Shown here piece by piece: positions 1 to 64,000 of a DNA stretch of 64,000 nt. The notes under the pieces are model-generated. The model was not told where the DNA came from. It made no database searches and was given only the letters and a program-made list of their open reading frames with translations. Numbering within the stretch: position 1 is the stretch's first letter; the number at the start of each line of letters is the position of its first letter. The position numbers and the translations under genes were made by a program. Source of the stretch: a virus (Duplodnaviria > Caudoviricetes); the IMG/VR virus record IMGVR_UViG_2974796119_000001, positions 14,834 to 78,833 of that record; one strand, given 5' to 3'.

Positions 1-1
1 T

Positions 2-445
2 GAAGATGCTTATGAAGATAAATCTAAGTTCGACAACTACGAAAAAGATTTAAAAGCTTACAATGACTGGGTTAAATCTGGAAAAGACCAAAGAGAAACT
101 GTAGATAACCTTAACAAAAAGCTAGATGAAATTCAAGCTGAAAGAGTAGAGGTAATTCAAAACTCTAATTTACCAGAAGATTTTGAAATGAACGAAGAAG
201 GATTATTTTACAAAGGATTACCTTTAGACCATAATCAACTTTCAAGTTCTGCTAAATACATTTGCGCTTTAAAACTAGGTGTTTTATTCCTTGGTAAAAT
301 CAGGACAATGCATTTTGACTGCTCTTTCTTAGATAAAAATTCACTTCAAGAAGTTCAAGACTGGGCTAAAACACAAGACTTGCAACTTTTAATTGAGCGT
401 CCTGATTTTGAAGCAAGAGATATTCAGTACAACATTTTAAACTAA
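2..445 (+). CDS. C-terminal end of SMC/Rad50-like ABC-type ATPase (5' truncated by window edge)
   Basis: Frame is open from base 2, upstream of the annotated ATG at 188; coiled coil, then signature-like LSSSAK and Walker B/D-loop-like MHFDCSFLD. Confidence 0.6.
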   Translation, partial: EDAYEDKSKFDNYEKDLKAYNDWVKSGKDQRETVDNLNKKLDEIQAERVEVIQNSNLPEDFEMNEEGLFYKGLPLDHNQLSSSAKYICALKLGVLFLGKIRTMHFDCSFLDKNSLQEVQDWAKTQDLQLLIERPDFEARDIQYNILN

Positions 446-459
446 AAATAAACTAATAG

Positions 460-493
460 AATGTCCAGTTTTTTAACTAATAAACTGGACATT
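460..493 (+). repeat. 12-bp perfect inverted repeat upstream of ORF 511
   Basis: AATGTCCAGTTT (460-471) / AAACTGGACATT (482-493); no U-tract follows. Confidence 0.6.
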
Positions 494-510
494 TAAAACA
501 ACCTTAAATT

Positions 511-1041
511 ATGACAAAAACACCTGAACAATTTATAAAAGAATTATTTCCTGACGTACCTCATAAAGACAGAAAAATAATTACAAATACAATTTTAATC
601 GCCTCTAATAGATTCAATAAACCTTTCGATAGTTTAGCTCTTGAATATAAAGAAAAGCACGACAAGGAAAGAGAAGAAGGGTTGCCGATAATGCTAAACC
701 ATTGTTTAAATACCGCTTTACTTATAGAAAGTAATCACTCATTACAAGGAAGCTATTTCAGTAGTTACTACAATAAAATATCAGGTAACAATGGTAGAGC
801 TTTTATGAACGCTCAAAACAAGCTTTATTTAAAAGAATTTAACCACTTAGCAACAGAACAAAGCGCTAACATAAATGACTTATTAAAATTCAAAGAAATA
901 GCCCTAGAAGCATTAAGTCATAGTTTTGATGAAGACTTTGAGGATTTAGCTGAAATTATAGATGTTTGGAGTAAGAATAAAGGCGAAAGAAAAAGAATTT
1001 TAGGTATCGCTAGAAAAATCAAAAAAGATGAAAATAGCTAG
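511..1041 (+). CDS. hypothetical protein
   Basis: 176-aa ORF with A-rich leader TAAAACAACCTTAAATT. Confidence 0.8.
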   Translation: MTKTPEQFIKELFPDVPHKDRKIITNTILIASNRFNKPFDSLALEYKEKHDKEREEGLPIMLNHCLNTALLIESNHSLQGSYFSSYYNKISGNNGRAFMNAQNKLYLKEFNHLATEQSANINDLLKFKEIALEALSHSFDEDFEDLAEIIDVWSKNKGERKRILGIARKIKKDENS

Positions 1042-1471
1042 TTCAATAACCCTTCCAGTTCAAATAAAAAACGGTAAGTTCAATTCTAATTTAAACACGA
1101 TTATAGATATTATAAAAGCTTACGAAGGGCATACAATAGATATAACTTTTAAAAAGCGTAGCAACAAACGAAGCAACAAACAGAATAAATATTACTGGTC
1201 AGTAATTATCCCCATATTTAATAATTGCATAAAAGTTGAATGGGATGAAATTTGGAGTCTTGAAGAAACACATAATTTTCTTAAAAGCAATTGTAATTAC
1301 GAAGAATTAGTAAATGAAGATACTGGAGAGATAATTAGAAGAACAAAAAGCACAACCGAAAACTCCACAACAGATCAGGAGCTATATCACAAGCAATGTA
1401 GGCGATTAGCTGATGAATTTTTCAACACAGAAATTCCATTACCAAATAAAAAATTAACCCTTAAATTCTAA
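1028..1471 (+). CDS. NinB/Orf-like recombination accessory protein
   Basis: KRSNKQNKYYW resembles the NinB RSxxQNxxxW motif. Confidence 0.6.
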   Translation: MKIASSITLPVQIKNGKFNSNLNTIIDIIKAYEGHTIDITFKKRSNKRSNKQNKYYWSVIIPIFNNCIKVEWDEIWSLEETHNFLKSNCNYEELVNEDTGEIIRRTKSTTENSTTDQELYHKQCRRLADEFFNTEIPLPNKKLTLKF

Positions 1472-1475
1472 AATT

Positions 1476-1901
1476 ATGAGCAATTTATTAAAAAACACAG
1501 ACACTAAATTAATACTTAAAACAGTAGAACAATACACAGGTATTTCTTACAAACAAGCAAATGTTAATTCAAGAAAAAGACCTATAGTTCAAACAAGGCA
1601 ACTAATTTGCTATCTTCATTGCTTATACACTAAGCACTCATTATACGTAATAGGCTCTTTATTTAATTACGACCACGCAACCGTATTGCATGCAAAAAAA
1701 ACAATAGCAAACCTCATATTTTCTGAACCTAAACTTAGAGAAACTACCGATTTAATTAAGACAGAAATAGTTAAAAAAATAGAGATAGTAAATTCACCCA
1801 GAGAGACTAAAGAAAGTGTATTTAAAACACTTTTAAAAGAGGTAAAAACGGACGATTTTAAAACAGAAGACTGGATCGAAAGATTTACAGACGCTATTTA
1901 G
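1476..1901 (+). CDS. stand-alone DnaA C-terminal (domain IV) HTH protein
   Basis: SRKRPIVQTRQLICYL...SLYVIGSLFNYDHATVLHA matches the DnaA domain IV signature (RDHTTVLHA-like). Confidence 0.75.
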   Translation: MSNLLKNTDTKLILKTVEQYTGISYKQANVNSRKRPIVQTRQLICYLHCLYTKHSLYVIGSLFNYDHATVLHAKKTIANLIFSEPKLRETTDLIKTEIVKKIEIVNSPRETKESVFKTLLKEVKTDDFKTEDWIERFTDAI

Positions 1902-1943
1902 AAAAAAGTTATTAACACGTTCTTTTTTAACACAATAAAGCAT

Positions 1944-1951
1944 TATATTTG
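1944..1951 (+). promoter_or_regulatory. Bacteroidota sigma70-type -7 promoter element for replication genes
   Basis: TATATTTG matches TAnnTTTG. Confidence 0.7.
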
Positions 1952-1967
1952 CAATGTTAGTATATTA

Positions 1968-2063
1968 GTAGGATTCTATACGTAGCAAAAAACATAAAGA
2001 AACAATCTTCTTAGATGACAGGCGAATCCTACAACAGCCTTGATTTTAAGGAGATTTTTTTTT
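1968..2063 (+). promoter_or_regulatory. structured 5' leader (loop-leader pairing switch) of the replication initiator
   Basis: GTAGGATTC (1968-1976) is complementary to GAATCCTAC (2024-2032), which sits in the loop of hairpin AATCTTCTTA/TAAGGAGATT followed by a T-run. Confidence 0.6.
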
Positions 2064-2070
2064 AACTAAC

Positions 2071-2838
2071 ATGAACTATATAGAGATTATCAATAACTTT
2101 TGGGCATACACAGAAGATAAAGACATATCCTCAAGTGATACATCTGTTTATTTCGCCTTATTAAAATACAACAATTCACTTAACTGGATAAAAGAATTTA
2201 GATGTGATTATGCAGTGATTTGTCAATACTCAAGAGTGTCTAAAAACACCTTCTACAAATCAATAGATAACCTTTCTGATTTAAAATTAATTCAATACGA
2301 AAAAGGAGTTAGAAACCATCTTAAACCTAAAGTTTCTATTCTTAAAATTAAGAACAGAAAGGGAATAATAAAGGAACAGAAAGGGAACACAGAAGGAACA
2401 CAAGAGGAACAGAAAGGGAACTTATATAAACTACTAAACATAGAAACTATTAAACTATTAAACAATAAAAACTATTCAAAAAAAATTAATGATAATTTAA
2501 AAATTTGGTTAGGACTTGAAGAAGGAGTTTTTAATTTTAGAAAAGAACTTTTAAGTTTAGGCGCTAAAGAAGATTTAGCAAATGACTGGTTAAAAGTTAG
2601 AAAAAATAAAAAAGCTTCAAATACAAAAACAGCTTTTAAACTATTTCACAACCAAGTAATAAAATCAAAAAAAGAAATAAACGAAATTTTGACTATTTGC
2701 ATAGCTAAAGATTGGAAATCGTTTAATGCTAGTTGGAAAATAGAAACACAAAATTCAAACACCAACGATAGAAACTATAATTTCAATAATCAGCCAGGAG
2801 GAATACCAAGCGTTCCCTTTGAAACAAACAGAGATTAA
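2071..2838 (+). CDS. phage replication initiator (lambda O/DnaD-like, N-terminal wHTH)
   Basis: N-terminal HTH-like segment, internal direct repeats, directly upstream of a loader ATPase. Confidence 0.7.
   Translation: MNYIEIINNFWAYTEDKDISSSDTSVYFALLKYNNSLNWIKEFRCDYAVICQYSRVSKNTFYKSIDNLSDLKLIQYEKGVRNHLKPKVSILKIKNRKGIIKEQKGNTEGTQEEQKGNLYKLLNIETIKLLNNKNYSKKINDNLKIWLGLEEGVFNFRKELLSLGAKEDLANDWLKVRKNKKASNTKTAFKLFHNQVIKSKKEINEILTICIAKDWKSFNASWKIETQNSNTNDRNYNFNNQPGGIPSVPFETNRD
2352..2420 (+). repeat. three 14-bp iterons, putative origin of replication inside the initiator gene
   Basis: GAACAGAAAGGGAA at 2352-2365, 2374-2387 and 2407-2420, followed by an AT-rich AAACTA-repeat tract. Confidence 0.65.
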
Positions 2839-3736
2839 AATGGAAAAACCTGATATAAACAAAATCATAGAGGAAAACTTCAAAGTAATCGGTAGACATA
2901 AGTACAACAAACTTAAAAGCTATAATTTCGATGAAATGACAACCGAAGAAATGGTAAAATTCAGAGAAAGAAATAAAATTTCTGTAGCTGAAGCTCTAAA
3001 ACAAATTGAAAAATACGAATCTAAAAACCAAGCAAATCAGAATCAAAGCGAGAAGTCAAAAGAATACTTCAAGAAAGTTCGAGAAAATGTAGTTCCAGAA
3101 AAAAAAAAAATGACTAAAGAATGGTTATGGGATAAGTTTAACCGAGAGTATTTTAAACAAAATAAAGTTAAATACTCAACAGAAGATGTTTACTTAGAAA
3201 ACCTTAAACCGTTAATTTATTATTTCATTGGTGATTTTGAAAACTTCAAGAAATGCAAGCATCTTTCAAAAATATCAGAAGCAAGTTTCAATAAAGGGAT
3301 TTTGATGATTGGAGGTTACGGTAACGGTAAAACATCTACAATGAAAGCTTTTGAAGCTGTTTTAAAGAACACAAATGTAATATTTAAAGGTTACTCCGCA
3401 AATGAGTTAGTTACGCTATATGAGGGTTGTCAAAATCCATTAGACAAACAAGAGTTTCAGAGAATTTCTGTAAAAGGAACAAGATATTTTGATGATGTTT
3501 TAACTGAAAGAATGGCATCAAACTATGGTAAATCCAATCTTATAAAAGATATTTTAGAAGAAAGGTATAATAAAAATTTAAGAACCTACGCTTCAATAAA
3601 TCATAAAGAAGGGTTTGGTCAGGATATAAAAAAATCTATTGAGCAGATAGGAGAAAAATATGGACCAAGAGTTTATGATCGTATTTTCGATATGTTTAAT
3701 GTGATTGAGTTTAAAGGAAGTAGTTTTAGAAAATAA
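2819..3736 (+). CDS. DnaC/IstB-like AAA+ helicase loader
   Basis: Walker A GGYGNGKT, Walker B YFDD, ERYN and RVYDRIFDM motifs; adjacent to initiator. Confidence 0.75.
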   Translation: MKQTEIKMEKPDINKIIEENFKVIGRHKYNKLKSYNFDEMTTEEMVKFRERNKISVAEALKQIEKYESKNQANQNQSEKSKEYFKKVRENVVPEKKKMTKEWLWDKFNREYFKQNKVKYSTEDVYLENLKPLIYYFIGDFENFKKCKHLSKISEASFNKGILMIGGYGNGKTSTMKAFEAVLKNTNVIFKGYSANELVTLYEGCQNPLDKQEFQRISVKGTRYFDDVLTERMASNYGKSNLIKDILEERYNKNLRTYASINHKEGFGQDIKKSIEQIGEKYGPRVYDRIFDMFNVIEFKGSSFRK

Positions 3737-3757
3737 ACGTAAAACAATAAAATAATC

Positions 3758-3940
3758 ATGAGATTTCATGGGCAATATTGCGTTGTATGCGAACAGCAAA
3801 CTATGTTCATTGAGAAGCTAAAAGACCCTAAAGACGGGTTTTGTGAAGAGATAGTAGATGTTTGTTTAGAATGTAATAATAAGTTCTCGGCAAAACCTGA
3901 GAAGAAAAAAATTAAAATAACCTTTAAAACAATAAAATAA
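3758..3940 (+). CDS. small zinc-ribbon protein
   Basis: CVVC...CLEC. Confidence 0.6.
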   Translation: MRFHGQYCVVCEQQTMFIEKLKDPKDGFCEEIVDVCLECNNKFSAKPEKKKIKITFKTIK

Positions 3941-4329
3941 TGAAAACAGAATTATCAAATCAAAAATTAGTATTCGTGCCAGTAAAATTAAGTGAAAGAA
4001 AACCTGACTTAAACCAAAGAATATTTTTTTATAACTCAAGAACTAAAGGAGGTCTTATATCAGAGTATATTCCAAATGAACTCATAGAAACATCAAAAGG
4101 CAAACTAAAAGAATTAAAAAATGTTAAGGTCGCTGTAGATATGATTATTAATAATCACACACATTGGCTAGAACCAACAGTAGTTACAACTAAAAAATTT
4201 GTGCTTAGAAATGATAAAAATTATGATTTTTTATTAAAAAAAGAACACTTACTTGAGCTTATAAACGAAGCAAGACACCCTAGAAGTATTAATAAAACAC
4301 CAGAGGAATTATACAATAAGTATTTTTAA
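3940..4329 (+). CDS. hypothetical protein
   Basis: 129-aa ORF translationally coupled to the previous gene. Confidence 0.75.
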   Translation: MKTELSNQKLVFVPVKLSERKPDLNQRIFFYNSRTKGGLISEYIPNELIETSKGKLKELKNVKVAVDMIINNHTHWLEPTVVTTKKFVLRNDKNYDFLLKKEHLLELINEARHPRSINKTPEELYNKYF

Positions 4330-4340
4330 AAAATAAAGTA

Positions 4341-4562
4341 ATGGCATTAAGTAACGTAGAAGAAATTAGAAAAGGAATAGCTTTACAAACTTACAATAAA
4401 GCATTACATAGATTTATTCCTGGAGAAGAAGTAACGATTTCTTTAATTCAGAAAAAATGTAGATGTGGTTATTATTCAGCTTCAGAAGCTTATAGATTGC
4501 TTATTTCAAACAATGAAATAAAAGAAACAGAAGGTAAAACAGGAGTTGGAATAGTAATTTAA
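4341..4562 (+). CDS. stand-alone FtsK gamma-like winged-helix protein
   Basis: YNKA...VTISLIQKKCRCGYYSA...L...I...EG follows the FtsK-gamma pattern ASxSxLQRxLRIGYNRA. Confidence 0.55.
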   Translation: MALSNVEEIRKGIALQTYNKALHRFIPGEEVTISLIQKKCRCGYYSASEAYRLLISNNEIKETEGKTGVGIVI

Positions 4563-4576
4563 ACAACAAAGAAATT

Positions 4577-4867
4577 ATGGAAATTAAATTTGAAAGAATA
4601 CAAGAAAATTTACAAGAAAACCTAGAGGATTATAAATTAAAAACAAACGAACAGTTAATTAATTATATAATTGAGTTCGGGTGTGGTGAAACAGGATTTC
4701 ACACAGGAGACATTGAAAGATTAATCAAAGAAAATCAATGGCTAAAAAAGAAACAAGAAGAAATAAAATGTAGTTCATGCGGAAAAGGAACTCCAGAACT
4801 ATGCGGTAGTTGTGTTAGTGATATAGCACAAGAAACAGGTGAACAAGCAATTAACTCAATAATATAA
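4577..4867 (+). CDS. hypothetical protein with CxxC-CxxC motif
   Basis: CSSC...CGSC. Confidence 0.7.
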   Translation: MEIKFERIQENLQENLEDYKLKTNEQLINYIIEFGCGETGFHTGDIERLIKENQWLKKKQEEIKCSSCGKGTPELCGSCVSDIAQETGEQAINSII

Positions 4868-4869
4868 GC

Positions 4870-5079
4870 ATGACACCAAAAGACAACGCTAGAGTAATAA
4901 CAGATAAGTTCTACAAAATTCAAATTACAGCAGGTAAAACTCCTGATTGGGATATAGCCAAAAAACAAGCAGAATTTTTATGTAGTGAAGTTATAGCAGT
5001 TATTCCAATGTACACAAGGAAATTAAATCCTAAATGGAAATTATGGAATGACACTAAAGAACAATTATTAAAATTATAA
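4870..5079 (+). CDS. hypothetical protein, paralogue-like to 54608-54892
   Basis: TPK..A...AKKQAEFLCSEVI...W..TKE pattern shared with the 54.6 kb ORF. Confidence 0.7.
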   Translation: MTPKDNARVITDKFYKIQITAGKTPDWDIAKKQAEFLCSEVIAVIPMYTRKLNPKWKLWNDTKEQLLKL

Positions 5080-5083
5080 AATA

Positions 5084-5278
5084 ATGAAAGACTCACAAGG
5101 TAATAATTGGATTAAAGCAGATAAACCCCAAAGAGAATATCCAATAGGAACAATGTTTAAAGCAATAACCGGAGGATATTGGATAAGAGTAGGACATGGT
5201 TTCAGATGGTGTACAGGAAGCACGTTCCCAACCGTTGGAGGTGATTGGGATGGAACAGTATGTTTACCAGTAAATTAA
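5084..5278 (+). CDS. hypothetical protein
   Basis: 64-aa ORF in a tightly packed operon. Confidence 0.7.
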   Translation: MKDSQGNNWIKADKPQREYPIGTMFKAITGGYWIRVGHGFRWCTGSTFPTVGGDWDGTVCLPVN

Positions 5279-5299
5279 TAATTAAAACAACGATAAATT

Positions 5300-5665
5300 A
5301 TGGATCAGATTAAAGAACTTTTAGACATTTTAAAAGAAACTCCAGAAATGGCATTATGGGGTATAAGTATATATTTTATTTTTATACTTATAAAACTATC
5401 AAGTTGGATATTAGCTATTAAATTAGTTGCAAGTCAGTTTATAAAAAGATTTTTCGACCATAAAGAAACACTTACTGCTTTAGAGGTTAAAAAACTAAAT
5501 AATAAAAGAGGTATAAGTATAGCTGAAAACTTCAAGGAAAATGCAATATCAAATGTAAATTACAATCTGTTTTTAGAATTAATTAATGAGTTAAAATCAA
5601 CCAATTACATACATGAATCAGATATTAGAAAAGCAATAAACATACTTAAAAACAGTAAGAAATAA
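5300..5665 (+). CDS. membrane-anchored hypothetical protein
   Basis: hydrophobic segment ALWGISIYFIFILIKLSSWILAI. Confidence 0.7.
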   Translation: MDQIKELLDILKETPEMALWGISIYFIFILIKLSSWILAIKLVASQFIKRFFDHKETLTALEVKKLNNKRGISIAENFKENAISNVNYNLFLELINELKSTNYIHESDIRKAINILKNSKK

Positions 5666-6045
5666 TGAAAAGAGAAATATTATATAAAGGTGAAACAGTA
5701 GGTAGTAAAAAATTGGTAGAAGGATACATAATGCCTTGTTACGAGAACAATCAATTTAAAATAAGTTACTGGGAAGATATTCTAGTTGATGGAGAAACAA
5801 ACACTTATGAGCCAGTTATATTTAGTTATGAAGTAATTCCAGAAACAGTAAGCCAATTCATAAGACTAGATTCAGATAAAAAAAGAGTATTCGAAGGTGA
5901 TATTTTAGACGAAGAATATACTGCTAAATGGAGCAATGAAAAATGTGGTTTTTACCTAGAAAGTAAGTTTGGAAGCGATCACAATAAACCTATGAGCTTC
6001 ATAGATGAAAACAACTTAAAAGTAACAGGAAATATACACGATTAA
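5665..6045 (+). CDS. YopX-family protein
   Basis: MKREILYKG...VIPETVSQF...VFEGDIL...VTGNIHD. Confidence 0.8.
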   Translation: MKREILYKGETVGSKKLVEGYIMPCYENNQFKISYWEDILVDGETNTYEPVIFSYEVIPETVSQFIRLDSDKKRVFEGDILDEEYTAKWSNEKCGFYLESKFGSDHNKPMSFIDENNLKVTGNIHD

Positions 6046-6047
6046 TC

Positions 6048-6356
6048 ATGAAACTATATAGATACAAATCAGAAGTATGGTCTTTATTTACAGACGAAGG
6101 AGAATGGTTAGAAAACCCTGAACCTAGAACTATTTTAGAAGAACATACTGTAGTAAGGGAAACACCAAAAACATATTTAATAAGGTTAAACGGTAAAGAA
6201 AAAAGAATATCAAAAACCGCTAAAAACACTTTTGCTTACAAAACAAAAGAAAAAGCTTTAAACAATTATAAAAAAAGATGTATTAGTAATTTCGCACATT
6301 GCAAAAGAGCTTTTGAAATAGCAAAGATATTTTACGAAAACAGCAAGACCATGTAA
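6048..6356 (+). CDS. hypothetical protein
   Basis: 102-aa ORF in operon. Confidence 0.7.
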   Translation: MKLYRYKSEVWSLFTDEGEWLENPEPRTILEEHTVVRETPKTYLIRLNGKEKRISKTAKNTFAYKTKEKALNNYKKRCISNFAHCKRAFEIAKIFYENSKTM

Positions 6357-6359
6357 ACA

Positions 6360-6524
6360 ATGACTAAACTATCACTTAAAGAACTACATGAAATAGAAGT
6401 AATACATAGCGTAGTATCATTTTGCACTTGTGTAGACGACACTAATGTCGTTAACAGAAATAAAACCTGTAGTAAATATGGGTTGGAAATTATAAAGCCT
6501 GACACCTTAAAAAAAAAACAATAA
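6360..6524 (+). CDS. 54-aa Cys-containing ORF missing from the ORF track, with an eroded attC-like core
   Basis: MTKLSLKELHEIEVIHSVVSFCTC...; ATACATAGCGTAGT (6402-6415) is 12/14 identical to 18615-18628. Confidence 0.55.
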   Translation: MTKLSLKELHEIEVIHSVVSFCTCVDDTNVVNRNKTCSKYGLEIIKPDTLKKKQ

Positions 6525-6539
6525 TTTAATTAATAAAAA

Positions 6540-6737
6540 ATGTACAGCAATCATAACGTATTAACAATACCAAAAAGCAACAAGGACAAATACAAAGTAG
6601 GAGATAGATATTTAGCACCTCAAAATGCAAACTGGAGAATAAAAAGATTCAATGGTTTATTTATAGAAAACATTGATTTCACTTCCGGAATGAGATTACA
6701 TTTTAATTATGAAGAATGGTTTACTAACAAAAAATAG
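6540..6737 (+). CDS. hypothetical protein
   Basis: 65-aa ORF with A-rich leader. Confidence 0.65.
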   Translation: MYSNHNVLTIPKSNKDKYKVGDRYLAPQNANWRIKRFNGLFIENIDFTSGMRLHFNYEEWFTNKK

Positions 6738-6742
6738 AAATA

Positions 6743-7045
6743 ATGAAAACTAATTTTGGAAAAACATTAAAGAAAATAAGAAAAATAAAAGGACTAAGAC
6801 AAGAAGATGTAGAAGCTGCTGCAGGAATGGATCACAGAGTATATAGTGAAACAGAAAATGATAAAAATAACGCTACACTTGCAACACTAGAAAAAGTATC
6901 TAATGGTTTTAACATACCTTTGGCAGTAATATTCTGGTTAGGAATGGATGAAGATAGTATTCCAAAAGACCATAAAAAACACGAATTTCTAATGGTTAAA
7001 CAAAAAATAGATGCCATGTTTAATAATTTATACGATTTAAACTAA
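6743..7045 (+). CDS. XRE-family HTH transcriptional regulator
   Basis: FGKTLKKIRKIKGLRQEDV...YSETENDKNNATLATLEKVS. Confidence 0.85.
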   Translation: MKTNFGKTLKKIRKIKGLRQEDVEAAAGMDHRVYSETENDKNNATLATLEKVSNGFNIPLAVIFWLGMDEDSIPKDHKKHEFLMVKQKIDAMFNNLYDLN

Positions 7046-7056
7046 AAATAAACAAA

Positions 7057-7509
7057 ATGAGGGGATTAAAAATATTATTAGTAATAATGTGCATTAGTTG
7101 GGGGGCAAATGCACAACAAACAACATACGATTTTTCAGTATCAAGTTCAACGAATTTTAGCAAAGGAGCCGAATTAAGAGGTAACTTTAAAACATGGTAC
7201 ATAGCTTTTCAATTAGAACACTTCTTAAAAGATAAAGACTTTCTTTTAAACTGGGGTGCAGCTATTGGAATAATGAAAAACTACAATGATTTTACCTTTA
7301 CAGGAGGTGTAAGATTTGGATTTATTATTAAAAACGGCTACACGAAGCCATCTAAAGGATTAGAAACAGAAATAGATTACAACGTAACAGACACTATGTT
7401 CTTTGGGGTTCGTGGAGCGTACGATGTTTACCATGATAGCCCTGATATAAATACACCAACATCAAAAGATATGATTAGAGCTTTTGTGAAAGTTGGTTTT
7501 AAATTTTAA
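7057..7509 (+). CDS. secreted outer-membrane beta-barrel-like protein
   Basis: signal peptide ending ANA-Q, alternating hydrophobic strands, C-terminal VKVGFKF (BAM-type aromatic end). Confidence 0.7.
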   Translation: MRGLKILLVIMCISWGANAQQTTYDFSVSSSTNFSKGAELRGNFKTWYIAFQLEHFLKDKDFLLNWGAAIGIMKNYNDFTFTGGVRFGFIIKNGYTKPSKGLETEIDYNVTDTMFFGVRGAYDVYHDSPDINTPTSKDMIRAFVKVGFKF

Positions 7510-7521
7510 AAAACAACAAAA

Positions 7522-7938
7522 ATGAGACACTTAATAATTAGATTATTTTTTCTTAGTTACTTAACTAGGTTTCTAGGAATAACATTTAGATTCACAAGGT
7601 TAGCACCAGTTATAGTCCCTTTAATTTGCTTAGGTGGGTATTTATCCATTAAAGACAAACAGAGCGCAATTCTATACTCTATAACAGCATTAATTGTAAT
7701 AATATTTTACGTACCAAATTACTACTTAAAGAAAACTAAAATAAGACTGCAGGAATTAAACAACGATCAAAAATGGTTTTTCATAAGAAGAACATTTATT
7801 AAAAAAATAGACTACAAACAAGTAGAATCTATTAATTACAAAATGAAAATAAACAACAATAAATATTTTTACAATGTTGTTCCATTTTTATTCATATCAA
7901 TACCACCAACTATAATTATTTTATTACTTATATTTTAA
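7522..7938 (+). CDS. inner-membrane protein
   Basis: 3-4 hydrophobic segments. Confidence 0.7.
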   Translation: MRHLIIRLFFLSYLTRFLGITFRFTRLAPVIVPLICLGGYLSIKDKQSAILYSITALIVIIFYVPNYYLKKTKIRLQELNNDQKWFFIRRTFIKKIDYKQVESINYKMKINNNKYFYNVVPFLFISIPPTIIILLLIF

Positions 7939-7940
7939 CC

Positions 7941-7975
7941 AAACCCTATCTTTTTAAAAAGGATAGGGTTTTTTT
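7941..7975 (+). terminator. intrinsic terminator (AAACCCTATC family)
   Basis: AAACCCTATC/GATAGGGTTT stem plus T-run. Confidence 0.8.
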
Positions 7976-8445
7976 GTGCTTTCAAGATACCTATCGATTA
8001 CACTTGTAGCACGACTATCATCATCCATTATTGCCTTTCTATTTACTCCAACATACTTATCGCTATCAGTAAAAGACTTTAAAAGATTTATAACCAAAAG
8101 AACACCCGAAGCAGAAAGACTTATTAGCTTCTTTCCGTTCATAGAATAATCATCTTCCAGAAACCCTTTCTTATACAGTTTACTCAAACTAAAACCACCA
8201 CTTTCCAATTCTATTATCGTAGAAAACATTCCTAATTCATAAAGATAAAGCAACATCAAAACGTCACTATGAGATATATTATTCTTTTTAGAAGATAAAT
8301 CTACATGTAGTATTAAATAGCATAAATCAATTTTTGAAGAGTCTATTTTTATATCGTCATAACGATACTTTTTAGAATAATCTATATTCTTATCTTCTAC
8401 TTCACCAATCACAACAATCCTTCTTTCAGTACTTTTTTCAGCCAT
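7954..8445 (-). CDS. MarR-like winged-helix protein, candidate late-gene regulator
   Basis: ISHSDVLMLLYLYE...LSKLYKKGFL...LISLSASG; divergent from the head operon. Confidence 0.5.
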   Translation of the reverse strand: MAEKSTERRIVVIGEVEDKNIDYSKKYRYDDIKIDSSKIDLCYLILHVDLSSKKNNISHSDVLMLLYLYELGMFSTIIELESGGFSLSKLYKKGFLEDDYSMNGKKLISLSASGVLLVINLLKSFTDSDKYVGVNRKAIMDDDSRATSVIDRYLESTKKPYPF

Positions 8446-8484
8446 AAACTTCTATTTCGAGAATAAAATTATAAATAAATCCTA

Positions 8485-8530
8485 ACATTACCAATACTTT
8501 TATAAGTTTTTCTAATATATACTATAATTG
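8485..8530 (+). promoter_or_regulatory. late-type promoter of the scaffold/capsid operon
   Basis: ACATTACCAATA - 26 nt - TATAATTG. Confidence 0.6.
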
Positions 8531-8557
8531 CATATAGAAATAATAAAAAGAAATTAA

Positions 8558-9793
8558 ATGTCAACAGCAGCAGATCAAAATGGAGGTGTAACTACACAGT
8601 TTTTCGGTACTGGCAATACCGAAGAAACTCAGCCAAAAGAAATAGTTACAACTTCTGATTCAGGAACAGAAACTACTTTTTTTTCAGACGAAGCTAAAGA
8701 AGATGAACCGGGTAAGGAAACTAGCTCAGAAGAAACATCTACAGAAGCTAAAAAGGAAGAAGAACAAGCAGATTCAAAAACTGACGAAACAAAAACTGAT
8801 GCAACAGAAAAAAAACCAACATTTAAAGTAAACCGTACAGGAACCAAAACCGAAACAGAAACTAAAACCGAAGAAGCAAAAACAGAAACTAATAAGGAAA
8901 CTTATTCTGTAACAGATGATTCAGTTATTAACTTTCTAAAAACAAAAGGTCTTGATATTTCATCTTTAGACGAGGTTACTAAAAAAACAAAACTACCTGA
9001 TGCAGTAGAAGAATTTAAAAAATTCAACGAAAAAACAGGCGGTGGTATTGAAGCTTACTACAATGCTAACAAAGATTGGGCTGCTCAACCAAAAGACAGT
9101 ACACTAAAAGAGTACATTAAATATCAGAATCCAGGAGCAAGTGATGAAGATATTAATACTCAATTAGAACTTTTATCGGTATCTGAAGAAGAACAAGACG
9201 AGTTATCAGAAAGAGAGCTTAAACAAAGAAAACTTGATTACAGTAAAGAGTACAACAAGGCTTTAAAATTCATGCAAGGAGTTTCTAATGAGTACAAGAT
9301 TCCAAAAGAGAATCAAAATACTCAACAAAAACCTCCTACTCCAGAAGAAATTGAGGCAGCTCACAGACCTTGGAGAGAGCAAAGAGACAAATCTTTAGAA
9401 AAACTAAATGAAATCAGTTTACCTATTGAGGGATTAGGAGATATTAAGTTACCTATAACAGAGGAACAAAAAAGCTTAATAGTTAACGCTACCCAAACTC
9501 AAGAAGCATTTTTTGACCGTTGGAAAAACAAAGACGGAACTCTTAATTCTGACAAAAGTTCTTTAGATACAGCTTGGGGTATTCAGGAAGTACGTGATGA
9601 ATTAATCGCGAATATGCTTTCAGAAGCTCACACAATGTTTATAGAAAACTTCTCTAAAGACAAGAGAAACGTAACATTAGGAAAACCAAAACAAGAGAAA
9701 ACAGGAGAATCAAACGGTTCTATGACTGTTTTAGGAAACAGTAAATCAGAGGGTTCTACAAAAATGGGAACACCTCTATTCGTAAGACAATAA
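8558..9793 (+). CDS. putative capsid scaffolding protein
   Basis: acidic low-complexity N-terminus, helical body, immediately upstream of the capsid gene. Confidence 0.55.
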   Translation: MSTAADQNGGVTTQFFGTGNTEETQPKEIVTTSDSGTETTFFSDEAKEDEPGKETSSEETSTEAKKEEEQADSKTDETKTDATEKKPTFKVNRTGTKTETETKTEEAKTETNKETYSVTDDSVINFLKTKGLDISSLDEVTKKTKLPDAVEEFKKFNEKTGGGIEAYYNANKDWAAQPKDSTLKEYIKYQNPGASDEDINTQLELLSVSEEEQDELSERELKQRKLDYSKEYNKALKFMQGVSNEYKIPKENQNTQQKPPTPEEIEAAHRPWREQRDKSLEKLNEISLPIEGLGDIKLPITEEQKSLIVNATQTQEAFFDRWKNKDGTLNSDKSSLDTAWGIQEVRDELIANMLSEAHTMFIENFSKDKRNVTLGKPKQEKTGESNGSMTVLGNSKSEGSTKMGTPLFVRQ

Positions 9794-9819
9794 AATAATA
9801 AATTTAATTTAATTTAGAA

Positions 9820-11220
9820 ATGGCAATAACAGCTAATCAGAACACAAACCCTCATAACAATACAGCACCAGTTGTATTGAATAATGACAATTACACCGAT
9901 CCAATTACATTAGCAACAGAAATGCAAGCTAGACAAGGCCTTCCAAAAGAAATGCTAGACCAAGTTTTTACTGATTGTGAAAATTTAGTAAAAGATTCAT
10001 GGTTAGGATTTTTAGATATGTTTCAAATGAACGTATCGGTAAGAACAAAAGCAGTAAACTTTATAGAAACTGAAACACCTGACTACGTTATTGACGATGA
10101 TGGAGCTGTAGCAAGAGCATTAGAGGTGTTTACTATTGACTGGACTAAAGTACAAGGACACGCAACAGGAGAAGATAGTTTTTTCTTTCGTGTTAACGAT
10201 ACCATAATGGTAGTTGATGATGTTAAAAGAGAAATTGGTGTTATAACCGCAGTCAATAAATCAGCGAATACATTCACCGCAAAAACAAGAAATGGTTCTG
10301 CATGGACTATAAAAACATCAAATCTTTCTATAGATGTTCTAGGTTCAGATCATGACAGAGGTTCATGTGGTCCAGAAGGATTAATGGAGCTAAGAAAACG
10401 CAAGTCAAGAGTTTTAAACTTAGTTGTAATGAAAGATGCAATTAAAGCTTCTGCAGGAAAAAGATTTGCTTTTCAATATAAAGATGAAGTAAAATGGTAC
10501 GATGATAATACCGTAACATTAATGAAGCGATTAAATAAGAAAATTGCCAAAACATTAATGTTAGATATCGAATCTAAAACAGGTAGTGCTGCTTTAGCTG
10601 CAGGTAAACACGGTACTCAAGGTTTATTCGATAACTTAGAAGAAAACGGTTTATTACATACTGGTTATATTGATACTGTAGCTGCTTTAGAAGCAATTAC
10701 TACTTACTGGGATGGATTAGGTTACTCTAACAAAGAATTTATTGCACACGTTGATACTATTCAATACAGACACTTAGAGGTTATAGCAGGTGAAATTGCT
10801 AAAGCTAAAGGAGTTGAATTACATGTTATTTTAGATAATAAATTAAATAACTATTCTCAATTTGGATTTACTGCATTAAATAAAGACGGATATACAATCT
10901 ACTTCTCTAAATGGAGTTTAACTACAGGTAATAGCCCATTCGGTAAAAAACGTATTAAAGACCAAATGCCAAAGGGAATCATAATGCCAATGGGAACAGT
11001 AGAAACTGTTATCGAAGGTAGAACAATGCAAGTACCTTACATTTTTAAAGTGTACTTAGATGATAGTTTAACAAACCCAAATGCTCCTGCAGGAATGATG
11101 AGAACATTTTTAAGTGGTGGTTACAACGGTGATGGAGATTGTGAATACTCTAAAATAACTAAATCTACTACAGTTGGTATTGCTTGTGTAGTTCCTGAAG
11201 CTATTACTTTAATTAAGTAA
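9820..11220 (+). CDS. major capsid protein
   Basis: 466 aa, TQGLFDNLE motif, strongly biased codons, followed by a strong terminator. Confidence 0.8.
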   Translation: MAITANQNTNPHNNTAPVVLNNDNYTDPITLATEMQARQGLPKEMLDQVFTDCENLVKDSWLGFLDMFQMNVSVRTKAVNFIETETPDYVIDDDGAVARALEVFTIDWTKVQGHATGEDSFFFRVNDTIMVVDDVKREIGVITAVNKSANTFTAKTRNGSAWTIKTSNLSIDVLGSDHDRGSCGPEGLMELRKRKSRVLNLVVMKDAIKASAGKRFAFQYKDEVKWYDDNTVTLMKRLNKKIAKTLMLDIESKTGSAALAAGKHGTQGLFDNLEENGLLHTGYIDTVAALEAITTYWDGLGYSNKEFIAHVDTIQYRHLEVIAGEIAKAKGVELHVILDNKLNNYSQFGFTALNKDGYTIYFSKWSLTTGNSPFGKKRIKDQMPKGIIMPMGTVETVIEGRTMQVPYIFKVYLDDSLTNPNAPAGMMRTFLSGGYNGDGDCEYSKITKSTTVGIACVVPEAITLIK

Positions 11221-11250
11221 CATTAAGCACTTCAAATTATATTCATAAAA

Positions 11251-11285
11251 AAACCCTATCATTAATTGATAGGGTTTTTTTATTA
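11251..11285 (+). terminator. intrinsic terminator after the capsid gene (AAACCCTATC family)
   Basis: AAACCCTATC/GATAGGGTTT stem plus T-run. Confidence 0.85.
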
Positions 11286-11314
11286 ACAAAGTGTAAAACT
11301 TTTTTTTTATTCTT

Positions 11315-11360
11315 ACATTACCAATAAATCTACGCATTACTACTAATTTTACTATCATTG
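11315..11360 (+). promoter_or_regulatory. late-type promoter driving a short intergenic transcript
   Basis: ACATTACCAATA - 26 nt - TATCATTG. Confidence 0.55.
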
Positions 11361-11402
11361 CAACGCTGTAAAGATTTAATGATACACCATTATTTCTATT
11401 TA

Positions 11403-11438
11403 GAATGGCATTACCGAAAGGTGATGCCATTCTTGTTT
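11403..11438 (+). terminator. 13-bp GAAA-tetraloop hairpin, probable terminator
   Basis: GAATGGCATTACC-GAAA-GGTGATGCCATTC followed by TTGTTTT. Confidence 0.7.
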
Positions 11439-11450
11439 TAAAAAAAAGTC

Positions 11451-11458
11451 TATATTTG
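11451..11458 (+). promoter_or_regulatory. -7 promoter element
   Basis: TATATTTG upstream of 11489. Confidence 0.65.
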
Positions 11459-11488
11459 CTAAAGAAAAATATATTATATTAGAAAATA

Positions 11489-12256
11489 ATGGAAAAAACA
11501 TATACTTTATTTAAGTCAATTAAACCTCATAATGCTATGATTGTAAAACAGCCATTTATGGTTGTTAAAAGGCACAAGTCAGGAAAAGATAAAGGAAAAG
11601 TTATTTCAAGAACATTATCTCAATACAATGAGATTATGGACACTATTTCTGTAAAAGAGCAAAAAGAGTTTGAAGATAAACCAATGCCAACAGCATTATA
11701 TATCCGAAAAAGCCAAATGATAGTTGATAACGATGAAACATCAAAGTTAGAAGCTATGAGGATGCACGAAGATAATACTGCAAATGGCGGTAAGCTTTTT
11801 AGAGAAGTAGATATAGAAAAAGAAGAAGATTTCGAAATAGAAGCTTTTGAATTATTAGATGCAGCAATATCTGTAGTTATGGATTCTAGCGCATCAGAAT
11901 TAAAAACTTTAGCTATTGATGTAATCGGTGTACACGAACTAAGTACAAGAACTTCTGTTCTTAAAAAGAAACTTAGAGTATTAGCTACAAATAATTCAGA
12001 GATAAGAGATAAAGTAATTGCTTTTTCTAAAGATAAAAGCAAACAAGAAAGATTATTAACAACTATTGCTTTAGATGAGAATATTATTAGCATCCATAAT
12101 GGTAAAAGTATAGCGTGGCCTGATTCAGAAGAAATTATTTATTCTGCTTCACAAACCAAAGACGTTGTTAACGAGTTTTCTACTTGGTTAAAAACTGACG
12201 AGCAAGGTCGAAAAGTTTACGCTTCCCTAACTAAAAAGTTAGAAGGTAAGCTGTAA
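11489..12256 (+). CDS. conserved morphogenesis-region protein
   Basis: 255-aa ORF between capsid and tail ring genes. Confidence 0.7.
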   Translation: MEKTYTLFKSIKPHNAMIVKQPFMVVKRHKSGKDKGKVISRTLSQYNEIMDTISVKEQKEFEDKPMPTALYIRKSQMIVDNDETSKLEAMRMHEDNTANGGKLFREVDIEKEEDFEIEAFELLDAAISVVMDSSASELKTLAIDVIGVHELSTRTSVLKKKLRVLATNNSEIRDKVIAFSKDKSKQERLLTTIALDENIISIHNGKSIAWPDSEEIIYSASQTKDVVNEFSTWLKTDEQGRKVYASLTKKLEGKL

Positions 12257-12306
12257 AGAATCCGTTTTTTTAGACGAAATGGAGGTAATGGTAATTTAAT
12301 TCGAGC

Positions 12307-12331
12307 AAAAGCACCCAATAGGGTGCTTTTG
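12307..12331 (+). terminator. intrinsic terminator
   Basis: AAAAGCACCC-AATA-GGGTGCTTTT. Confidence 0.7.
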
Positions 12332-12377
12332 TTATTACTAATAATACCTAATTAAACACAGTCTTTATTTATATTTG
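12332..12377 (+). promoter_or_regulatory. late-type promoter of the tail genes
   Basis: TTATTACTAATA - 26 nt - TATATTTG. Confidence 0.65.
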
Positions 12378-12392
12378 TATAAATATAACATT

Positions 12393-13085
12393 ATGATTGA
12401 TAGACTTTTTCAATTTATCCAAGATAGTTTGAATAAAGAACAAATGGAGTTTTTAAAACCTCGTTACTTTAATTCTTATTTAAACACTTCTTTAATTTCT
12501 ATTTACAATAAGTTACTTTCAGATGTTAAATCAAACACTAGAAAGTCTAACTGGATGCTTGACGGTAAAAACTTAGCAGATTTTTCAAAGCACACTCAGC
12601 AATTATTAGAACACTTTTTAAGTACTAAACAATTACCTTTATTGAATGGTAGTTTCGCTTTAGATAAAGACATACAGCTAATTCAGGACGTATATACAAC
12701 TTCAGGAAACAAAGTAGATAAAATTGATTTAAACGATTTTAATCTAATAAAAAGAAATAACTACATTGTGCCTAGTGAATGTGAGGCTAAATGCACTAAA
12801 TTAGGCGATAAACTATTAGTGCTACCTACTACAATAACTACTTTAGATGTGTATTATTTAAGGCTACCAAAAATAGCTAGATGGACTTATGAAGAAGTAA
12901 ATGGTAAACCGATGTTTGATCCTGGAAAATCAGATTTTCAAGATGTAGATATTCCTGAAATGTTATTTGATGAATTAGCAAACCTAATATTAGAAAAAGC
13001 AGGATTAACTATTAGAGATACTACAGTTATACAATCAGCTAATCAAGATCAGCAACAAGATTTACAAATAGAAAATAATAGATAA
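12393..13085 (+). CDS. tail ring/adaptor protein (crAss-like ring protein type)
   Basis: YYLRLPK..RWTY...FDP motif; start moved to ATG 12393 because the TTG at 12375 lies inside the promoter. Confidence 0.6.
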   Translation: MIDRLFQFIQDSLNKEQMEFLKPRYFNSYLNTSLISIYNKLLSDVKSNTRKSNWMLDGKNLADFSKHTQQLLEHFLSTKQLPLLNGSFALDKDIQLIQDVYTTSGNKVDKIDLNDFNLIKRNNYIVPSECEAKCTKLGDKLLVLPTTITTLDVYYLRLPKIARWTYEEVNGKPMFDPGKSDFQDVDIPEMLFDELANLILEKAGLTIRDTTVIQSANQDQQQDLQIENNR

Positions 13086-13086
13086 G

Positions 13087-13896
13087 ATGTTATCAACTAC
13101 AGACAAAGAATACCACGATAATAAAGAGTTCTGGGGAGAGCATCAATTTGTTACTTTACAGAACATAATTGACAATATAGAGTTAACGTCAGGACAGGAC
13201 AGTTATTTTAAAAAGGTAAACAGACATTCAGCTTCTATTTTTGGTAAACAAGGTATAAAAAGATTAGAAGTTGACATAAAACCAAAACCAAGAGCAGTAA
13301 GTTTTCAAGTTGGCCCAAGTAAAACATTTCCATACCCTAGATTCATGATGAATTGGCACAGGGTTTCAATGGTAAATGATTGTGGTAAGCTAATACCTAT
13401 AAATATAAAAAATGACCCTCTAACAAGAGATTACCTTCAAGACCATGAGTACGAATTATTGTATGATAATAATGGAGATATTTTAGAAGGAAAAAGTAAA
13501 AATTACAATTACGGAGAATGTGTACATAAATTAGAATGTTGTTGTGACGATAAAACATTGATTGAGGACCCTGAGTATTGGGTTAAAGGACATGATGTAT
13601 CACAGCAATTTATATTTTCTGATAATTTATACGACAAAGAAGTTGTTATTGAATTTAGGTCTTCCGGATTAGACACCTTAAATGATTGTGATATTTTAGT
13701 ACATAGCGACTTAGAGCTAACATTAACGTACTGGATTAAGTGGAATTTAATTCAAGGAAATAAAAACGCTTCTCAATCAAGAATAGATTTTTTCTGGAAC
13801 TACTATAAATTAGAAAAGAAAAGAAGTAAAAGATTATTAGGGAATAAAATAACTATTAATCAAATATTAGAATCAGTTTCATTAAAATATAGATAA
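13087..13896 (+). CDS. tail ring/adaptor protein 2
   Basis: position before the nozzle gene; FPYPRFMMNWHRVS...DYLQD. Confidence 0.55.
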   Translation: MLSTTDKEYHDNKEFWGEHQFVTLQNIIDNIELTSGQDSYFKKVNRHSASIFGKQGIKRLEVDIKPKPRAVSFQVGPSKTFPYPRFMMNWHRVSMVNDCGKLIPINIKNDPLTRDYLQDHEYELLYDNNGDILEGKSKNYNYGECVHKLECCCDDKTLIEDPEYWVKGHDVSQQFIFSDNLYDKEVVIEFRSSGLDTLNDCDILVHSDLELTLTYWIKWNLIQGNKNASQSRIDFFWNYYKLEKKRSKRLLGNKITINQILESVSLKYR

Positions 13897-16800
13897 TGCC
13901 TAAGTTATTAAACACATTTACAAAAGGAGCAATGAATAAAGATATTGATCCATCTTTAATGCCCCAAGACACCTATATTCATGCAGAAAACATAAGATTC
14001 ACTAATAATAACGGTAACGATGGTATCGGAAACAACATCAAAGGTACTTTACAAGTAAGTGATTCTACTGAAGGAAGTTCTGATTTTAAATGTATATCAG
14101 CAATTTTTGATAAAAATACTGATTGCATATTTTACTTCTTAGCTTCTACAGATGGAGTTATTAGTAAAATTGTAGAGTATGATATAACCAATAATCAAAC
14201 TACAGACGTTCTACACGATGATCAGAGTGTATTGAAACTTATTAAATCAGGATATATAACTGGAGTAGATGAAATAAACGGTTTATTAATATTTAGTGAA
14301 TGGGGTAATAACCCAAGAAGAGTCAATATAGAAAGAGCAAAAGCATACGGTAAAAACAACTTTACAGAAGAGGAAATTTCTTTAATGGTTAAGCCACCTG
14401 CTCAGAAATTAAAAACGACATTAAGAGAATCTACAACTATTTATGAGGAAGAAAATAACATTAAAGAAAAAATGTTTGCTTTTTCTTACATTTACAGATA
14501 TTTAGATGGTGAATATAGTTCACCTGCTCCTTTTAGTAATTTCGCTTTCGAGCCAGAACAATTTAATTACGACTTTTCTACTCAATCCAATAAAGCAATG
14601 GTTAACAAGTTTAATCAAGTTGTTTTAGAATTTAACACAGGAAGTAAATTAGTTACTGAAATACAGTTAATATTTAAGCAAAGTGATACCTTGCAAGCTT
14701 ACATAATAGATGATTTCAATAAGAAGCAACTGGGTTGGGGAGATAACCAAACAAAAGAATTTGTTTTTGATAATTTAAAATCAATTAGACCCTTACCTAA
14801 AGAAGTTTTAAGAAATAACTTCAGCAGAATACCTTTAACAAATAAAAGTCAATCTTTAATTGATGGTAGATTAATATTATCTAATTATCTAGAAGACTAC
14901 AATATAGAAGACGCTAATAAAAATAAAATTGAAATTGATTATTCACTTGAATTAAAAAGTGAAGATGTACTCAACTTACACCCAAAAAGAACGATAAAAT
15001 CAATAAGAGGTTACGAAGTTGTTGTCGTTTATAAAGACAAATGGTTTAGAGAAACTACAGCTTTAAGCAGTAAGACAAATACAGTTTTTGTAAAAAACAA
15101 TCTTAGCTCTAAAAGCAACACTATAGATGTTGTTATAAAAAACAAACCTCCTTTTTGGGCAAGTTACTTTCAATTTTTTATTAGACAAAACGCTAAAGAT
15201 TACGATCAAATTCTTCCAACAACATTTTATAGTGACGGTGTATTTAGATGGATGAAGATAGAGCAATCAGACATAGATAAAGTAAAGGAAGGAGATTTAT
15301 TATTTGTTAAATCTGACACAAGAGAGCTGTTAGAAAACTTAGTTAAAGTTAAAGTTTTAGAAATAACAGTACAAGAAAAAAACTTTTTAGAAGAAACAGA
15401 AACAAACTCTCTAAAGCAAATACCTGGAGTTTATATTAAAATAAAACCAGAAAACTTTAGAATATATGAAGATGATATAAAAATATATGATTTTAGCGGA
15501 TATGATAATAATAGCGGAGGAAACAATGTTATAGGAGATAACCCTAATGTTGTTCAAAAACCTGTTTATTATGGATCTTCAGGACTAAACGACTTAACAT
15601 CTTCAGGTACATATAACGGAATAGACGATGAAAGATATTTAGTCGAGATAGATAATATTCAAAAAAGTGCAACAGGTACAATTACATTAGACTCAGGAAG
15701 TTCAGGTTCTATAGATGAAATTACATCTAACGGTATAACAATAACTAGCTCAACAGTAATTTTTGACACAGATTTACCAACAACAGCTAATAATTTAGCT
15801 GCAAATATAACAGCTCATTTATCAGTACCAAACTATACAGCTACAGCTGCAGGTAATGTAGTTACGGTTACAGCTGATGTTAAGGGGTCAGCTAGTAATG
15901 GATTTGTAATAGCAGCAACAAACACTACAATTACTACCTCAACTACAAACATGGTTGGTGGTGCTGAAGACACTTTTAAATGGAGTAAAAACAATGGTTC
16001 TACATACGAGCAATTAGATGTGTTAATTACAGCAGGAAATCCACAATTATTAAACGATGGAGTTGAAATAACATTTAATTCAGCAACAGGACACGTTCCT
16101 ACTGATAAATGGATTATTGGAGCTAAATCGAATACTACTAATAAATTCGGAAATAATGAAGATTCTAGAATATTTGCAATATTTAAAGGCCCAGATGAAG
16201 ATTTTATATCTAGTGGAGCCGTAATTAAAATTATTTATGATGAATATGGTGACGAAAAAAAATACATAGAAAAAGTATATATCTCATCTTCTAATTACGA
16301 GAATTTAGAAGAATGGTTTATAGGGGATGATATTATAGCTACATTAGGTATGGATAGTAATAGAGTTTACTTTAGAAGGGGTAATGTAGCTCCTTATGGT
16401 AAAAGCAAGAAGACACAAATAAATATTACTACGGATGGAACAGGTACAATGAATCTAATTATTAGAGGTATTGGTTATGAAAACTCTAATTTTGATAAAA
16501 CAGCTAAAGTAAAAACTTTTTTAGAGGTTCGTCAAATGACAAATTTGATAATATTCGAAACAGAGCCAAATGATTCTTTGCCAGAAATATTTTATGAAAT
16601 AGGTAGGACTTACGAGATTAAAAACGGAATGCATCAAGCCGACACAGTAAATACCCCAACAGACGTAAATCAAACAGATATACTGGACGCAAGAATAAAA
16701 CTAGATTGGTTTAACGCATGGAGTTTTGGAAATGGTGTAGAAAGCTATAAGGTTTATGATGAATTTAATAAAAAAGGTTTAGACGAAGGAGTTAGGGTAA

Positions 16801-18056
16801 CTTCAAGAATTAAAGAAGAATACAAGCAGGTACACCGAGAAGAAGATGTTACTTGGAGTGATGTTTATAATAGTGATTCTAACTTTAATGGATTAAGTGC
16901 ATTTAACGCCTCTCTTTTAAACTGGATCAGATTAGATAAAGAAAACGGAAGTATTCAGAAAACACATAACAGCAATGGAAACCTAATGGTCTTGCAAGAA
17001 GAAGGAGTAGGATTGTTACCTTACAATAAAAATGTAATTTACGATACAGAAGGAGGAAGCGTAATAGGTATATCAACAAACGTACTTGATAAAAAAAGTT
17101 ATAGACCATACGCACACGGAAAAATAGGAATCGGATTAAACCCTGAAAGTTTTGTGCCTGTAGGAAGTAGAAACTACTTTACAGATAAACCAAGAGGTAA
17201 TTTAGTAAGATTATCAATAGATGGAGTTACAGAAATAAACACATACGGAATGGAACATGAGTTTTCAGACCTAATGGTTAAAAACAAAACAAACTTCCTT
17301 GTAGGGGGCCATGATCCAAAAAACAATGAATACAAATTACATCTTCCTTCAGAAAACGGATGCTTAGTATTTGTAGAAAAAGGGAGAGGATTTCCAGAAT
17401 ACCAAACTTTTGAGCCAGACTTTATGTTATCTGCCAATAACGAATTTTACTCATGGAAAAACGGTGTAATGTACCAACACAGCGCAAATGAAACTAGAAA
17501 TAATTTTTATGGAGTTCAATACGAAAGTAAATTAAAGTTTTCTGTTAATCATAGTTTTGGATCAGGTAAAATATTTAACGCTTTAGGTATTTATTCAACT
17601 CACCCTTGGCTTGCTAAATTAAAAACACTATCAACAGCAAGAGAAATACCTAAAGATTCTTTTGATAAGCAAAATGAATTTTGGTTTTCTGAAATAATGG
17701 GTAACACCAATGATGATATTTACAACAATAGTGTTTTTGGATTAGGATCATACCCGGTAACAGCAGGTGTAATAAATACAAACTTTATTCCTGACGGAAT
17801 GTGTGTTGGGGATAAAATAATAAGCAAAGACATAACTTTTATAGCAAATGAAATAACCGATATACAAGGAACTGTAATTACTTTAAAAGACAGCGTAGCC
17901 CATGCTTCTACATTTTTAATGTACGCGAAAAATCAAAACATTGATGGAGCCAGTATAAAAGGAAATATCATGGAAGTAGAGCTTATATCAGATGAAACAG
18001 AAAAAGTAGAGATACGAGCTGTAAAAACAGAAGCAATAAGGAATGTCAATACATAA
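13896..18056 (+). CDS. tail nozzle/stabilisation protein (P22 gp10-like, crAss muzzle type)
   Basis: 1386 aa; N-terminal FTKGAMNKDIDP...YIHAENIR and C-terminal NNFYGVQY motifs. Confidence 0.75.
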   Translation: MPKLLNTFTKGAMNKDIDPSLMPQDTYIHAENIRFTNNNGNDGIGNNIKGTLQVSDSTEGSSDFKCISAIFDKNTDCIFYFLASTDGVISKIVEYDITNNQTTDVLHDDQSVLKLIKSGYITGVDEINGLLIFSEWGNNPRRVNIERAKAYGKNNFTEEEISLMVKPPAQKLKTTLRESTTIYEEENNIKEKMFAFSYIYRYLDGEYSSPAPFSNFAFEPEQFNYDFSTQSNKAMVNKFNQVVLEFNTGSKLVTEIQLIFKQSDTLQAYIIDDFNKKQLGWGDNQTKEFVFDNLKSIRPLPKEVLRNNFSRIPLTNKSQSLIDGRLILSNYLEDYNIEDANKNKIEIDYSLELKSEDVLNLHPKRTIKSIRGYEVVVVYKDKWFRETTALSSKTNTVFVKNNLSSKSNTIDVVIKNKPPFWASYFQFFIRQNAKDYDQILPTTFYSDGVFRWMKIEQSDIDKVKEGDLLFVKSDTRELLENLVKVKVLEITVQEKNFLEETETNSLKQIPGVYIKIKPENFRIYEDDIKIYDFSGYDNNSGGNNVIGDNPNVVQKPVYYGSSGLNDLTSSGTYNGIDDERYLVEIDNIQKSATGTITLDSGSSGSIDEITSNGITITSSTVIFDTDLPTTANNLAANITAHLSVPNYTATAAGNVVTVTADVKGSASNGFVIAATNTTITTSTTNMVGGAEDTFKWSKNNGSTYEQLDVLITAGNPQLLNDGVEITFNSATGHVPTDKWIIGAKSNTTNKFGNNEDSRIFAIFKGPDEDFISSGAVIKIIYDEYGDEKKYIEKVYISSSNYENLEEWFIGDDIIATLGMDSNRVYFRRGNVAPYGKSKKTQINITTDGTGTMNLIIRGIGYENSNFDKTAKVKTFLEVRQMTNLIIFETEPNDSLPEIFYEIGRTYEIKNGMHQADTVNTPTDVNQTDILDARIKLDWFNAWSFGNGVESYKVYDEFNKKGLDEGVRVTSRIKEEYKQVHREEDVTWSDVYNSDSNFNGLSAFNASLLNWIRLDKENGSIQKTHNSNGNLMVLQEEGVGLLPYNKNVIYDTEGGSVIGISTNVLDKKSYRPYAHGKIGIGLNPESFVPVGSRNYFTDKPRGNLVRLSIDGVTEINTYGMEHEFSDLMVKNKTNFLVGGHDPKNNEYKLHLPSENGCLVFVEKGRGFPEYQTFEPDFMLSANNEFYSWKNGVMYQHSANETRNNFYGVQYESKLKFSVNHSFGSGKIFNALGIYSTHPWLAKLKTLSTAREIPKDSFDKQNEFWFSEIMGNTNDDIYNNSVFGLGSYPVTAGVINTNFIPDGMCVGDKIISKDITFIANEITDIQGTVITLKDSVAHASTFLMYAKNQNIDGASIKGNIMEVELISDETEKVEIRAVKTEAIRNVNT

Positions 18057-18081
18057 TAAAATCAACATAAATTAATAATAT

Positions 18082-18114
18082 AACACCTCTTACCATTAAG
18101 AGGTGTTTTTTTTT
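18082..18114 (+). terminator. intrinsic terminator after the nozzle gene
   Basis: AACACCTCTTA-CCAT-TAAGAGGTGTT plus T-run. Confidence 0.85.
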
Positions 18115-18120
18115 ACATTT

Positions 18121-18218
18121 GCCTAACGGCAAAGTATAAGGTTAGTACGCTTTGCACAAATGTTTAAATTAAAGTACTAACCATCACAAGCGTATTAATT
18201 TTATACAATGTTGTACGC
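18121..18218 (+). mobile_element. attC-like recombination site 1
   Basis: R'' GCCTAAC (18121-18127); arms GTATAAGGTTAGTACGCT / AGCGTATTAATTTTATAC; R' GTTGTACGC (18210-18218). Confidence 0.65.
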
Positions 18219-18235
18219 TTTTAAAATTACGACCT

Positions 18236-18430
18236 ATGGGTATTAAATATAAAAAAATAGAGAAAAGCAAAAAATATAAATACGTTTACAAAGTAATGGA
18301 TCAGCACGGCAATTATTTTTGGGCTGGAAAAGGCAAGATGAAAGATACTGAGCGTGAAGCGGCTTTATATGTAGATAAACAATTATTAGAAAAAGGCAAA
18401 GAGCCTGTTAATATACTGATACGTAAGTAA
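18236..18430 (+). CDS. cassette-borne small basic protein (AP2-like DNA-binding fold possible)
   Basis: TEREAALYVD motif; flanked by complementary cores GTTGTACGC / GCGTACAAC. Confidence 0.65.
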   Translation: MGIKYKKIEKSKKYKYVYKVMDQHGNYFWAGKGKMKDTEREAALYVDKQLLEKGKEPVNILIRK

Positions 18431-18438
18431 TTTTTATT

Positions 18439-18633
18439 GCGTACAACGATGTAATGTATGGTGCGTTGCTGAATTAATAACTGACTTAAATAAATAAAGA
18501 ATGAGTTTTACAGACAAAGAAATAAGCGATAGGATTGAATCTAATAATAAACTTGTAGATAAAATACAAAGTAAAATAGACTTAATTAAAAAAGAAGAAA
18601 CCGAGCAATGCACTATACATAGTGTTGTAGGGC
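18439..18633 (+). mobile_element. attC-like recombination site 2 with a long, ORF-containing loop
   Basis: R'' GCGTACAAC (18439-18447); arms GTATGGTGCGTTGCT / AGCAATGCACTATAC; R' GTTGTAG (18624-18630). Confidence 0.65.
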
Positions 18634-18728
18634 GAAGCGAACAGTGTTGCGAGCCAGTAAGCGAAGGTTTATATTTAGGCATTTCCTGTCCAAAATGTAA
18701 ACGACCATTTAGGCAAAACCTAAAATAA
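18501..18728 (+). CDS. small protein straddling the attC-like crossover point, with C-terminal Cys motif
   Basis: ...CTIHSVV-GRSEQCC...CPKC. Confidence 0.65.
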   Translation: MSFTDKEISDRIESNNKLVDKIQSKIDLIKKEETEQCTIHSVVGRSEQCCEPVSEGLYLGISCPKCKRPFRQNLK

Positions 18729-18782
18729 GCAGCATTGCCACAACTATCTGATAAACCCACCTAAGGTGGTAATTTTAACATT

Positions 18783-19043
18783 ATGGTAATAAAGTTTAAG
18801 TACGGATTTGAATATAAAAATTTTCTTTACGGATGGAATAAGAAAGAATTATACAGGCTACCTATTATTGTTCATAAAAGAAGCTACCCATTAAAGAAGC
18901 TAAACTCTATAAAAATAAATAGCCATAAAGGTTATAGAATAGTAAAAGATAAAAAAACAATTAAACAGTTACAATAATTAACAGAAATTATAAACTACGA
19001 TTATGTTATTAATGGAGCTAATAATAAAGATTGTCCTTTTTAA
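18783..19043 (+). pseudogene. hypothetical gene interrupted by an in-frame TAA
   Basis: KQLQ*LTEIINYDYVINGANNKDCPF*; frame stays open after TAA 18975-18977 to TAA 19041-19043. Confidence 0.5.
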
Positions 19044-19057
19044 TACATAATTTTTTA

Positions 19058-19165
19058 TATATTTGTCATGTAGTTACGCTCTCACAATAAAGTAACTTAA
19101 AGATATTTAACAAAAACCTTATAATGAAAGTAGTGGTGAGAGCCTACTGGATTTATAAGGTTTCT
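19058..19165 (+). promoter_or_regulatory. promoter plus loop-leader RNA switch upstream of the antirepressor
   Basis: TATATTTG (19058-19065); GCTCTCAC (19078-19085) complementary to GTGAGAGC (19136-19143) in the loop of hairpin AAACCTTATAA/TTATAAGGTTT. Confidence 0.6.
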
Positions 19166-19181
19166 TGTATTAAATAACATT

Positions 19182-19910
19182 ATGAAGCAATTAATCAACA
19201 TCACAGATTCAGAAAAAGGAAAAGCAGTAAACGCAAGAGAATTGCATACTTTTTTAGAAAGTAAACAAGATTTTACCACCTGGCTTAAAGCTAGAATTTA
19301 TAAATATGACTTTATAGAAGGAGAAGATTATACGTTCCATAAAGTTATGGAGGGTAATACTAAAAAGCACGAATACGCATTATCAATTGATTGCGCTAAA
19401 GAAATAGCAATGGTTGAAGGAAATGAAAAAGGTAAACAAGCAAGAAGATATTTTATAAATTGTGAAAAACAATTAAATAAACATAAACTACCAACAACTT
19501 TCGTAGAAGCTCTAAAATTAGCAGTTAAACAAGCAGAAGAATTAGAGCATAAAACACTTAAATTAAATAAAGCAGAAGAAACAATAAAAGTAAACGAACC
19601 CAAAGTTGTTTTTGCTAATACAGTAATGGGAAGTACTAATTCTATTCTAATAAGACAATTTGCAAAAGATTTATGTGATGGCAAATTTAAAATAGGTCAA
19701 AACAAATTATTTGAATGGTTTAGGGATAATAAATACATAAATAAATCAAACGAACCATATCAAAACTACGTAGATCAAGGTTTGTTTGAAGTTATCACTC
19801 GTTCTATAGGTAGTGGCGAAGAAACTTTCACTAGTAAAACAACAAAAATTACTTCTAAAGGAACTGTTTATTTCACTCATAAAATAAAATTAAATTACAA
19901 TGCATCCTAA
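19182..19910 (+). CDS. phage antirepressor (AntA/AntB N-terminus plus KilAC/ANT C-terminus)
   Basis: VNARELHTFLESKQDFTTWLK...AKEIAMVE...ARRYFI; PKVVFA...ILIRQFAK...GQNKLFEWFR. Confidence 0.9.
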   Translation: MKQLINITDSEKGKAVNARELHTFLESKQDFTTWLKARIYKYDFIEGEDYTFHKVMEGNTKKHEYALSIDCAKEIAMVEGNEKGKQARRYFINCEKQLNKHKLPTTFVEALKLAVKQAEELEHKTLKLNKAEETIKVNEPKVVFANTVMGSTNSILIRQFAKDLCDGKFKIGQNKLFEWFRDNKYINKSNEPYQNYVDQGLFEVITRSIGSGEETFTSKTTKITSKGTVYFTHKIKLNYNAS

Positions 19911-20481
19911 AGATAATAATATTATTAAGTGTATTCCTTTTTTAAAAGTAAACAACAACGATTCTATTATAAGACTGGATAACCCACATTTAAAATCTAG
20001 AAAAAAAACACGTGATTTTTTTAAAAAGAATGGTTATTGGAAACCTAAAACGTATGTTGGGAATAAAGGATATATATATATGCATTTAATCGATAGACCT
20101 GTTCTACTACATAGAGTAATAGCTATTCTTTTAATAAAGAATCCATTAAACTTTACTTGTGTTAATCATAAAGACGGGAATAAATTAAATAATCATGTTT
20201 CTAATTTAGAGTGGTGTAGCTATAGTTATAACACTAAGCATTCATACAATGTTATAAAAACTCAGTCATATAATGACTTAGTTCTTAAAGGTAAAAAAGG
20301 CAATATGAAGAGAATAGTTTTAACAAAGAAATTATCAATAAAAATATACAGAGATTACCTAATTGGTAACACTTCATATAGGGAGTTAGCTAAAAAATAT
20401 TCAATAGGAAAAACCACCGTTGAAAGAGCTGTAAAAAGTAAAGGACAGATTTACTTTGCTAAAAAAATTAAACAACAATAG
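19900..20481 (+). CDS. HNH homing endonuclease with C-terminal HTH
   Basis: LHRVIA...VNHKDGNKLNNHVSNLEWC. Confidence 0.9.
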   Translation: MHPKDNNIIKCIPFLKVNNNDSIIRLDNPHLKSRKKTRDFFKKNGYWKPKTYVGNKGYIYMHLIDRPVLLHRVIAILLIKNPLNFTCVNHKDGNKLNNHVSNLEWCSYSYNTKHSYNVIKTQSYNDLVLKGKKGNMKRIVLTKKLSIKIYRDYLIGNTSYRELAKKYSIGKTTVERAVKSKGQIYFAKKIKQQ

Positions 20482-20485
20482 AATT

Positions 20486-20884
20486 ATGATGGAAGAAAAA
20501 TTAGAGCAAAAAATTAAAGAACTAAAAAAATTTATTGAACAAAAAACTGATTTAGGTACGGCAAATTACTTAGGGAAAGAAATACGAGAGATTTGCGGAA
20601 TGGTTGAAACAACAAAAGTTAAAACAGATAAAGAAACATTCGAAAAGTTTATGGGATGGATGGGCATGAAAGCATCTAGGACTAAACAAATTAAAAACCA
20701 CACAGTTGTTGAATATGAAGATACTGATACTTGTGACGAGAGATTTACTAAGCAAGCTTATGGAGAATTTGATACAGGTGCGGTGTTCGATGAAAACGGA
20801 AAACTATTAAAAGGATATATAGATAGTCACGTTGCCGTAGCATCTAGCAATAGCAGTGATATTTATATATTACTGAAAGATTAA
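20486..20884 (+). CDS. hypothetical protein
   Basis: ATG at 20486 preferred over the in-frame TTG at 20456. Confidence 0.7.
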   Translation: MMEEKLEQKIKELKKFIEQKTDLGTANYLGKEIREICGMVETTKVKTDKETFEKFMGWMGMKASRTKQIKNHTVVEYEDTDTCDERFTKQAYGEFDTGAVFDENGKLLKGYIDSHVAVASSNSSDIYILLKD

Positions 20885-20898
20885 AACAACAATAAATT

Positions 20899-21207
20899 AT
20901 GAGAGATACAAAACCAACTAGTTTGTTGACTGATGAATTAAGAGCTAGTTTTATTAAATGGGGAGAATCTAAAAATTTGGATTATATACCAGACGGTAAA
21001 GATGGTTACAGTTATAGAGCTTATCAGACTATAAGGTCTAGTACATTATTTTCATGGGATTACATAGATAGATGCCCAGATAGTCATAAGTACCACATCC
21101 TTAAAATGTACTTTAAAGAAGTTCATTCTCTAGGTATTAGTGGATTTTCTTTCGAAGAAATGGACGCAGGAATAATTACAAAAGTAAAATATTTAAAACA
21201 ACAATAA
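20899..21207 (+). CDS. hypothetical protein
   Basis: leader TTAAAACAACAATAAATT-ATG. Confidence 0.7.
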   Translation: MRDTKPTSLLTDELRASFIKWGESKNLDYIPDGKDGYSYRAYQTIRSSTLFSWDYIDRCPDSHKYHILKMYFKEVHSLGISGFSFEEMDAGIITKVKYLKQQ

Positions 21208-21210
21208 ATT

Positions 21211-21759
21211 ATGATATACGTAACAGACAACTTCCTTCCAGAACAAGACTTTAAAAAACTACAAGACTATTGCTATAGTAATGACTTTAAAATACACGAT
21301 ACAGGAGAAAAAGAATTTCTAGTGCTTCCAACTCCAAAAGAACTACTACCTCAACTAAAACAACAAGGACTTGAAATATCACTTTCTTTTATTAGAAAAG
21401 CACACAAAGATTTCGATACAGATTTAAGGATTCATTGCGATTCAATAATTAACGGTAAACAAACAGTAATGGCATCTGTTCTATACATTAACAAGGCAGA
21501 AGGTGTTACCCAAAACGGAACAAGATTCTATAACCATAAAATATATGGGCCTAAATTAGAAGCTGACGATCCTAAAATTTTTGACGACCTTATTTCAAAC
21601 CATAGCGAAATAAAAGAAAACTGGGAGCCTACAGATAAAGTTTACAGTAAGCCAAATAGATTACTTGTTTATGACGCATTAAAATTTCACAGTAAATGGC
21701 CTCAAGTAATTGAAGAAGGAGAAAGAATGGTGTTAGTAACTTTTTATACCGATAAATAA
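21211..21759 (+). CDS. 2OG-Fe(II) dioxygenase (DUF6445-like)
   Basis: HCD facial-triad start, VLYIN...GTRFY, PNRLLVY...FHS, terminal R..LVTF. Confidence 0.8.
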   Translation: MIYVTDNFLPEQDFKKLQDYCYSNDFKIHDTGEKEFLVLPTPKELLPQLKQQGLEISLSFIRKAHKDFDTDLRIHCDSIINGKQTVMASVLYINKAEGVTQNGTRFYNHKIYGPKLEADDPKIFDDLISNHSEIKENWEPTDKVYSKPNRLLVYDALKFHSKWPQVIEEGERMVLVTFYTDK

Positions 21760-21872
21760 TGAAAAAAATACCGACAAAAGAATTAAGATTTGAAAAAAGA
21801 AGAATCCCTTTAGAAGAAACAATTAAAATCTATGCAATTCATACATTGTTGGCAAATCGTTTTTATTATTAA
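21759..21872 (+). CDS. 37-aa ORF crossing an attC-like core
   Basis: MKKIPTKELRFEK...IHTLLANRFYY; ATG overlaps the previous stop. Confidence 0.4.
   Translation: MKKIPTKELRFEKRRIPLEETIKIYAIHTLLANRFYY
21841..21856 (+). mobile_element. attC-like right half-site (R' core)
   Basis: ATACATT-GTTGGCAAA; exact complement TTTGCCAAC at 22301-22309. Confidence 0.55.
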
Positions 21873-21932
21873 TTAATTTTTAAGGTTTTAACTCCGCCGA
21901 TTTTAAAAGTGAGTAATTAAATTCAAAATATT

Positions 21933-22298
21933 ATGCAAACAGGAGATTTAATAGTGACGGTTCTTTGCGGGGTAATAGCTTTACTTATTATTTACGCCTT
22001 GCCGTTAATTATGACTGATGATTACGATTACCCAAGTGAAATTAGGTTTAAGTATTTAATTAGATTTTTAGATTTTTACTTGTGGATAGTTAGTTTTTTA
22101 TTCGTAGTAGGTGGAACTTTAGGTGTCGGATTGATTTTTATAATAGCGTGCTTAGTTTTAATGCCAATTGGTTTGTTTTTTGATTTTTCTTTTTTCGACT
22201 CAAAAGAAATGTTCTTAATAAATTTTTTCGGGGGTTATTATTATTTTGTGGTTGCCTACAGCATATTTAGGCATTCAAAATATTGCAAAATTAGGTAA
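21933..22298 (+). CDS. cassette-like membrane protein
   Basis: 3-4 TM segments, T-rich atypical composition, bracketed by complementary cores. Confidence 0.7.
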   Translation: MQTGDLIVTVLCGVIALLIIYALPLIMTDDYDYPSEIRFKYLIRFLDFYLWIVSFLFVVGGTLGVGLIFIIACLVLMPIGLFFDFSFFDSKEMFLINFFGGYYYFVVAYSIFRHSKYCKIR

Positions 22299-22300
22299 TG

Positions 22301-22309
22301 TTTGCCAAC
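22301..22309 (+). mobile_element. attC-like left half-site (R'' inverse core)
   Basis: TTTGCCAAC two bases after the stop codon of 21933-22298. Confidence 0.55.
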
Positions 22310-22355
22310 ACCAAAATAAAAAGTCGTTTTAAAATAAATCAATAAAATAGAAATT

Positions 22356-22550
22356 ATGGCAAAATCAAAAAGAAGTATTAAAAGAAGAAAAAAAGTAAAA
22401 AGTAAACCTAAATACAACTCAATACACACAGAAGATAATTCTTTCGAAAAAGGATATATGAAAACTGATGGAATGAGTAGGATTTGTAAATATGATAAAA
22501 ACCACAACTTTTTAGGATACGCTACTGAAGAAGAATCTGAAAATTTTTAA
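22356..22550 (+). CDS. small basic hypothetical protein
   Basis: Lys/Arg-rich N-terminus. Confidence 0.6.
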   Translation: MAKSKRSIKRRKKVKSKPKYNSIHTEDNSFEKGYMKTDGMSRICKYDKNHNFLGYATEEESENF

Positions 22551-22957
22551 AAGTTATAAACCATATTAGTCATGTTTTTATCCCCATAAATAAAACCATT
22601 ATCTAAATACTTATTAATCAGGTGTTCGTTTTTAATCCATGAAAGGATAGTTACGGCACCTGCTTTTTTTGCTAATTCAATAATGCTTTTAATAGTGTAG
22701 TCAACAACTTTTTTTCTAGCTTCTTTATCCTTTATTTTTGGATTACTTATTATAAATTCCATTATAAATACCTTACTAGCAGAAGTACTGTATAAAAAAC
22801 CAGCACAAGCAGGTTCACCATTTACAGATATTAAAATACCATCTTCCATATTATCAGGTAAAGCAACCCTTGGTACTGGAGTCCACCTCCAAAGCTTCCA
22901 CCATTCTGCTAACATTTTATAATCTTCCTCAGTTAAATGTCTTAAAGTGTATTCCAT
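22547..22957 (-). CDS. GNAT-fold acetyltransferase-like protein (T7 gp13-like position)
   Basis: beta-strand/helix pattern ACAGFLY...MEFIISNP...LINKYLDNGF; next to the ejection genes. Confidence 0.65.
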   Translation of the reverse strand: MEYTLRHLTEEDYKMLAEWWKLWRWTPVPRVALPDNMEDGILISVNGEPACAGFLYSTSASKVFIMEFIISNPKIKDKEARKKVVDYTIKSIIELAKKAGAVTILSWIKNEHLINKYLDNGFIYGDKNMTNMVYNF

Positions 22958-22964
22958 ATACCTA

Positions 22965-22972
22965 CAAATATA
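22965..22972 (-). promoter_or_regulatory. -7 promoter element for the GNAT gene
   Basis: CAAATATA = TATATTTG on minus strand. Confidence 0.6.
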
Positions 22973-22975
22973 GTC

Positions 22976-23022
22976 TAATTACTAACAATCTTAAATAATT
23001 AAACTCAAATGTAATATATTTG
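22976..23022 (+). promoter_or_regulatory. late-type promoter of the ejection/packaging operon
   Basis: TAATTACTAACA - 27 nt - TATATTTG. Confidence 0.55.
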
Positions 23023-23055
23023 TTTTTAATATTAATTCCTTAAAAACAATATAGT

Positions 23056-23733
23056 TTGGCAGTAGTAACAGCAAGTGTAATCGGAATAGGAACTTCTTTA
23101 TACAAAACAGGTAGTGCTATAGCAGAAGGTAACAAAGCGCAAGATGCTATTGATGCTTTTAAACCACAAGATTTAAGAAATCCTTATGCTGATTTAGCTA
23201 TTGACACTACAGCAGCGGATCAACAAACAGCAGCTAATATTTCTAACGTAGCATCAAGTATAGATGCAGTGCAAAGAACTGGATCAAGAGGTGTTGCAGC
23301 AGCGGTACCAAGACTTACAGAGTCAAGTGCTATCATACAAGATAGAATTTCAGCAGATTTAACAAAACAATCACAACGTAGAGACGAACTTATCGCTAGA
23401 GGTGAAGATAAAATACAAGACCTTCAAGAACAAAGAGAACGTGAAATACTTGCCGGATTAGGACAGAGATTAAATGTAGCTAGACAAGACTTAATAACAG
23501 GTGCTACAGGAGTTGTTTCTAACACTTTAGCTTTAGGTAGTGCTTTAGGCACTCCTGCTCAAACAGGTGTGCCAAGACCTGCAGCAACGACAGCATCAAG
23601 TTTAACCTCAGCAGGGCTTAGTACAGATTATATACAACCTGCTTCTAACTTAACACCCGCAGGATTTCAGAATGTTGGAACAGGACTACCTACAATTCCA
23701 GGAATAAATCCTTTATTACAAAACACATTTTAA
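23056..23733 (+). CDS. internal virion (ejection) protein 1, TTG start
   Basis: Ala/Gly/Gln-rich with hydrophobic N-terminus; first of three size-ordered genes. Confidence 0.65.
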   Translation: MAVVTASVIGIGTSLYKTGSAIAEGNKAQDAIDAFKPQDLRNPYADLAIDTTAADQQTAANISNVASSIDAVQRTGSRGVAAAVPRLTESSAIIQDRISADLTKQSQRRDELIARGEDKIQDLQEQREREILAGLGQRLNVARQDLITGATGVVSNTLALGSALGTPAQTGVPRPAATTASSLTSAGLSTDYIQPASNLTPAGFQNVGTGLPTIPGINPLLQNTF

Positions 23734-23739
23734 TATATT

Positions 23740-25275
23740 ATGGCAAACGGAGCAGCAGCAGCATACAAACAACTACAACCTATTAAGCCTATTCAAACTG
23801 GAGCTATAATAGAAGAGCATATTAGGTATTGGAAAAAATATGATGATGCTAAAGATGCAGCGGATAAAGCAAGAAAAGCTAAAGAAGCAGAAGCTTTAGG
23901 GAAACAAAAAGCAGAAGCTTTTAAATTGTATTCTGGATTAACTCCAGAAGAAAACCAAGGATTTTTAAATTCACAGATTATAGGTAATTTTGAGAAGCAT
24001 AAAAGCGAATATGCTGAGTTGGCAAAAAAAGCATCAAGAGGTGATGTAGATGCAAGGCTTAAACTACAAAATATAAAAAATAAAATTGACAACATAACCA
24101 AAGCTAATAAAGTTTATGGTGAAAAAGCAGTAGCATTAGCAAAACAAAAAGCAGAAGGAAATTATAATGAATACATAGATAAGCCTATTGAAGATTTTGG
24201 TAATGCAACCAGTAAAGGAATGTACAAGGTTAACGATGATTGGAGTATGGATATGTATGACCCAACTTCTAATGAAGTGAAAAAAGTGCCTTCAGGAGCT
24301 TTGTTAAGTAATGAATACTTAAACGCTTCTTATAATAAAGCACCACAATTTCAAACAAATGGGCCTTTAATCGCAAAAACATTATTAGATACAGCAGACG
24401 GTCAAAAATTAATTGATTCTGACACAAAAGTAAAAGGAACTCGATTAGTTAAAAACTTATTCGCTCAAGACCCAACAGAAGCAATAAGTTGGTACGGTAA
24501 ATACATGAAAGAGTTAGGTGTTGATTCTTATCAGCAAAAACCTTTTTCACAGCTTTCAGATTTAGAAGCAAATATTATTGCAGAATCATATTACAATCAA
24601 AATGTATTACCAAGAATACAAGAAGTAACTAAAGACACTACTTTAGATGATGCTAATAAAAAAGCAGCTTTAATCAATAAACAACTTGAGGCTAAAAAGA
24701 AAAGATTAGCTATTAGAAAATCCAACAGAAAAGATACTGCAAATATAATTACAGTAGCTACAAATGAAAAAGGAGATATTTTAAAGGGTCTACAGGCAGA
24801 ATACCCAACAACAGCTATAAGCCCAGATTCAGAAATTTATATCGTAGGAAACAACGGTGTAAGCTTAAAAGATGTTAAAGGAGATAAAGAAACTGAAAGT
24901 ACATTAACTAATTTAGTTATTGAATCTAATGGTGATGTTGTAGGTTTAGCTAAAAAAGTAGTTAAAACACCAATAAGAGATTCAGAAGGCGATCTTACAG
25001 GTAAATTCGATGAAGAAATAGTAGATGAAGTAATTACTAATAAAAACGAGTTAAATAAGTTTGCTACAATTATAGAAAAAGACAATGGTAAAAAGCATAA
25101 AAACTTAAAGCAGCTTGTTAATACTATGGCAAAAGCAAGAGCTGAAGTAGCACCTAAAGTTGAAACAACTAGAGAAATAGTACAGCCAGAACAACCAACA
25201 ACAAGAACAACAACTCAGGAAACTAAAGAAGCTAGAATCGCTAGAATGAGAGCAGCTATTAAAGGAGATCAATAA
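23740..25275 (+). CDS. internal virion (ejection) protein 2
   Basis: 511-aa helical protein between ejection protein 1 and the giant protein. Confidence 0.6.
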   Translation: MANGAAAAYKQLQPIKPIQTGAIIEEHIRYWKKYDDAKDAADKARKAKEAEALGKQKAEAFKLYSGLTPEENQGFLNSQIIGNFEKHKSEYAELAKKASRGDVDARLKLQNIKNKIDNITKANKVYGEKAVALAKQKAEGNYNEYIDKPIEDFGNATSKGMYKVNDDWSMDMYDPTSNEVKKVPSGALLSNEYLNASYNKAPQFQTNGPLIAKTLLDTADGQKLIDSDTKVKGTRLVKNLFAQDPTEAISWYGKYMKELGVDSYQQKPFSQLSDLEANIIAESYYNQNVLPRIQEVTKDTTLDDANKKAALINKQLEAKKKRLAIRKSNRKDTANIITVATNEKGDILKGLQAEYPTTAISPDSEIYIVGNNGVSLKDVKGDKETESTLTNLVIESNGDVVGLAKKVVKTPIRDSEGDLTGKFDEEIVDEVITNKNELNKFATIIEKDNGKKHKNLKQLVNTMAKARAEVAPKVETTREIVQPEQPTTRTTTQETKEARIARMRAAIKGDQ

Positions 25276-28200
25276 TGGGAAAACAACAAACTCAACCAAC
25301 ATATTTAAGTCAAGAAGAATATGATAAAAAACTTGACACCGAAATATCTACTTTAATAGATCAAGATTTTGGTGATGAAGATATAAAGCTATATGGTGAA
25401 GACTTTAAATCAAGATATGCCGTAAAAAAAAAAGACGAAGAAGTTACGTCACCAGATTTACAATTGGATGGGGAAAAAGATGTTACCACTTCTACTTCGG
25501 TTGGAGATCAGTCGATTCCGACTAATGGGCCTACACCAGAAGATATTATTCAAGCTTTAAGAGATACTGGATATACTGATGAACAAATTAAAGTTCAAAG
25601 AGAGTCAATGCAACAAGAACCTCTAGGAACTATAAAAGAACCTTTTAAATTCGAAAAGGAAGAACAACCTTTAGCTGAAAGATCAGGTTTGCCCGGTTTT
25701 GAAGGTAAAGTATCAGCAGCAGAAGTAGATGTTGATGTATCAGAATTACAACCACAGATAAACTTTGCTCAAAAAGAAGAAAGTCTTAACGCATTTAAGC
25801 AATTAAAAGATAAAGGTGAAATATCTGAAGAACAGTATAAAAATTTCGAGAAGATAATAACCGATCCTACTAAGAAAAAAATAGCTGAATTTGAGAAGTT
25901 AAAAGAACAATACAATCCTCAAAGAATGATTGACTTAACTAATAAGTTTAAAGAATCAGGTGTTTTATCTAATCAAGAAATAGGTTCTATAGATAAAGAA
26001 ATAGATAGGAAACGTAGAGGCGATTTTACTTTTTTAGAAAAAGCAAAAATTGCGTTAAATTTCGATAGTGAAAGAAATATTAAAAACATTAATATAAACG
26101 ACAGAAATTCAGTTGTAGCCAATGCGGTTCGCCAAAAGCAAGCGGACTTTATGAGTGGTTTAGATAATGATGAAAGGTTGTTGTTTGAATCTTATTTAGT
26201 AAAAAGAAATGAAAAACTATCTGAATCTGTAAAAACCGCAGAGAATTTTAACGATAATATTGTTAAAACAGCTTTACCAAGCGAAGTAAGTAAATTAAGA
26301 GCTTATGATGCTGAAATGTCTAAAATAACATCTAAACCTAGAAATCAACTTACTCAAGAAGATACACAAAATTATAACGAACTATTAACCAAAAGAAAAC
26401 AGCAGGAAGGTGTTATTAATTCATTAGGCGAGCAATACGAAGCGAACAGAAAAACAATGCTAGATAATAGCGATGATTTAATGCAGTTTAATGATGAATT
26501 GGACTTAGCTAAAAGAGATTATAGTTTTTATACAAATAGAGTAAAAGCTATTGATAGAGGATTCCAATTTTTAGTAGAAAATGCCGTTTCTTTTACCGGT
26601 AATACACTTGTTACAATAGCAAAAGAAGTTCCAAGAGTAAGATTAGCCGTTGGTGATGAGAAATTACAAAAAGCCCAAGATATTTTTAACGCTTGGCAAA
26701 TTAACATTGCAGAAACAAAAGAAAAGTTTGAAGCAGGTAAAGGTATTAGTAAAAGTTTTGCTGACGTAAAAGGTGTTAAAGATTTTGGAACCTATGTTGC
26801 TGATTTATTTACAGACCAAGTGCCAATTTTAGCAACAATATACGCAACAGGTGGAGCAGGATTATATACCGTTGCAGCATCTTCTGGAGGGGAAAGAACA
26901 GGGCAATTATTAAAAGAAGTAAAAGAGGGTAAAAAAGATTATACTCAGCAAGAAATAATCGGTAATGGGTTATTATATGCCGGTGGAGAATTTATTGGAG
27001 AAAGAATAACTTTAGGTATCATGAATGATTACCGTAGGTTACTAAACACGGTAAATAAATCTGGAGCAGCTAAAACATCTTTCAGAGAAGGGTTTAAAAA
27101 TCAAATTAAAGGAACTATAAAAGGAGTATCTACAGCGAACAAAGAAGGTTTATCGGAAGTTTATACCGAGTTCTTTCAGTTATTAGCTGATAATGCTCAA
27201 TTAGACGAAAAAAGGTCAAGCCAGTTCTTAGAATCATACGTAGGTGGTTTTGTAATGGGTAAAGGTATGCACGTTGCAGGAACTATACCTAACATGGCTT
27301 TAGGTTCGTATAGTAAATATGCCAACAGACAGCAAGTAGAAAAAACTACAAGACAAATAAACGAGTATCAAAAAGTAATAGCCAAAGGTGATTTAAGCGA
27401 TGCTATAAAATTAACTTATCAGAAAAAAATAACTGACTTAATAAATAAAAACGAAAATACCATAAACCAATCGGTAGATGCTATTCAAAATTTAGATTCA
27501 AGTCAATTAAAAGAAGTTACAGGTATTAACCAACAATTAATAGAACTTCAAAAAGCATTAGAAAAAGATAATCCAAAAGAAGTTAAAGATGCTTTAGGAG
27601 CAGAGATAAAACAATTAAGCGATAGTAAAGATAAAATGTTATCAAGTCCTCAGGAACAATTAGAGGTATTACCTGATAATGGAGTTGCATTAAAAGAAGA
27701 AGCTTCTAAAATACTTACAAAAGAAAAACAAGATTCAGGAGCAAAAGAGTTTAAAATATCTGACACCGAAATAGCTTTTAAAGCAGCAGAGCTTTTAAAT
27801 AAACAAGAAACAGAGGATGCAGGTATAAAAGTAGAAAAACCTAAAAACGATGTTTCTAAAAGCACAATGGATTTTGTTGAAGGCTTAGGTGTATTAAAAG
27901 ATGTTTCTGCTTTTGTACCAAAATCAATAAAGGTAATTGTTGAAGACGCTAGTGCAATGATCGGTGAAACCGACAATGGAAACATATTTTTAGAAACAAT
28001 TTATGTTCCAACAAAATCAAGAGGTCAAGGAAAAGCCAGTAAAGTACTAGATTCTTTAACCGAAAGAGCAGACGAACAAGGAAAAACTATTGAGTTGGTA
28101 GCAGCTCCAATGGACGCTACAACAGATTTCAATAAACTTGTAAAACTTTACGAATCTAAAGGTTTTGAAAAAGGTCCTAGATTCACAGAAGATACAGGTA

Positions 28201-31200
28201 ACATGATAAGAAAACCTAAAACTGATGATGCTTTTTCAGGTATTGATATTGCGTTGGCAGAAGCCCCAACTGAGGTAGCTACAGAGGTGGTCGTTCCGGC
28301 CACCCCAACGCCTGTTAAAAGAACAACTGAATTTAAACCGGAAATTACAGTAGAAACAAAATCAAACAACTATGATGTTTCTATTGTTAATGGAGAATTA
28401 CAGATAAAAGCTAAACTTGGTGAGCCTAAAATTTCAACAAGTGAAAGGGCAAAAATAGTTAGTGAGTACATTAATAATACAGATTTTTCAAAAGGACCAA
28501 CAGCTAGTTTTGAAGGAAAAGGTAGTTTGTCAGATACTCAACAATCTCAGGTTATCGCTAATGAAAGTAACAATCCATTGGAAATTGCTCAAGAAATTGT
28601 ACGCGTACAAAACGCATCTACTGAAAGAATACAGCAATTAGAAACGACAAAAGACGATGCTATTGCCAATGTGTTAAAGTCATACGCTTTAAATAAAGAT
28701 GCTAAGAAAGAAGTAACCGATTTAGGTAGATATTACACAAATAAAGCTAATAAGCAAAAGAACCCTATCAGTATTGATAAAGCAAGGGAATTAGCGCAAA
28801 GTGAATTAGGAGCAGAAGTTTCATTTCAAGAGGTTTTAGATTTCTTAGAAAACAACCCAAGTATTGCACAATACAACGAAAGCTTATATGAATCAATTCC
28901 CGAAATAGCAGATTTAAAGAACAAGTTCAAAGAATTAACCGGATTAGAAGCTACAGATAAAATATTAAATAAAGTAGTAGAAAAACAAGGAGAAGTTACG
29001 GAAGAAACAACGGAAGAAACAACAGAAGATACTACTGATGAAGTTCCTTTTCAACTAGAAAGTAAGCAAACAAAAATTGCAGGAGCAGAATTAGGTGGAC
29101 TAGTAAATAGATTAAAGAAAACTGGATTAGCTGATGATGTTAGAATATTATCGGATGCACAAGCACAAAAAATACTTTCAGAAATTAAATCTGGAGAAGC
29201 AGTTACTCAAACACCAAATGGGTTTATTTACAATAACATTGTTTACCTAAACAGAGCTAAAGTAAAAATAGACACGCCTATACATGAGTTTGGGCATTTA
29301 TGGAGCTATTATATCAAAGAAATCAATCCTGATGTTTATCAAAAAGGGTTAAACTTAATTGAAAATAGTGAATATCATAATGATATTAAAAACAACTCTT
29401 TGTATGATAATCTTACCGAAGAACAAAAACTTGAAGAAGCATTAGCACAAGCTATTGGTGAAAAAGGTGTTAAGATTTTAAATGAAGCTAAAAAATCTAA
29501 ATTCTCTACCTGGTTCAAAAATTTATTCTCAAAAATTGCACAAGGATTAGGGTTAAGAAATATTTCTGGAAAACAATTATCAGAAATTACACTTGAAAAG
29601 TTTACAGATTTAGCAAGTGCTGAATTATTATCAGGAATTGAAATTGTAAAAGGAAAGGCCCCGAAACCGACAAAAAGTGAAATTGCCGATGTAAACCAAA
29701 TAGATGTTATCGTATCTGAAAGACAAGCTATCATAAAAGAACGTCAAAGATTAAAAGAATTAGTTAATTCTAAGAAGACAGTTACCGAAGCTGTAAAAAA
29801 GGAACTTGTAAAATATATAAACTCGCAACTAGATAGCCAAAAGTTATCTCAGGCAGGTAAATCTGATGTTACAAGACTTTTAAACACTGTTAGAGCAGCT
29901 AAGACTAAAACCAATTTATTAAGAGCTTTTGAACAGGTTAATGAAGTCTTCACTAAGTTGGAAAACAAAGTGTTATTCAAAGGAATAAACGATATACTTG
30001 ACAAGAAACTTTCAAAAAAAGAAAGCGGTAGAAGAAAAGCTAATTTAGTTACTGAGGAGGTTGAAACTATATTAAGAAGCGTAAAGGAAAACATTAAAAA
30101 CATACCTAAAGACGTTACTGTTCCTGCAAAAAGAAGTACTAAAAACAGAATAAATGAATATTTAGTAGAGCTTTTTGAAAAACGAGACAGTATTTTATCA
30201 AAAGAAAATCAAACTGATTCTGATTATATAGAGCTAGAGTCTTTAGTTATATCTATTGATATTTTAACTGGAATAACAGCGGAAAACTCAAATACTACTA
30301 ATGAAAATTTTACTGAAAGTTTAGGTAATTTAGCTTCAATATATGAAAACGGAAGAAGTCAATTAAAAGAACTCAGAGATCAAAGAAAAGAACAAGACCA
30401 AGAATTAATAGACGATATAATTAATGATGTAAATCCGGAAGGAATAACTACCATAAAAACTGAAAAAGAAATTAACGCTGAAAGAAAAAAAATAACTAAT
30501 GGATTAAATCGATTAATATTTAATGCAGGTTCAGGATGGTTTACAGGAAACCTAGATAGTATAATGAGTATCATTTCAAGAAGAACAGGTGAAAGCCCAT
30601 TGACTAACCTTGTTAGTGAAATGAAGAGTAAAGAAACCGGTAAAAAAAGAAGAACTAATTTATTCTCAAATAGAGTAAATCAAGCTCAGGTGGATTTATT
30701 TGGTTCTTTAACAAAAGCAGATATAGCTTTAAATAAAATAAACGAAGTAACTGTTTCAAGACAAGCTGTAGGCACCGATATTAATACACCTAAATCTCAA
30801 CAAGAATTGCCTTTTTCTAATTCACAGTTGTTGAATTTATGGATGAATAACCACAACTCTAAACTTCAAGCGGGATTAGAAGCAAATGGTTTTGACGCTA
30901 AGTTTTTTGAAAAGGTAAATAAAGTATTACCATTAAAAGTAAAAGAATACGGTGAATCATTATTTGATATTTATGATGAATTACATATTGAAGCGGATCA
31001 AGTTTACAAAGAAATGAATTTTCACTCAATGGGTAAACAAGATTTCTATGCAGGAAAAGTTTACAGAAGTGATTTTGAAACAAAACCAGATGAATTAAAA
31101 ATAGATTCAGGTAACTTCAGTATAAACAGCACAGGTTTTGGTAGCCAAAAAGAACGTACCGCAAATGATAAACCTATTGAAGCTTCAGATGTAAACACAC

Positions 31201-32723
31201 TTGTATTACGAGCTATTCAAGAAACTTCACATTATGTAGCTTTTGCGGAAGTTCATAGGAAATACGCCAAAATCCTAAAAGATAAAGGCTTTAAAAACGC
31301 AGTAAATGTTACTAATAAAAAAAACGGTGACACAATATTAAATATTCTAAATTTTTACAAAGAAAGAGATTTAGAAAGAGGTGGCTACAGAGGTAGTCCT
31401 ATTTTAGATGCACTTGCTAGAAATATATCAAGAAGTACTCTTGCATTAAAAACAAAAATTGGTGTTACTCAGATGGTATCTTTTTTCAATGGTGGAATAG
31501 ATATGCCACAATTGTCAGCTGTAGAATATGTAAAATACTATAACCCAGTAGAACTTGTAACAACAATGCGTAAACTATTAAAAGAATCAGACTATCTTAA
31601 AAATAGATATGATGTTGATGGTATAGAAAACGCAATGACAGGATTATCAGCTATTGCAGCTAAATCAGAATTTTCATTACCTAATAATACACTTGAAGCT
31701 AATAGAAAAGCTGCATCAAGATTTGTAAATAAAGCTTTTAATTATGCTTTAGCAAATGTAAAATATGGTGATATGGTTGGTGTTACTGGTGCTGTTCCTG
31801 CATATTTAGCATGGAAAGACAAATACAAAAAACAAGGATTGTCAGAAGAAGCAGCAAATCAAAAAGCTTTAAAAAGGTTTGAAGCTTCAGTAGATAAATC
31901 ACAACAAACAACATCTTCTTTTGGTAAATCACCTTTTCAGAAACACCCAGTAGGAAGATATTTTGCTATGTTCGCCACGGCTCCTATTCAAAATATCCAA
32001 AACGCAAACCTTCATTGGAGAGAGCTTTACAGAAACTTAGCTAAAGAAGGTTCTGGAAAAGGAACAAACTTTCAGCACATTATGGGTATTATGAATTATC
32101 AATTTGCCCAGCCAATGTTATATACTTATATATCTGGATTAATGGCAGGTAGTATAGCAACTGCATTAGGTTTTGGCGATGAAGAAGCAGATGATTTAGA
32201 TAAGTCATTATTAAGTTCAGCTATATTAAGTAATTACGGTTCAGCTCCTATATTTGGTTCTATTGTGACTAAAATAGTAGATATGTCTTTAGGTAAAGAA
32301 TTTACTTTTGGTGGATTATTAAGTAGTGTACTTTTTAGCACAACCGATAAATTGAACGATAACTTCAATAAGTGGATGAAAGCTAAAACAAAATCTTCTG
32401 CCGAAAAATATAAAGAAAAAACATTAAAACAAGTAGCTACTTTATTTCTTAGTATTCCTACAATGGCTACAGATACATACCTAGATTGGGATGAAATTTA
32501 CTGGAATGATAATGTTGACCAATCAGTAAAAGTTCTTAAAGCAATGGGATATAGTGATTACTTAATAGAGCAATCATTAACTACTCGAATAAGTAAAGAA
32601 TCTTCAGCAAAGAAAAAAAGAAAACAAGAAAAAAAGTTTAAAGCTTCAATTAAAAAATATGAAAAGAAAAAAACAAAAGTAAATCCATTGTTTAGGGTTG
32701 GTGGACCTAAAAACAAAAGATAA
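25275..32723 (+). CDS. giant polyvalent internal virion protein with GNAT and zincin metallopeptidase domains
   Basis: 2482 aa; GNAT motif IYVPTKSRGQGKASKVL...LYESKGF (about 27978-28175); HEFGH (29283-29297) plus EEALA. Confidence 0.75.
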   Translation: MGKQQTQPTYLSQEEYDKKLDTEISTLIDQDFGDEDIKLYGEDFKSRYAVKKKDEEVTSPDLQLDGEKDVTTSTSVGDQSIPTNGPTPEDIIQALRDTGYTDEQIKVQRESMQQEPLGTIKEPFKFEKEEQPLAERSGLPGFEGKVSAAEVDVDVSELQPQINFAQKEESLNAFKQLKDKGEISEEQYKNFEKIITDPTKKKIAEFEKLKEQYNPQRMIDLTNKFKESGVLSNQEIGSIDKEIDRKRRGDFTFLEKAKIALNFDSERNIKNININDRNSVVANAVRQKQADFMSGLDNDERLLFESYLVKRNEKLSESVKTAENFNDNIVKTALPSEVSKLRAYDAEMSKITSKPRNQLTQEDTQNYNELLTKRKQQEGVINSLGEQYEANRKTMLDNSDDLMQFNDELDLAKRDYSFYTNRVKAIDRGFQFLVENAVSFTGNTLVTIAKEVPRVRLAVGDEKLQKAQDIFNAWQINIAETKEKFEAGKGISKSFADVKGVKDFGTYVADLFTDQVPILATIYATGGAGLYTVAASSGGERTGQLLKEVKEGKKDYTQQEIIGNGLLYAGGEFIGERITLGIMNDYRRLLNTVNKSGAAKTSFREGFKNQIKGTIKGVSTANKEGLSEVYTEFFQLLADNAQLDEKRSSQFLESYVGGFVMGKGMHVAGTIPNMALGSYSKYANRQQVEKTTRQINEYQKVIAKGDLSDAIKLTYQKKITDLINKNENTINQSVDAIQNLDSSQLKEVTGINQQLIELQKALEKDNPKEVKDALGAEIKQLSDSKDKMLSSPQEQLEVLPDNGVALKEEASKILTKEKQDSGAKEFKISDTEIAFKAAELLNKQETEDAGIKVEKPKNDVSKSTMDFVEGLGVLKDVSAFVPKSIKVIVEDASAMIGETDNGNIFLETIYVPTKSRGQGKASKVLDSLTERADEQGKTIELVAAPMDATTDFNKLVKLYESKGFEKGPRFTEDTGNMIRKPKTDDAFSGIDIALAEAPTEVATEVVVPATPTPVKRTTEFKPEITVETKSNNYDVSIVNGELQIKAKLGEPKISTSERAKIVSEYINNTDFSKGPTASFEGKGSLSDTQQSQVIANESNNPLEIAQEIVRVQNASTERIQQLETTKDDAIANVLKSYALNKDAKKEVTDLGRYYTNKANKQKNPISIDKARELAQSELGAEVSFQEVLDFLENNPSIAQYNESLYESIPEIADLKNKFKELTGLEATDKILNKVVEKQGEVTEETTEETTEDTTDEVPFQLESKQTKIAGAELGGLVNRLKKTGLADDVRILSDAQAQKILSEIKSGEAVTQTPNGFIYNNIVYLNRAKVKIDTPIHEFGHLWSYYIKEINPDVYQKGLNLIENSEYHNDIKNNSLYDNLTEEQKLEEALAQAIGEKGVKILNEAKKSKFSTWFKNLFSKIAQGLGLRNISGKQLSEITLEKFTDLASAELLSGIEIVKGKAPKPTKSEIADVNQIDVIVSERQAIIKERQRLKELVNSKKTVTEAVKKELVKYINSQLDSQKLSQAGKSDVTRLLNTVRAAKTKTNLLRAFEQVNEVFTKLENKVLFKGINDILDKKLSKKESGRRKANLVTEEVETILRSVKENIKNIPKDVTVPAKRSTKNRINEYLVELFEKRDSILSKENQTDSDYIELESLVISIDILTGITAENSNTTNENFTESLGNLASIYENGRSQLKELRDQRKEQDQELIDDIINDVNPEGITTIKTEKEINAERKKITNGLNRLIFNAGSGWFTGNLDSIMSIISRRTGESPLTNLVSEMKSKETGKKRRTNLFSNRVNQAQVDLFGSLTKADIALNKINEVTVSRQAVGTDINTPKSQQELPFSNSQLLNLWMNNHNSKLQAGLEANGFDAKFFEKVNKVLPLKVKEYGESLFDIYDELHIEADQVYKEMNFHSMGKQDFYAGKVYRSDFETKPDELKIDSGNFSINSTGFGSQKERTANDKPIEASDVNTLVLRAIQETSHYVAFAEVHRKYAKILKDKGFKNAVNVTNKKNGDTILNILNFYKERDLERGGYRGSPILDALARNISRSTLALKTKIGVTQMVSFFNGGIDMPQLSAVEYVKYYNPVELVTTMRKLLKESDYLKNRYDVDGIENAMTGLSAIAAKSEFSLPNNTLEANRKAASRFVNKAFNYALANVKYGDMVGVTGAVPAYLAWKDKYKKQGLSEEAANQKALKRFEASVDKSQQTTSSFGKSPFQKHPVGRYFAMFATAPIQNIQNANLHWRELYRNLAKEGSGKGTNFQHIMGIMNYQFAQPMLYTYISGLMAGSIATALGFGDEEADDLDKSLLSSAILSNYGSAPIFGSIVTKIVDMSLGKEFTFGGLLSSVLFSTTDKLNDNFNKWMKAKTKSSAEKYKEKTLKQVATLFLSIPTMATDTYLDWDEIYWNDNVDQSVKVLKAMGYSDYLIEQSLTTRISKESSAKKKRKQEKKFKASIKKYEKKKTKVNPLFRVGGPKNKR

Positions 32724-32744
32724 ATAGAAATAAAAACAGAAATA

Positions 32745-33056
32745 ATGGTAAAAGAGTACAAGCAGCAATTAAAAGATCACATTACAGCCTTAGAAAAAGG
32801 ATATGATAACTTAATATTAATTCTAAAGGAAGATGTAGAAAAAGATGATGAAGGTAAAATAGCACTAAAAGATGATAAGATAAAAAGTTATGCTGATGGT
32901 ATTCTTAAAGCAGCACAAGCTTCAGATGATTTTTTATTAAGAATTAAAACTAAAAAAACAGAACTTGAAGAATTAGAAAACGAAGGTGAACCTATTCCTA
33001 AAGAAAAAGATAAACCTAAAAACAGCCAGAACCCTATAAATAAACGCTTACAATAA
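32745..33056 (+). CDS. putative terminase small subunit
   Basis: 103-aa helical protein overlapping the terL start. Confidence 0.5.
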   Translation: MVKEYKQQLKDHITALEKGYDNLILILKEDVEKDDEGKIALKDDKIKSYADGILKAAQASDDFLLRIKTKKTELEELENEGEPIPKEKDKPKNSQNPINKRLQ

Positions 33057-35326
33057 TGGATAAAAGTTATAGAGACAGAATAGGTAAAAAGATTAATATT
33101 TCTGACATTGTTCCGTTAGACGTTTACAAAACAAAAAATGAAAAAAAATCATGGGAGTATAGAGAATACCCTCAGTACAATATAAACTTTATATGTATTT
33201 CTAAAGATGGTACTTTAGGTGAAATATGGAAAGTAGGTGATTTGTTTATTGGTCTTCCTTCTGTAGAGGGTAAAGAAATTATAAACGCAGGTAAACCCCC
33301 AAAAGAATCAAAATGGGTTAGAGAAAAACCACCAGTAGAGTTTCGTAAATTATGGTTTAAGTACAAGAGCGAAATGGGAGAAACACATCAATCAAAATCA
33401 CCTGAAGTTCGTAAGCGTTTTGTTCAGGAGAGAAATGAATTAATAACTAAAAATATTGATTTTGTAAATGGTGAATTTGACAAAAGAGAATATGGTTTAT
33501 TTATAAAAATTGATGAAGAAGTTCACTACTTCACAGGTGAATATTGGATGTTCTTATCACACTATTACCTTACTGAATCTAATATGTATGGTTTCTTTAG
33601 AACCGTAGCTATGGAAGCATTATGGCATTGGGAAGCTTGTAAAGCAGATACTAGAGTATGGGGAGAAATTAGAGGAAAAGGACGTAGAACAAGTTGGAGT
33701 GTTGAAAGTTCTAGTATGGCCCTAAATGCTTTTACAATTACAAAATTCGCTAAAATACCTATTGTTTCAGAACGTAGTCAATTAGCAAAAGAACTATTTC
33801 AAGGTAAAATTGTAAGCTCATTTGAGTATTATCCTATTTATTTTAAGCCTTTAATTAATTTACCCAATAGTAGTGTTTCTAGTAATTTAACAGTAGAATT
33901 TGAAACAGACGAAGCTGAAAGATCAGTTATAAATCATTATCCAACAAAAACAACAGCATACGATTCAACAAAGGTTAAAAACATATCGATTAATGATGAA
34001 ATTGGTAAATGGGAAAACGAATCTTTAATAGATTTTATATCAAGACACTCAAGATGCCATACGGAAGGAGGTGCTACCGGAAGATTTGGAAGTACTGCCG
34101 GAGAGTATGCAAACGGTGGAGGTGAGGAATTTGAGATTGAATTTATGTCAGCTAACGCAAATGAAAGAAATGCTTTAGGTAGAACAAAAAATGGTTTAGT
34201 ATCATTCTTTATAGATGTTTGCTACACCATGACACAACCAGTAAGTTACTTTGATGAATGGGGTTATTCTATAGTTAACGACCCAATTGAGCCAATAATT
34301 AATGAGCAGGGTAAATTAATATCTATTGGAGCTGTAACAGATTGGCAAATAGTACATGATGATTTAAAGAAAAGTGGTAAAAAGAAAGCTTATAATTCTT
34401 TTTTAAGAGATATGCCAAGAACATTAAACCACATGTTCACTAACGAAGGAGGTACAAATAATGATTTTGATATTAATAATTTAAACGAACATGAAAACTA
34501 CCTTAAAAGTATTCCTAGCATTGAAATTAATGAAAAGATATTTAGAGGTAATTTAATTTTTGCAGGAGAAAAATTTAATTCACCTGTAATATGGAGGCCT
34601 AATGACAATGGTAGAATACAAACAACCTGGCTACCGGAAGAAGCATTACAAAACCAATCATATACTAAAGATTTTTATGGCAAAAAATTAAAGTTCCCAT
34701 CAAATAACCATATTGGCTGTTTTGGAGTAGATAGTTATGATATATCTAAAACAGTTGACGATAATGGTTCAAACGGAGCAGTTGTGGGTTATAGTAAGTT
34801 CAATATGGCGGGCGCACCGTCAAATTCATTTTTTTTAAAATACCTACATAGACCAGATAAACGTGATGATTTTTATGACGATACAATTTGCATGCTTCAA
34901 TACTTCTCAATGTTTGCTTTGGTAGAAAATAACAAGCCAAGACTTTTAGAGTACATGAAAGACTACGGCTATAGAGGTTATTCAATGACTAGACCTGATA
35001 AAAAATGGAAAGATTTATCAGATTTCGAAAAAGAGCATGGAGGAATCCCCGCTTCAGCACAGACAAATAAAGATTGTGCTAGTTTACACAAAGATTACAT
35101 ACTGGATTTTATAGGTCAAAACGTGGAAAAAGAATGTAATTGTTACTTTATAGACATGATTCAAGAATGGAAAAAATTCGATGTAAACAAACGTAAGAAA
35201 TTTGATTTAACCGTTGCAGGAGAATTAGCATTAATGGGCAGTCAATATAAAGTCAAACAAAGAAAGTCTTTAAATATTGGAGTTAATAATCGCACGAGTT
35301 TTTCGTTTAGCGACTTTGGAGCCTAA
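33056..35326 (+). CDS. terL: terminase large subunit
   Basis: Walker A-like KGRRTSWS, Walker B ISINDE, nuclease GVDSYD and FDLTVA. Confidence 0.9.
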   Translation: MDKSYRDRIGKKINISDIVPLDVYKTKNEKKSWEYREYPQYNINFICISKDGTLGEIWKVGDLFIGLPSVEGKEIINAGKPPKESKWVREKPPVEFRKLWFKYKSEMGETHQSKSPEVRKRFVQERNELITKNIDFVNGEFDKREYGLFIKIDEEVHYFTGEYWMFLSHYYLTESNMYGFFRTVAMEALWHWEACKADTRVWGEIRGKGRRTSWSVESSSMALNAFTITKFAKIPIVSERSQLAKELFQGKIVSSFEYYPIYFKPLINLPNSSVSSNLTVEFETDEAERSVINHYPTKTTAYDSTKVKNISINDEIGKWENESLIDFISRHSRCHTEGGATGRFGSTAGEYANGGGEEFEIEFMSANANERNALGRTKNGLVSFFIDVCYTMTQPVSYFDEWGYSIVNDPIEPIINEQGKLISIGAVTDWQIVHDDLKKSGKKKAYNSFLRDMPRTLNHMFTNEGGTNNDFDINNLNEHENYLKSIPSIEINEKIFRGNLIFAGEKFNSPVIWRPNDNGRIQTTWLPEEALQNQSYTKDFYGKKLKFPSNNHIGCFGVDSYDISKTVDDNGSNGAVVGYSKFNMAGAPSNSFFLKYLHRPDKRDDFYDDTICMLQYFSMFALVENNKPRLLEYMKDYGYRGYSMTRPDKKWKDLSDFEKEHGGIPASAQTNKDCASLHKDYILDFIGQNVEKECNCYFIDMIQEWKKFDVNKRKKFDLTVAGELALMGSQYKVKQRKSLNIGVNNRTSFSFSDFGA

Positions 35327-35371
35327 TTTTACCAATAAAACCACTAAAAATAATTAATTAAAGTATTTTTA
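35326..35371 (+). promoter_or_regulatory. late-type promoter of the portal gene
   Basis: ATTTTACCAATA - 26 nt - TATTTTTA. Confidence 0.5.
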
Positions 35372-35375
35372 CGAT

Positions 35376-37841
35376 ATGATGAACGATTTATACGGAAATT
35401 TCCCAGACGATTTTGCTACAAATGCAGAAAAAGACAACCTATCTTTTGGTAAAGAGGTTGGTAAAGCTGCAGCTAGTTTGTGGTATAATGGTAAGTTGTC
35501 AGCAAGAAGAAAATGGATTACTGAAATGAGACAGTATTCCAGAGGAGAGCAAATGACTAACTATAAAGAAATGATAGAGGGTAGTCGAAAGAATGGGAAA
35601 ATGGATATGAAAACCCATAAAATAGACTATGATCGTAAATTAAAAACACTTGCGGTTTTTAAAGATATTGTTACAAATCAAATTGACGAATCTTTATTTA
35701 AACCTAGAGCTGAAGCCGTAAATAGAATAGCTGTAAATAAAAAGAAAGATTACTTTAAAAAACTAGACGATGATTTTTACACTAAAGATATTGCATCTTT
35801 AATAAGTGGAGCTACAGGTGTTGATTTAGGTACTGATAATATGCCTAAAGACGAGCAAGATTTAAAGGTTAAAAAACTAGAATATAAACCAGACATTGAA
35901 ATAGCTCAAGAATTAGCTATTGAAAATGTAATGAAGCATCAGAAATTCGAAGTCGTAAAAGATAGAATGGATGAAGATTTATTTAATTTAGGTTTTGCAG
36001 TAGGAAGACACTACACAGATAATACCGAAGGCATAAAGCTTAAATATGTTGACCCTTATAATTATATTCACACTTCATTTGAAATGGAAGATGGTAGAGA
36101 TATACGGCTACATGGAGAATTAAATGAAGACACTATTTCTAATTTAGCTAAAATGGCAGGTGGTTTTTCTGAGGAACAATATTTAGCTTTAAAAAAATTA
36201 GCTTTAGGTAGAGATAAAGTTGAGACTTACAACGACAAAGAAGACGGAAATAGATTAATCGAATACATATATTTTGCTTATGAATTACCAAAAAGTAAAA
36301 TATTTAAAAAACTAAGAAAAAACAAGATTACAAAGTTAATAGACCGTACTTTAGATGGGTACGAACCTACAAACAAAAACAAAAAAGTAGAAATACCTTT
36401 TAATACATGGTATGAAGGTATGTATATTCCTCAAGCAGACATTATAGTAAAATGGAGCGAAATGGAAAACCAAGTAGAGGATAATATCAACAACCCGGTA
36501 AGTCCTTTTGTTGTTTATGCGCCAAATGTAAAGAGATTATCAGAAACAGGTACTACACGTTTTGATAGTATGGTTGAAAGAGCTATACCAATTGTAGATG
36601 ATATTCAAAGAGACTGGTACAAGTTCCAACAATTAAAAATGGAATTAAGGCCAAACACTACTGAAATCGATGTAGATGCTATTCAGAATGTAGCTTTAAA
36701 CGGTCAAAAATTAGACCCAAAAGACGTATTGGATTTATTTTTTGGTAGAGGTTTATTACTTAAACAAAAATACGATGAAGATGGTGATGTTATTGAAAAC
36801 GCAGTAAGAGAATCACCTTCCTCAGTTAATTACAATGCTATTCAGTTTTTATCAACAGAATTTACAAACAATTACAATCGATTAAGACAGTTATTAGGTA
36901 TAAACGAACTTAGAGACGGTACGACACAAACTAATACAAGAATGAGTGCTACGGTACAAAAATTACTTTTAGCTAGTTCTAATAACGCTACAAATCATAT
37001 TGTAAAAGCTAGTTTCAGTATGTCGCTAATGTTTTCTCAGGCGGTATCATATAGATTATATGATGTACTTAAAGAGCCTAGTTTAAAAAGTATGTATATG
37101 GACGTTATAGGTACTACCAACGTAGAGTTGTTAGATGCTATAAAAGAAATACCAATGCATAAATTTGGTATCTATTTTGATTTCAAACCAGATAACGAAG
37201 AAAGATTAGCTTTTGAACAATCATTGGTAAACGCATTAAATGGTCAAGAAATAAATAGCGCACAATATAACAAAGCTAGACAGATTAGAAATGTTAAAAA
37301 TGCGATTAGATATATTGAAATTGTTATTGAAGAAAATATTGAAAAAAAAGAACAGGCAAAACTTCAAAATATTCAAGCCCAAGCTCAGGCAAATGCTCAA
37401 TCTACAGTTGTTGCAGAAAGAGCAAAACAAGCTACAGAACTTCAAAAATGGAACTTAATAAAACAAGAGCTTTTATTAAAGGATCAGCTAGAAGAACGAA
37501 AAGACAGAAGAAACGCTTTAAAAGATGATATTTTAGCAGAAAGAAAACATAGGAGAACTATGGAGATAGAAGAAAAAAAGCTCCAAGCTTCAATGTCTTT
37601 AAATCAATACAAAGAAGATAAAAAAGACGATAGGATAAACCAAGTTGCTACTAACACTTCAGCAATTGTAGATCAAAAAGTAAACCAAAAACCGGCAATA
37701 GACTTCAAAAATCAAATAGATGATATATTTAGCTCTACAAGTCTAATAGATAATCAACCTCCTTTATCAGAGCAGTTATCAGAAACACCTACAAATACAG
37801 GAGTGCAAGAGCAAATTACTGAAGTAGAAACAAATATTTAA
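35376..37841 (+). CDS. portal protein
   Basis: 821 aa after terL; LKYVDPYN, LRQLLGINELRDG, C-terminal coiled-coil barrel. Confidence 0.85.
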   Translation: MMNDLYGNFPDDFATNAEKDNLSFGKEVGKAAASLWYNGKLSARRKWITEMRQYSRGEQMTNYKEMIEGSRKNGKMDMKTHKIDYDRKLKTLAVFKDIVTNQIDESLFKPRAEAVNRIAVNKKKDYFKKLDDDFYTKDIASLISGATGVDLGTDNMPKDEQDLKVKKLEYKPDIEIAQELAIENVMKHQKFEVVKDRMDEDLFNLGFAVGRHYTDNTEGIKLKYVDPYNYIHTSFEMEDGRDIRLHGELNEDTISNLAKMAGGFSEEQYLALKKLALGRDKVETYNDKEDGNRLIEYIYFAYELPKSKIFKKLRKNKITKLIDRTLDGYEPTNKNKKVEIPFNTWYEGMYIPQADIIVKWSEMENQVEDNINNPVSPFVVYAPNVKRLSETGTTRFDSMVERAIPIVDDIQRDWYKFQQLKMELRPNTTEIDVDAIQNVALNGQKLDPKDVLDLFFGRGLLLKQKYDEDGDVIENAVRESPSSVNYNAIQFLSTEFTNNYNRLRQLLGINELRDGTTQTNTRMSATVQKLLLASSNNATNHIVKASFSMSLMFSQAVSYRLYDVLKEPSLKSMYMDVIGTTNVELLDAIKEIPMHKFGIYFDFKPDNEERLAFEQSLVNALNGQEINSAQYNKARQIRNVKNAIRYIEIVIEENIEKKEQAKLQNIQAQAQANAQSTVVAERAKQATELQKWNLIKQELLLKDQLEERKDRRNALKDDILAERKHRRTMEIEEKKLQASMSLNQYKEDKKDDRINQVATNTSAIVDQKVNQKPAIDFKNQIDDIFSSTSLIDNQPPLSEQLSETPTNTGVQEQITEVETNI

Positions 37842-37849
37842 ACCAAAAA

Positions 37850-37881
37850 AAACCCTATCATTACTAATAATAGGGTTTTTT
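37850..37881 (+). terminator. intrinsic terminator after portal (AAACCCTATC family)
   Basis: AAACCCTATC...AATAGGGTTT plus T-run. Confidence 0.75.
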
Positions 37882-37903
37882 ACTTAATTATATTTTAAAT
37901 TAG
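37858..37903 (+). promoter_or_regulatory. late-type promoter nested in the portal terminator loop
   Basis: TCATTACTAATA - 26 nt - TAAATTAG. Confidence 0.55.
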
Positions 37904-37921
37904 CCGTAAATAGTAGAGATA

Positions 37922-38119
37922 ATGAGTGATAAATTAAAAAACATAATTACTAATGTTTTAGCATTAATTTTTTTCGGAATAAGTGTTTGTTTTTTTTTAG
38001 ATAAAGATTTGAAATTTAGCTTAATTGCTTTAGTTGTAGGATTATCTTTATTTGCTTATAAAGTAAGTGAGTCTAAGGTTTGGTTAGATAAGTTGTTTTA
38101 TAAGATATTAAAAAAATAA
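37922..38119 (+). CDS. small two-TM membrane protein (holin/antiholin candidate)
   Basis: two hydrophobic helices, basic C-terminus. Confidence 0.55.
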   Translation: MSDKLKNIITNVLALIFFGISVCFFLDKDLKFSLIALVVGLSLFAYKVSESKVWLDKLFYKILKK

Positions 38120-38123
38120 TAAA

Positions 38124-38894
38124 ATGGCTAAGATTAACAACGAAATTATATATGGTAAAAACCCATTACCAAAACTAGAAGATACATTTATAGGTACTGA
38201 TAAAGATGATTTTAAAAAAACAAAAACGTATTCTATTTCAGGAATTTTCAGTTTGTTTAATAACCTAATAAATAATAAACTAAGCGGTTATAAATTTTCA
38301 GAATCAGACCCTAACATAACAAAAGCGGTATTTAGAAAAGAAATAGGGAATGTTTTAACTTTTAGTTATTTAGATAACTTAGGTTTTAATAATAAAGACT
38401 TTTTCAAGAATTTATTATTAAACAAAGAGTTTATTCTTATTCAAATAAAATCTAATTCAAATGAATTTAGAATTTTTAAAATAATATCTGGTACAGAAAG
38501 TTTTTATTCTTTTCAATTCGAATTATCCCCTATAGGAACCTCTTCATTAAGTTCATTAATTTTAGACACGGATTACTCTTTCACTATATCTATAGGTTCA
38601 GCTTCAAAACTTGATTTTGATGAGTCTAATCCTTTAAGTTCAAAATACATAGAGAATAATCCATTTATTAAGATAAATGGAAATCCTTTTAGATTAATAA
38701 AAAACCCTACAAATTCAGACCCCAGTAAAAAAACAACACTAGAATCAAACGACTTTATATCTAATGGATTTTTTAATCCTACAACAATAGTTAAAAAAGC
38801 AAGATATGAAAGCGGTGACATAAATTCTATAGGTACGTTGCTAAATGATTTTGAAGATGGTAGTTTTAGAAACGTAGAATATGACACTCTTTAA
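38124..38894 (+). CDS. tail hub/fibre-associated protein
   Basis: N-terminus paralogous to 40056-41264. Confidence 0.5.
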   Translation: MAKINNEIIYGKNPLPKLEDTFIGTDKDDFKKTKTYSISGIFSLFNNLINNKLSGYKFSESDPNITKAVFRKEIGNVLTFSYLDNLGFNNKDFFKNLLLNKEFILIQIKSNSNEFRIFKIISGTESFYSFQFELSPIGTSSLSSLILDTDYSFTISIGSASKLDFDESNPLSSKYIENNPFIKINGNPFRLIKNPTNSDPSKKTTLESNDFISNGFFNPTTIVKKARYESGDINSIGTLLNDFEDGSFRNVEYDTL

Positions 38895-38919
38895 TATAAA
38901 CAATTAAATACAATAAATT

Positions 38920-39165
38920 ATGAATTCAAATACTTCAAATGCAAATAATTGCGTTTTAATACCTTTCGGTAGCTTTACTGTTTATCGAACTAAGAAAAAC
39001 CAAGAATTATACGGTGAAACAAAATGTCTTAACAAACCATTAGTAGGCGATATTGTAGTAGGTTTTGTTGAAAATGACTTTTTCACAGGTAAATACAAAG
39101 GAGGTGATTTTGATTTACAGTCAAGCTACGATGAACTTCAATCGCAAACAAACACAAATATTTAA
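38920..39165 (+). CDS. small structural-region protein
   Basis: FTVYRTKKN...GDIVVG. Confidence 0.6.
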   Translation: MNSNTSNANNCVLIPFGSFTVYRTKKNQELYGETKCLNKPLVGDIVVGFVENDFFTGKYKGGDFDLQSSYDELQSQTNTNI

Positions 39166-39177
39166 AAAACAGAAAAC

Positions 39178-40026
39178 ATGAAGAAAATAATTTTAACATT
39201 ATTATTGATAGTAATTTCATCATCTACTTTTGCCCAAAATATAACTAGATTACCGAAAAGAGTAAAAGTTGCCACATGGGTACCCGCTAGTTCAACAGAT
39301 AAGATTGTATCAAAAGACCAAGAAGGATTCTTAAATGAAACACAAATAACTGTTCAGCAAATGACCGATGCTATCAACGGAGGTGGTGCGCAAAACTTAC
39401 AGCAAGTTACAAACGAAGGTTCAACAACTACCAATTCAATTACTAGAACAAGAGCAGGTTCAAGTAGACTAAGTTCAGATGCGTTTATTATAAGAGATAC
39501 AGGCTCTAATAGCACAGGTTCAATACTGTTTGATAACGATGGTAATGATTTTAGAATTTCTCAAAATACAAGTGGAGGTGAGATAGGTGCTACAAGTAGT
39601 TTGCGTTTTACTTATTCTAGTGGTTTTATACCGCAACCAATTGACATGCTTGTTTTAGGAACAAATAGCACTTCTTTAAATAACAACTTAACAATAAATT
39701 CAGCTAGTAATCAATTAAGGCTCTTTGATGTCTCAACAAATCGCGGTGTAACATTTAACGCTCAAAATGTAGCTTCTAATGTTATCTTAGAAACACCAAC
39801 GGAAAGTGGTAAATTAGCTTTAAAAAAAGATACAGTAGCTAAAATATCAGCAAACACAAGTTCTTCAGATACAAATGCTTCTTTAAACGCTGCATATCCA
39901 ATAGCAGACAACCCTTTAGGTACAATGGTAGCACAAAAATTTGGATCAGGATTAAGCTCATCCACAAATTTATACGTAAGAATCACCTCTACTGAATGGT
40001 TTAAGTTACCTGGTAGTAATCTATAA
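39178..40026 (+). CDS. fibre-like protein with a Sec signal peptide
   Basis: MKKIILTLLLIVISSSTFA-Q; QNLQQVTNEGSTTTNSIT fibre-type motif. Confidence 0.6.
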   Translation: MKKIILTLLLIVISSSTFAQNITRLPKRVKVATWVPASSTDKIVSKDQEGFLNETQITVQQMTDAINGGGAQNLQQVTNEGSTTTNSITRTRAGSSRLSSDAFIIRDTGSNSTGSILFDNDGNDFRISQNTSGGEIGATSSLRFTYSSGFIPQPIDMLVLGTNSTSLNNNLTINSASNQLRLFDVSTNRGVTFNAQNVASNVILETPTESGKLALKKDTVAKISANTSSSDTNASLNAAYPIADNPLGTMVAQKFGSGLSSSTNLYVRITSTEWFKLPGSNL

Positions 40027-40055
40027 ATAAAGTATTCAATAAACAACAACTAGAC

Positions 40056-41264
40056 ATGGGGTTAATAAATAACGAAGAACTTTACCCAAAAGACAAAAAA
40101 ATAACTATCAACGATCAAGTTATTGGTTCTGATAAAGATAATAATGGAGTTACAAGAAATTACCCCATGTCTGGTATTGTTAGCGTAATAAACGATGCTA
40201 ACGAATTAAAATTTAGCCTATATAAGTACTCTGATGATGATGCTAATCTAAGAAAAGGAGTATTCAATATTACCGGTTCAGATTTTAAGTTTAGCGATAC
40301 AGATCAGGAAAGTAATAATAATACTGCTTTATTTAATGTTATAAAAAACAATAAAGAAAATATTATCTTATACCTTAAAGATGGTACTGAGAATTTCGGG
40401 TATTATCATGTTAAAAATGCGACTCAAAACACTCAAAGTTTTACTTTCGAGTTAGAGCTAATACATAATATTAAAGCAGGTTCTTACGTGTTAGAAAACA
40501 CTTATGTTTTTAACATAGGAATAACAACATCTACATTAACTCAAATACAATCTGACTGGAATGAATCAAACGCTGTAGAGCCAAGTTTTATTAAAAACAA
40601 GCCCCTAATACCTACAAAATACACAGACGAAGAAGTTCGTGATGTAGTAGGAGCTACGCTAGTAGCAGGTTCAAACGTAACAATAACACCAGATGATGCA
40701 GCAGACACTATTACAATAGATGCTACTAGTTCAGGAACAACAGATTTAAGCTATGTGCCAAGTACAAGAACAATAGAATCTAGTAGTGGTAAAAACACTG
40801 TGATACCAACAGTAACTTCTGCTAACGCAGGGTTAATGAAGGCTAATTTTTACGAAGAAGGTACATTCAATCCTGTTTTAAATGCAGTTGGTGTTACTGA
40901 TTATAAAGTGACCCAAGCAACAGGAGGTTATACAAGAGTTGGAAATTTAGTACATTATTACATAACAATATATACATCAGGTAATACTATTGGAACACCT
41001 ACATCGGAATTAAAAATATCAGGTTTACCTTTTAATAGTTTAAGTACTCAATCTTTAGAGGGGGGTGTTGTGAGGTTTTTTGTAGGTTCAAATTTATCCC
41101 TTACTGATGTATCAAATTTAACAATAGGAATTGGGTTTAATTCTACAGATTTATATTTCCATTTAAAACACATAACACCTACTTCTCCCTCACCAATTAC
41201 TTTTTCAGGTGGAGGAATTATAAGAGTATCAGGTACATACACAACAAATTTTTACACCCCATAA
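40056..41264 (+). CDS. tail fibre protein
   Basis: QSDWNE...FIKNKP fibre motif; C-terminal YEEGTFNP...YTRVGNLVHY receptor-binding-type domain. Confidence 0.7.
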   Translation: MGLINNEELYPKDKKITINDQVIGSDKDNNGVTRNYPMSGIVSVINDANELKFSLYKYSDDDANLRKGVFNITGSDFKFSDTDQESNNNTALFNVIKNNKENIILYLKDGTENFGYYHVKNATQNTQSFTFELELIHNIKAGSYVLENTYVFNIGITTSTLTQIQSDWNESNAVEPSFIKNKPLIPTKYTDEEVRDVVGATLVAGSNVTITPDDAADTITIDATSSGTTDLSYVPSTRTIESSSGKNTVIPTVTSANAGLMKANFYEEGTFNPVLNAVGVTDYKVTQATGGYTRVGNLVHYYITIYTSGNTIGTPTSELKISGLPFNSLSTQSLEGGVVRFFVGSNLSLTDVSNLTIGIGFNSTDLYFHLKHITPTSPSPITFSGGGIIRVSGTYTTNFYTP

Positions 41265-41304
41265 CAAATAAGAATATTAATTATTAATCTAAATACAAAT
41301 ACAA

Positions 41305-41433
41305 ATGTCAAATTTAAAAGAAGAGTACAAAATGAAACCTGAATGTGAAGAAAACACATCAACAGAACAAGAAGAACCAATACAAGAAGGTTCTAAAGAT
41401 ATTATTGGTCCAAGGCCTGGAGATAGAGAATAA
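41305..41433 (+). CDS. 42-aa acidic peptide missing from the ORF track
   Basis: MSNLKEEYKMKPECEENTSTEQEEPIQEGSKDIIGPRPGDRE; stop abuts the next ATG. Confidence 0.55.
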   Translation: MSNLKEEYKMKPECEENTSTEQEEPIQEGSKDIIGPRPGDRE

Positions 41434-41772
41434 ATGAAATTAGAAAGCAAAATAATCTGTGTATTCTTACTTATATGGAGTGTTTTAGTTTATCAATTTT
41501 GGGGCTTATTACTAGAAAAATATAGTATAAAAATATTTTACCCTGGCATTGCATTAATGATGCTAGGGTTTGTATTTGTAATTTGGAGTGAATCTAAAAA
41601 CAAATCGTTTAAATATTTTATGGAGCTATTTTTATTATTATCTTTTAGTAATTTAATAGACGAAATATTTTTTGACCCAACAAAATTAGAAATTAATGAA
41701 CTAATTATTGCTTTATTTTTAGTTTTCAGATTTACCTTCATAATATGGAAGACAAAGAAAGAAAAACACTAG
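41434..41772 (+). CDS. multi-TM membrane protein in the lysis cassette
   Basis: 3-4 TM segments with polar motif SNLIDEIFFDPTKLEINE. Confidence 0.7.
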   Translation: MKLESKIICVFLLIWSVLVYQFWGLLLEKYSIKIFYPGIALMMLGFVFVIWSESKNKSFKYFMELFLLLSFSNLIDEIFFDPTKLEINELIIALFLVFRFTFIIWKTKKEKH

Positions 41773-41993
41773 ACATATTGGATTCAAAAGTGACTAAAAT
41801 TTTGTTTCATTTAGAAAGTGACCCCCGAACAAATACAAAAGGATTAGTCGAAAAGTTCGGTATCATGGAAGAGCAAATTAAAGATTTGCTAACTCGTGAA
41901 AGGATTTACAAAGCAAAAGCAGGTGTGTATGGCATCTTTGGAGGTGCTGCTTTGTGGCTTATTAAAGAATTTATAAGTAAAATTATACCTTAA
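41745..41993 (+). CDS. holin-like protein with a single C-terminal TM
   Basis: soluble N-terminus, AGVYGIFGGAALWLI, directly before the endolysin. Confidence 0.5.
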   Translation: MEDKERKTLDILDSKVTKILFHLESDPRTNTKGLVEKFGIMEEQIKDLLTRERIYKAKAGVYGIFGGAALWLIKEFISKIIP

Positions 41994-42027
41994 TAACCAC
42001 AATAGAAATAATTAAAAAAAACAAATA

Positions 42028-42504
42028 ATGTATACTTTCGGAAAAACCAGTAAAGAAAAAATATCAACTTGCCATATAGATTTGCAAAAGATATTCAAAT
42101 TAGCAATATCAAGAAGTGTAGTAGATTTTGGAATTTCAGAAGGTCATAGGCCTATAGAAATTCAAAAACAATATTATGCAATTGGAAGAACAGTTGATCT
42201 TCACAGGAAACCGATAACAAACATAGATGGTGTCAGTAAACTTGGTAAACATAATAAAATCCCTTCAGAAGCAACAGATTTTTATGCTTACCATAGTGAC
42301 ACTAGTACTAGAAAAAAGATTGCTTATGATACCAACCACTTATCTTACATATATGGAGTATTAGATTGTTGCGCTAAAGAGCTATATGAAAAAGGCGAAA
42401 TAACCCATTTATTAAGATGGGGAGCCAATTGGGATAAAGATGGAGTTTTGTATTACGACCAATCTTTTGATGATGCACCACACGTAGAACTTTACAAGCC
42501 TTAA
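42028..42504 (+). CDS. endolysin, M15-family L-Ala-D-Glu peptidase (T5-like)
   Basis: EGHR..Q..YYAIGRT, KHN...ATD, LRWGANW, DAPHVEL. Confidence 0.85.
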   Translation: MYTFGKTSKEKISTCHIDLQKIFKLAISRSVVDFGISEGHRPIEIQKQYYAIGRTVDLHRKPITNIDGVSKLGKHNKIPSEATDFYAYHSDTSTRKKIAYDTNHLSYIYGVLDCCAKELYEKGEITHLLRWGANWDKDGVLYYDQSFDDAPHVELYKP

Positions 42505-42507
42505 ATT

Positions 42508-43155
42508 ATGAAAAAATATATCCAACCTACAATTATTATAATTTTAATAGCTCTATTATTGAATCAATTTTTCTTTAATAGAGCATTAAGCTCAAGATAC
42601 GAAGAGAATATTAAAGCTCAGGAAGACACTACTTCATACTACAGAAACAAGTTAGGCCAAGAAGTATCTACAAAATTATCTTTACAATTAACAAAAAGAG
42701 AATTAAACAAAAAGCTAGAAACTAAATCAGAAGAAAACATTAGACTGAAAGAAGCTTTAAGAAAGATGAAGAAACCAATAGTGGTTATTCAGTCAGATCA
42801 AGAAGTTGAAATAGATACAATCTATGTACCTTTAAAAAACAATAAAGATTATCAATTCTCTTTCAATGAAAAAGTAAACAAAAAATGGTTCTCTTTAGAT
42901 ATTAAAGGAAATGAGAAAGGGTTATATATAAGCGATTTTAAGCTACAAAATAATCAAACATTGGTATTTGGGTGGAAAAAGAAAAATATATTCTATAACC
43001 CTGAATTAAGAGCTGAAATAACGAATACAAATCCATACTTCAAACAAACAAATGTAAAACCTATCTATATAGTGTATAAAAGGTCATGGTACGAAAACCC
43101 GATGTACACAATACCCGCAGGTTTCATATTAGGAGCTGCAGTTTCTAAATTTTAA
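42508..43155 (+). CDS. spanin-like protein with N- and C-terminal hydrophobic anchors
   Basis: N-terminal TM, coiled coil, beta region, C-terminal IPAGFILGAAV; follows the endolysin. Confidence 0.5.
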   Translation: MKKYIQPTIIIILIALLLNQFFFNRALSSRYEENIKAQEDTTSYYRNKLGQEVSTKLSLQLTKRELNKKLETKSEENIRLKEALRKMKKPIVVIQSDQEVEIDTIYVPLKNNKDYQFSFNEKVNKKWFSLDIKGNEKGLYISDFKLQNNQTLVFGWKKKNIFYNPELRAEITNTNPYFKQTNVKPIYIVYKRSWYENPMYTIPAGFILGAAVSKF

Positions 43156-43161
43156 TTAAAT

Positions 43162-43207
43162 ACATTACCAATTAAATACTTATTGATAGATAATTATATT
43201 AATTTAG
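43162..43207 (+). promoter_or_regulatory. late-type promoter of the second fibre module
   Basis: ACATTACCAATT - 26 nt - TAATTTAG. Confidence 0.6.
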
Positions 43208-43235
43208 TGGCACGAATTAATTATTATTTACCACT

Positions 43236-44267
43236 ATGTCTAAACGTTTTAAAACAACTGGCAACTATTTTGTTGTTGGTGATACCGAAACCGGTCTGGA
43301 AGAAATTAGAGAAGCTAAAGGAAATATTTCTTATAAGGAACTTCAGGGTTCTATACTTTTCTTTTTAGTATCTACCGGAATAAAAATTTCAGCAAACTTA
43401 TATAATAAAGATAATATTGTAAATGGAGACAGCAACGATGCTCCTTTTGCTGATATTGCAGCTTTAAAAAAATACCTAGACGATAACACGGCTTTTAGCT
43501 CGGCCTCGGGAAGTAGCGGGGCGTTATCTATTCCAGATAAATTTATATTCGAAACAAATACAGCTAGAGACACTTATTTTACATCAAATCCAACGGAAAA
43601 AACAACCGGTTTAAATATACTTGTTAAACAACCTCAGTTAGTAATAGAGCGATGGAATGGAAGTTCATGGGATTCATCTACTACTGTTATTAAAGGCGAT
43701 GATGGAGTCGGTTTAAAAAACATTTTAAAAGGTATAGAAAACACGAATACTGGAGCAATTTCTATTGCGTTCATGACTACAGATGGAAAAACATATTTAG
43801 TAGAAACACCTCCATTAAAAGGAGATAAAGGATTGCCTGGTGATAAAGGAGATACAGGAGAGGTTTCACTAGCTGAACTACAAAAATACCCACAAGAAGC
43901 TTACTCTTCTTACAATTACATAAGAAGATTAACTAGAGGAAGAGGGTGGGTTTTAGTAGCTAAATTTAGATTTGATTCTTCTAAGGTTAAAATAACTAAT
44001 GTTAATTGTTTAGTAGAATTTCAAAAATCTGAATTAACTGCTGATACTGATTATATATTTAGAAATGCTAATAACACCTTACAGGTTTATTTTTATAAAT
44101 CAAACATAGGTCGTTTAGATGGTTTTAATATTATCAATTTAACAAAATCATTAAGCCATACAAATAATGGGATTTTAGATATAGAAGTAATAGCTAGAAA
44201 AACAAGTTCTACAGGAAAAACAACTTCTTATTCAGTAGATGTAACTTTTGAAGGTATTAATTCTTAA
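43236..44267 (+). CDS. fibre/decoration protein with a short collagen-like stretch
   Basis: KGDKGLPGDKGDTG. Confidence 0.65.
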   Translation: MSKRFKTTGNYFVVGDTETGLEEIREAKGNISYKELQGSILFFLVSTGIKISANLYNKDNIVNGDSNDAPFADIAALKKYLDDNTAFSSASGSSGALSIPDKFIFETNTARDTYFTSNPTEKTTGLNILVKQPQLVIERWNGSSWDSSTTVIKGDDGVGLKNILKGIENTNTGAISIAFMTTDGKTYLVETPPLKGDKGLPGDKGDTGEVSLAELQKYPQEAYSSYNYIRRLTRGRGWVLVAKFRFDSSKVKITNVNCLVEFQKSELTADTDYIFRNANNTLQVYFYKSNIGRLDGFNIINLTKSLSHTNNGILDIEVIARKTSSTGKTTSYSVDVTFEGINS

Positions 44268-44278
44268 TAAGAATAATT

Positions 44279-45391
44279 ATGTTAAAATTTAAATATAAAA
44301 AAACATCGGACGGAAGTTATGGAAATGTAATTTCTTATTCAGATAATGATGCTAGTTTAAAATTAGGTAATAGTACTTACGACAATAATTACGGTTTTAC
44401 ATTTGTTGATGATGATAAATTAATACCGTTAACAGATAATCTTAATGTTACCGATAATGAGTTTCCTGCTTTTATAGAAGAGCCTACTGTAATGTATAAT
44501 GGAAATAAAAATGCATCATTGAATTTTACGGATCAAGATGTTTTATTCGATGGAATGACTTTAAAAGTAGAAAATCAAAGTAATTTTATTTTTACAGTTA
44601 CTTGTGAAAACTCTTCTGAAGATGTTATTATAGATTCAAAACAAAGCAGAATAGTTCAATACTTGTCAGTTCCAAATAGATTTATTGAATTTGCAGGAGG
44701 TAATACAGCATTAACGGTATCAAAAGACGATACCGCTAAAACAATTACTATAAACGGAAATACTTTAGATTTACATACTTGGTTTAATGGTTTAGCACCA
44801 GACACAGATAAACCAACTACTCCTACCAATATTCAATCTAGTAGTATTGGAGATACAACAGCTAGTTTATCATGGACTGCTTCTACAGATAATGCAGGTG
44901 TAATAGGTTATGACGTATATGTAAACGGAGTATTAACTAAATCAGTTACAGGAAATTCAGCTACATTAACAGGATTAACACCAGACACTAATTACTCTAT
45001 AACTATAAAAGCTAAAGATTCAGCAAATAATTATTCTGATTTTAGTCAAGCAACTGCTTTTAAAACATTACAAGTAACTAGTTCAATTAAATCATATAGT
45101 GGTTTTTATAATGGAGCAACTATAGACGAAGTAAATGCTAAAACTTTAACTATTAAACAAGTTTCTAATCCATTAACTAATTGGCACATGACCCAAGACG
45201 GTCAACAAAGTCGATATTCTTACATAATATTACCAACATTAGAAGCAAGTAAAGTAAATAGTGTTAAAACACAAGGAGGTTTACCGGGTAACTGGAATAA
45301 CCAATCACTTACTATAGATAGTATAGCATACACAGCTATTAGAAGCCCATATAAAATGTGGGATGAAAACGTAACTTTTGTAACAGAATAA
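44279..45391 (+). CDS. fibronectin type III domain virion protein
   Basis: DTDKPTTPTN...LSWTASTDNAGVIGYDVY...TGLTPDTNYSITIKAKD. Confidence 0.85.
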   Translation: MLKFKYKKTSDGSYGNVISYSDNDASLKLGNSTYDNNYGFTFVDDDKLIPLTDNLNVTDNEFPAFIEEPTVMYNGNKNASLNFTDQDVLFDGMTLKVENQSNFIFTVTCENSSEDVIIDSKQSRIVQYLSVPNRFIEFAGGNTALTVSKDDTAKTITINGNTLDLHTWFNGLAPDTDKPTTPTNIQSSSIGDTTASLSWTASTDNAGVIGYDVYVNGVLTKSVTGNSATLTGLTPDTNYSITIKAKDSANNYSDFSQATAFKTLQVTSSIKSYSGFYNGATIDEVNAKTLTIKQVSNPLTNWHMTQDGQQSRYSYIILPTLEASKVNSVKTQGGLPGNWNNQSLTIDSIAYTAIRSPYKMWDENVTFVTE

Positions 45392-45401
45392 AAAAATTAA
45401 T

Positions 45402-48400
45402 ATGACAACATTTACAAATAACACACCTATAAACAGCCCTATTACTCCAGGAACAGATAACAGAAACACATGGGCAACTCACTACGCAAAATATGGAGCA
45501 GGAGGTTTCGAAATTGTAGCAAATGACGCAGAAAGAAATTTAATATCTACTGATAGATTAGCTAATAAAATGATTTTTAACTTAGAAACAAATAAGTTTA
45601 ATCATTATAGTCAAAGTGCATGGGTAGAAACAACTGTAGATAATGTACCTCCTGAAGTAATAGCTGACATTAAAGCTAATTCAGGTGAAATAAATAGACT
45701 TAAAACACATATAGGTAATAATCCTGATGGAATTTATTCATATAGAGGTAAAGTAGCACCTACATATCCAGCAACAGCTAAAGAAGGATATTATATATCT
45801 ATGTATGCTTTACAAGCAAATCCTACTAGATTAAATTTACCTTCAGGAAGTTTAGTTAGTGATACCATTTTCTGTTTAGATAACACAGATACAAATGACA
45901 CTATTTTACTTACTGCTGCTACTGGTTTTAACATAGGTGATCTTCAGGCTTCAACAATAAATGTTCCCGCAGGAAATATGGTTTTTCTTGTTTTAGACGT
46001 TCAAAGTGGAGCTGATGATAATTGGGTATTGGCTTTTTCTGGAGCCATACCAAATTCACTTGATGGAATTAGTTCATACATTAAAACTAAATTAGGAGGT
46101 AGCTTACATACTATCGCTGAAATTGAAGCTGTTTTAAAAGATAGACTTCATACATTTAATGAAATTCAAAAAGAGTTTTCAAATCAATTACATACTATTA
46201 CAGAATTAGAATTAAATGGTTTTGAAAAAGATACTTATGAGTACGGATTTGTAGATAATAATGTAGTTCCTAGCGATAGTTCTTGGTTAATTAATCAAGC
46301 TAGAATTGCAGAACCAACAAACATACCTGCTCAAAACAAAGGTAATAAACACTTAGCTTTAGCTATACCTATCATAGTTGAGCCTTTAATTGAAAAACTA
46401 AAAGTTAATGATATAGATACAGTTTATATTTCAGAATATTACACAGGTGGAACAATACCTAGAAAAATATTAATCACTAATAGTCCAGTTGACACTAGTG
46501 CTATTGTAAAGGTTGAATTTCAGATAGGTGTAAATGATGTTGACATAAATAAGCTATGGGATAAAGGAATACAGACCAATATGGTTAAGTATGGCTTTGC
46601 AAAAACATACGCTACAGCACTATCGGATTTTGATTTAAAAGGTGATGCTAACATAGATGAAACTACAAATATTACGGCTCCTGCAGGTAGCCCAATATTA
46701 GTTTTAAGAGTGCCTAGAACATTATCTCTTACTATAGATACAATTGAAGTTGGCAGTACACTTCAAGTAGGAGCTGATTCAGTAGAGGTTAATTTTGGAG
46801 ACAAAGATTATATCTTTTGGAAATTCTCTCAACCAATGACAACTGATGTATCAACAACATTGCATTTTAACCTATATGACAAGTTCCCAAAATCATCTGA
46901 TGGAGGAATAGGTTTAAAAGGTGATGAATCTACAGAAGTATTTATAGGTATTACTGATTTAGAAATGCCAAACAGTATAGTTGAGTCACCACAAGGAGAA
47001 AGTACTACTGCGATTATAAAACCTTATGTAAAAACTACATTTCCTATAGATGACGAAGAAAATCCAAATGCAAATCAGGAATTTAAAGCTACAGCAATGC
47101 AGTTTTTAAAGCCGTTAAAAGGTTTTTCTGATCCTAATGAACAAACTGGTGTTGTTGTAGAGATAGATCATAATGCTTATGAAGAGAAACATAACTCTGG
47201 AATGCTAACTTACTTGTCATATTCAGAACAATTATTAGGTTCGCATGATGATAATTTGAGATACAGAAAAGGAGCTATTTGGTTTGACGATATTATTATT
47301 AATGCTGATGGAGTTGGTATCGTAAAAGATGCATCAAAAAAGTCTTATGGTATTCAAGAATACGATGGTAAAGACCCAAATGTAACAGGTGGAACAGATT
47401 TCTTAATTGCATTTAGAGCATCTTTTAAAGGTCAAGCACAAAACGGAGGATTTATTAGATTAATGTTAATAAACTCTAATGCTACACCTGTAGATACTGT
47501 AGCAGATACTTATATCACAAATAAAGATGGTGGTTTAATGGCTTCTGAAAGATATTACCAACAAGGGGAGTATTTAGAAGACATGGAAGTATTGGGTATT
47601 GTTACCGCTAAACAACTTGAAGAGTTTAAATGTGTTATTATAACTAATATTACTGGTGGAGATATTTATTTGAATGATAAAGAAGATGGAATATCAGGAT
47701 TAATGATACAGTCTTTAAGTTCAACAGAAAAAACAGGGCAAGCACTTGTTCAATATGAATTAGACACTAAACAAGACATTAATTTTATTCAACTGTATTT
47801 AGGGGCCGATAGAGCCACATTCTCTTATGCGTTAACTGATGATGTTGCGTTTAAAACAATGCCTATAAATTCATACACAGATGAATTAAATGGATGGGGT
47901 TATTATGCCGTTGCTCAAAACGGATTTAGCATACAAAATCATTATGTAGAAATAGACAATGATTTTAACATTCACCATATATTTAATGCTGATGAAACTA
48001 GAGCATTAAGAGGAAAGCTAATTAAAGTTACGACTGAGTTAACTAACGTTCAAGTAGGTTATACAGTAGCTTTAGTTAAGCATATTGGAACTCCTAATAA
48101 ATACGACCCTGATATTTTTAAAACTAGAAACCAGTTTGCGCCAGTAATGGAAAGTACCTGGGAGATAGTCGATAGGAATATTATAAATATGACTTCTAGT
48201 GATACATTCCATATCAATATACATAACTTTACAGTACCTATGGATGCTGTTAATTACGCTATTGTTATTTATCCTGAGTCAGATTTTGGAAGTGCTGAAA
48301 TTAAACTAAAAGAATTAAAAGTAGATGTATTAAATCCTTTTAATGCTTACTACTTACACTCTACAAGTAAATTAAATGAAACTCACTTAACACTTGATAA

Positions 48401-49316
48401 AGAGTACGCTCAGTTCTCACAAGATCAAGAGGATTATTACTCTTTAAGATACACTTTAAAGAACTCTCCAACAGCAATGCCTGTAGGTATTTTAAAATCA
48501 GGTAAAGCAGAAATAACCATAGACCCAACTATTAACGTTGTTCAAGGTTCGTCTGCAACTGGAGGGGAAGGAGCTTTAAAGTTTGAAAGAGACGGTATTG
48601 TAACTATAAATAGCCAGTTTAGAGTGTTTAACGAAAAGAAAACAGCGTATAATACTCAGTTCTGGTGGTCGAAAGTTAGTGATGATGGGCAAGTTTTTAC
48701 AAAAATACAAGATTCAGATATTACCGCTTTGATTAATCCTACAGCAACAGGCACGGCAACTACTGGATTAAAAGCAATACCAGTAATAATGAAAATGCCA
48801 GAGTTCTCGTTGGAAGTTAAGGCAGGGGAAAGATTGGCTTTATTCGGTCAATCAGATGTGTTAGATGGTGCTTATATTATATCATATAGTCATGACAAAC
48901 CTTTAGTTGATACTAAAATTAATTATAAAGAAATAGTAGCCACTTCTGATGTTCCTAATACTGGAGAGATTTTAGACACGGATTTAAACCCCGATCATTT
49001 CTCAACGAATGAAACAACTGGTGAAGTTTCATTAACAGATGAAATAATAGGTTTAGATTTAAGTTCATTTGACAGGAAATCAGCACATCAAATAGTTGGA
49101 ATCAAAGATTTTACAAATTCAAGTTCAGTTACTATTCCTTTAGACGTACCTGTAGGAGTAACCGTAGCAGTATTATCTGTTCACCGAAAAACTGGAGACA
49201 GCATAAGGCCTATTGACGGAATAGATTATTCATACAATTCAACAAGTAAACAATTTAATTTTACATTAGGAGGGGTTTATACAGGTCAGATAATTTTAGG
49301 TTTTTATAAAAATTAA
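45402..49316 (+). CDS. large multi-domain fibre/decoration protein
   Basis: 1304 aa beta-rich; N-terminal THYAKYGAGGFEIVANDAER motif. Confidence 0.65.
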   Translation: MTTFTNNTPINSPITPGTDNRNTWATHYAKYGAGGFEIVANDAERNLISTDRLANKMIFNLETNKFNHYSQSAWVETTVDNVPPEVIADIKANSGEINRLKTHIGNNPDGIYSYRGKVAPTYPATAKEGYYISMYALQANPTRLNLPSGSLVSDTIFCLDNTDTNDTILLTAATGFNIGDLQASTINVPAGNMVFLVLDVQSGADDNWVLAFSGAIPNSLDGISSYIKTKLGGSLHTIAEIEAVLKDRLHTFNEIQKEFSNQLHTITELELNGFEKDTYEYGFVDNNVVPSDSSWLINQARIAEPTNIPAQNKGNKHLALAIPIIVEPLIEKLKVNDIDTVYISEYYTGGTIPRKILITNSPVDTSAIVKVEFQIGVNDVDINKLWDKGIQTNMVKYGFAKTYATALSDFDLKGDANIDETTNITAPAGSPILVLRVPRTLSLTIDTIEVGSTLQVGADSVEVNFGDKDYIFWKFSQPMTTDVSTTLHFNLYDKFPKSSDGGIGLKGDESTEVFIGITDLEMPNSIVESPQGESTTAIIKPYVKTTFPIDDEENPNANQEFKATAMQFLKPLKGFSDPNEQTGVVVEIDHNAYEEKHNSGMLTYLSYSEQLLGSHDDNLRYRKGAIWFDDIIINADGVGIVKDASKKSYGIQEYDGKDPNVTGGTDFLIAFRASFKGQAQNGGFIRLMLINSNATPVDTVADTYITNKDGGLMASERYYQQGEYLEDMEVLGIVTAKQLEEFKCVIITNITGGDIYLNDKEDGISGLMIQSLSSTEKTGQALVQYELDTKQDINFIQLYLGADRATFSYALTDDVAFKTMPINSYTDELNGWGYYAVAQNGFSIQNHYVEIDNDFNIHHIFNADETRALRGKLIKVTTELTNVQVGYTVALVKHIGTPNKYDPDIFKTRNQFAPVMESTWEIVDRNIINMTSSDTFHINIHNFTVPMDAVNYAIVIYPESDFGSAEIKLKELKVDVLNPFNAYYLHSTSKLNETHLTLDKEYAQFSQDQEDYYSLRYTLKNSPTAMPVGILKSGKAEITIDPTINVVQGSSATGGEGALKFERDGIVTINSQFRVFNEKKTAYNTQFWWSKVSDDGQVFTKIQDSDITALINPTATGTATTGLKAIPVIMKMPEFSLEVKAGERLALFGQSDVLDGAYIISYSHDKPLVDTKINYKEIVATSDVPNTGEILDTDLNPDHFSTNETTGEVSLTDEIIGLDLSSFDRKSAHQIVGIKDFTNSSSVTIPLDVPVGVTVAVLSVHRKTGDSIRPIDGIDYSYNSTSKQFNFTLGGVYTGQIILGFYKN

Positions 49317-49321
49317 AAAAT

Positions 49322-49906
49322 ATGTACACTAAAAAACACGATATAAAAAATATCACAGAAGCTTCTAGTAGTTGGCTATTACCGATTCCAACAAATGCTG
49401 TATTCCCTAGGGTTTTAGCTATATACGATGAAAATAAAAATCCTGTAAACTGGAAATACACATTGCATATAGAAAATTTACACCTAAAATTAGATTTTGG
49501 ATTTGATTCTTATATTGGATATGCTGTTTACGAATGGGATGAAGATTCAACAACTGATCCAACTAATCCGACAAACCCAAATATACCATGCGATAAAAAT
49601 CAACCTTACAATATTAATATTACTCAGCAAAACACAGGTAGCAATCAAAGTTCACAAAACAATGAAATAAAACCTTTTTATAAAAGAGTAGAGATTAATA
49701 ACTCAACAGAAACAGAAATTAATAACCCTAGTATTTATAGCGTAAATGTAAAAGTTTATTCACTAGAAAGTGATACCGCAGAAAAAAAAATATATAAAGA
49801 CATAACTGAAAGTATAGAAATTTTACACTCAATAAATACTTCTAATCAGAAATTTATAACTGTAAAATCAATTATACCAATAACCGGATTTATCGAATTA
49901 TTTTAA
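49322..49906 (+). CDS. fibre-associated small beta-domain protein
   Basis: two short beta domains joined by a Pro/Thr/Asn linker. Confidence 0.6.
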   Translation: MYTKKHDIKNITEASSSWLLPIPTNAVFPRVLAIYDENKNPVNWKYTLHIENLHLKLDFGFDSYIGYAVYEWDEDSTTDPTNPTNPNIPCDKNQPYNINITQQNTGSNQSSQNNEIKPFYKRVEINNSTETEINNPSIYSVNVKVYSLESDTAEKKIYKDITESIEILHSINTSNQKFITVKSIIPITGFIELF

Positions 49907-49925
49907 CCATTAATATATATATACC

Positions 49926-50906
49926 ATGAAACAAATGAATGTAAAGTTTTCGTTCCCAGTAGGAATAGAAACAACAAAAAACGCTTTATTAGACCATGAA
50001 GTACCTAACTTATCTCAGATTAATAGTTTAATCCAGGGTAATATTTCTCACAAAGTACCTGTAAAAGTAGAAGCCCATACAAATATTGATATTGCTACTG
50101 GAGGATTATTTACTCAAGACTCTTACGCTATACAAGATGGTGATCGTGTTTTATTAGTAAGTCAAACAAATCCTGTAGAAAACGGTATTTATATTGCTGG
50201 TACAGGAACATGGACTAGAGCTACTGATGCTGATGAACAATCTGAATTAAAACCACATACTACTGTAGTAGTTACTGAAGGAGATCACACAGGTCGTGTA
50301 TTTTCTTTAATAAACACTTCTTCTCCAGTAGTAGGTACAGACCCTCAGAATTGGATATTAAAAAATATTATTATTACCTCGGCAGATGAAATTTCAGTTG
50401 ATGAAAGTAACTTAACTAGTATTTCTGGAGCAAATCAGCAAGTTTTAAATGAAAGCATTAACAATAAGATTGACCTTATTGATGCAAAACAATTACAAGA
50501 TTCTCAAGATATTTATAGTGCTTTAGGACTTGTTACTGGCGAAGACAATTATGGCCCTTTTACTGGAACATTATTACCTTTAAATTCAGATTCTAAACAA
50601 TTATTTCAAGTATTAGAAACAGCAGTTGAAACAGCACAATCTACGGCTGTTTCCGCTAGCAACTCTTACAACTTTAATAAATCTGTAAGCTCTACATTTC
50701 CTTTAGCTAGTGGGGCATGGAACACGGTTTTGCATAACTTTAATGAGCAGTTTGTATCTAGTGTTCAAGTTTTTGATGAAAACAACAGCAACATGAGTAT
50801 TACTGATAGCATCCAATGGCGACCAAAATTAGGAGACAATAACGCTATTGAAATTTATCAAGAAAGCGGTTCTGCAATGACAGCTACAATAGTAGTTCGT
50901 AAATAA
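49926..50906 (+). CDS. phage fibre protein
   Basis: DGDRVLLVSQTNPVENGIYIAGTGTWTRATDAD conserved fibre domain. Confidence 0.75.
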   Translation: MKQMNVKFSFPVGIETTKNALLDHEVPNLSQINSLIQGNISHKVPVKVEAHTNIDIATGGLFTQDSYAIQDGDRVLLVSQTNPVENGIYIAGTGTWTRATDADEQSELKPHTTVVVTEGDHTGRVFSLINTSSPVVGTDPQNWILKNIIITSADEISVDESNLTSISGANQQVLNESINNKIDLIDAKQLQDSQDIYSALGLVTGEDNYGPFTGTLLPLNSDSKQLFQVLETAVETAQSTAVSASNSYNFNKSVSSTFPLASGAWNTVLHNFNEQFVSSVQVFDENNSNMSITDSIQWRPKLGDNNAIEIYQESGSAMTATIVVRK

Positions 50907-50927
50907 TACATTTTTACAGCAATTATT

Positions 50928-50958
50928 AAAGGAGCTATTTATTTAGCTCCTTTTTTTT
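50928..50958. terminator. terminator between convergent genes
   Basis: AAAGGAGCTA-TTTATT-TAGCTCCTTT plus T-run. Confidence 0.8.
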
Positions 50959-51295
50959 ATTCTAATACATAACCAACAATAACACCAACCACATCACCAG
51001 GAAGATATATTTTACTTTTTTCGTTTTCATATTCCGCTAAATTCCTTATAGTTCCTTTTAAAATAGATTGATAAAAAGAAGGAGTTAATAGATCCGTAGA
51101 AAATATAACTTCAAGATTATCTCTATCTATAATTGTAGGTTTTAAAACAAGGTCTTTGTATTTTATATCATTAACACATGATACAGCACCGTAAACGTTT
51201 TCATCACAATCTAATCTTACTTTATACACAATAGAATTAAATGTAAAATCAACACTTTCAGCGATTAATCTAATCGTTTTTTTAAAGACTGGCAT
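50957..51295 (-). CDS. hypothetical protein
   Basis: 112-aa ORF. Confidence 0.6.
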   Translation of the reverse strand: MPVFKKTIRLIAESVDFTFNSIVYKVRLDCDENVYGAVSCVNDIKYKDLVLKPTIIDRDNLEVIFSTDLLTPSFYQSILKGTIRNLAEYENEKSKIYLPGDVVGVIVGYVLE

Positions 51296-51639
51296 ATTTT
51301 ATACAGGTTAAATTTTTTAGGTTTTAAATATGATGGAGGATAATTATAAACAGAACTATAATTAGATATATAATGGAGGTTATTTACCCTTACAACACTT
51401 TCTAACTCTCTTTTTTTTCTTAAACGACTATTAAAATCAAGTATAGAAAAAACTTTATCTACAGAATAAAAATAAAGCAATGGTTCAAAATCATAAAGCC
51501 TTTTATAGCTTTTTGGCTCCATATAATAAATAACATTACTCCCTAAATATTCTGCTTTTAATTTGTATGACTGAATTTTAGTATCATAAATCTTACCTTC
51601 TTTTATTAAAAAACCATATTTAATCAAGACTTCCACCAT
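51265..51639 (-). CDS. hypothetical protein
   Basis: 124-aa ORF downstream of a minus-strand promoter. Confidence 0.6.
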   Translation of the reverse strand: MVEVLIKYGFLIKEGKIYDTKIQSYKLKAEYLGSNVIYYMEPKSYKRLYDFEPLLYFYSVDKVFSILDFNSRLRKKRELESVVRVNNLHYISNYSSVYNYPPSYLKPKKFNLYKICQSLKKRLD

Positions 51640-51655
51640 ATAAACACTTATTTTA

Positions 51656-51717
51656 TTATTTCTATAACAAATATATTCTTTTTTATTTTCTATACCTAAT
51701 ATATTATATTAGATTTG
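51656..51717. promoter_or_regulatory. divergent promoters with tandem direct repeats
   Basis: minus TATATTTG (51668-51675), plus TAGATTTG (51710-51717); repeats at 51656-51677 and 51683-51705. Confidence 0.6.
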
Positions 51718-51722
51718 CATAT

Positions 51723-51932
51723 ATGTCAGAAGGAAACAACACAAGCGTTTATTTAAAATTTAAGTTCAGGGATGAACTAGATGAATACGCAATAAATAAT
51801 GGATTTACCTACGGAAAGAACAAACCCAATAGGTCAAAGGCTTTAGTGTCTTTAGCTAAAAAAGAATTGAATAGAATTAATGCAGATAAAAGAATAATAG
51901 AAAAGTATAATGGAGAAAAAAAAAGAAGTTAA
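51723..51932 (+). CDS. ribbon-helix-helix-like regulator
   Basis: beta strand TSVYLK, helix, NRSKALVSLAKKEL. Confidence 0.55.
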   Translation: MSEGNNTSVYLKFKFRDELDEYAINNGFTYGKNKPNRSKALVSLAKKELNRINADKRIIEKYNGEKKRS

Positions 51933-52251
51933 GCAAGTTACTAACAAGAGTGTAAAAGTTAGAAGTTTTGAAGTTATTGAAAAGGAACCAATATTTGATG
52001 TTCCTAAATGGAAACTTAGAATAGCTAAAATTTTTAAAATACCGGTATCTAAAAAATTTAGATATGCTTTTAAAATTAATTACTACGGAAGTGAAAGATT
52101 AAAGCCTAGTGATGTAATTACCGATGAAAAAGGAAATATCTATACAGTTCTTAAAGAAATGAATAGAATGGCAATGATACTAACATATAAGCCAATGGAT
52201 CACAAACCAAACCTAAACTGTACATTAAAAATTCAAGGAAGAGAAAAATAA
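51910..52251 (+). CDS. hypothetical protein
   Basis: 113-aa ORF. Confidence 0.7.
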   Translation: MEKKKEVKQVTNKSVKVRSFEVIEKEPIFDVPKWKLRIAKIFKIPVSKKFRYAFKINYYGSERLKPSDVITDEKGNIYTVLKEMNRMAMILTYKPMDHKPNLNCTLKIQGREK

Positions 52252-52256
52252 TAATT

Positions 52257-52493
52257 ATGGCTAAAGAAAGATTTGAAGTTATTAACGATATGCACATTAA
52301 CGACAAAAAAGAAAACACTACATACGTTGGTGTTTCGCCAAGTTTTGTTGAAGGTAAAAAAGTACCACAAGGAGGTATTGTATCTATGGGAGTTCCTCAT
52401 GAGCAATTATTAGAGATAAATAACGGTAAAAGATTTCCTATATTATTATTAGTAGACAAAAAAGAATACACAAGAAGAATATCACAAATTTAA
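52257..52493 (+). CDS. hypothetical protein
   Basis: 78-aa ORF. Confidence 0.7.
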   Translation: MAKERFEVINDMHINDKKENTTYVGVSPSFVEGKKVPQGGIVSMGVPHEQLLEINNGKRFPILLLVDKKEYTRRISQI

Positions 52494-52498
52494 AAAAG

Positions 52499-52936
52499 AT
52501 GGCTAAAGAAAGTTTAAGTGTTAAGATTAAAGTGTTAGACCCAAAAGCGGTTTTACCAAAATACGCTAAAGATGGTGATGCAGGAATGGATTTAACTGCT
52601 ATTAGCGTAGAGCAAGTTGGTTCTCAAGAATTAAAATATAGTTTTGGATTAGCTTTTGAAATACCTAAAGGATATGTAGGTTATGTATTTCCAAGATCAA
52701 GTTGTTACAATAAAAATCAATCACTTACTAATTGTGTTGGTGTTATTGATAGTGGGTATAGAGGTGAAGTATCTGCTGTTTTTAGAAGCTCAACTCATAA
52801 TGTAGGTTCTTATAAGGTTGGTGATAGAGTAGCACAAATAATTATAATGCCAATACCATACGTTACTTTTGAAGAAGTTGAAGAACTTTCTGATACTGAA
52901 AGAGGAACTGGAGGTTATGGAAGTACAGGAAATTAA
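52499..52936 (+). CDS. dut: trimeric dUTPase
   Basis: AGMDL, PRSS, GVIDSGYRGEV, DRVAQII, RGTGGYGSTG motifs. Confidence 0.97.
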   Translation: MAKESLSVKIKVLDPKAVLPKYAKDGDAGMDLTAISVEQVGSQELKYSFGLAFEIPKGYVGYVFPRSSCYNKNQSLTNCVGVIDSGYRGEVSAVFRSSTHNVGSYKVGDRVAQIIIMPIPYVTFEEVEELSDTERGTGGYGSTGN

Positions 52937-52953
52937 TTAAAAACAATCATAAA

Positions 52954-53337
52954 ATGAAAACAGGATTAAAAATAGTAGGTGTATTAATTTTAATAGTAAT
53001 ATTCTCATTAATATTTAAAACTTGTTCAGCAGCAACAGGAGTATTTGGTAAAGTTGTAAACTCAGATAACATCATAGAAAGCTATGAAGAATATGAAGAA
53101 ATGTATTCAACTTGTAACAAGATTTGCGATGATTTAAGAGTATTAAATCTAACAGACGACAAAACATACAGTATCGATGCAAGTTTTAGCAAAGGAGAGC
53201 GAATTATTGCTTTAGAAAACAAAATTAACCGTTGGGTTAGAGAGTATAATGCTAAATCAAGAATGTTTAGGAAAAATATGTGGAAATCAAGGGAGTTGCC
53301 TTATCAGCTTTCTAGAAATGATTTCATGTGTAAATAA
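52954..53337 (+). CDS. membrane-anchored helical protein (LemA-like)
   Basis: N-terminal TM; EYNAKSR motif. Confidence 0.5.
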   Translation: MKTGLKIVGVLILIVIFSLIFKTCSAATGVFGKVVNSDNIIESYEEYEEMYSTCNKICDDLRVLNLTDDKTYSIDASFSKGERIIALENKINRWVREYNAKSRMFRKNMWKSRELPYQLSRNDFMCK

Positions 53338-53363
53338 GTAAGTAATTTAAAATAGAAATAAGA

Positions 53364-53945
53364 ATGAAAAATTTATTTAGAGTATTATCAGCAGTATTAT
53401 TAATGGGGTTCTTGATGTCAGCAGAAGGTTGTGAAGGACAAAGAAGTTCTAAAAACAACAATTCAGCTAAACAAGAACAAGTTAGAACTGAAAAAAACCA
53501 ACAACAATTAAACAGAAAACAACCTGCTCCTAATGTATCATGGTCTTTAGAAAGAGATAACTTAATCAATCGATTCAAATTAATGAACGATAGAACGGTA
53601 TCGATGTATATGTATGTATTTATTGAGGGAGTTGGAACACCAATAGGTTATTACATTGTAAACAAAGTATCTTCTGTAAATTCTCAATTAACTAATCCTA
53701 ATCAATTAGTAAGAGGTGATTTGGGTTCTCATTATGGAGATTTTGTTTTAGATTCACCTGCAGAAGATGGATCATACGGAACAAATGGTGATGCCATATT
53801 TGGATTTACACCAGATGGATTATATATGGAACATAATATGAAATACATTGTTGCAACAGCTCCATTAAAATTTAAAAACGTTCCAATGATTGGCGAAATA
53901 AGCATTGATATTTCTAAAAATCTAAAAAGACAATTAGGTAAATAA
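53364..53945 (+). CDS. putative lipoprotein
   Basis: signal peptide with AEG-C; PAEDGSYG motif. Confidence 0.6.
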   Translation: MKNLFRVLSAVLLMGFLMSAEGCEGQRSSKNNNSAKQEQVRTEKNQQQLNRKQPAPNVSWSLERDNLINRFKLMNDRTVSMYMYVFIEGVGTPIGYYIVNKVSSVNSQLTNPNQLVRGDLGSHYGDFVLDSPAEDGSYGTNGDAIFGFTPDGLYMEHNMKYIVATAPLKFKNVPMIGEISIDISKNLKRQLGK

Positions 53946-53952
53946 CAACAAA

Positions 53953-54063
53953 GAAAGGTAAAGCTAACAGGTCAAGCTACAGATGGTAATATCTGTGAAG
54001 TACAGGTTCGAGTCCTGTTTAAGTCTAGGTAGTACATGGCGGGTTCGAATCCCGCTACCTTTC
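53953..54063 (+). ncRNA. tRNA-like RNA with two TPsiC arms
   Basis: GAAAGGTA/TACCTTTC outer stem; D-like AGCT/AGCT; ACAGAT/ATCTGT arm; T-arms ACAGG-TTCGAGT-CCTGT and GCGGG-TTCGAAT-CCCGC. Confidence 0.6.
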
Positions 54064-54093
54064 CTAAATAAATAATAACAATAAACAAAAACT

Positions 54094-54459
54094 ATGGAAG
54101 TTATAGGGAAGATTAAATTAATTAACGAAACACAAACATTTGGAGCTAGCGGATTTAGAAAACGTGAATTAGTTGTTACTACAGATGAGCAATATCCACA
54201 AATGATTATGATTGAATTTGTACAGGATAAATGTGATGTTTTAAATAGTTATGCTGTTGGTCAAGATGTAAAAGTATCTATTAATTTAAGAGGTAGAGAG
54301 TGGATTAATCCAGAAGGAGTTGCGAAATACTTTAACTCTATTCAAGGATGGAGAATTGAAAACATGACACAATCACAAGGACAAGATGTGCCACCTGCAG
54401 ATCAGTTTCAGCCAGGACCAGATTTATCAGCTAACGAACCAGATGATTTACCGTTCTAA
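54094..54459 (+). CDS. DUF3127 family OB-fold protein (SSB-like)
   Basis: FRKRELVVTTDEQYPQ...VSINLRGREW...YFNSIQGWRIE; acidic DDLPF tail. Confidence 0.9.
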   Translation: MEVIGKIKLINETQTFGASGFRKRELVVTTDEQYPQMIMIEFVQDKCDVLNSYAVGQDVKVSINLRGREWINPEGVAKYFNSIQGWRIENMTQSQGQDVPPADQFQPGPDLSANEPDDLPF

Positions 54460-54515
54460 TTATCAAGTAGTTAGCTTTACAAATATAGGTTAAATTACAA
54501 CACAAACAACAAATT

Positions 54516-54590
54516 ATTATAGGGTTTGCATTTAGAGTTAAATCACTCAATCACTTGGGGGCAATAATTGAGGTTGCAAACCTTTATAAT
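54516..54590 (+). promoter_or_regulatory. long intergenic hairpin
   Basis: ATTATAGGGTTTGCA / TGCAAACCTTTATAAT with inner CTCAAT/ATTGAG. Confidence 0.5.
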
Positions 54591-54607
54591 ATTAAAAATA
54601 GAAACAA

Positions 54608-54892
54608 ATGGATAAGAAGCAAACACCAACTGAGATTAAAGCACAAGCAAAAGCAAAAGAGTTAGTGCTTAAATACAATAGATTAGTATATCCATATTTC
54701 GGAAGTAGTATGCTAACTAATGAAACAGATGAAGGCGTTATACTACATAACTCTAAAGAATGTTCCTTGATACTATGCGATCAAATGATAGAGACTTTAA
54801 GTTCAATGAAGGGAATGGCAAGAATAAGTAAAAATACTTTCTGGAAACGTGTTAAAGAAATTTTAGAAGATGGCGACAATAAAGAAGTGTAA
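54608..54892 (+). CDS. hypothetical protein
   Basis: similar pattern to 4870-5079. Confidence 0.7.
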   Translation: MDKKQTPTEIKAQAKAKELVLKYNRLVYPYFGSSMLTNETDEGVILHNSKECSLILCDQMIETLSSMKGMARISKNTFWKRVKEILEDGDNKEV

Positions 54893-55616
54893 AGGTCAAG
54901 GCAAAGCTAAATCGTATGGCTGTGGGGTTGAATTACCTTATTCAGAAAACAATGGCTTAAAAACGTATAAAGCGAAGTATGGGCTTGGTTTAGATTGCAA
55001 GTGTTATTATACATGGCTTTACAGTTCTGAGGAAGGTTCTAAAATAGTTTCGTCTTTAGCTTTAAAAGCAAAAAAGGAAGTTGCTGAAAAATCTAAAAAG
55101 GAGGATAGTGAAAGGATGCAGAAAATGAAAATAGATTCTATGTCTCCAGATAAATATAGAGCTAAATATGTTCAGCCTTTAATTAACAAAATAGCACGTT
55201 ATATAGACCATGGTAACCCATGTACTCCTACCGGTAATTATGAGGGTAAAATGGCGGGGGGCCATTATACAAGTGTTGGAGCGAACAGAACTATTTGTTT
55301 GAATCTACATAATATTTTCATACAGAGTTTTGCTTCTAATAGTTGGAAAGGCGGTGATGATAAAAAATACAGAGCTGCTTTAGAAAGAATATTCGGACTA
55401 AAGTATCTTGAATTTGTGGAGGGATTAAATTCACATAGGTCAATTCAGCTAAGGAAGCCTCAACTAATTGAAATAAAAGAAAAGGCCGAGAAAATAGCAC
55501 TTCATTTAAAGAAAAATTTACAAGTATTAAGTTCAGAACAAAGAATAGAAGTTCGAAATACTATAAATGTAGAATTAGGAATTTATGACGAAGGGTATTG
55601 TCAGTTTATAAAATAA
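54870..55616 (+). CDS. NinG/Rap-like protein with N-terminal Cys domain
   Basis: QPLINKIARYID.G.PC...GGHY.SVGA...LHNIFIQ. Confidence 0.7.
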   Translation: MATIKKCKGQGKAKSYGCGVELPYSENNGLKTYKAKYGLGLDCKCYYTWLYSSEEGSKIVSSLALKAKKEVAEKSKKEDSERMQKMKIDSMSPDKYRAKYVQPLINKIARYIDHGNPCTPTGNYEGKMAGGHYTSVGANRTICLNLHNIFIQSFASNSWKGGDDKKYRAALERIFGLKYLEFVEGLNSHRSIQLRKPQLIEIKEKAEKIALHLKKNLQVLSSEQRIEVRNTINVELGIYDEGYCQFIK

Positions 55617-55629
55617 AACAACTATAATC

Positions 55630-56142
55630 ATGTACAAGGAAATATTTAAGAGTGGGCTAAACGATAAGTCTTTAGCAGCTGCAGGAGAATATGCTTTAGT
55701 AAAGGTTATGTACGGTGTTAATCATAGAGAAAAAATAAGACAAATATTTGAGCTTTATAATGAAAAAGGTATTATTCTAAAAGAATCAAATGAAAAAAGT
55801 GATGTTTTAGAGTATTTCAAAAAACCAAATAACACTTATGACTTGATTAAAGAATCTCTTAAAATAAAACCTATTGTTAAAGTTCCTACAGCAGAACTAC
55901 ATATTATTCATAAAGACGGTTCCATAGATATTAAGCATTACCCTACTAAAAGTGATTCATACGATGGTTCCAAAATAAACAATCTTTACATAAACGATGA
56001 AGTGGGTCATTGGTCCGATCCTAAATTAGCTAATCTACCTTCTTTTGGTGTAGGATGGACAGCAAACCCTAAATACGTATCAGGAATAGACCCATACGAT
56101 ATAAACGATGAAGAGTCTAAAGGAAGTTTAAAATATAAATAA
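55630..56142 (+). CDS. mini-protein containing terminase Walker B and nuclease motif fragments
   Basis: aa 101-128 are 16/28 identical to TerL aa 292-319; GIDPYDI...GS resembles TerL GVDSYDI...GS. Confidence 0.75.
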   Translation: MYKEIFKSGLNDKSLAAAGEYALVKVMYGVNHREKIRQIFELYNEKGIILKESNEKSDVLEYFKKPNNTYDLIKESLKIKPIVKVPTAELHIIHKDGSIDIKHYPTKSDSYDGSKINNLYINDEVGHWSDPKLANLPSFGVGWTANPKYVSGIDPYDINDEESKGSLKYK

Positions 56143-56144
56143 TA

Positions 56145-56297
56145 ATGGCAGTACCGGAAGAATACCTTTACTATCCAAACGGACAAAAGAAAGCTGTACT
56201 AGTTCATATTTTACGAGACTCAGAATGTCCTTGTACCTGGGAAGAAGATGGTAATCACTTCACAGATGGAATTAAAATTTATAAAAGATTAGGATAA
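56145..56297 (+). CDS. 50-aa ORF missing from the ORF track
   Basis: MAVPEEYLYYPNGQKK...; stop overlaps the next ATG. Confidence 0.6.
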   Translation: MAVPEEYLYYPNGQKKAVLVHILRDSECPCTWEEDGNHFTDGIKIYKRLG

Positions 56298-56680
56298 TGG
56301 GAAAATTTTATAAACAAAAAAAAATTGTTATTCCAATTTACGGACAGGATATGTATTTCATAGATACTAACGATTGTGATAAATTAAATAATACACACGC
56401 TACAGAGGAAGAGAAAGAACCTTATGCGGTAGCACTTACTTTATATAAATATAAAAACGGTGACAGCAACGCTTACTATGCTATTGTGTTAAATACTAAA
56501 AGTTCACACGGAAAACCCAGTATTGGAGTTCTAGCGCATGAATGTTTACATATAGTAAATATGATTTCACATAATCTTGGTATGAAACCAGATTTCAAAA
56601 ACGATGAACCTCAAGCTTATTTATTAGATTATTTAGTAGATAAAGCAATGAAGTTTTATTATCCAAAAACATTAATATAA
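56297..56680 (+). CDS. small zincin metallopeptidase
   Basis: LAHECLH...DEPQAYL. Confidence 0.75.
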   Translation: MGKFYKQKKIVIPIYGQDMYFIDTNDCDKLNNTHATEEEKEPYAVALTLYKYKNGDSNAYYAIVLNTKSSHGKPSIGVLAHECLHIVNMISHNLGMKPDFKNDEPQAYLLDYLVDKAMKFYYPKTLI

Positions 56681-56825
56681 TAATGAAAAAGTTTATTAAA
56701 TACTACTTAATATTAATTTTGTTTAGTTTTACCTTACTGTTATTAAGTAGTTTTTTAAAGTAAAATATTTAAGGAGGTTGCGGAAAATCCTAAATAGAGT
56801 ACGCACATTTTAAAACAATTATATT

Positions 56826-57113
56826 ATGAATAACGAATTATTTGATTTTTCACAAGACATGACAAAAGAACAATCTTTAGAACAAAACGTAAAATGCGAC
56901 AAGCAGTTAAGAGTTAATTTAGATGATGAATTACAAAGATTAAAAGGCTTGACTCCATCAAGAGAACGTTCTTTAGCTATTACAAACTTACAACAGTCTA
57001 TTATGTGGTTAGGAATGGATTTAAAACGATTAAATGAAGCAACACCTTATCCTGATAGCTATAAGCCAGAGAACACTAAAATAGCACCAACAGCAGACGA
57101 ACTTAAACTATAA
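56826..57113 (+). CDS. Acb2/Tad1-like helical-hairpin protein (putative signal sponge)
   Basis: PSRERSLAITNLQQSIMWL. Confidence 0.6.
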   Translation: MNNELFDFSQDMTKEQSLEQNVKCDKQLRVNLDDELQRLKGLTPSRERSLAITNLQQSIMWLGMDLKRLNEATPYPDSYKPENTKIAPTADELKL

Positions 57114-57130
57114 ACTAAATATAAATAATT

Positions 57131-57397
57131 ATGGAATTAGTAAATTTTGGAGAAGCGATTAAAGCTCTTAAAGAAGGTAAACGTGTACAACGTCAAGGAT
57201 GGAATGGTAAAGGAATGTATCTTTATTTAGTTAAAGGACAAAGCTTTCCTTCATTAACAGAACACGCTAAAAAAGAGTTTGGAGAAAACACACCTTACAG
57301 ACCTTACATGGCTTTAAAAACAGCCCAAAACGATATAGCAACATGGTCACCAAGTGGTAGCGATGCTTTAGCTGACGACTGGATAGTATTAGATTAA
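57131..57397 (+). CDS. tad2: DUF2829/Tad2 family anti-defence sponge
   Basis: NFGEAIKALKEGKRVQRQGWNGKGMYL...WSPSGSDALADDW. Confidence 0.85.
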   Translation: MELVNFGEAIKALKEGKRVQRQGWNGKGMYLYLVKGQSFPSLTEHAKKEFGENTPYRPYMALKTAQNDIATWSPSGSDALADDWIVLD

Positions 57398-57425
57398 TTA
57401 AATTATTAAATAAAAAACAATAATC

Positions 57426-57965
57426 ATGACGAAAGCAACCAAAAAAACAGAAGTAAAAAAAGTAATTGAACAATCTAAACCAGGTACTCCAATGCCTGCT
57501 TTTGAAAAATTCACTAGAAAAGGTGTTTCAGAAATGAGGCCTTATGTTTTAGGTGAGGACTTAACCGGTGTTTCAGTATCTAAAGAAGATAACCCTGAAA
57601 AAGATATGGGTATGATAGCTAGAAACCCAAAAAATCATAAAGACCAATGGTATGTAGCTAAAGCTTATTTTGATGAAAACCTACAACCTGAAGAAGTAGA
57701 TGCTTCTAAATTAGCAGAAAAATCAGCAACAGAACCTAATTTTTACGATAGATTATTAATCGAAAAAGAACAGTTAGAAGAAAAAACAGTAGGTCTTAAA
57801 ACTTTTATTGACTCAAATCCTGTTTACGGAAAGTTAGATCAAGTTCAAAAAAACTTAATGCTTATACAGCTCAAATCAATGAAGCAATACCTTGACTGCT
57901 TAGACAGAAGAGAAATGATGTTAAGACCTGCAGTAGAAGAAACCCTGCCAACACAAGAGGATTAG
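57426..57965 (+). CDS. two-domain protein: small beta domain plus crAss001_48-like helical hairpin
   Basis: MIARNPKNHKDQWYV; FYDRLLIEKEQLEEK...QLKSMKQYLDCLDRR. Confidence 0.6.
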   Translation: MTKATKKTEVKKVIEQSKPGTPMPAFEKFTRKGVSEMRPYVLGEDLTGVSVSKEDNPEKDMGMIARNPKNHKDQWYVAKAYFDENLQPEEVDASKLAEKSATEPNFYDRLLIEKEQLEEKTVGLKTFIDSNPVYGKLDQVQKNLMLIQLKSMKQYLDCLDRREMMLRPAVEETLPTQED

Positions 57966-57985
57966 GTTTATTCAAAAAGTTTAAC

Positions 57986-58075
57986 TACATTTGATTAAGC
58001 ATACTTTTTTAAAGTCATTCTTTTTCATAGCAATTTTTTTTTATCCTTTCAGTTAATTCTGGAAGGATTTTTTTA
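57986..58075 (+). ncRNA. candidate small RNA (promoter, U-rich body, terminator)
   Basis: TACATTTG (57986-57993); CTTTTTCATAGC; terminator ATCCTTTCAG/CTGGAAGGAT plus T-run. Confidence 0.55.
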
Positions 58076-58091
58076 TTCAATATAATTGTTA

Positions 58092-58099
58092 TATGTTTG
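58092..58099 (+). promoter_or_regulatory. -7 promoter element of tRNA block 1
   Basis: TATGTTTG. Confidence 0.7.
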
Positions 58100-58103
58100 C
58101 CGT

Positions 58104-58166
58104 ATGAAAACAAAATTATATTCATATAGCTGTTTTAGTTCTTGGTTTAAAAACCGAGCAGGATAA
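58104..58166 (+). CDS. attenuator leader peptide 1 (MKTKLYSYSCFSSWFKNRAG)
   Basis: 10 consecutive Tyr/Ser/Cys/Phe/Trp codons; last codons AGCAGGAT complementary to the terminator 5' arm. Confidence 0.8.
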   Translation: MKTKLYSYSCFSSWFKNRAG

Positions 58167-58191
58167 CTATTTGTAATATTTAAACATATAT

Positions 58192-58226
58192 AAAAAGTCC
58201 TGCTATCATAGTAGGACTTTTTTTTA
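58192..58226 (+). terminator. attenuator terminator 1
   Basis: AAAAAGTCCTGCT-ATCAT-AGTAGGACTTTTT plus T-run, directly before tRNA-Tyr. Confidence 0.85.
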
Positions 58227-58227
58227 T

Positions 58228-58296
58228 GGGAGTAATTCTAAGGAGAAACCGAGATTGTAACCCTCCAAATAGTAAGTTCGATTCTTGCTACTCCCA
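58228..58296 (+). tRNA. tRNA-Tyr(GTA), atypical
   Basis: acceptor GGGAGTA/TACTCCC, T-arm GTAAG-TTCGATT-CTTGC, loop TTGTAAC; 4-nt D-loop, weak anticodon stem, short variable loop. Confidence 0.65.
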
Positions 58297-58303
58297 CAAA
58301 AAC

Positions 58304-58371
58304 ACATCTAAGCCTATGGAGGCAAGCGGATTCCAAACTCGTAGAACAGAGTTCGACTCTTTGTAGATGTG
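58304..58371 (+). tRNA. tRNA-Trp(CCA)
   Basis: acceptor ACATCTA/TAGATGT, loop TTCCAAA, G73; 4-nt D-loop. Confidence 0.75.
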
Positions 58372-58376
58372 CTAAT

Positions 58377-58449
58377 GGTTTTATAGCTCAGTTGGTAGAG
58401 CGTCAGGTTGAAGACCTGAGCGTCATTGGTTCGAATCCAATTAAAACCA
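58377..58449 (+). tRNA. tRNA-Phe(GAA)
   Basis: canonical cloverleaf, TCAGG-TTGAAGA-CCTGA. Confidence 0.95.
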
Positions 58450-58453
58450 CTAT

Positions 58454-58543
58454 AGAAGAATAAGCCGAGTTGGTCTATCGGCAGCGCACTTGAAATGCGT
58501 CAATCCTTAAAAGGGTGTGTGAGTTCGAGTCTCACTTCTTCTG
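58454..58543 (+). tRNA. tRNA-Ser(TGA)
   Basis: long variable arm, GCGCA-CTTGAAA-TGCGT, G73. Confidence 0.95.
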
Positions 58544-58548
58544 CAAAA

Positions 58549-58622
58549 GTTTTCGTAGTCAAGCGGTCCAAGACAGATGATTGCAACCCTGAAGGTCACC
58601 AGTTCGAATCTGGTCGAAAACT
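58549..58622 (+). tRNA. tRNA-Cys(GCA) with disrupted anticodon stem
   Basis: acceptor GTTTTCG/CGAAAAC, U73, loop TTGCAAC; GATGA/CCTGA barely pairs. Confidence 0.65.
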
Positions 58623-58626
58623 CTAT

Positions 58627-58709
58627 AGGAAGGTGGCAGAGTGGTAATGCAGCGTCCTGCTAAGACGTAGAACCGAAAGGTTCCCTGAGTTCGAATCTCA
58701 GTCTTCCTG
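58627..58709 (+). tRNA. tRNA-Ser(GCT)
   Basis: long variable arm, GCGTC-CTGCTAA-GACGT, G73. Confidence 0.95.
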
Positions 58710-58741
58710 CAAATTTTATTTTGCTATCTAATAAAAAAGAT

Positions 58742-58749
58742 TATATTTG
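58742..58749 (+). promoter_or_regulatory. -7 promoter element of tRNA block 2
   Basis: TATATTTG. Confidence 0.75.
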
Positions 58750-58753
58750 CAGT

Positions 58754-58825
58754 ATGAAAACAAATAATTTACATATACAACAAAATAACCTACCGGTATT
58801 CCTGGAAGGATTTCTGTATATGTAA
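58754..58825 (+). CDS. attenuator leader peptide 2 (MKTNNLHIQQNNLPVFLEGFLYM)
   Basis: sensor run AAT AAT TTA CAT ATA CAA CAA AAT AAC CTA CCG; TGGAAGGATTT (58803-58813) complementary to the terminator 5' arm. Confidence 0.8.
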   Translation: MKTNNLHIQQNNLPVFLEGFLYM

Positions 58826-58850
58826 GTGAAACAAAATACGCTTGTCATAC

Positions 58851-58883
58851 AAATCCTTCCAATTAATTTTGGAAGGATTTTTT
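58851..58883 (+). terminator. attenuator terminator 2
   Basis: AAATCCTTCCAA-TTAATT-TTGGAAGGATTT plus T-run. Confidence 0.85.
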
Positions 58884-58927
58884 CATTTCTAGTGGTCAAG
58901 TATAATGTTCAATTCATTTAAAACGAC

Positions 58928-58935
58928 TATATTTG
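58928..58935 (+). promoter_or_regulatory. -7 promoter element of the HNH gene
   Basis: TATATTTG. Confidence 0.65.
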
Positions 58936-58958
58936 TATTGAACATTTATAGTTGAATA

Positions 58959-59465
58959 ATGAAACAAGATATTTTAAGATTAAGAAAAGAAGGTAAAACA
59001 TATACAGAGATACAAAATTCTTTAGGTTGCTCTAGGGGAACAATATCATATCACTGTGGTAAAGGTCAGAAAGAGAAAACAAAAGCCAGAACCATTAAAA
59101 ATCGAAGGAATACTAAAAGTAAAATATTAAGAAAAATAGATTTATTTATAAATAGAAATTCTGATAATAAATTATCATACAGAAAGAGGAGTGAGATACA
59201 CGTGAAAATGTTAAATAAAGTTTTAGACAATCCTATCTGTTATTTAACAGGTAAAGAAATAAATTTACATGAATCAGAATCTTATAATTTAGATCACATA
59301 ATACCATTTAGCAAAGGAGGTGAAAATACTTTAAGTAATATGGGCTTAACAAGTAAAGACGCTAATCATTCTAAAAGTTATTTAACATTTAATGAATATA
59401 TTAACTTATGTAAAGATGTTTTAAACAACAATGGATATAAAGTATCGAAACGAGTAATGGACTAA
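58959..59465 (+). CDS. HNH homing endonuclease with N-terminal HTH, inside the tRNA cluster
   Basis: GKTYTEIQNSLGCSRGTISYH; LDHIIPFSKGGENTLSNM...ANHSK. Confidence 0.9.
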   Translation: MKQDILRLRKEGKTYTEIQNSLGCSRGTISYHCGKGQKEKTKARTIKNRRNTKSKILRKIDLFINRNSDNKLSYRKRSEIHVKMLNKVLDNPICYLTGKEINLHESESYNLDHIIPFSKGGENTLSNMGLTSKDANHSKSYLTFNEYINLCKDVLNNNGYKVSKRVMD

Positions 59466-59525
59466 TTGGTAAGTCGCCTACTTTGGATGTAGGACATCAT
59501 GCAGGTTCGAGTCCTGCTTACTCGA
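59451..59525 (+). tRNA. tRNA-Pro(TGG)
   Basis: acceptor CGAGTAA/TTACTCG, CCTAC-TTTGGAT-GTAGG. Confidence 0.9.
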
Positions 59526-59585
59526 CGAAGTAGATTGTTACTAATTCATAGACTGGGCGAAAAATCAGAGCATAGAATTAGACAT

Positions 59586-59657
59586 TGAGATATGGTGTAA
59601 TTGGTAACACACGTGCTTTTGGCGCACGCATTTTAGGTTCGAGTCCTTGTATCTCAA
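59586..59657 (+). tRNA. tRNA-Gln(TTG)
   Basis: T1-A72, CGTGC-TTTTGGC-GCACG. Confidence 0.9.
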
Positions 59658-59663
59658 CAAAAT

Positions 59664-59737
59664 GGTCTTTTAGCTCAGTTGGTTAGAGCAATCCCCTCAT
59701 AAGGGATAGGTCACAGGTTCGAATCCTGTACAGACCA
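59664..59737 (+). tRNA. tRNA with CAT anticodon, probably Ile2 (lysidine, reads ATA)
   Basis: ATCCC-CTCATAA-GGGAT; no initiator features; leader 2 contains ATA. Confidence 0.8.
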
Positions 59738-59746
59738 CATTAAAAA

Positions 59747-59819
59747 GGGTTATTAGCTCAGTCGGTAGAGCAGGACGCTGTTAACGTCAAGGTCATAGGT
59801 TCGAATCCTTTATAACCCG
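59747..59819 (+). tRNA. tRNA-Asn(GTT)
   Basis: GGACG-CTGTTAA-CGTCA, G73. Confidence 0.93.
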
Positions 59820-59825
59820 CTAAAT

Positions 59826-59899
59826 GCTTCGATGATGGAAATGGCTTACATGATCGGCTTAGACCCGATTTTATACGAGTTCGAATCTCGTTCGAAGTA
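59826..59899 (+). tRNA. tRNA-Leu(TAG) with short variable loop
   Basis: ATCGG-CTTAGAC-CCGAT, 5-nt variable loop TTTAT, A73. Confidence 0.75.
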
Positions 59900-59913
59900 C
59901 TAAAGTTTAGAGC

Positions 59914-59945
59914 AAAAAAAAAGAAGCACGAATCACCATGCTTCT
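59914..59945 (-). terminator. intrinsic terminator of the leftward operon
   Basis: minus strand AGAAGCATG-GTGATT-CGTGCTTCT plus T-run. Confidence 0.85.
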
Positions 59946-60008
59946 AAAACAACCTTAAAAATTACGGTATAATGAAAAAAATACACGCTATATAAGGTTA
60001 CAAATATA
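59914..60008 (-). ncRNA. candidate small RNA on the minus strand
   Basis: TATATTTG (60008-60001) about 80 nt upstream of the terminator, with a U-rich body. Confidence 0.45.
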
Positions 60009-60047
60009 TAGATTTATAAGGGTAGCATCAAATAAAGTTACTAACAC

Positions 60048-60284
60048 CTATATAAACTCAGTATTACAAGTATCACATACGTAACAATCCATTTCTGCAG
60101 CATTAACAATAGTTTTATCATGGTACAGGACACCTTCGGGACAATGAGGACACTTATCACTTGTAAATAGATTAAATAGCTTAGGGAGTCTATTTTTAAT
60201 TAAAGAATTAATTTTTACAATAACAACAGAAAGTAATCCGCATCCTGCGAGTAAAACCAATACTAAGTTTAATGTATCATTCAT
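60048..60284 (-). CDS. membrane-anchored zinc-ribbon protein
   Basis: TM helix plus CPHC...CDTC; start set at ATG 60284, just after the upstream stop. Confidence 0.65.
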   Translation of the reverse strand: MNDTLNLVLVLLAGCGLLSVVIVKINSLIKNRLPKLFNLFTSDKCPHCPEGVLYHDKTIVNAAEMDCYVCDTCNTEFI

Positions 60285-60285
60285 A

Positions 60286-60768
60286 TTATTTATGGTATTT
60301 AGATTTGTTATCAAGAATATCTATTGTAGGTTTTTTAATAACAGGAATATTATTCCATCCTGCTATTCTTCGTTTACCAAAGCTATAACCCTGAGCCTCT
60401 TGGTATTCAACCATGGCCTTATTAATATCTTTTCTATTCTGAGGTGTTAAGTAAGGATTGTCAAACGGACCAAATACACCTTGCTTTTCTGAAATTGATG
60501 TTATATCGTTCCATGCTTTTTCTATATCTTTAAATGATATGTCACGTAAAGGTGTTGGAGATTCTGCAACTGCTTTTTCTAATTGAGCAAATAAACCGCC
60601 AGTACATACAAAGCCATCTTTATCTGTTTCTGTATTTTCGTGGCAAGGTGTTTTAAATACAACAGGTGTTTTATTAATTTTAGCTAGTAAAAAAACTTTA
60701 CCAACACATGAAGGTTTACCAATATGCGCTGCTATTCCTATGTGTTTTAATTTTTTATTTATTGCCAT
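60286..60768 (-). CDS. hypothetical protein with major-capsid-like motifs
   Basis: TGGLFAQLE...I...W and FGKRRI versus capsid TQGLFDNLE...I...W and FGKKRI. Confidence 0.6.
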   Translation of the reverse strand: MAINKKLKHIGIAAHIGKPSCVGKVFLLAKINKTPVVFKTPCHENTETDKDGFVCTGGLFAQLEKAVAESPTPLRDISFKDIEKAWNDITSISEKQGVFGPFDNPYLTPQNRKDINKAMVEYQEAQGYSFGKRRIAGWNNIPVIKKPTIDILDNKSKYHK

Positions 60769-61339
60769 CTTTTAAACATTTAGGTTCAATAGTAAATCCT
60801 TCGGTACAAGTAAACATACACTCTTCATTACAACCTACACATGGTCTTTTATATCCATTAATATAAAATGGACTCATATCAGGTTTAAATACAATCTCAG
60901 GAATAATATCACCTTCAGGAACAACATCATTATAACCTTTACCTGCAGGAACAAGCCAATTAACTTTACCGTAGATTTCAAAATGAAAGACTACCTTTTT
61001 AGGAACCTCTTTTATTAAGCCAAAATCTAAAGCCATTCGGTAATTAGAACTGCTTTTACGCAAACGATCTAACTGTAAACTTATTTCGTTTCGGAACTGC
61101 TCAAGATTAAAAGTAGATTTCCATCTATTGCATCTGGCACAGCTTGGATTATAATTGCTTTCTTCATCAATACCTTTAACAACATTCATTTTAAGGCAAT
61201 CTTCTTCAGTATCATTTCTATACAATGGTTTTATATGGTCCACTTGCATTTTATCATACTCCAGTTTCTTTCCGCAATAAGCACATTGACAACCGTACTT
61301 ATTCCAAACCCTTTTTCTAATTTCTTTTTTATTTGCCAT
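60755..61339 (-). CDS. HNH endonuclease
   Basis: CAYCG...MQVDHIKP...NYNPSCARCNRWK. Confidence 0.9.
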   Translation of the reverse strand: MANKKEIRKRVWNKYGCQCAYCGKKLEYDKMQVDHIKPLYRNDTEEDCLKMNVVKGIDEESNYNPSCARCNRWKSTFNLEQFRNEISLQLDRLRKSSSNYRMALDFGLIKEVPKKVVFHFEIYGKVNWLVPAGKGYNDVVPEGDIIPEIVFKPDMSPFYINGYKRPCVGCNEECMFTCTEGFTIEPKCLKDGNK

Positions 61340-61766
61340 AATTTTTATTAAGTTGTTTTTTATAAGAATTAGTTACGTCCAGTAAAACATCTTCAATTTC
61401 ATCTTCATCAAACTCTATATTGTCTTCTATAGCTACTTTCAGCATTTTAATACTATCGTCAATACTTATCTTAGTACTTGGCTCATAACCTTGCACTACA
61501 TAGTTGAGGTCTTTTAAGTAGCTTTTTACGCTATAATACATTTTTAAGTCAATATTAGCCCAACCGATGTTTGTTCTATGCCCAATAGTTTTTAAATCAC
61601 CTTCTTCATGGTTTAGTAATATCCAAACACAGTTATTGGCCCCAAGCATAATCTGATTTTTATCTACTACTGTTTCAAAAGTATTAAAGTTAAAAATATA
61701 GTTATTATTAATTAAAGAAGCTACATGAAATAACTCTTCTTTTTTTAGTTCAGTTATCTTTTTCAT
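61329..61766 (-). CDS. hypothetical protein
   Basis: 145-aa ORF in operon. Confidence 0.7.
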   Translation of the reverse strand: MKKITELKKEELFHVASLINNNYIFNFNTFETVVDKNQIMLGANNCVWILLNHEEGDLKTIGHRTNIGWANIDLKMYYSVKSYLKDLNYVVQGYEPSTKISIDDSIKMLKVAIEDNIEFDEDEIEDVLLDVTNSYKKQLNKNYGK

Positions 61767-61775
61767 TAGTTACCC

Positions 61776-62192
61776 CTATCTTTCTTTTTTTTCTACTATT
61801 TTATAATACTTACTTGTATGAAGTGGATTAATAATAAACCACTTTTTATGAGGTGTGGGGATCAACAACTCAAATTCTACAAACTTTCTTTTTGTCTCTA
61901 CAAATACCCTATCGCTGCATACTTCCTGGAAGTCCGGATAAGTAAGAAAAACAACACCACTTTTTACATAATCTCTACTTTGCTTTATAGTAGTCATTAT
62001 AGCGGTCCATAAGTAAACTTCTATTGGGCTAAACTCAGCCACAAGTATTTCATCTAAAACATTGCTTCTACTGTACTTTCCTACGTGACTAGCGTAGCTA
62101 TACCAAATCTCATCTTTTTCTTCTCCACAGCGGTATTTCTTACCTTCCCAGTACTCTACAACAAAATCTCTTACAGCTTCGCTTATACTCAT
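61776..62192 (-). CDS. RepL-like winged-helix protein
   Basis: EVYLWTAIM...FVETKRKFVEFELL...WFIINP. Confidence 0.45.
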   Translation of the reverse strand: MSISEAVRDFVVEYWEGKKYRCGEEKDEIWYSYASHVGKYSRSNVLDEILVAEFSPIEVYLWTAIMTTIKQSRDYVKSGVVFLTYPDFQEVCSDRVFVETKRKFVEFELLIPTPHKKWFIINPLHTSKYYKIVEKKER

Positions 62193-62197
62193 ACTTA

Positions 62198-62866
62198 TTA
62201 TTTATTTTGTTTACCAATTAAATAATCTAAAGCTAGTCTATAAGCTGACTCTTTACTTTTACCAGGCTCTATATTGCTATTAAGAGAAACAGCACTTAAA
62301 ATAAAATGAGACATTCTATATGGGGCTGTATCTAAACCTTGAAGCTCTAAATGATAAGCTACATTCCCTTCATAAAACTCTTCACCTAGTGAGTTAGTAT
62401 AAAAAAGTTTTGGTTGAGGTTTAATTCTATATTTACTAAATGGATTAAAAAGAGGGGTATCGGTATATTTCCAACCACCTGCAACGAAAACCTCAATCGT
62501 AGCTTTTGGATCCCTCAAATACTCAACTATCAATTCACCATGCTCAAATAACTGCTGCGCACTATATCCATTAGGCTCTAATTTATTTTCACTCATATAT
62601 TCTTTTTCAGCTATTATCAAAGGCTGTTTATGACAGAACTCCAAAGCATTTTTTAAAGCTGTAGCATTAGCTTCTAAATATTCTTTACTTATTTCTTCTG
62701 ATCTATCATCCTCGTAAATCTTCATAAATTCACTCCATGATTCAGTAGCTTCTTTTTTAGATTTAATAATGTTTTGCTTATGAAAAGCATCATTAATTTC
62801 TTTCTCCCTATTAGCTTTTATCAATTCGTTGTTTTTTTCTAAAAACTCAAAAAATAGATGAAACAT
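62198..62866 (-). CDS. hypothetical protein with YRIKP-type phage domain
   Basis: HGELIVEY...W...P.F....YRIKP. Confidence 0.7.
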   Translation of the reverse strand: MFHLFFEFLEKNNELIKANREKEINDAFHKQNIIKSKKEATESWSEFMKIYEDDRSEEISKEYLEANATALKNALEFCHKQPLIIAEKEYMSENKLEPNGYSAQQLFEHGELIVEYLRDPKATIEVFVAGGWKYTDTPLFNPFSKYRIKPQPKLFYTNSLGEEFYEGNVAYHLELQGLDTAPYRMSHFILSAVSLNSNIEPGKSKESAYRLALDYLIGKQNK

Positions 62867-62875
62867 AATTTCTAT

Positions 62876-63172
62876 TTATTTAATTAATATTTCGTCACCT
62901 TTCTGAAGTACTCTAACCATTAACTCACCTTCTCTGTATCTTAAAGGACTTATAGCCTTATACGAATAACCTATAGTAATAATCCAAGTACTATAAATAT
63001 TAGTTGAAATATTTTGTGTTTGAACACCACTTTCTTGTTCAATAGTTATCTTCTGAATCAATCTACCTTTAGCAAAATAACTATCAGAACAATGAGTAAC
63101 AACAGCTACTTCACCTTCTTTTAATTCACTTGCATTTATACTACTACCTTTTACTTTTAATTCTAATCCCAT
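62876..63172 (-). CDS. hypothetical protein
   Basis: 98-aa ORF starting MGLE. Confidence 0.7.
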   Translation of the reverse strand: MGLELKVKGSSINASELKEGEVAVVTHCSDSYFAKGRLIQKITIEQESGVQTQNISTNIYSTWIITIGYSYKAISPLRYREGELMVRVLQKGDEILIK

Positions 63173-63185
63173 AATTTCTAATATT

Positions 63186-63377
63186 TTATTTTAAAAACCC
63201 TACATCTCTTAACCTGTACTCTATCTCTTTAAGCGTCTGCTCTAATTCCCAAGAACCTTCTTCAGTATAATCCCCATCATAATCATCTGGAATAACCACT
63301 TCATTGTATTTGTCCCATAATTCGTTATTAGAATACTCTTTAATCTTTTTAATAAAGTTATCTTTCTCTAATCCCAT
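63186..63377 (-). CDS. small acidic hypothetical protein
   Basis: 63-aa ORF starting MGLE, first gene after the promoter. Confidence 0.7.
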   Translation of the reverse strand: MGLEKDNFIKKIKEYSNNELWDKYNEVVIPDDYDGDYTEEGSWELEQTLKEIEYRLRDVGFLK

Positions 63378-63422
63378 AATATTTTAATATTTTATTTGCA
63401 TAACTTAATTATTATCCATACG

Positions 63423-63497
63423 CAAATCTACCAACAAAAATTGATTTAAAGTCAATAAACACCTATAAGTTATTAACACAAATTGACTTCAAGTCAA
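63423..63497 (-). promoter_or_regulatory. leftward promoter with two palindromic operator-like sites
   Basis: TAGATTTG (63430-63423); TTGATTTAAAGTCAA (63441-63455) and TTGACTTCAAGTCAA (63483-63497). Confidence 0.65.
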
Positions 63498-64000
63498 GAA
63501 ATAAAAGCACCTAAAGAACTGATAATCACATACATTAACCCTTAAAACAAGCAAATATACTATAATAAGTGTACTAAAGAACCCCTATCATGGGCAGAAT
63601 AAACTATTTACAGTAAAATAAACAACTCCAGATGTTGAGGTTTTTGAAATTTCCGTTTGTAATTAAATACGGTGACCTAGTATGTGCGCGTGGGGAGATT
63701 TTTCGTTTTGGCAATTGGTTTTCATTTATACACCCCCCTATTGATTTCGTTGCGAATGATTCATATTTTTGAACTTTTACCCCTCTGACAATGCTGTGTA
63801 TGAAAATTAACCTCACTATGTATCGTATATGTTATTGTAGTGACGTTCTTTCGCTTGGTTTCTTTCGGTTGAGGTTATTATACTATCTATTGATACACTT
63901 ACTTGTATTGTTAGCTCGTTCCTACTGCATCTTCTTTGCTTGGGTGGTACACTTATATAGTTGAATTGATTTTGTTCGCTTAGAAGCGAGGATTTGAGCT

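Follow-up and report, generated by a model that had tools for sequence, protein, structure and literature searches.

Why bacteriophages carry tRNA genes has remained unsettled for more than 50 years, according to PMC10264068, and one proposal discussed there is that phage tRNAs counter the depletion of host tRNAs (PMC10264068, citing Yang et al. 2021, Azam et al. 2023). The locus described here raises a narrower question: what controls such genes, and what does that control sense? The virus record (IMG/VR IMGVR_UViG_2974796119_000001; Duplodnaviria, Caudoviricetes) comprises 78,833 bases with a G+C content of 30.4% and encodes a terminase that shares about 30% identity with terminases from Flavobacterium and Cellulophaga podoviruses. 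The window analysed is a stretch of 64,000 nucleotides of this record, to which all coordinates of this phage refer. It contains 11 tRNA genes in two blocks (58228–58710 and 59451–59900), each preceded by a short ORF and a terminator. In this study, we examined the second of these leaders, termed attenuator 2, together with its homologs in other phages.

Organization of the locus

Attenuator 2 (58742–58886) consists of a promoter box, an ORF of 23 codons, hairpins that exclude one another and an intrinsic terminator (Table 1). A first-pass annotation, made from the sequence alone, had described a second, independent attenuator here whose codons match the tRNAs of the following block. Its coordinates for the leader, terminator and antiterminator were all correct on rechecking, and the 11 bp perfect pairing that it reported between the antiterminator arms is indeed an exact complementarity. 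Independence is the part that calls for qualification: the codon content of the two leaders differs, but 21 of their 23 start bases are shared, and leaders 1 and 2 are best described, from this resemblance, as paralogous modules with different codon content.

Table 1. Features of attenuator 2 and its surroundings (window coordinates)
Feature	Position	Strand	Remarks
Attenuator 1	58092..58225	+	Box 58092, leader 58104–58166, terminator 58192–58225; design as attenuator 2
tRNA block 1: Tyr, Trp, Phe, Ser(TGA), Cys, Ser(GCT)	58228..58710	+	
SigmaA-type −7 promoter box of Bacteroidota, TATATTTG	58742..58749	+	Activity and start site inferred
Leader ORF 2, 23 codons	58754..58825	+	ATG 58754, stop 58823–58825; translation inferred
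Sensor run, codons 4–14	58763..58795	+	Asn (four), Gln (two), Ile(ATA), Leu(CTA) and Pro cognate to block 2
1:2 hairpin (anti-antiterminator) of untranslated leader	58767..58827	+	−20.4 kcal/mol, predicted
Antiterminator 5′ arm (segment 2), within ORF	58803..58813	+	Exact complement of 58851–58861
Intrinsic terminator, 12 bp stem (58851–58880) and U-run	58851..58886	+	−15.6 kcal/mol; 25–26 nt past stop codon
Second TATATTTG box, probable HNH-gene promoter	58928..58935	+	23 nt before HNH start; activity inferred
HTH and HNH endonuclease gene, 168 aa, probable mobile insertion	58959..59465	+	Pfam HNH_4, E 1.4e-9
tRNA-Pro(TGG)	59451..59526	+	
tRNA-Gln(TTG)	59586..59658	+	
tRNA with CAT anticodon, probably Ile2	59664..59738	+	G1:C72, C4:G69, A73; identity inferred
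tRNA-Asn(GTT)	59747..59820	+	In Tyr/Ser/Trp/Phe/Cys block of most relatives
tRNA-Leu(TAG)	59826..59900	+	
Hairpin between block 2 and convergent minus-strand genes	59922..59945		Scored as minus-strand terminator

In Flavobacterium the TAnnTTTG box spans positions −12 to −5 (PMC9723704), so a transcript directed by the box of attenuator 2 is inferred to start on the A of the leader ATG and to be leaderless. The 4 nt spacing between box and ATG is the same in homologous leaders, and genes that begin with a box, 4 nt and an ATG are common among the viral pattern matches. The motif TAnnTTTG occurs 102 times in the window versus 113 expected by chance and is therefore no evidence by itself. The short ORF between the promoter box and the regulated genes is conserved in the homologs, where its translation is likewise inferred.

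Provided that the CAT tRNA is Ile2, nine of the eleven codons of the sensor run are read by block 2 and none by block 1, while no codon of the leader 1 run is read by block 2; the first-pass count of nine and its claim of exclusive codon sets were thus both reproduced. In a window defined by the folding, 8/10 codons are matched (P = 2e-5 to 7e-5 against phage codon usage, p0 0.17–0.20), and the whole leader ORF, which involves no choice of window, gives 11/22 (P = 4e-4 to 1.4e-3 against the same usage). The two remaining codons of the run, Leu(TTA) and His, have no cognate tRNA in the phage and lie inside the 1:2 helix.

Upstream of the tRNA blocks, three consecutive anti-defence sponge-type genes (56826–57965; Acb2/Tad1 hairpin, Tad2-like and PF21825 crAss001_48/Sequestin) follow one another and end at a terminator at 58043–58077. 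Over 35 nt this terminator shares 89% identity with terminator 2 (58853–58887); it lacks a preceding leader ORF, since the box at 57986 is not followed by an ATG, and is possibly a duplication relic. Two further segments are possibly decayed tRNA genes: 58890–58931, a T-arm-like remnant before the HNH promoter box whose end resembles tRNA-Phe (86% over 21 nt), and 59527–59585, a 59 nt spacer in the slot that holds tRNA-Glu in relatives. The genes for tRNA-Tyr and tRNA-Trp (58228–58371) are structurally odd, falling under the Rfam cut-off and being missed by default ARAGORN, and several tRNAs of related phages are likewise divergent, a feature that could matter for nuclease resistance.

Related leaders in other phages

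A search for the promoter-plus-start pattern yielded five viral contigs, all of which carry a short leader, a terminator and tRNAs, and six of twelve metagenome pattern matches were further such loci, two of which seem to represent DNA already found among the viral matches. As a control, a looser promoter-plus-start pattern gave no short leader before a tRNA block among 80 matches. Pattern matches L213–L215 and L218 were excluded; they lack tRNAs and look like chance matches inside another gene. Four leader-start pattern matches on host chromosomes were rejected as long ORFs rather than leaders, and 151 Bacteroidia genomes contained no leader-start pattern match, which, the pattern being narrow, says little about host tRNA operons. 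Relatives found through a neighbouring gene carried no tRNAs, and no terminase relatives were found among the viral contigs searched.

The design is present in the cultured phages phi38:1, Calle_1, phi17:2, phi4:1, Panino and phi10:1 and, by homology, in phi40:1; some of the leaders are listed in GenBank as hypothetical proteins. The three leaders of phi38:1 begin at 35283, 36744 and 37987 of KC821614. The usual layout comprises three blocks, each with its own leader and terminator: C (Pro, Glu, Gln, His, two Leu and Arg-ACG), R (Ala, Lys, Ile, Gly, Met, Asp, Thr, Val, Arg-TCT and a second CAT or an Ile-TAT tRNA) and U (Tyr, two Ser, Asn, Trp, Phe and Cys). Leader 2 is a homolog of the widespread C type. 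For the comparative analysis we assembled 25 distinct leader–block pairs from 12 phage lineages, including the cultured phi38:1, phi17:2, Calle, Panino and phi10:1; the block contents were obtained with ARAGORN at relaxed thresholds and by inspection of a few odd tRNAs. None of the conclusions depends on the unpublished genome G096.

Several features of these relatives are recorded here in their own right. A 65 kb viral contig (L221; G129:C1:45000-52000) carries four attenuated, reshuffled tRNA blocks on both strands and two further similar terminators (1361–1388, plus strand; 2282–2311, minus strand) for which no leader was called. Panino and the Ga0222708 phage each have, within block R, an unannotated, degenerate tRNA-Arg(TCT) gene with a long extra arm (L159:6690-6840 and L151:3436-3525). 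At L004:8221-8420 a U-type leader with Ser, Trp, Asn, Tyr and Cys codons precedes a single tRNA (Phe), either a truncated block or an assembly break, and this leader was excluded from the statistics. R-type leaders (L161:6974-7057 of phi17:2, L151:2067, L159:5035 and L160:1592) are not leaderless, one having a GTG start; the R-type blocks contain an initiator-like CAT tRNA, and these leaders may also sense initiation. In viral contigs (L014–L093) the box, 4 nt and ATG often start ordinary genes, which suggests that leaderless mRNAs may be widespread in Bacteroidota phages; they make up 5.5% of host mRNAs (PMC9723704).

Predicted folding of the leader

In silico, the naked RNA adopts the long 1:2 hairpin, whose outer helix is predicted to pair 58767–58779 with 58815–58827, together with the terminator, and the nascent RNA can form the 11 bp antiterminator instead. 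Constrained folding with a ribosome placed at codons up to 12–14 leaves the antiterminator available with P about 1; it is lost from codon 13–15 onwards, depending on the ribosome footprint assumed. In these models the antiterminator would be free only while the ribosome occupies codons 4–14, and the folding switch point coincides with the end of the tRNA-matching run. Leader 1 shows the same folding behaviour. For the full transcript at equilibrium the terminator is favoured (P 0.70–1.0; −15.6 versus −11.1 kcal/mol). Since the terminator is the more stable structure once transcription is complete, switching has to be under kinetic control, as in classical attenuators.

The cognate antiterminator duplex was matched by only one of 2000 shuffles. 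The ribosome step profile is present in 24 of the 25 leaders and the gap between stop codon and terminator is 20–28 nt in 24/25; in the homologous Asn/Phe/Asp leader the antiterminator is weak (5 bp). Pairing between a leader and its own terminator averages −10.7 kcal/mol versus −7.8 kcal/mol for non-cognate combinations and ranks first in 10/25. Cognate pairing is better only on average because many terminators share a core.

Covariation of leader codons with block tRNAs

The covariation of leader codons with block tRNAs across homologous phage loci, which the first-pass annotation had put forward as a check, proved strong. With Ile2 assigned by position and full wobble allowed for four-codon boxes, 281 of the 336 sensor codons in the 25 pairs are read by the leader's own block, and under strict wobble 224/288 are matched. 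At least one cognate codon is present for 170 of 174 block tRNA species, compared with 49 of 426 foreign cells; matching is seen in all 25 pairs, and in every multi-block genome the own block scores best. When blocks differ, the leaders follow: all eight gained tRNA species have codons in the leader, and 17 of 24 lost species have left no codon, two of the seven exceptions being blocks that retain a degenerate Arg-TCT gene. The 25 pairs share ancestry, so that a pooled P value would not be a fair probability, and the covariation is carried by about eight reshuffled pairs in four lineages.

The present phage is among these. Block 2 lacks Glu and Arg tRNAs and run 2 lacks Glu and Arg codons, both of which are found in 5/5 unchanged C leaders; block 2 has gained the Asn and CAT tRNAs, and the four Asn codons and single ATA of run 2 have no counterpart in unchanged C leaders (0/5). 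Reciprocally, block 1 has lost Asn and its run is Asn-free, while Asn codons occur in all eight unchanged U leaders. The same combination of an Asn-free block with an Asn-free run is found in phi10:1, and Asn-containing blocks have Asn codons in 8/8 leaders. In two further genomes (G130 and G129) a block C without Glu follows a leader without Glu codons. The latter genome has four reshuffled blocks with four matching leaders, including Ser/Tyr/Leu and Asn/Phe/Asp sets, and its R block has acquired Trp, Cys and Glu along with their codons.

The match extends to isoacceptors. Arg codons preceding Arg-ACG blocks are CGN in 8/8 cases (14% expected from the usage of this phage) and those preceding Arg-TCT (R) blocks are AGA in 6/6; at the family level isoacceptor matching is real for Arg, Leu, Ile and Ser. 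The first-pass annotation had seen an isoacceptor match in leader 2 itself by way of the supposedly rare codons ATA and CTA. This leader offers only one codon of each, ATA is the commonest Ile codon of the phage (37 per 1000, 48% of Ile codons) and CTA makes up 12% of its Leu codons; rarity is consequently no argument, and it is the family that sustains the claim. The TTA and CAT codons of leader 2 correspond to a nearly invariant Leu-His pair of C leaders whose cognate tRNAs have been lost here; the retention of these codons is explained by the 1:2 helix, where their pairing partner is the end of the ORF.

Proposed mechanism and the signal sensed

From the anatomy, the folding alternatives and the codon–tRNA covariation, attenuator 2 is very likely a ribosome-dependent transcription attenuator that couples phage tRNA synthesis to decoding speed; no expression data are available. 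The attenuator reading of the first-pass annotation is to that extent supported. Host RNA polymerase, on which phi38:1 relies (PMC5335546), would start at the ATG and a ribosome would translate the leaderless ORF, both steps being inferred, and the outcome would be set by the position of the ribosome when 58851–58861 is transcribed. With fast decoding of the Asn, Gln, Ile(ATA), Leu(CUN) and Pro codons, the ribosome would cover 58803–58813, the terminator would form and the tRNA genes would remain silent. When even one of these tRNAs runs short, whether cut, degraded or uncharged, the ribosome would stall within codons 4–14, the 11 bp antiterminator would form first and transcription would proceed into the five tRNA genes, whose products would relieve the stall in a negative feedback loop. 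Without a ribosome, the 1:2 hairpin would hide the antiterminator arm and transcription would stop. Coupling, regulated read-through, the Ile2 identity and tRNA depletion as the selected signal are inferred as well. Several observations count against this reading: two of the 11 run codons (TTA and CAT) have no cognate tRNA in the phage, the promoter box of the HNH gene lies downstream of the terminator, the terminator wins at equilibrium, one homolog has only the weak 5 bp antiterminator, and a near-identical wild strain has exchanged the CAT tRNA while keeping the same leader 2. Leader-peptide attenuation has been reported, as a prediction, for amino-acid operons of Flavobacterium psychrophilum (PMC9723704). 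Six phage non-coding RNAs are reported in the phi38:1 study (PMC5335546).

The least certain step is the signal. Loss of a tRNA and lack of its amino acid would produce the same stall, so the same switch could have been selected as a sensor of amino-acid starvation through uncharged tRNA, a variant that differs in purpose only. Classical attenuators respond to tRNA charging and marine hosts are often starved, and this variant remains a serious, if minority, possibility. Against it, blocks and leaders are sorted by isoacceptor (Arg CGN versus AGA, with both classes of Leu, Ile and Ser covered) rather than by biosynthetic pathway; additional tRNA would, we infer, be no cure for a lack of amino acid, and the locus lies 3′ of three anti-defence sponge genes. 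For these three reasons tRNA loss is favoured over starvation as the selected signal.

Identity of the CAT tRNA

The CAT tRNA is probably Ile2, an identity for which the first-pass annotation had argued from the match to rare codons; it is the tRNA body and the family data, rather than codon rarity, that make it likely, and both lysidine at C34 and isoleucylation are inferred. The 1:72 position is paired, so the tRNA is not an initiator. C4:G69 and A73 are present and the Met anti-determinants U4:A69 and A5:U68 are absent. C4:G69 is a pair used by the TilS enzymes of Escherichia coli and Burkholderia cenocepacia, and C5:G68, the second determinant of E. coli TilS, carries little weight for the B. 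cenocepacia enzyme (PMC2500205, PMC11947777 for both pairs; PMC11947777 for the latter enzyme's 5:68 pair); the phage tRNA has U5:A68 in place of C5:G68. Among phage tRNAs it is closest to the second CAT tRNA of phi17:2, located in the slot where phi38:1 and Calle carry Ile-TAT, and ATA occurs in 5/5 R leaders. Nearest-neighbour typing against host tRNAs leaves the Val, Arg and Ile bodies tied.

It is rather unlikely that the CAT tRNA is instead an elongator Met tRNA, with ATA present for the sake of the 1:2 helix; the attenuator itself would be unaffected. The single ATA of leader 2 does lie inside that helix and the codon is common in the phage, C5:G68 is missing, ATA stands at codon 4 in two leaders whose block has no Ile2, and a near-identical wild strain has swapped the CAT tRNA. 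The Met reading is opposed by the acceptor-stem identities and the phi17:2 relationship given above, and also by the leader, in which the sole inner ATG is codon 23, where a stall would favour termination.

The tRNA-Ile with a TAT anticodon of phi38:1 and Calle_1 (L160:2922-2992 and L158) is absent from the GenBank annotation, and its slot is the CAT tRNA slot of relatives. Such tRNAs are rare in bacteria.

The HNH insertion

The HNH gene lies between terminator 2 and the tRNAs and overlaps the 5′ end of tRNA-Pro. Its box raises the possibility that, with the design real in the family, the attenuator 2 of this isolate is decaying or mostly circumvented, and that block 2 is transcribed from about 58940 by the HNH-borne promoter. 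In G129, one tRNA block contains a related HNH gene (53% over the first 43 residues) that comes with a leaderless box of its own, and the two leader 2 codons without a matching tRNA would fit decay. We regard this as improbable: leader 2, all of its helices and its spacing are intact, its run tracks the current block with four Asn codons and no Glu or Arg codons, and the promoter motif alone is at chance level. Furthermore, in a wild strain of more than 99% identity (runs X5 and X6, two metagenome runs of one study), 58896 is joined to 59503 via 42 other letters, so that the HNH gene and the second box are both absent while leader 2 is the same, which implies that the insertion is recent and optional. 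Block 2 in this isolate may nevertheless have two inputs, which could blunt control. In the wild strain the CAT tRNA (59663–59744) is also replaced by 78 other letters, without any change to leader 2; on this comparison, single tRNA genes are apparently being swapped between close strains.

That terminator 2 is plainly leaky, with the ORF and codon match incidental or serving RNA structure only, is strongly disfavoured: AT-rich sequence does yield many Asn and Ile codons, codons 5–9 are constrained by the 1:2 helix and the terminator resembles the ordinary one that ends the sponge genes, but leader 2 alone is improbable by chance (P 2e-5 to 1.4e-3 overall), the match recurs in all pairs with relocated tRNAs tracked, and the spacing and switch point are conserved.

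Relation to known systems and biological implications

Multivalent leader-peptide attenuators are known from E. coli ilvGMEDA, thr and the pheST leader pheM. Like amino-acid operon attenuators, attenuator 2 has a short ORF, a cluster of control codons that fit the role of the downstream genes, 1:2, 2:3 and 3:4 helices, an intrinsic terminator and a switch set by ribosome position: in silico, the terminator and an ORF-overlapping antiterminator are mutually exclusive, a stall frees the latter and full translation would block it. Unlike in trp, his, ilv, thr or pheST, the downstream genes do not make or activate the sensed amino acid; they are tRNA genes and an HNH gene, so that the product is the sensed decoder itself. 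Further differences are its location on a phage, its leaderless ORF, the sensing of 3–12 tRNA species at the isoacceptor level and the rewriting of leaders when tRNA genes move. For attenuator 1, Rfam returned Phe_leader (E 0.08) and Thr_leader (E 0.27), both below threshold.

T-box riboswitches are alike in that tRNA status governs antitermination, but they work without translation, through direct binding of a single tRNA, and act mostly on synthetase or biosynthesis genes; a T-box identity was rejected, as no Rfam T-box match up to E 1 exists in 57500–60500. Leaderless polycysteine short-ORF attenuators of mycobacteria (bioRxiv 10.1101/834739) similarly gate downstream genes by their codons but respond to one amino acid and serve chromosomal protein-coding operons. 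Counter-defence against tRNA depletion ascribes the same purpose to phage tRNAs, and the accessible portion of PMC10264068 describes no on-demand control of tRNA genes; the attenuator would be its sensor. A literature search, with most subscription papers outside its reach, found no account of attenuated tRNA genes. The mechanism is of a known kind, that of a multivalent attenuator, and the locus extends ribosome-mediated attenuation to tRNA genes.

The locus adds a case in which tRNAs have naturally moved between blocks and the leaders have changed with them. Cultured model phages are available for testing the idea: the design is unannotated in phi38:1, phi40:1 (by homology), phi4:1, phi17:2, Calle, Panino and phi10:1, and for phi38:1 an RNA-seq time course covering one efficient and one inefficient host exists (SRP066570). 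Leaders of this kind also offer a way of assigning ambiguous anticodons such as CAT. With a slight preference only, we interpret the system as a modular tRNA-supply feedback in flavobacterial phages of several families, in which a translated sensor for each block, sampling nearly all isoacceptors of that block, detects host tRNAs removed by a defence nuclease or by infection-driven decay and turns on only the matching replacements. A sensor that responds to slow decoding of a block's own codons speaks for the replacement of depleted tRNAs on demand, and against constant codon compensation. If this is true, the leaders record which tRNAs run short in infected cells, and each would be a ready reporter of that shortage.
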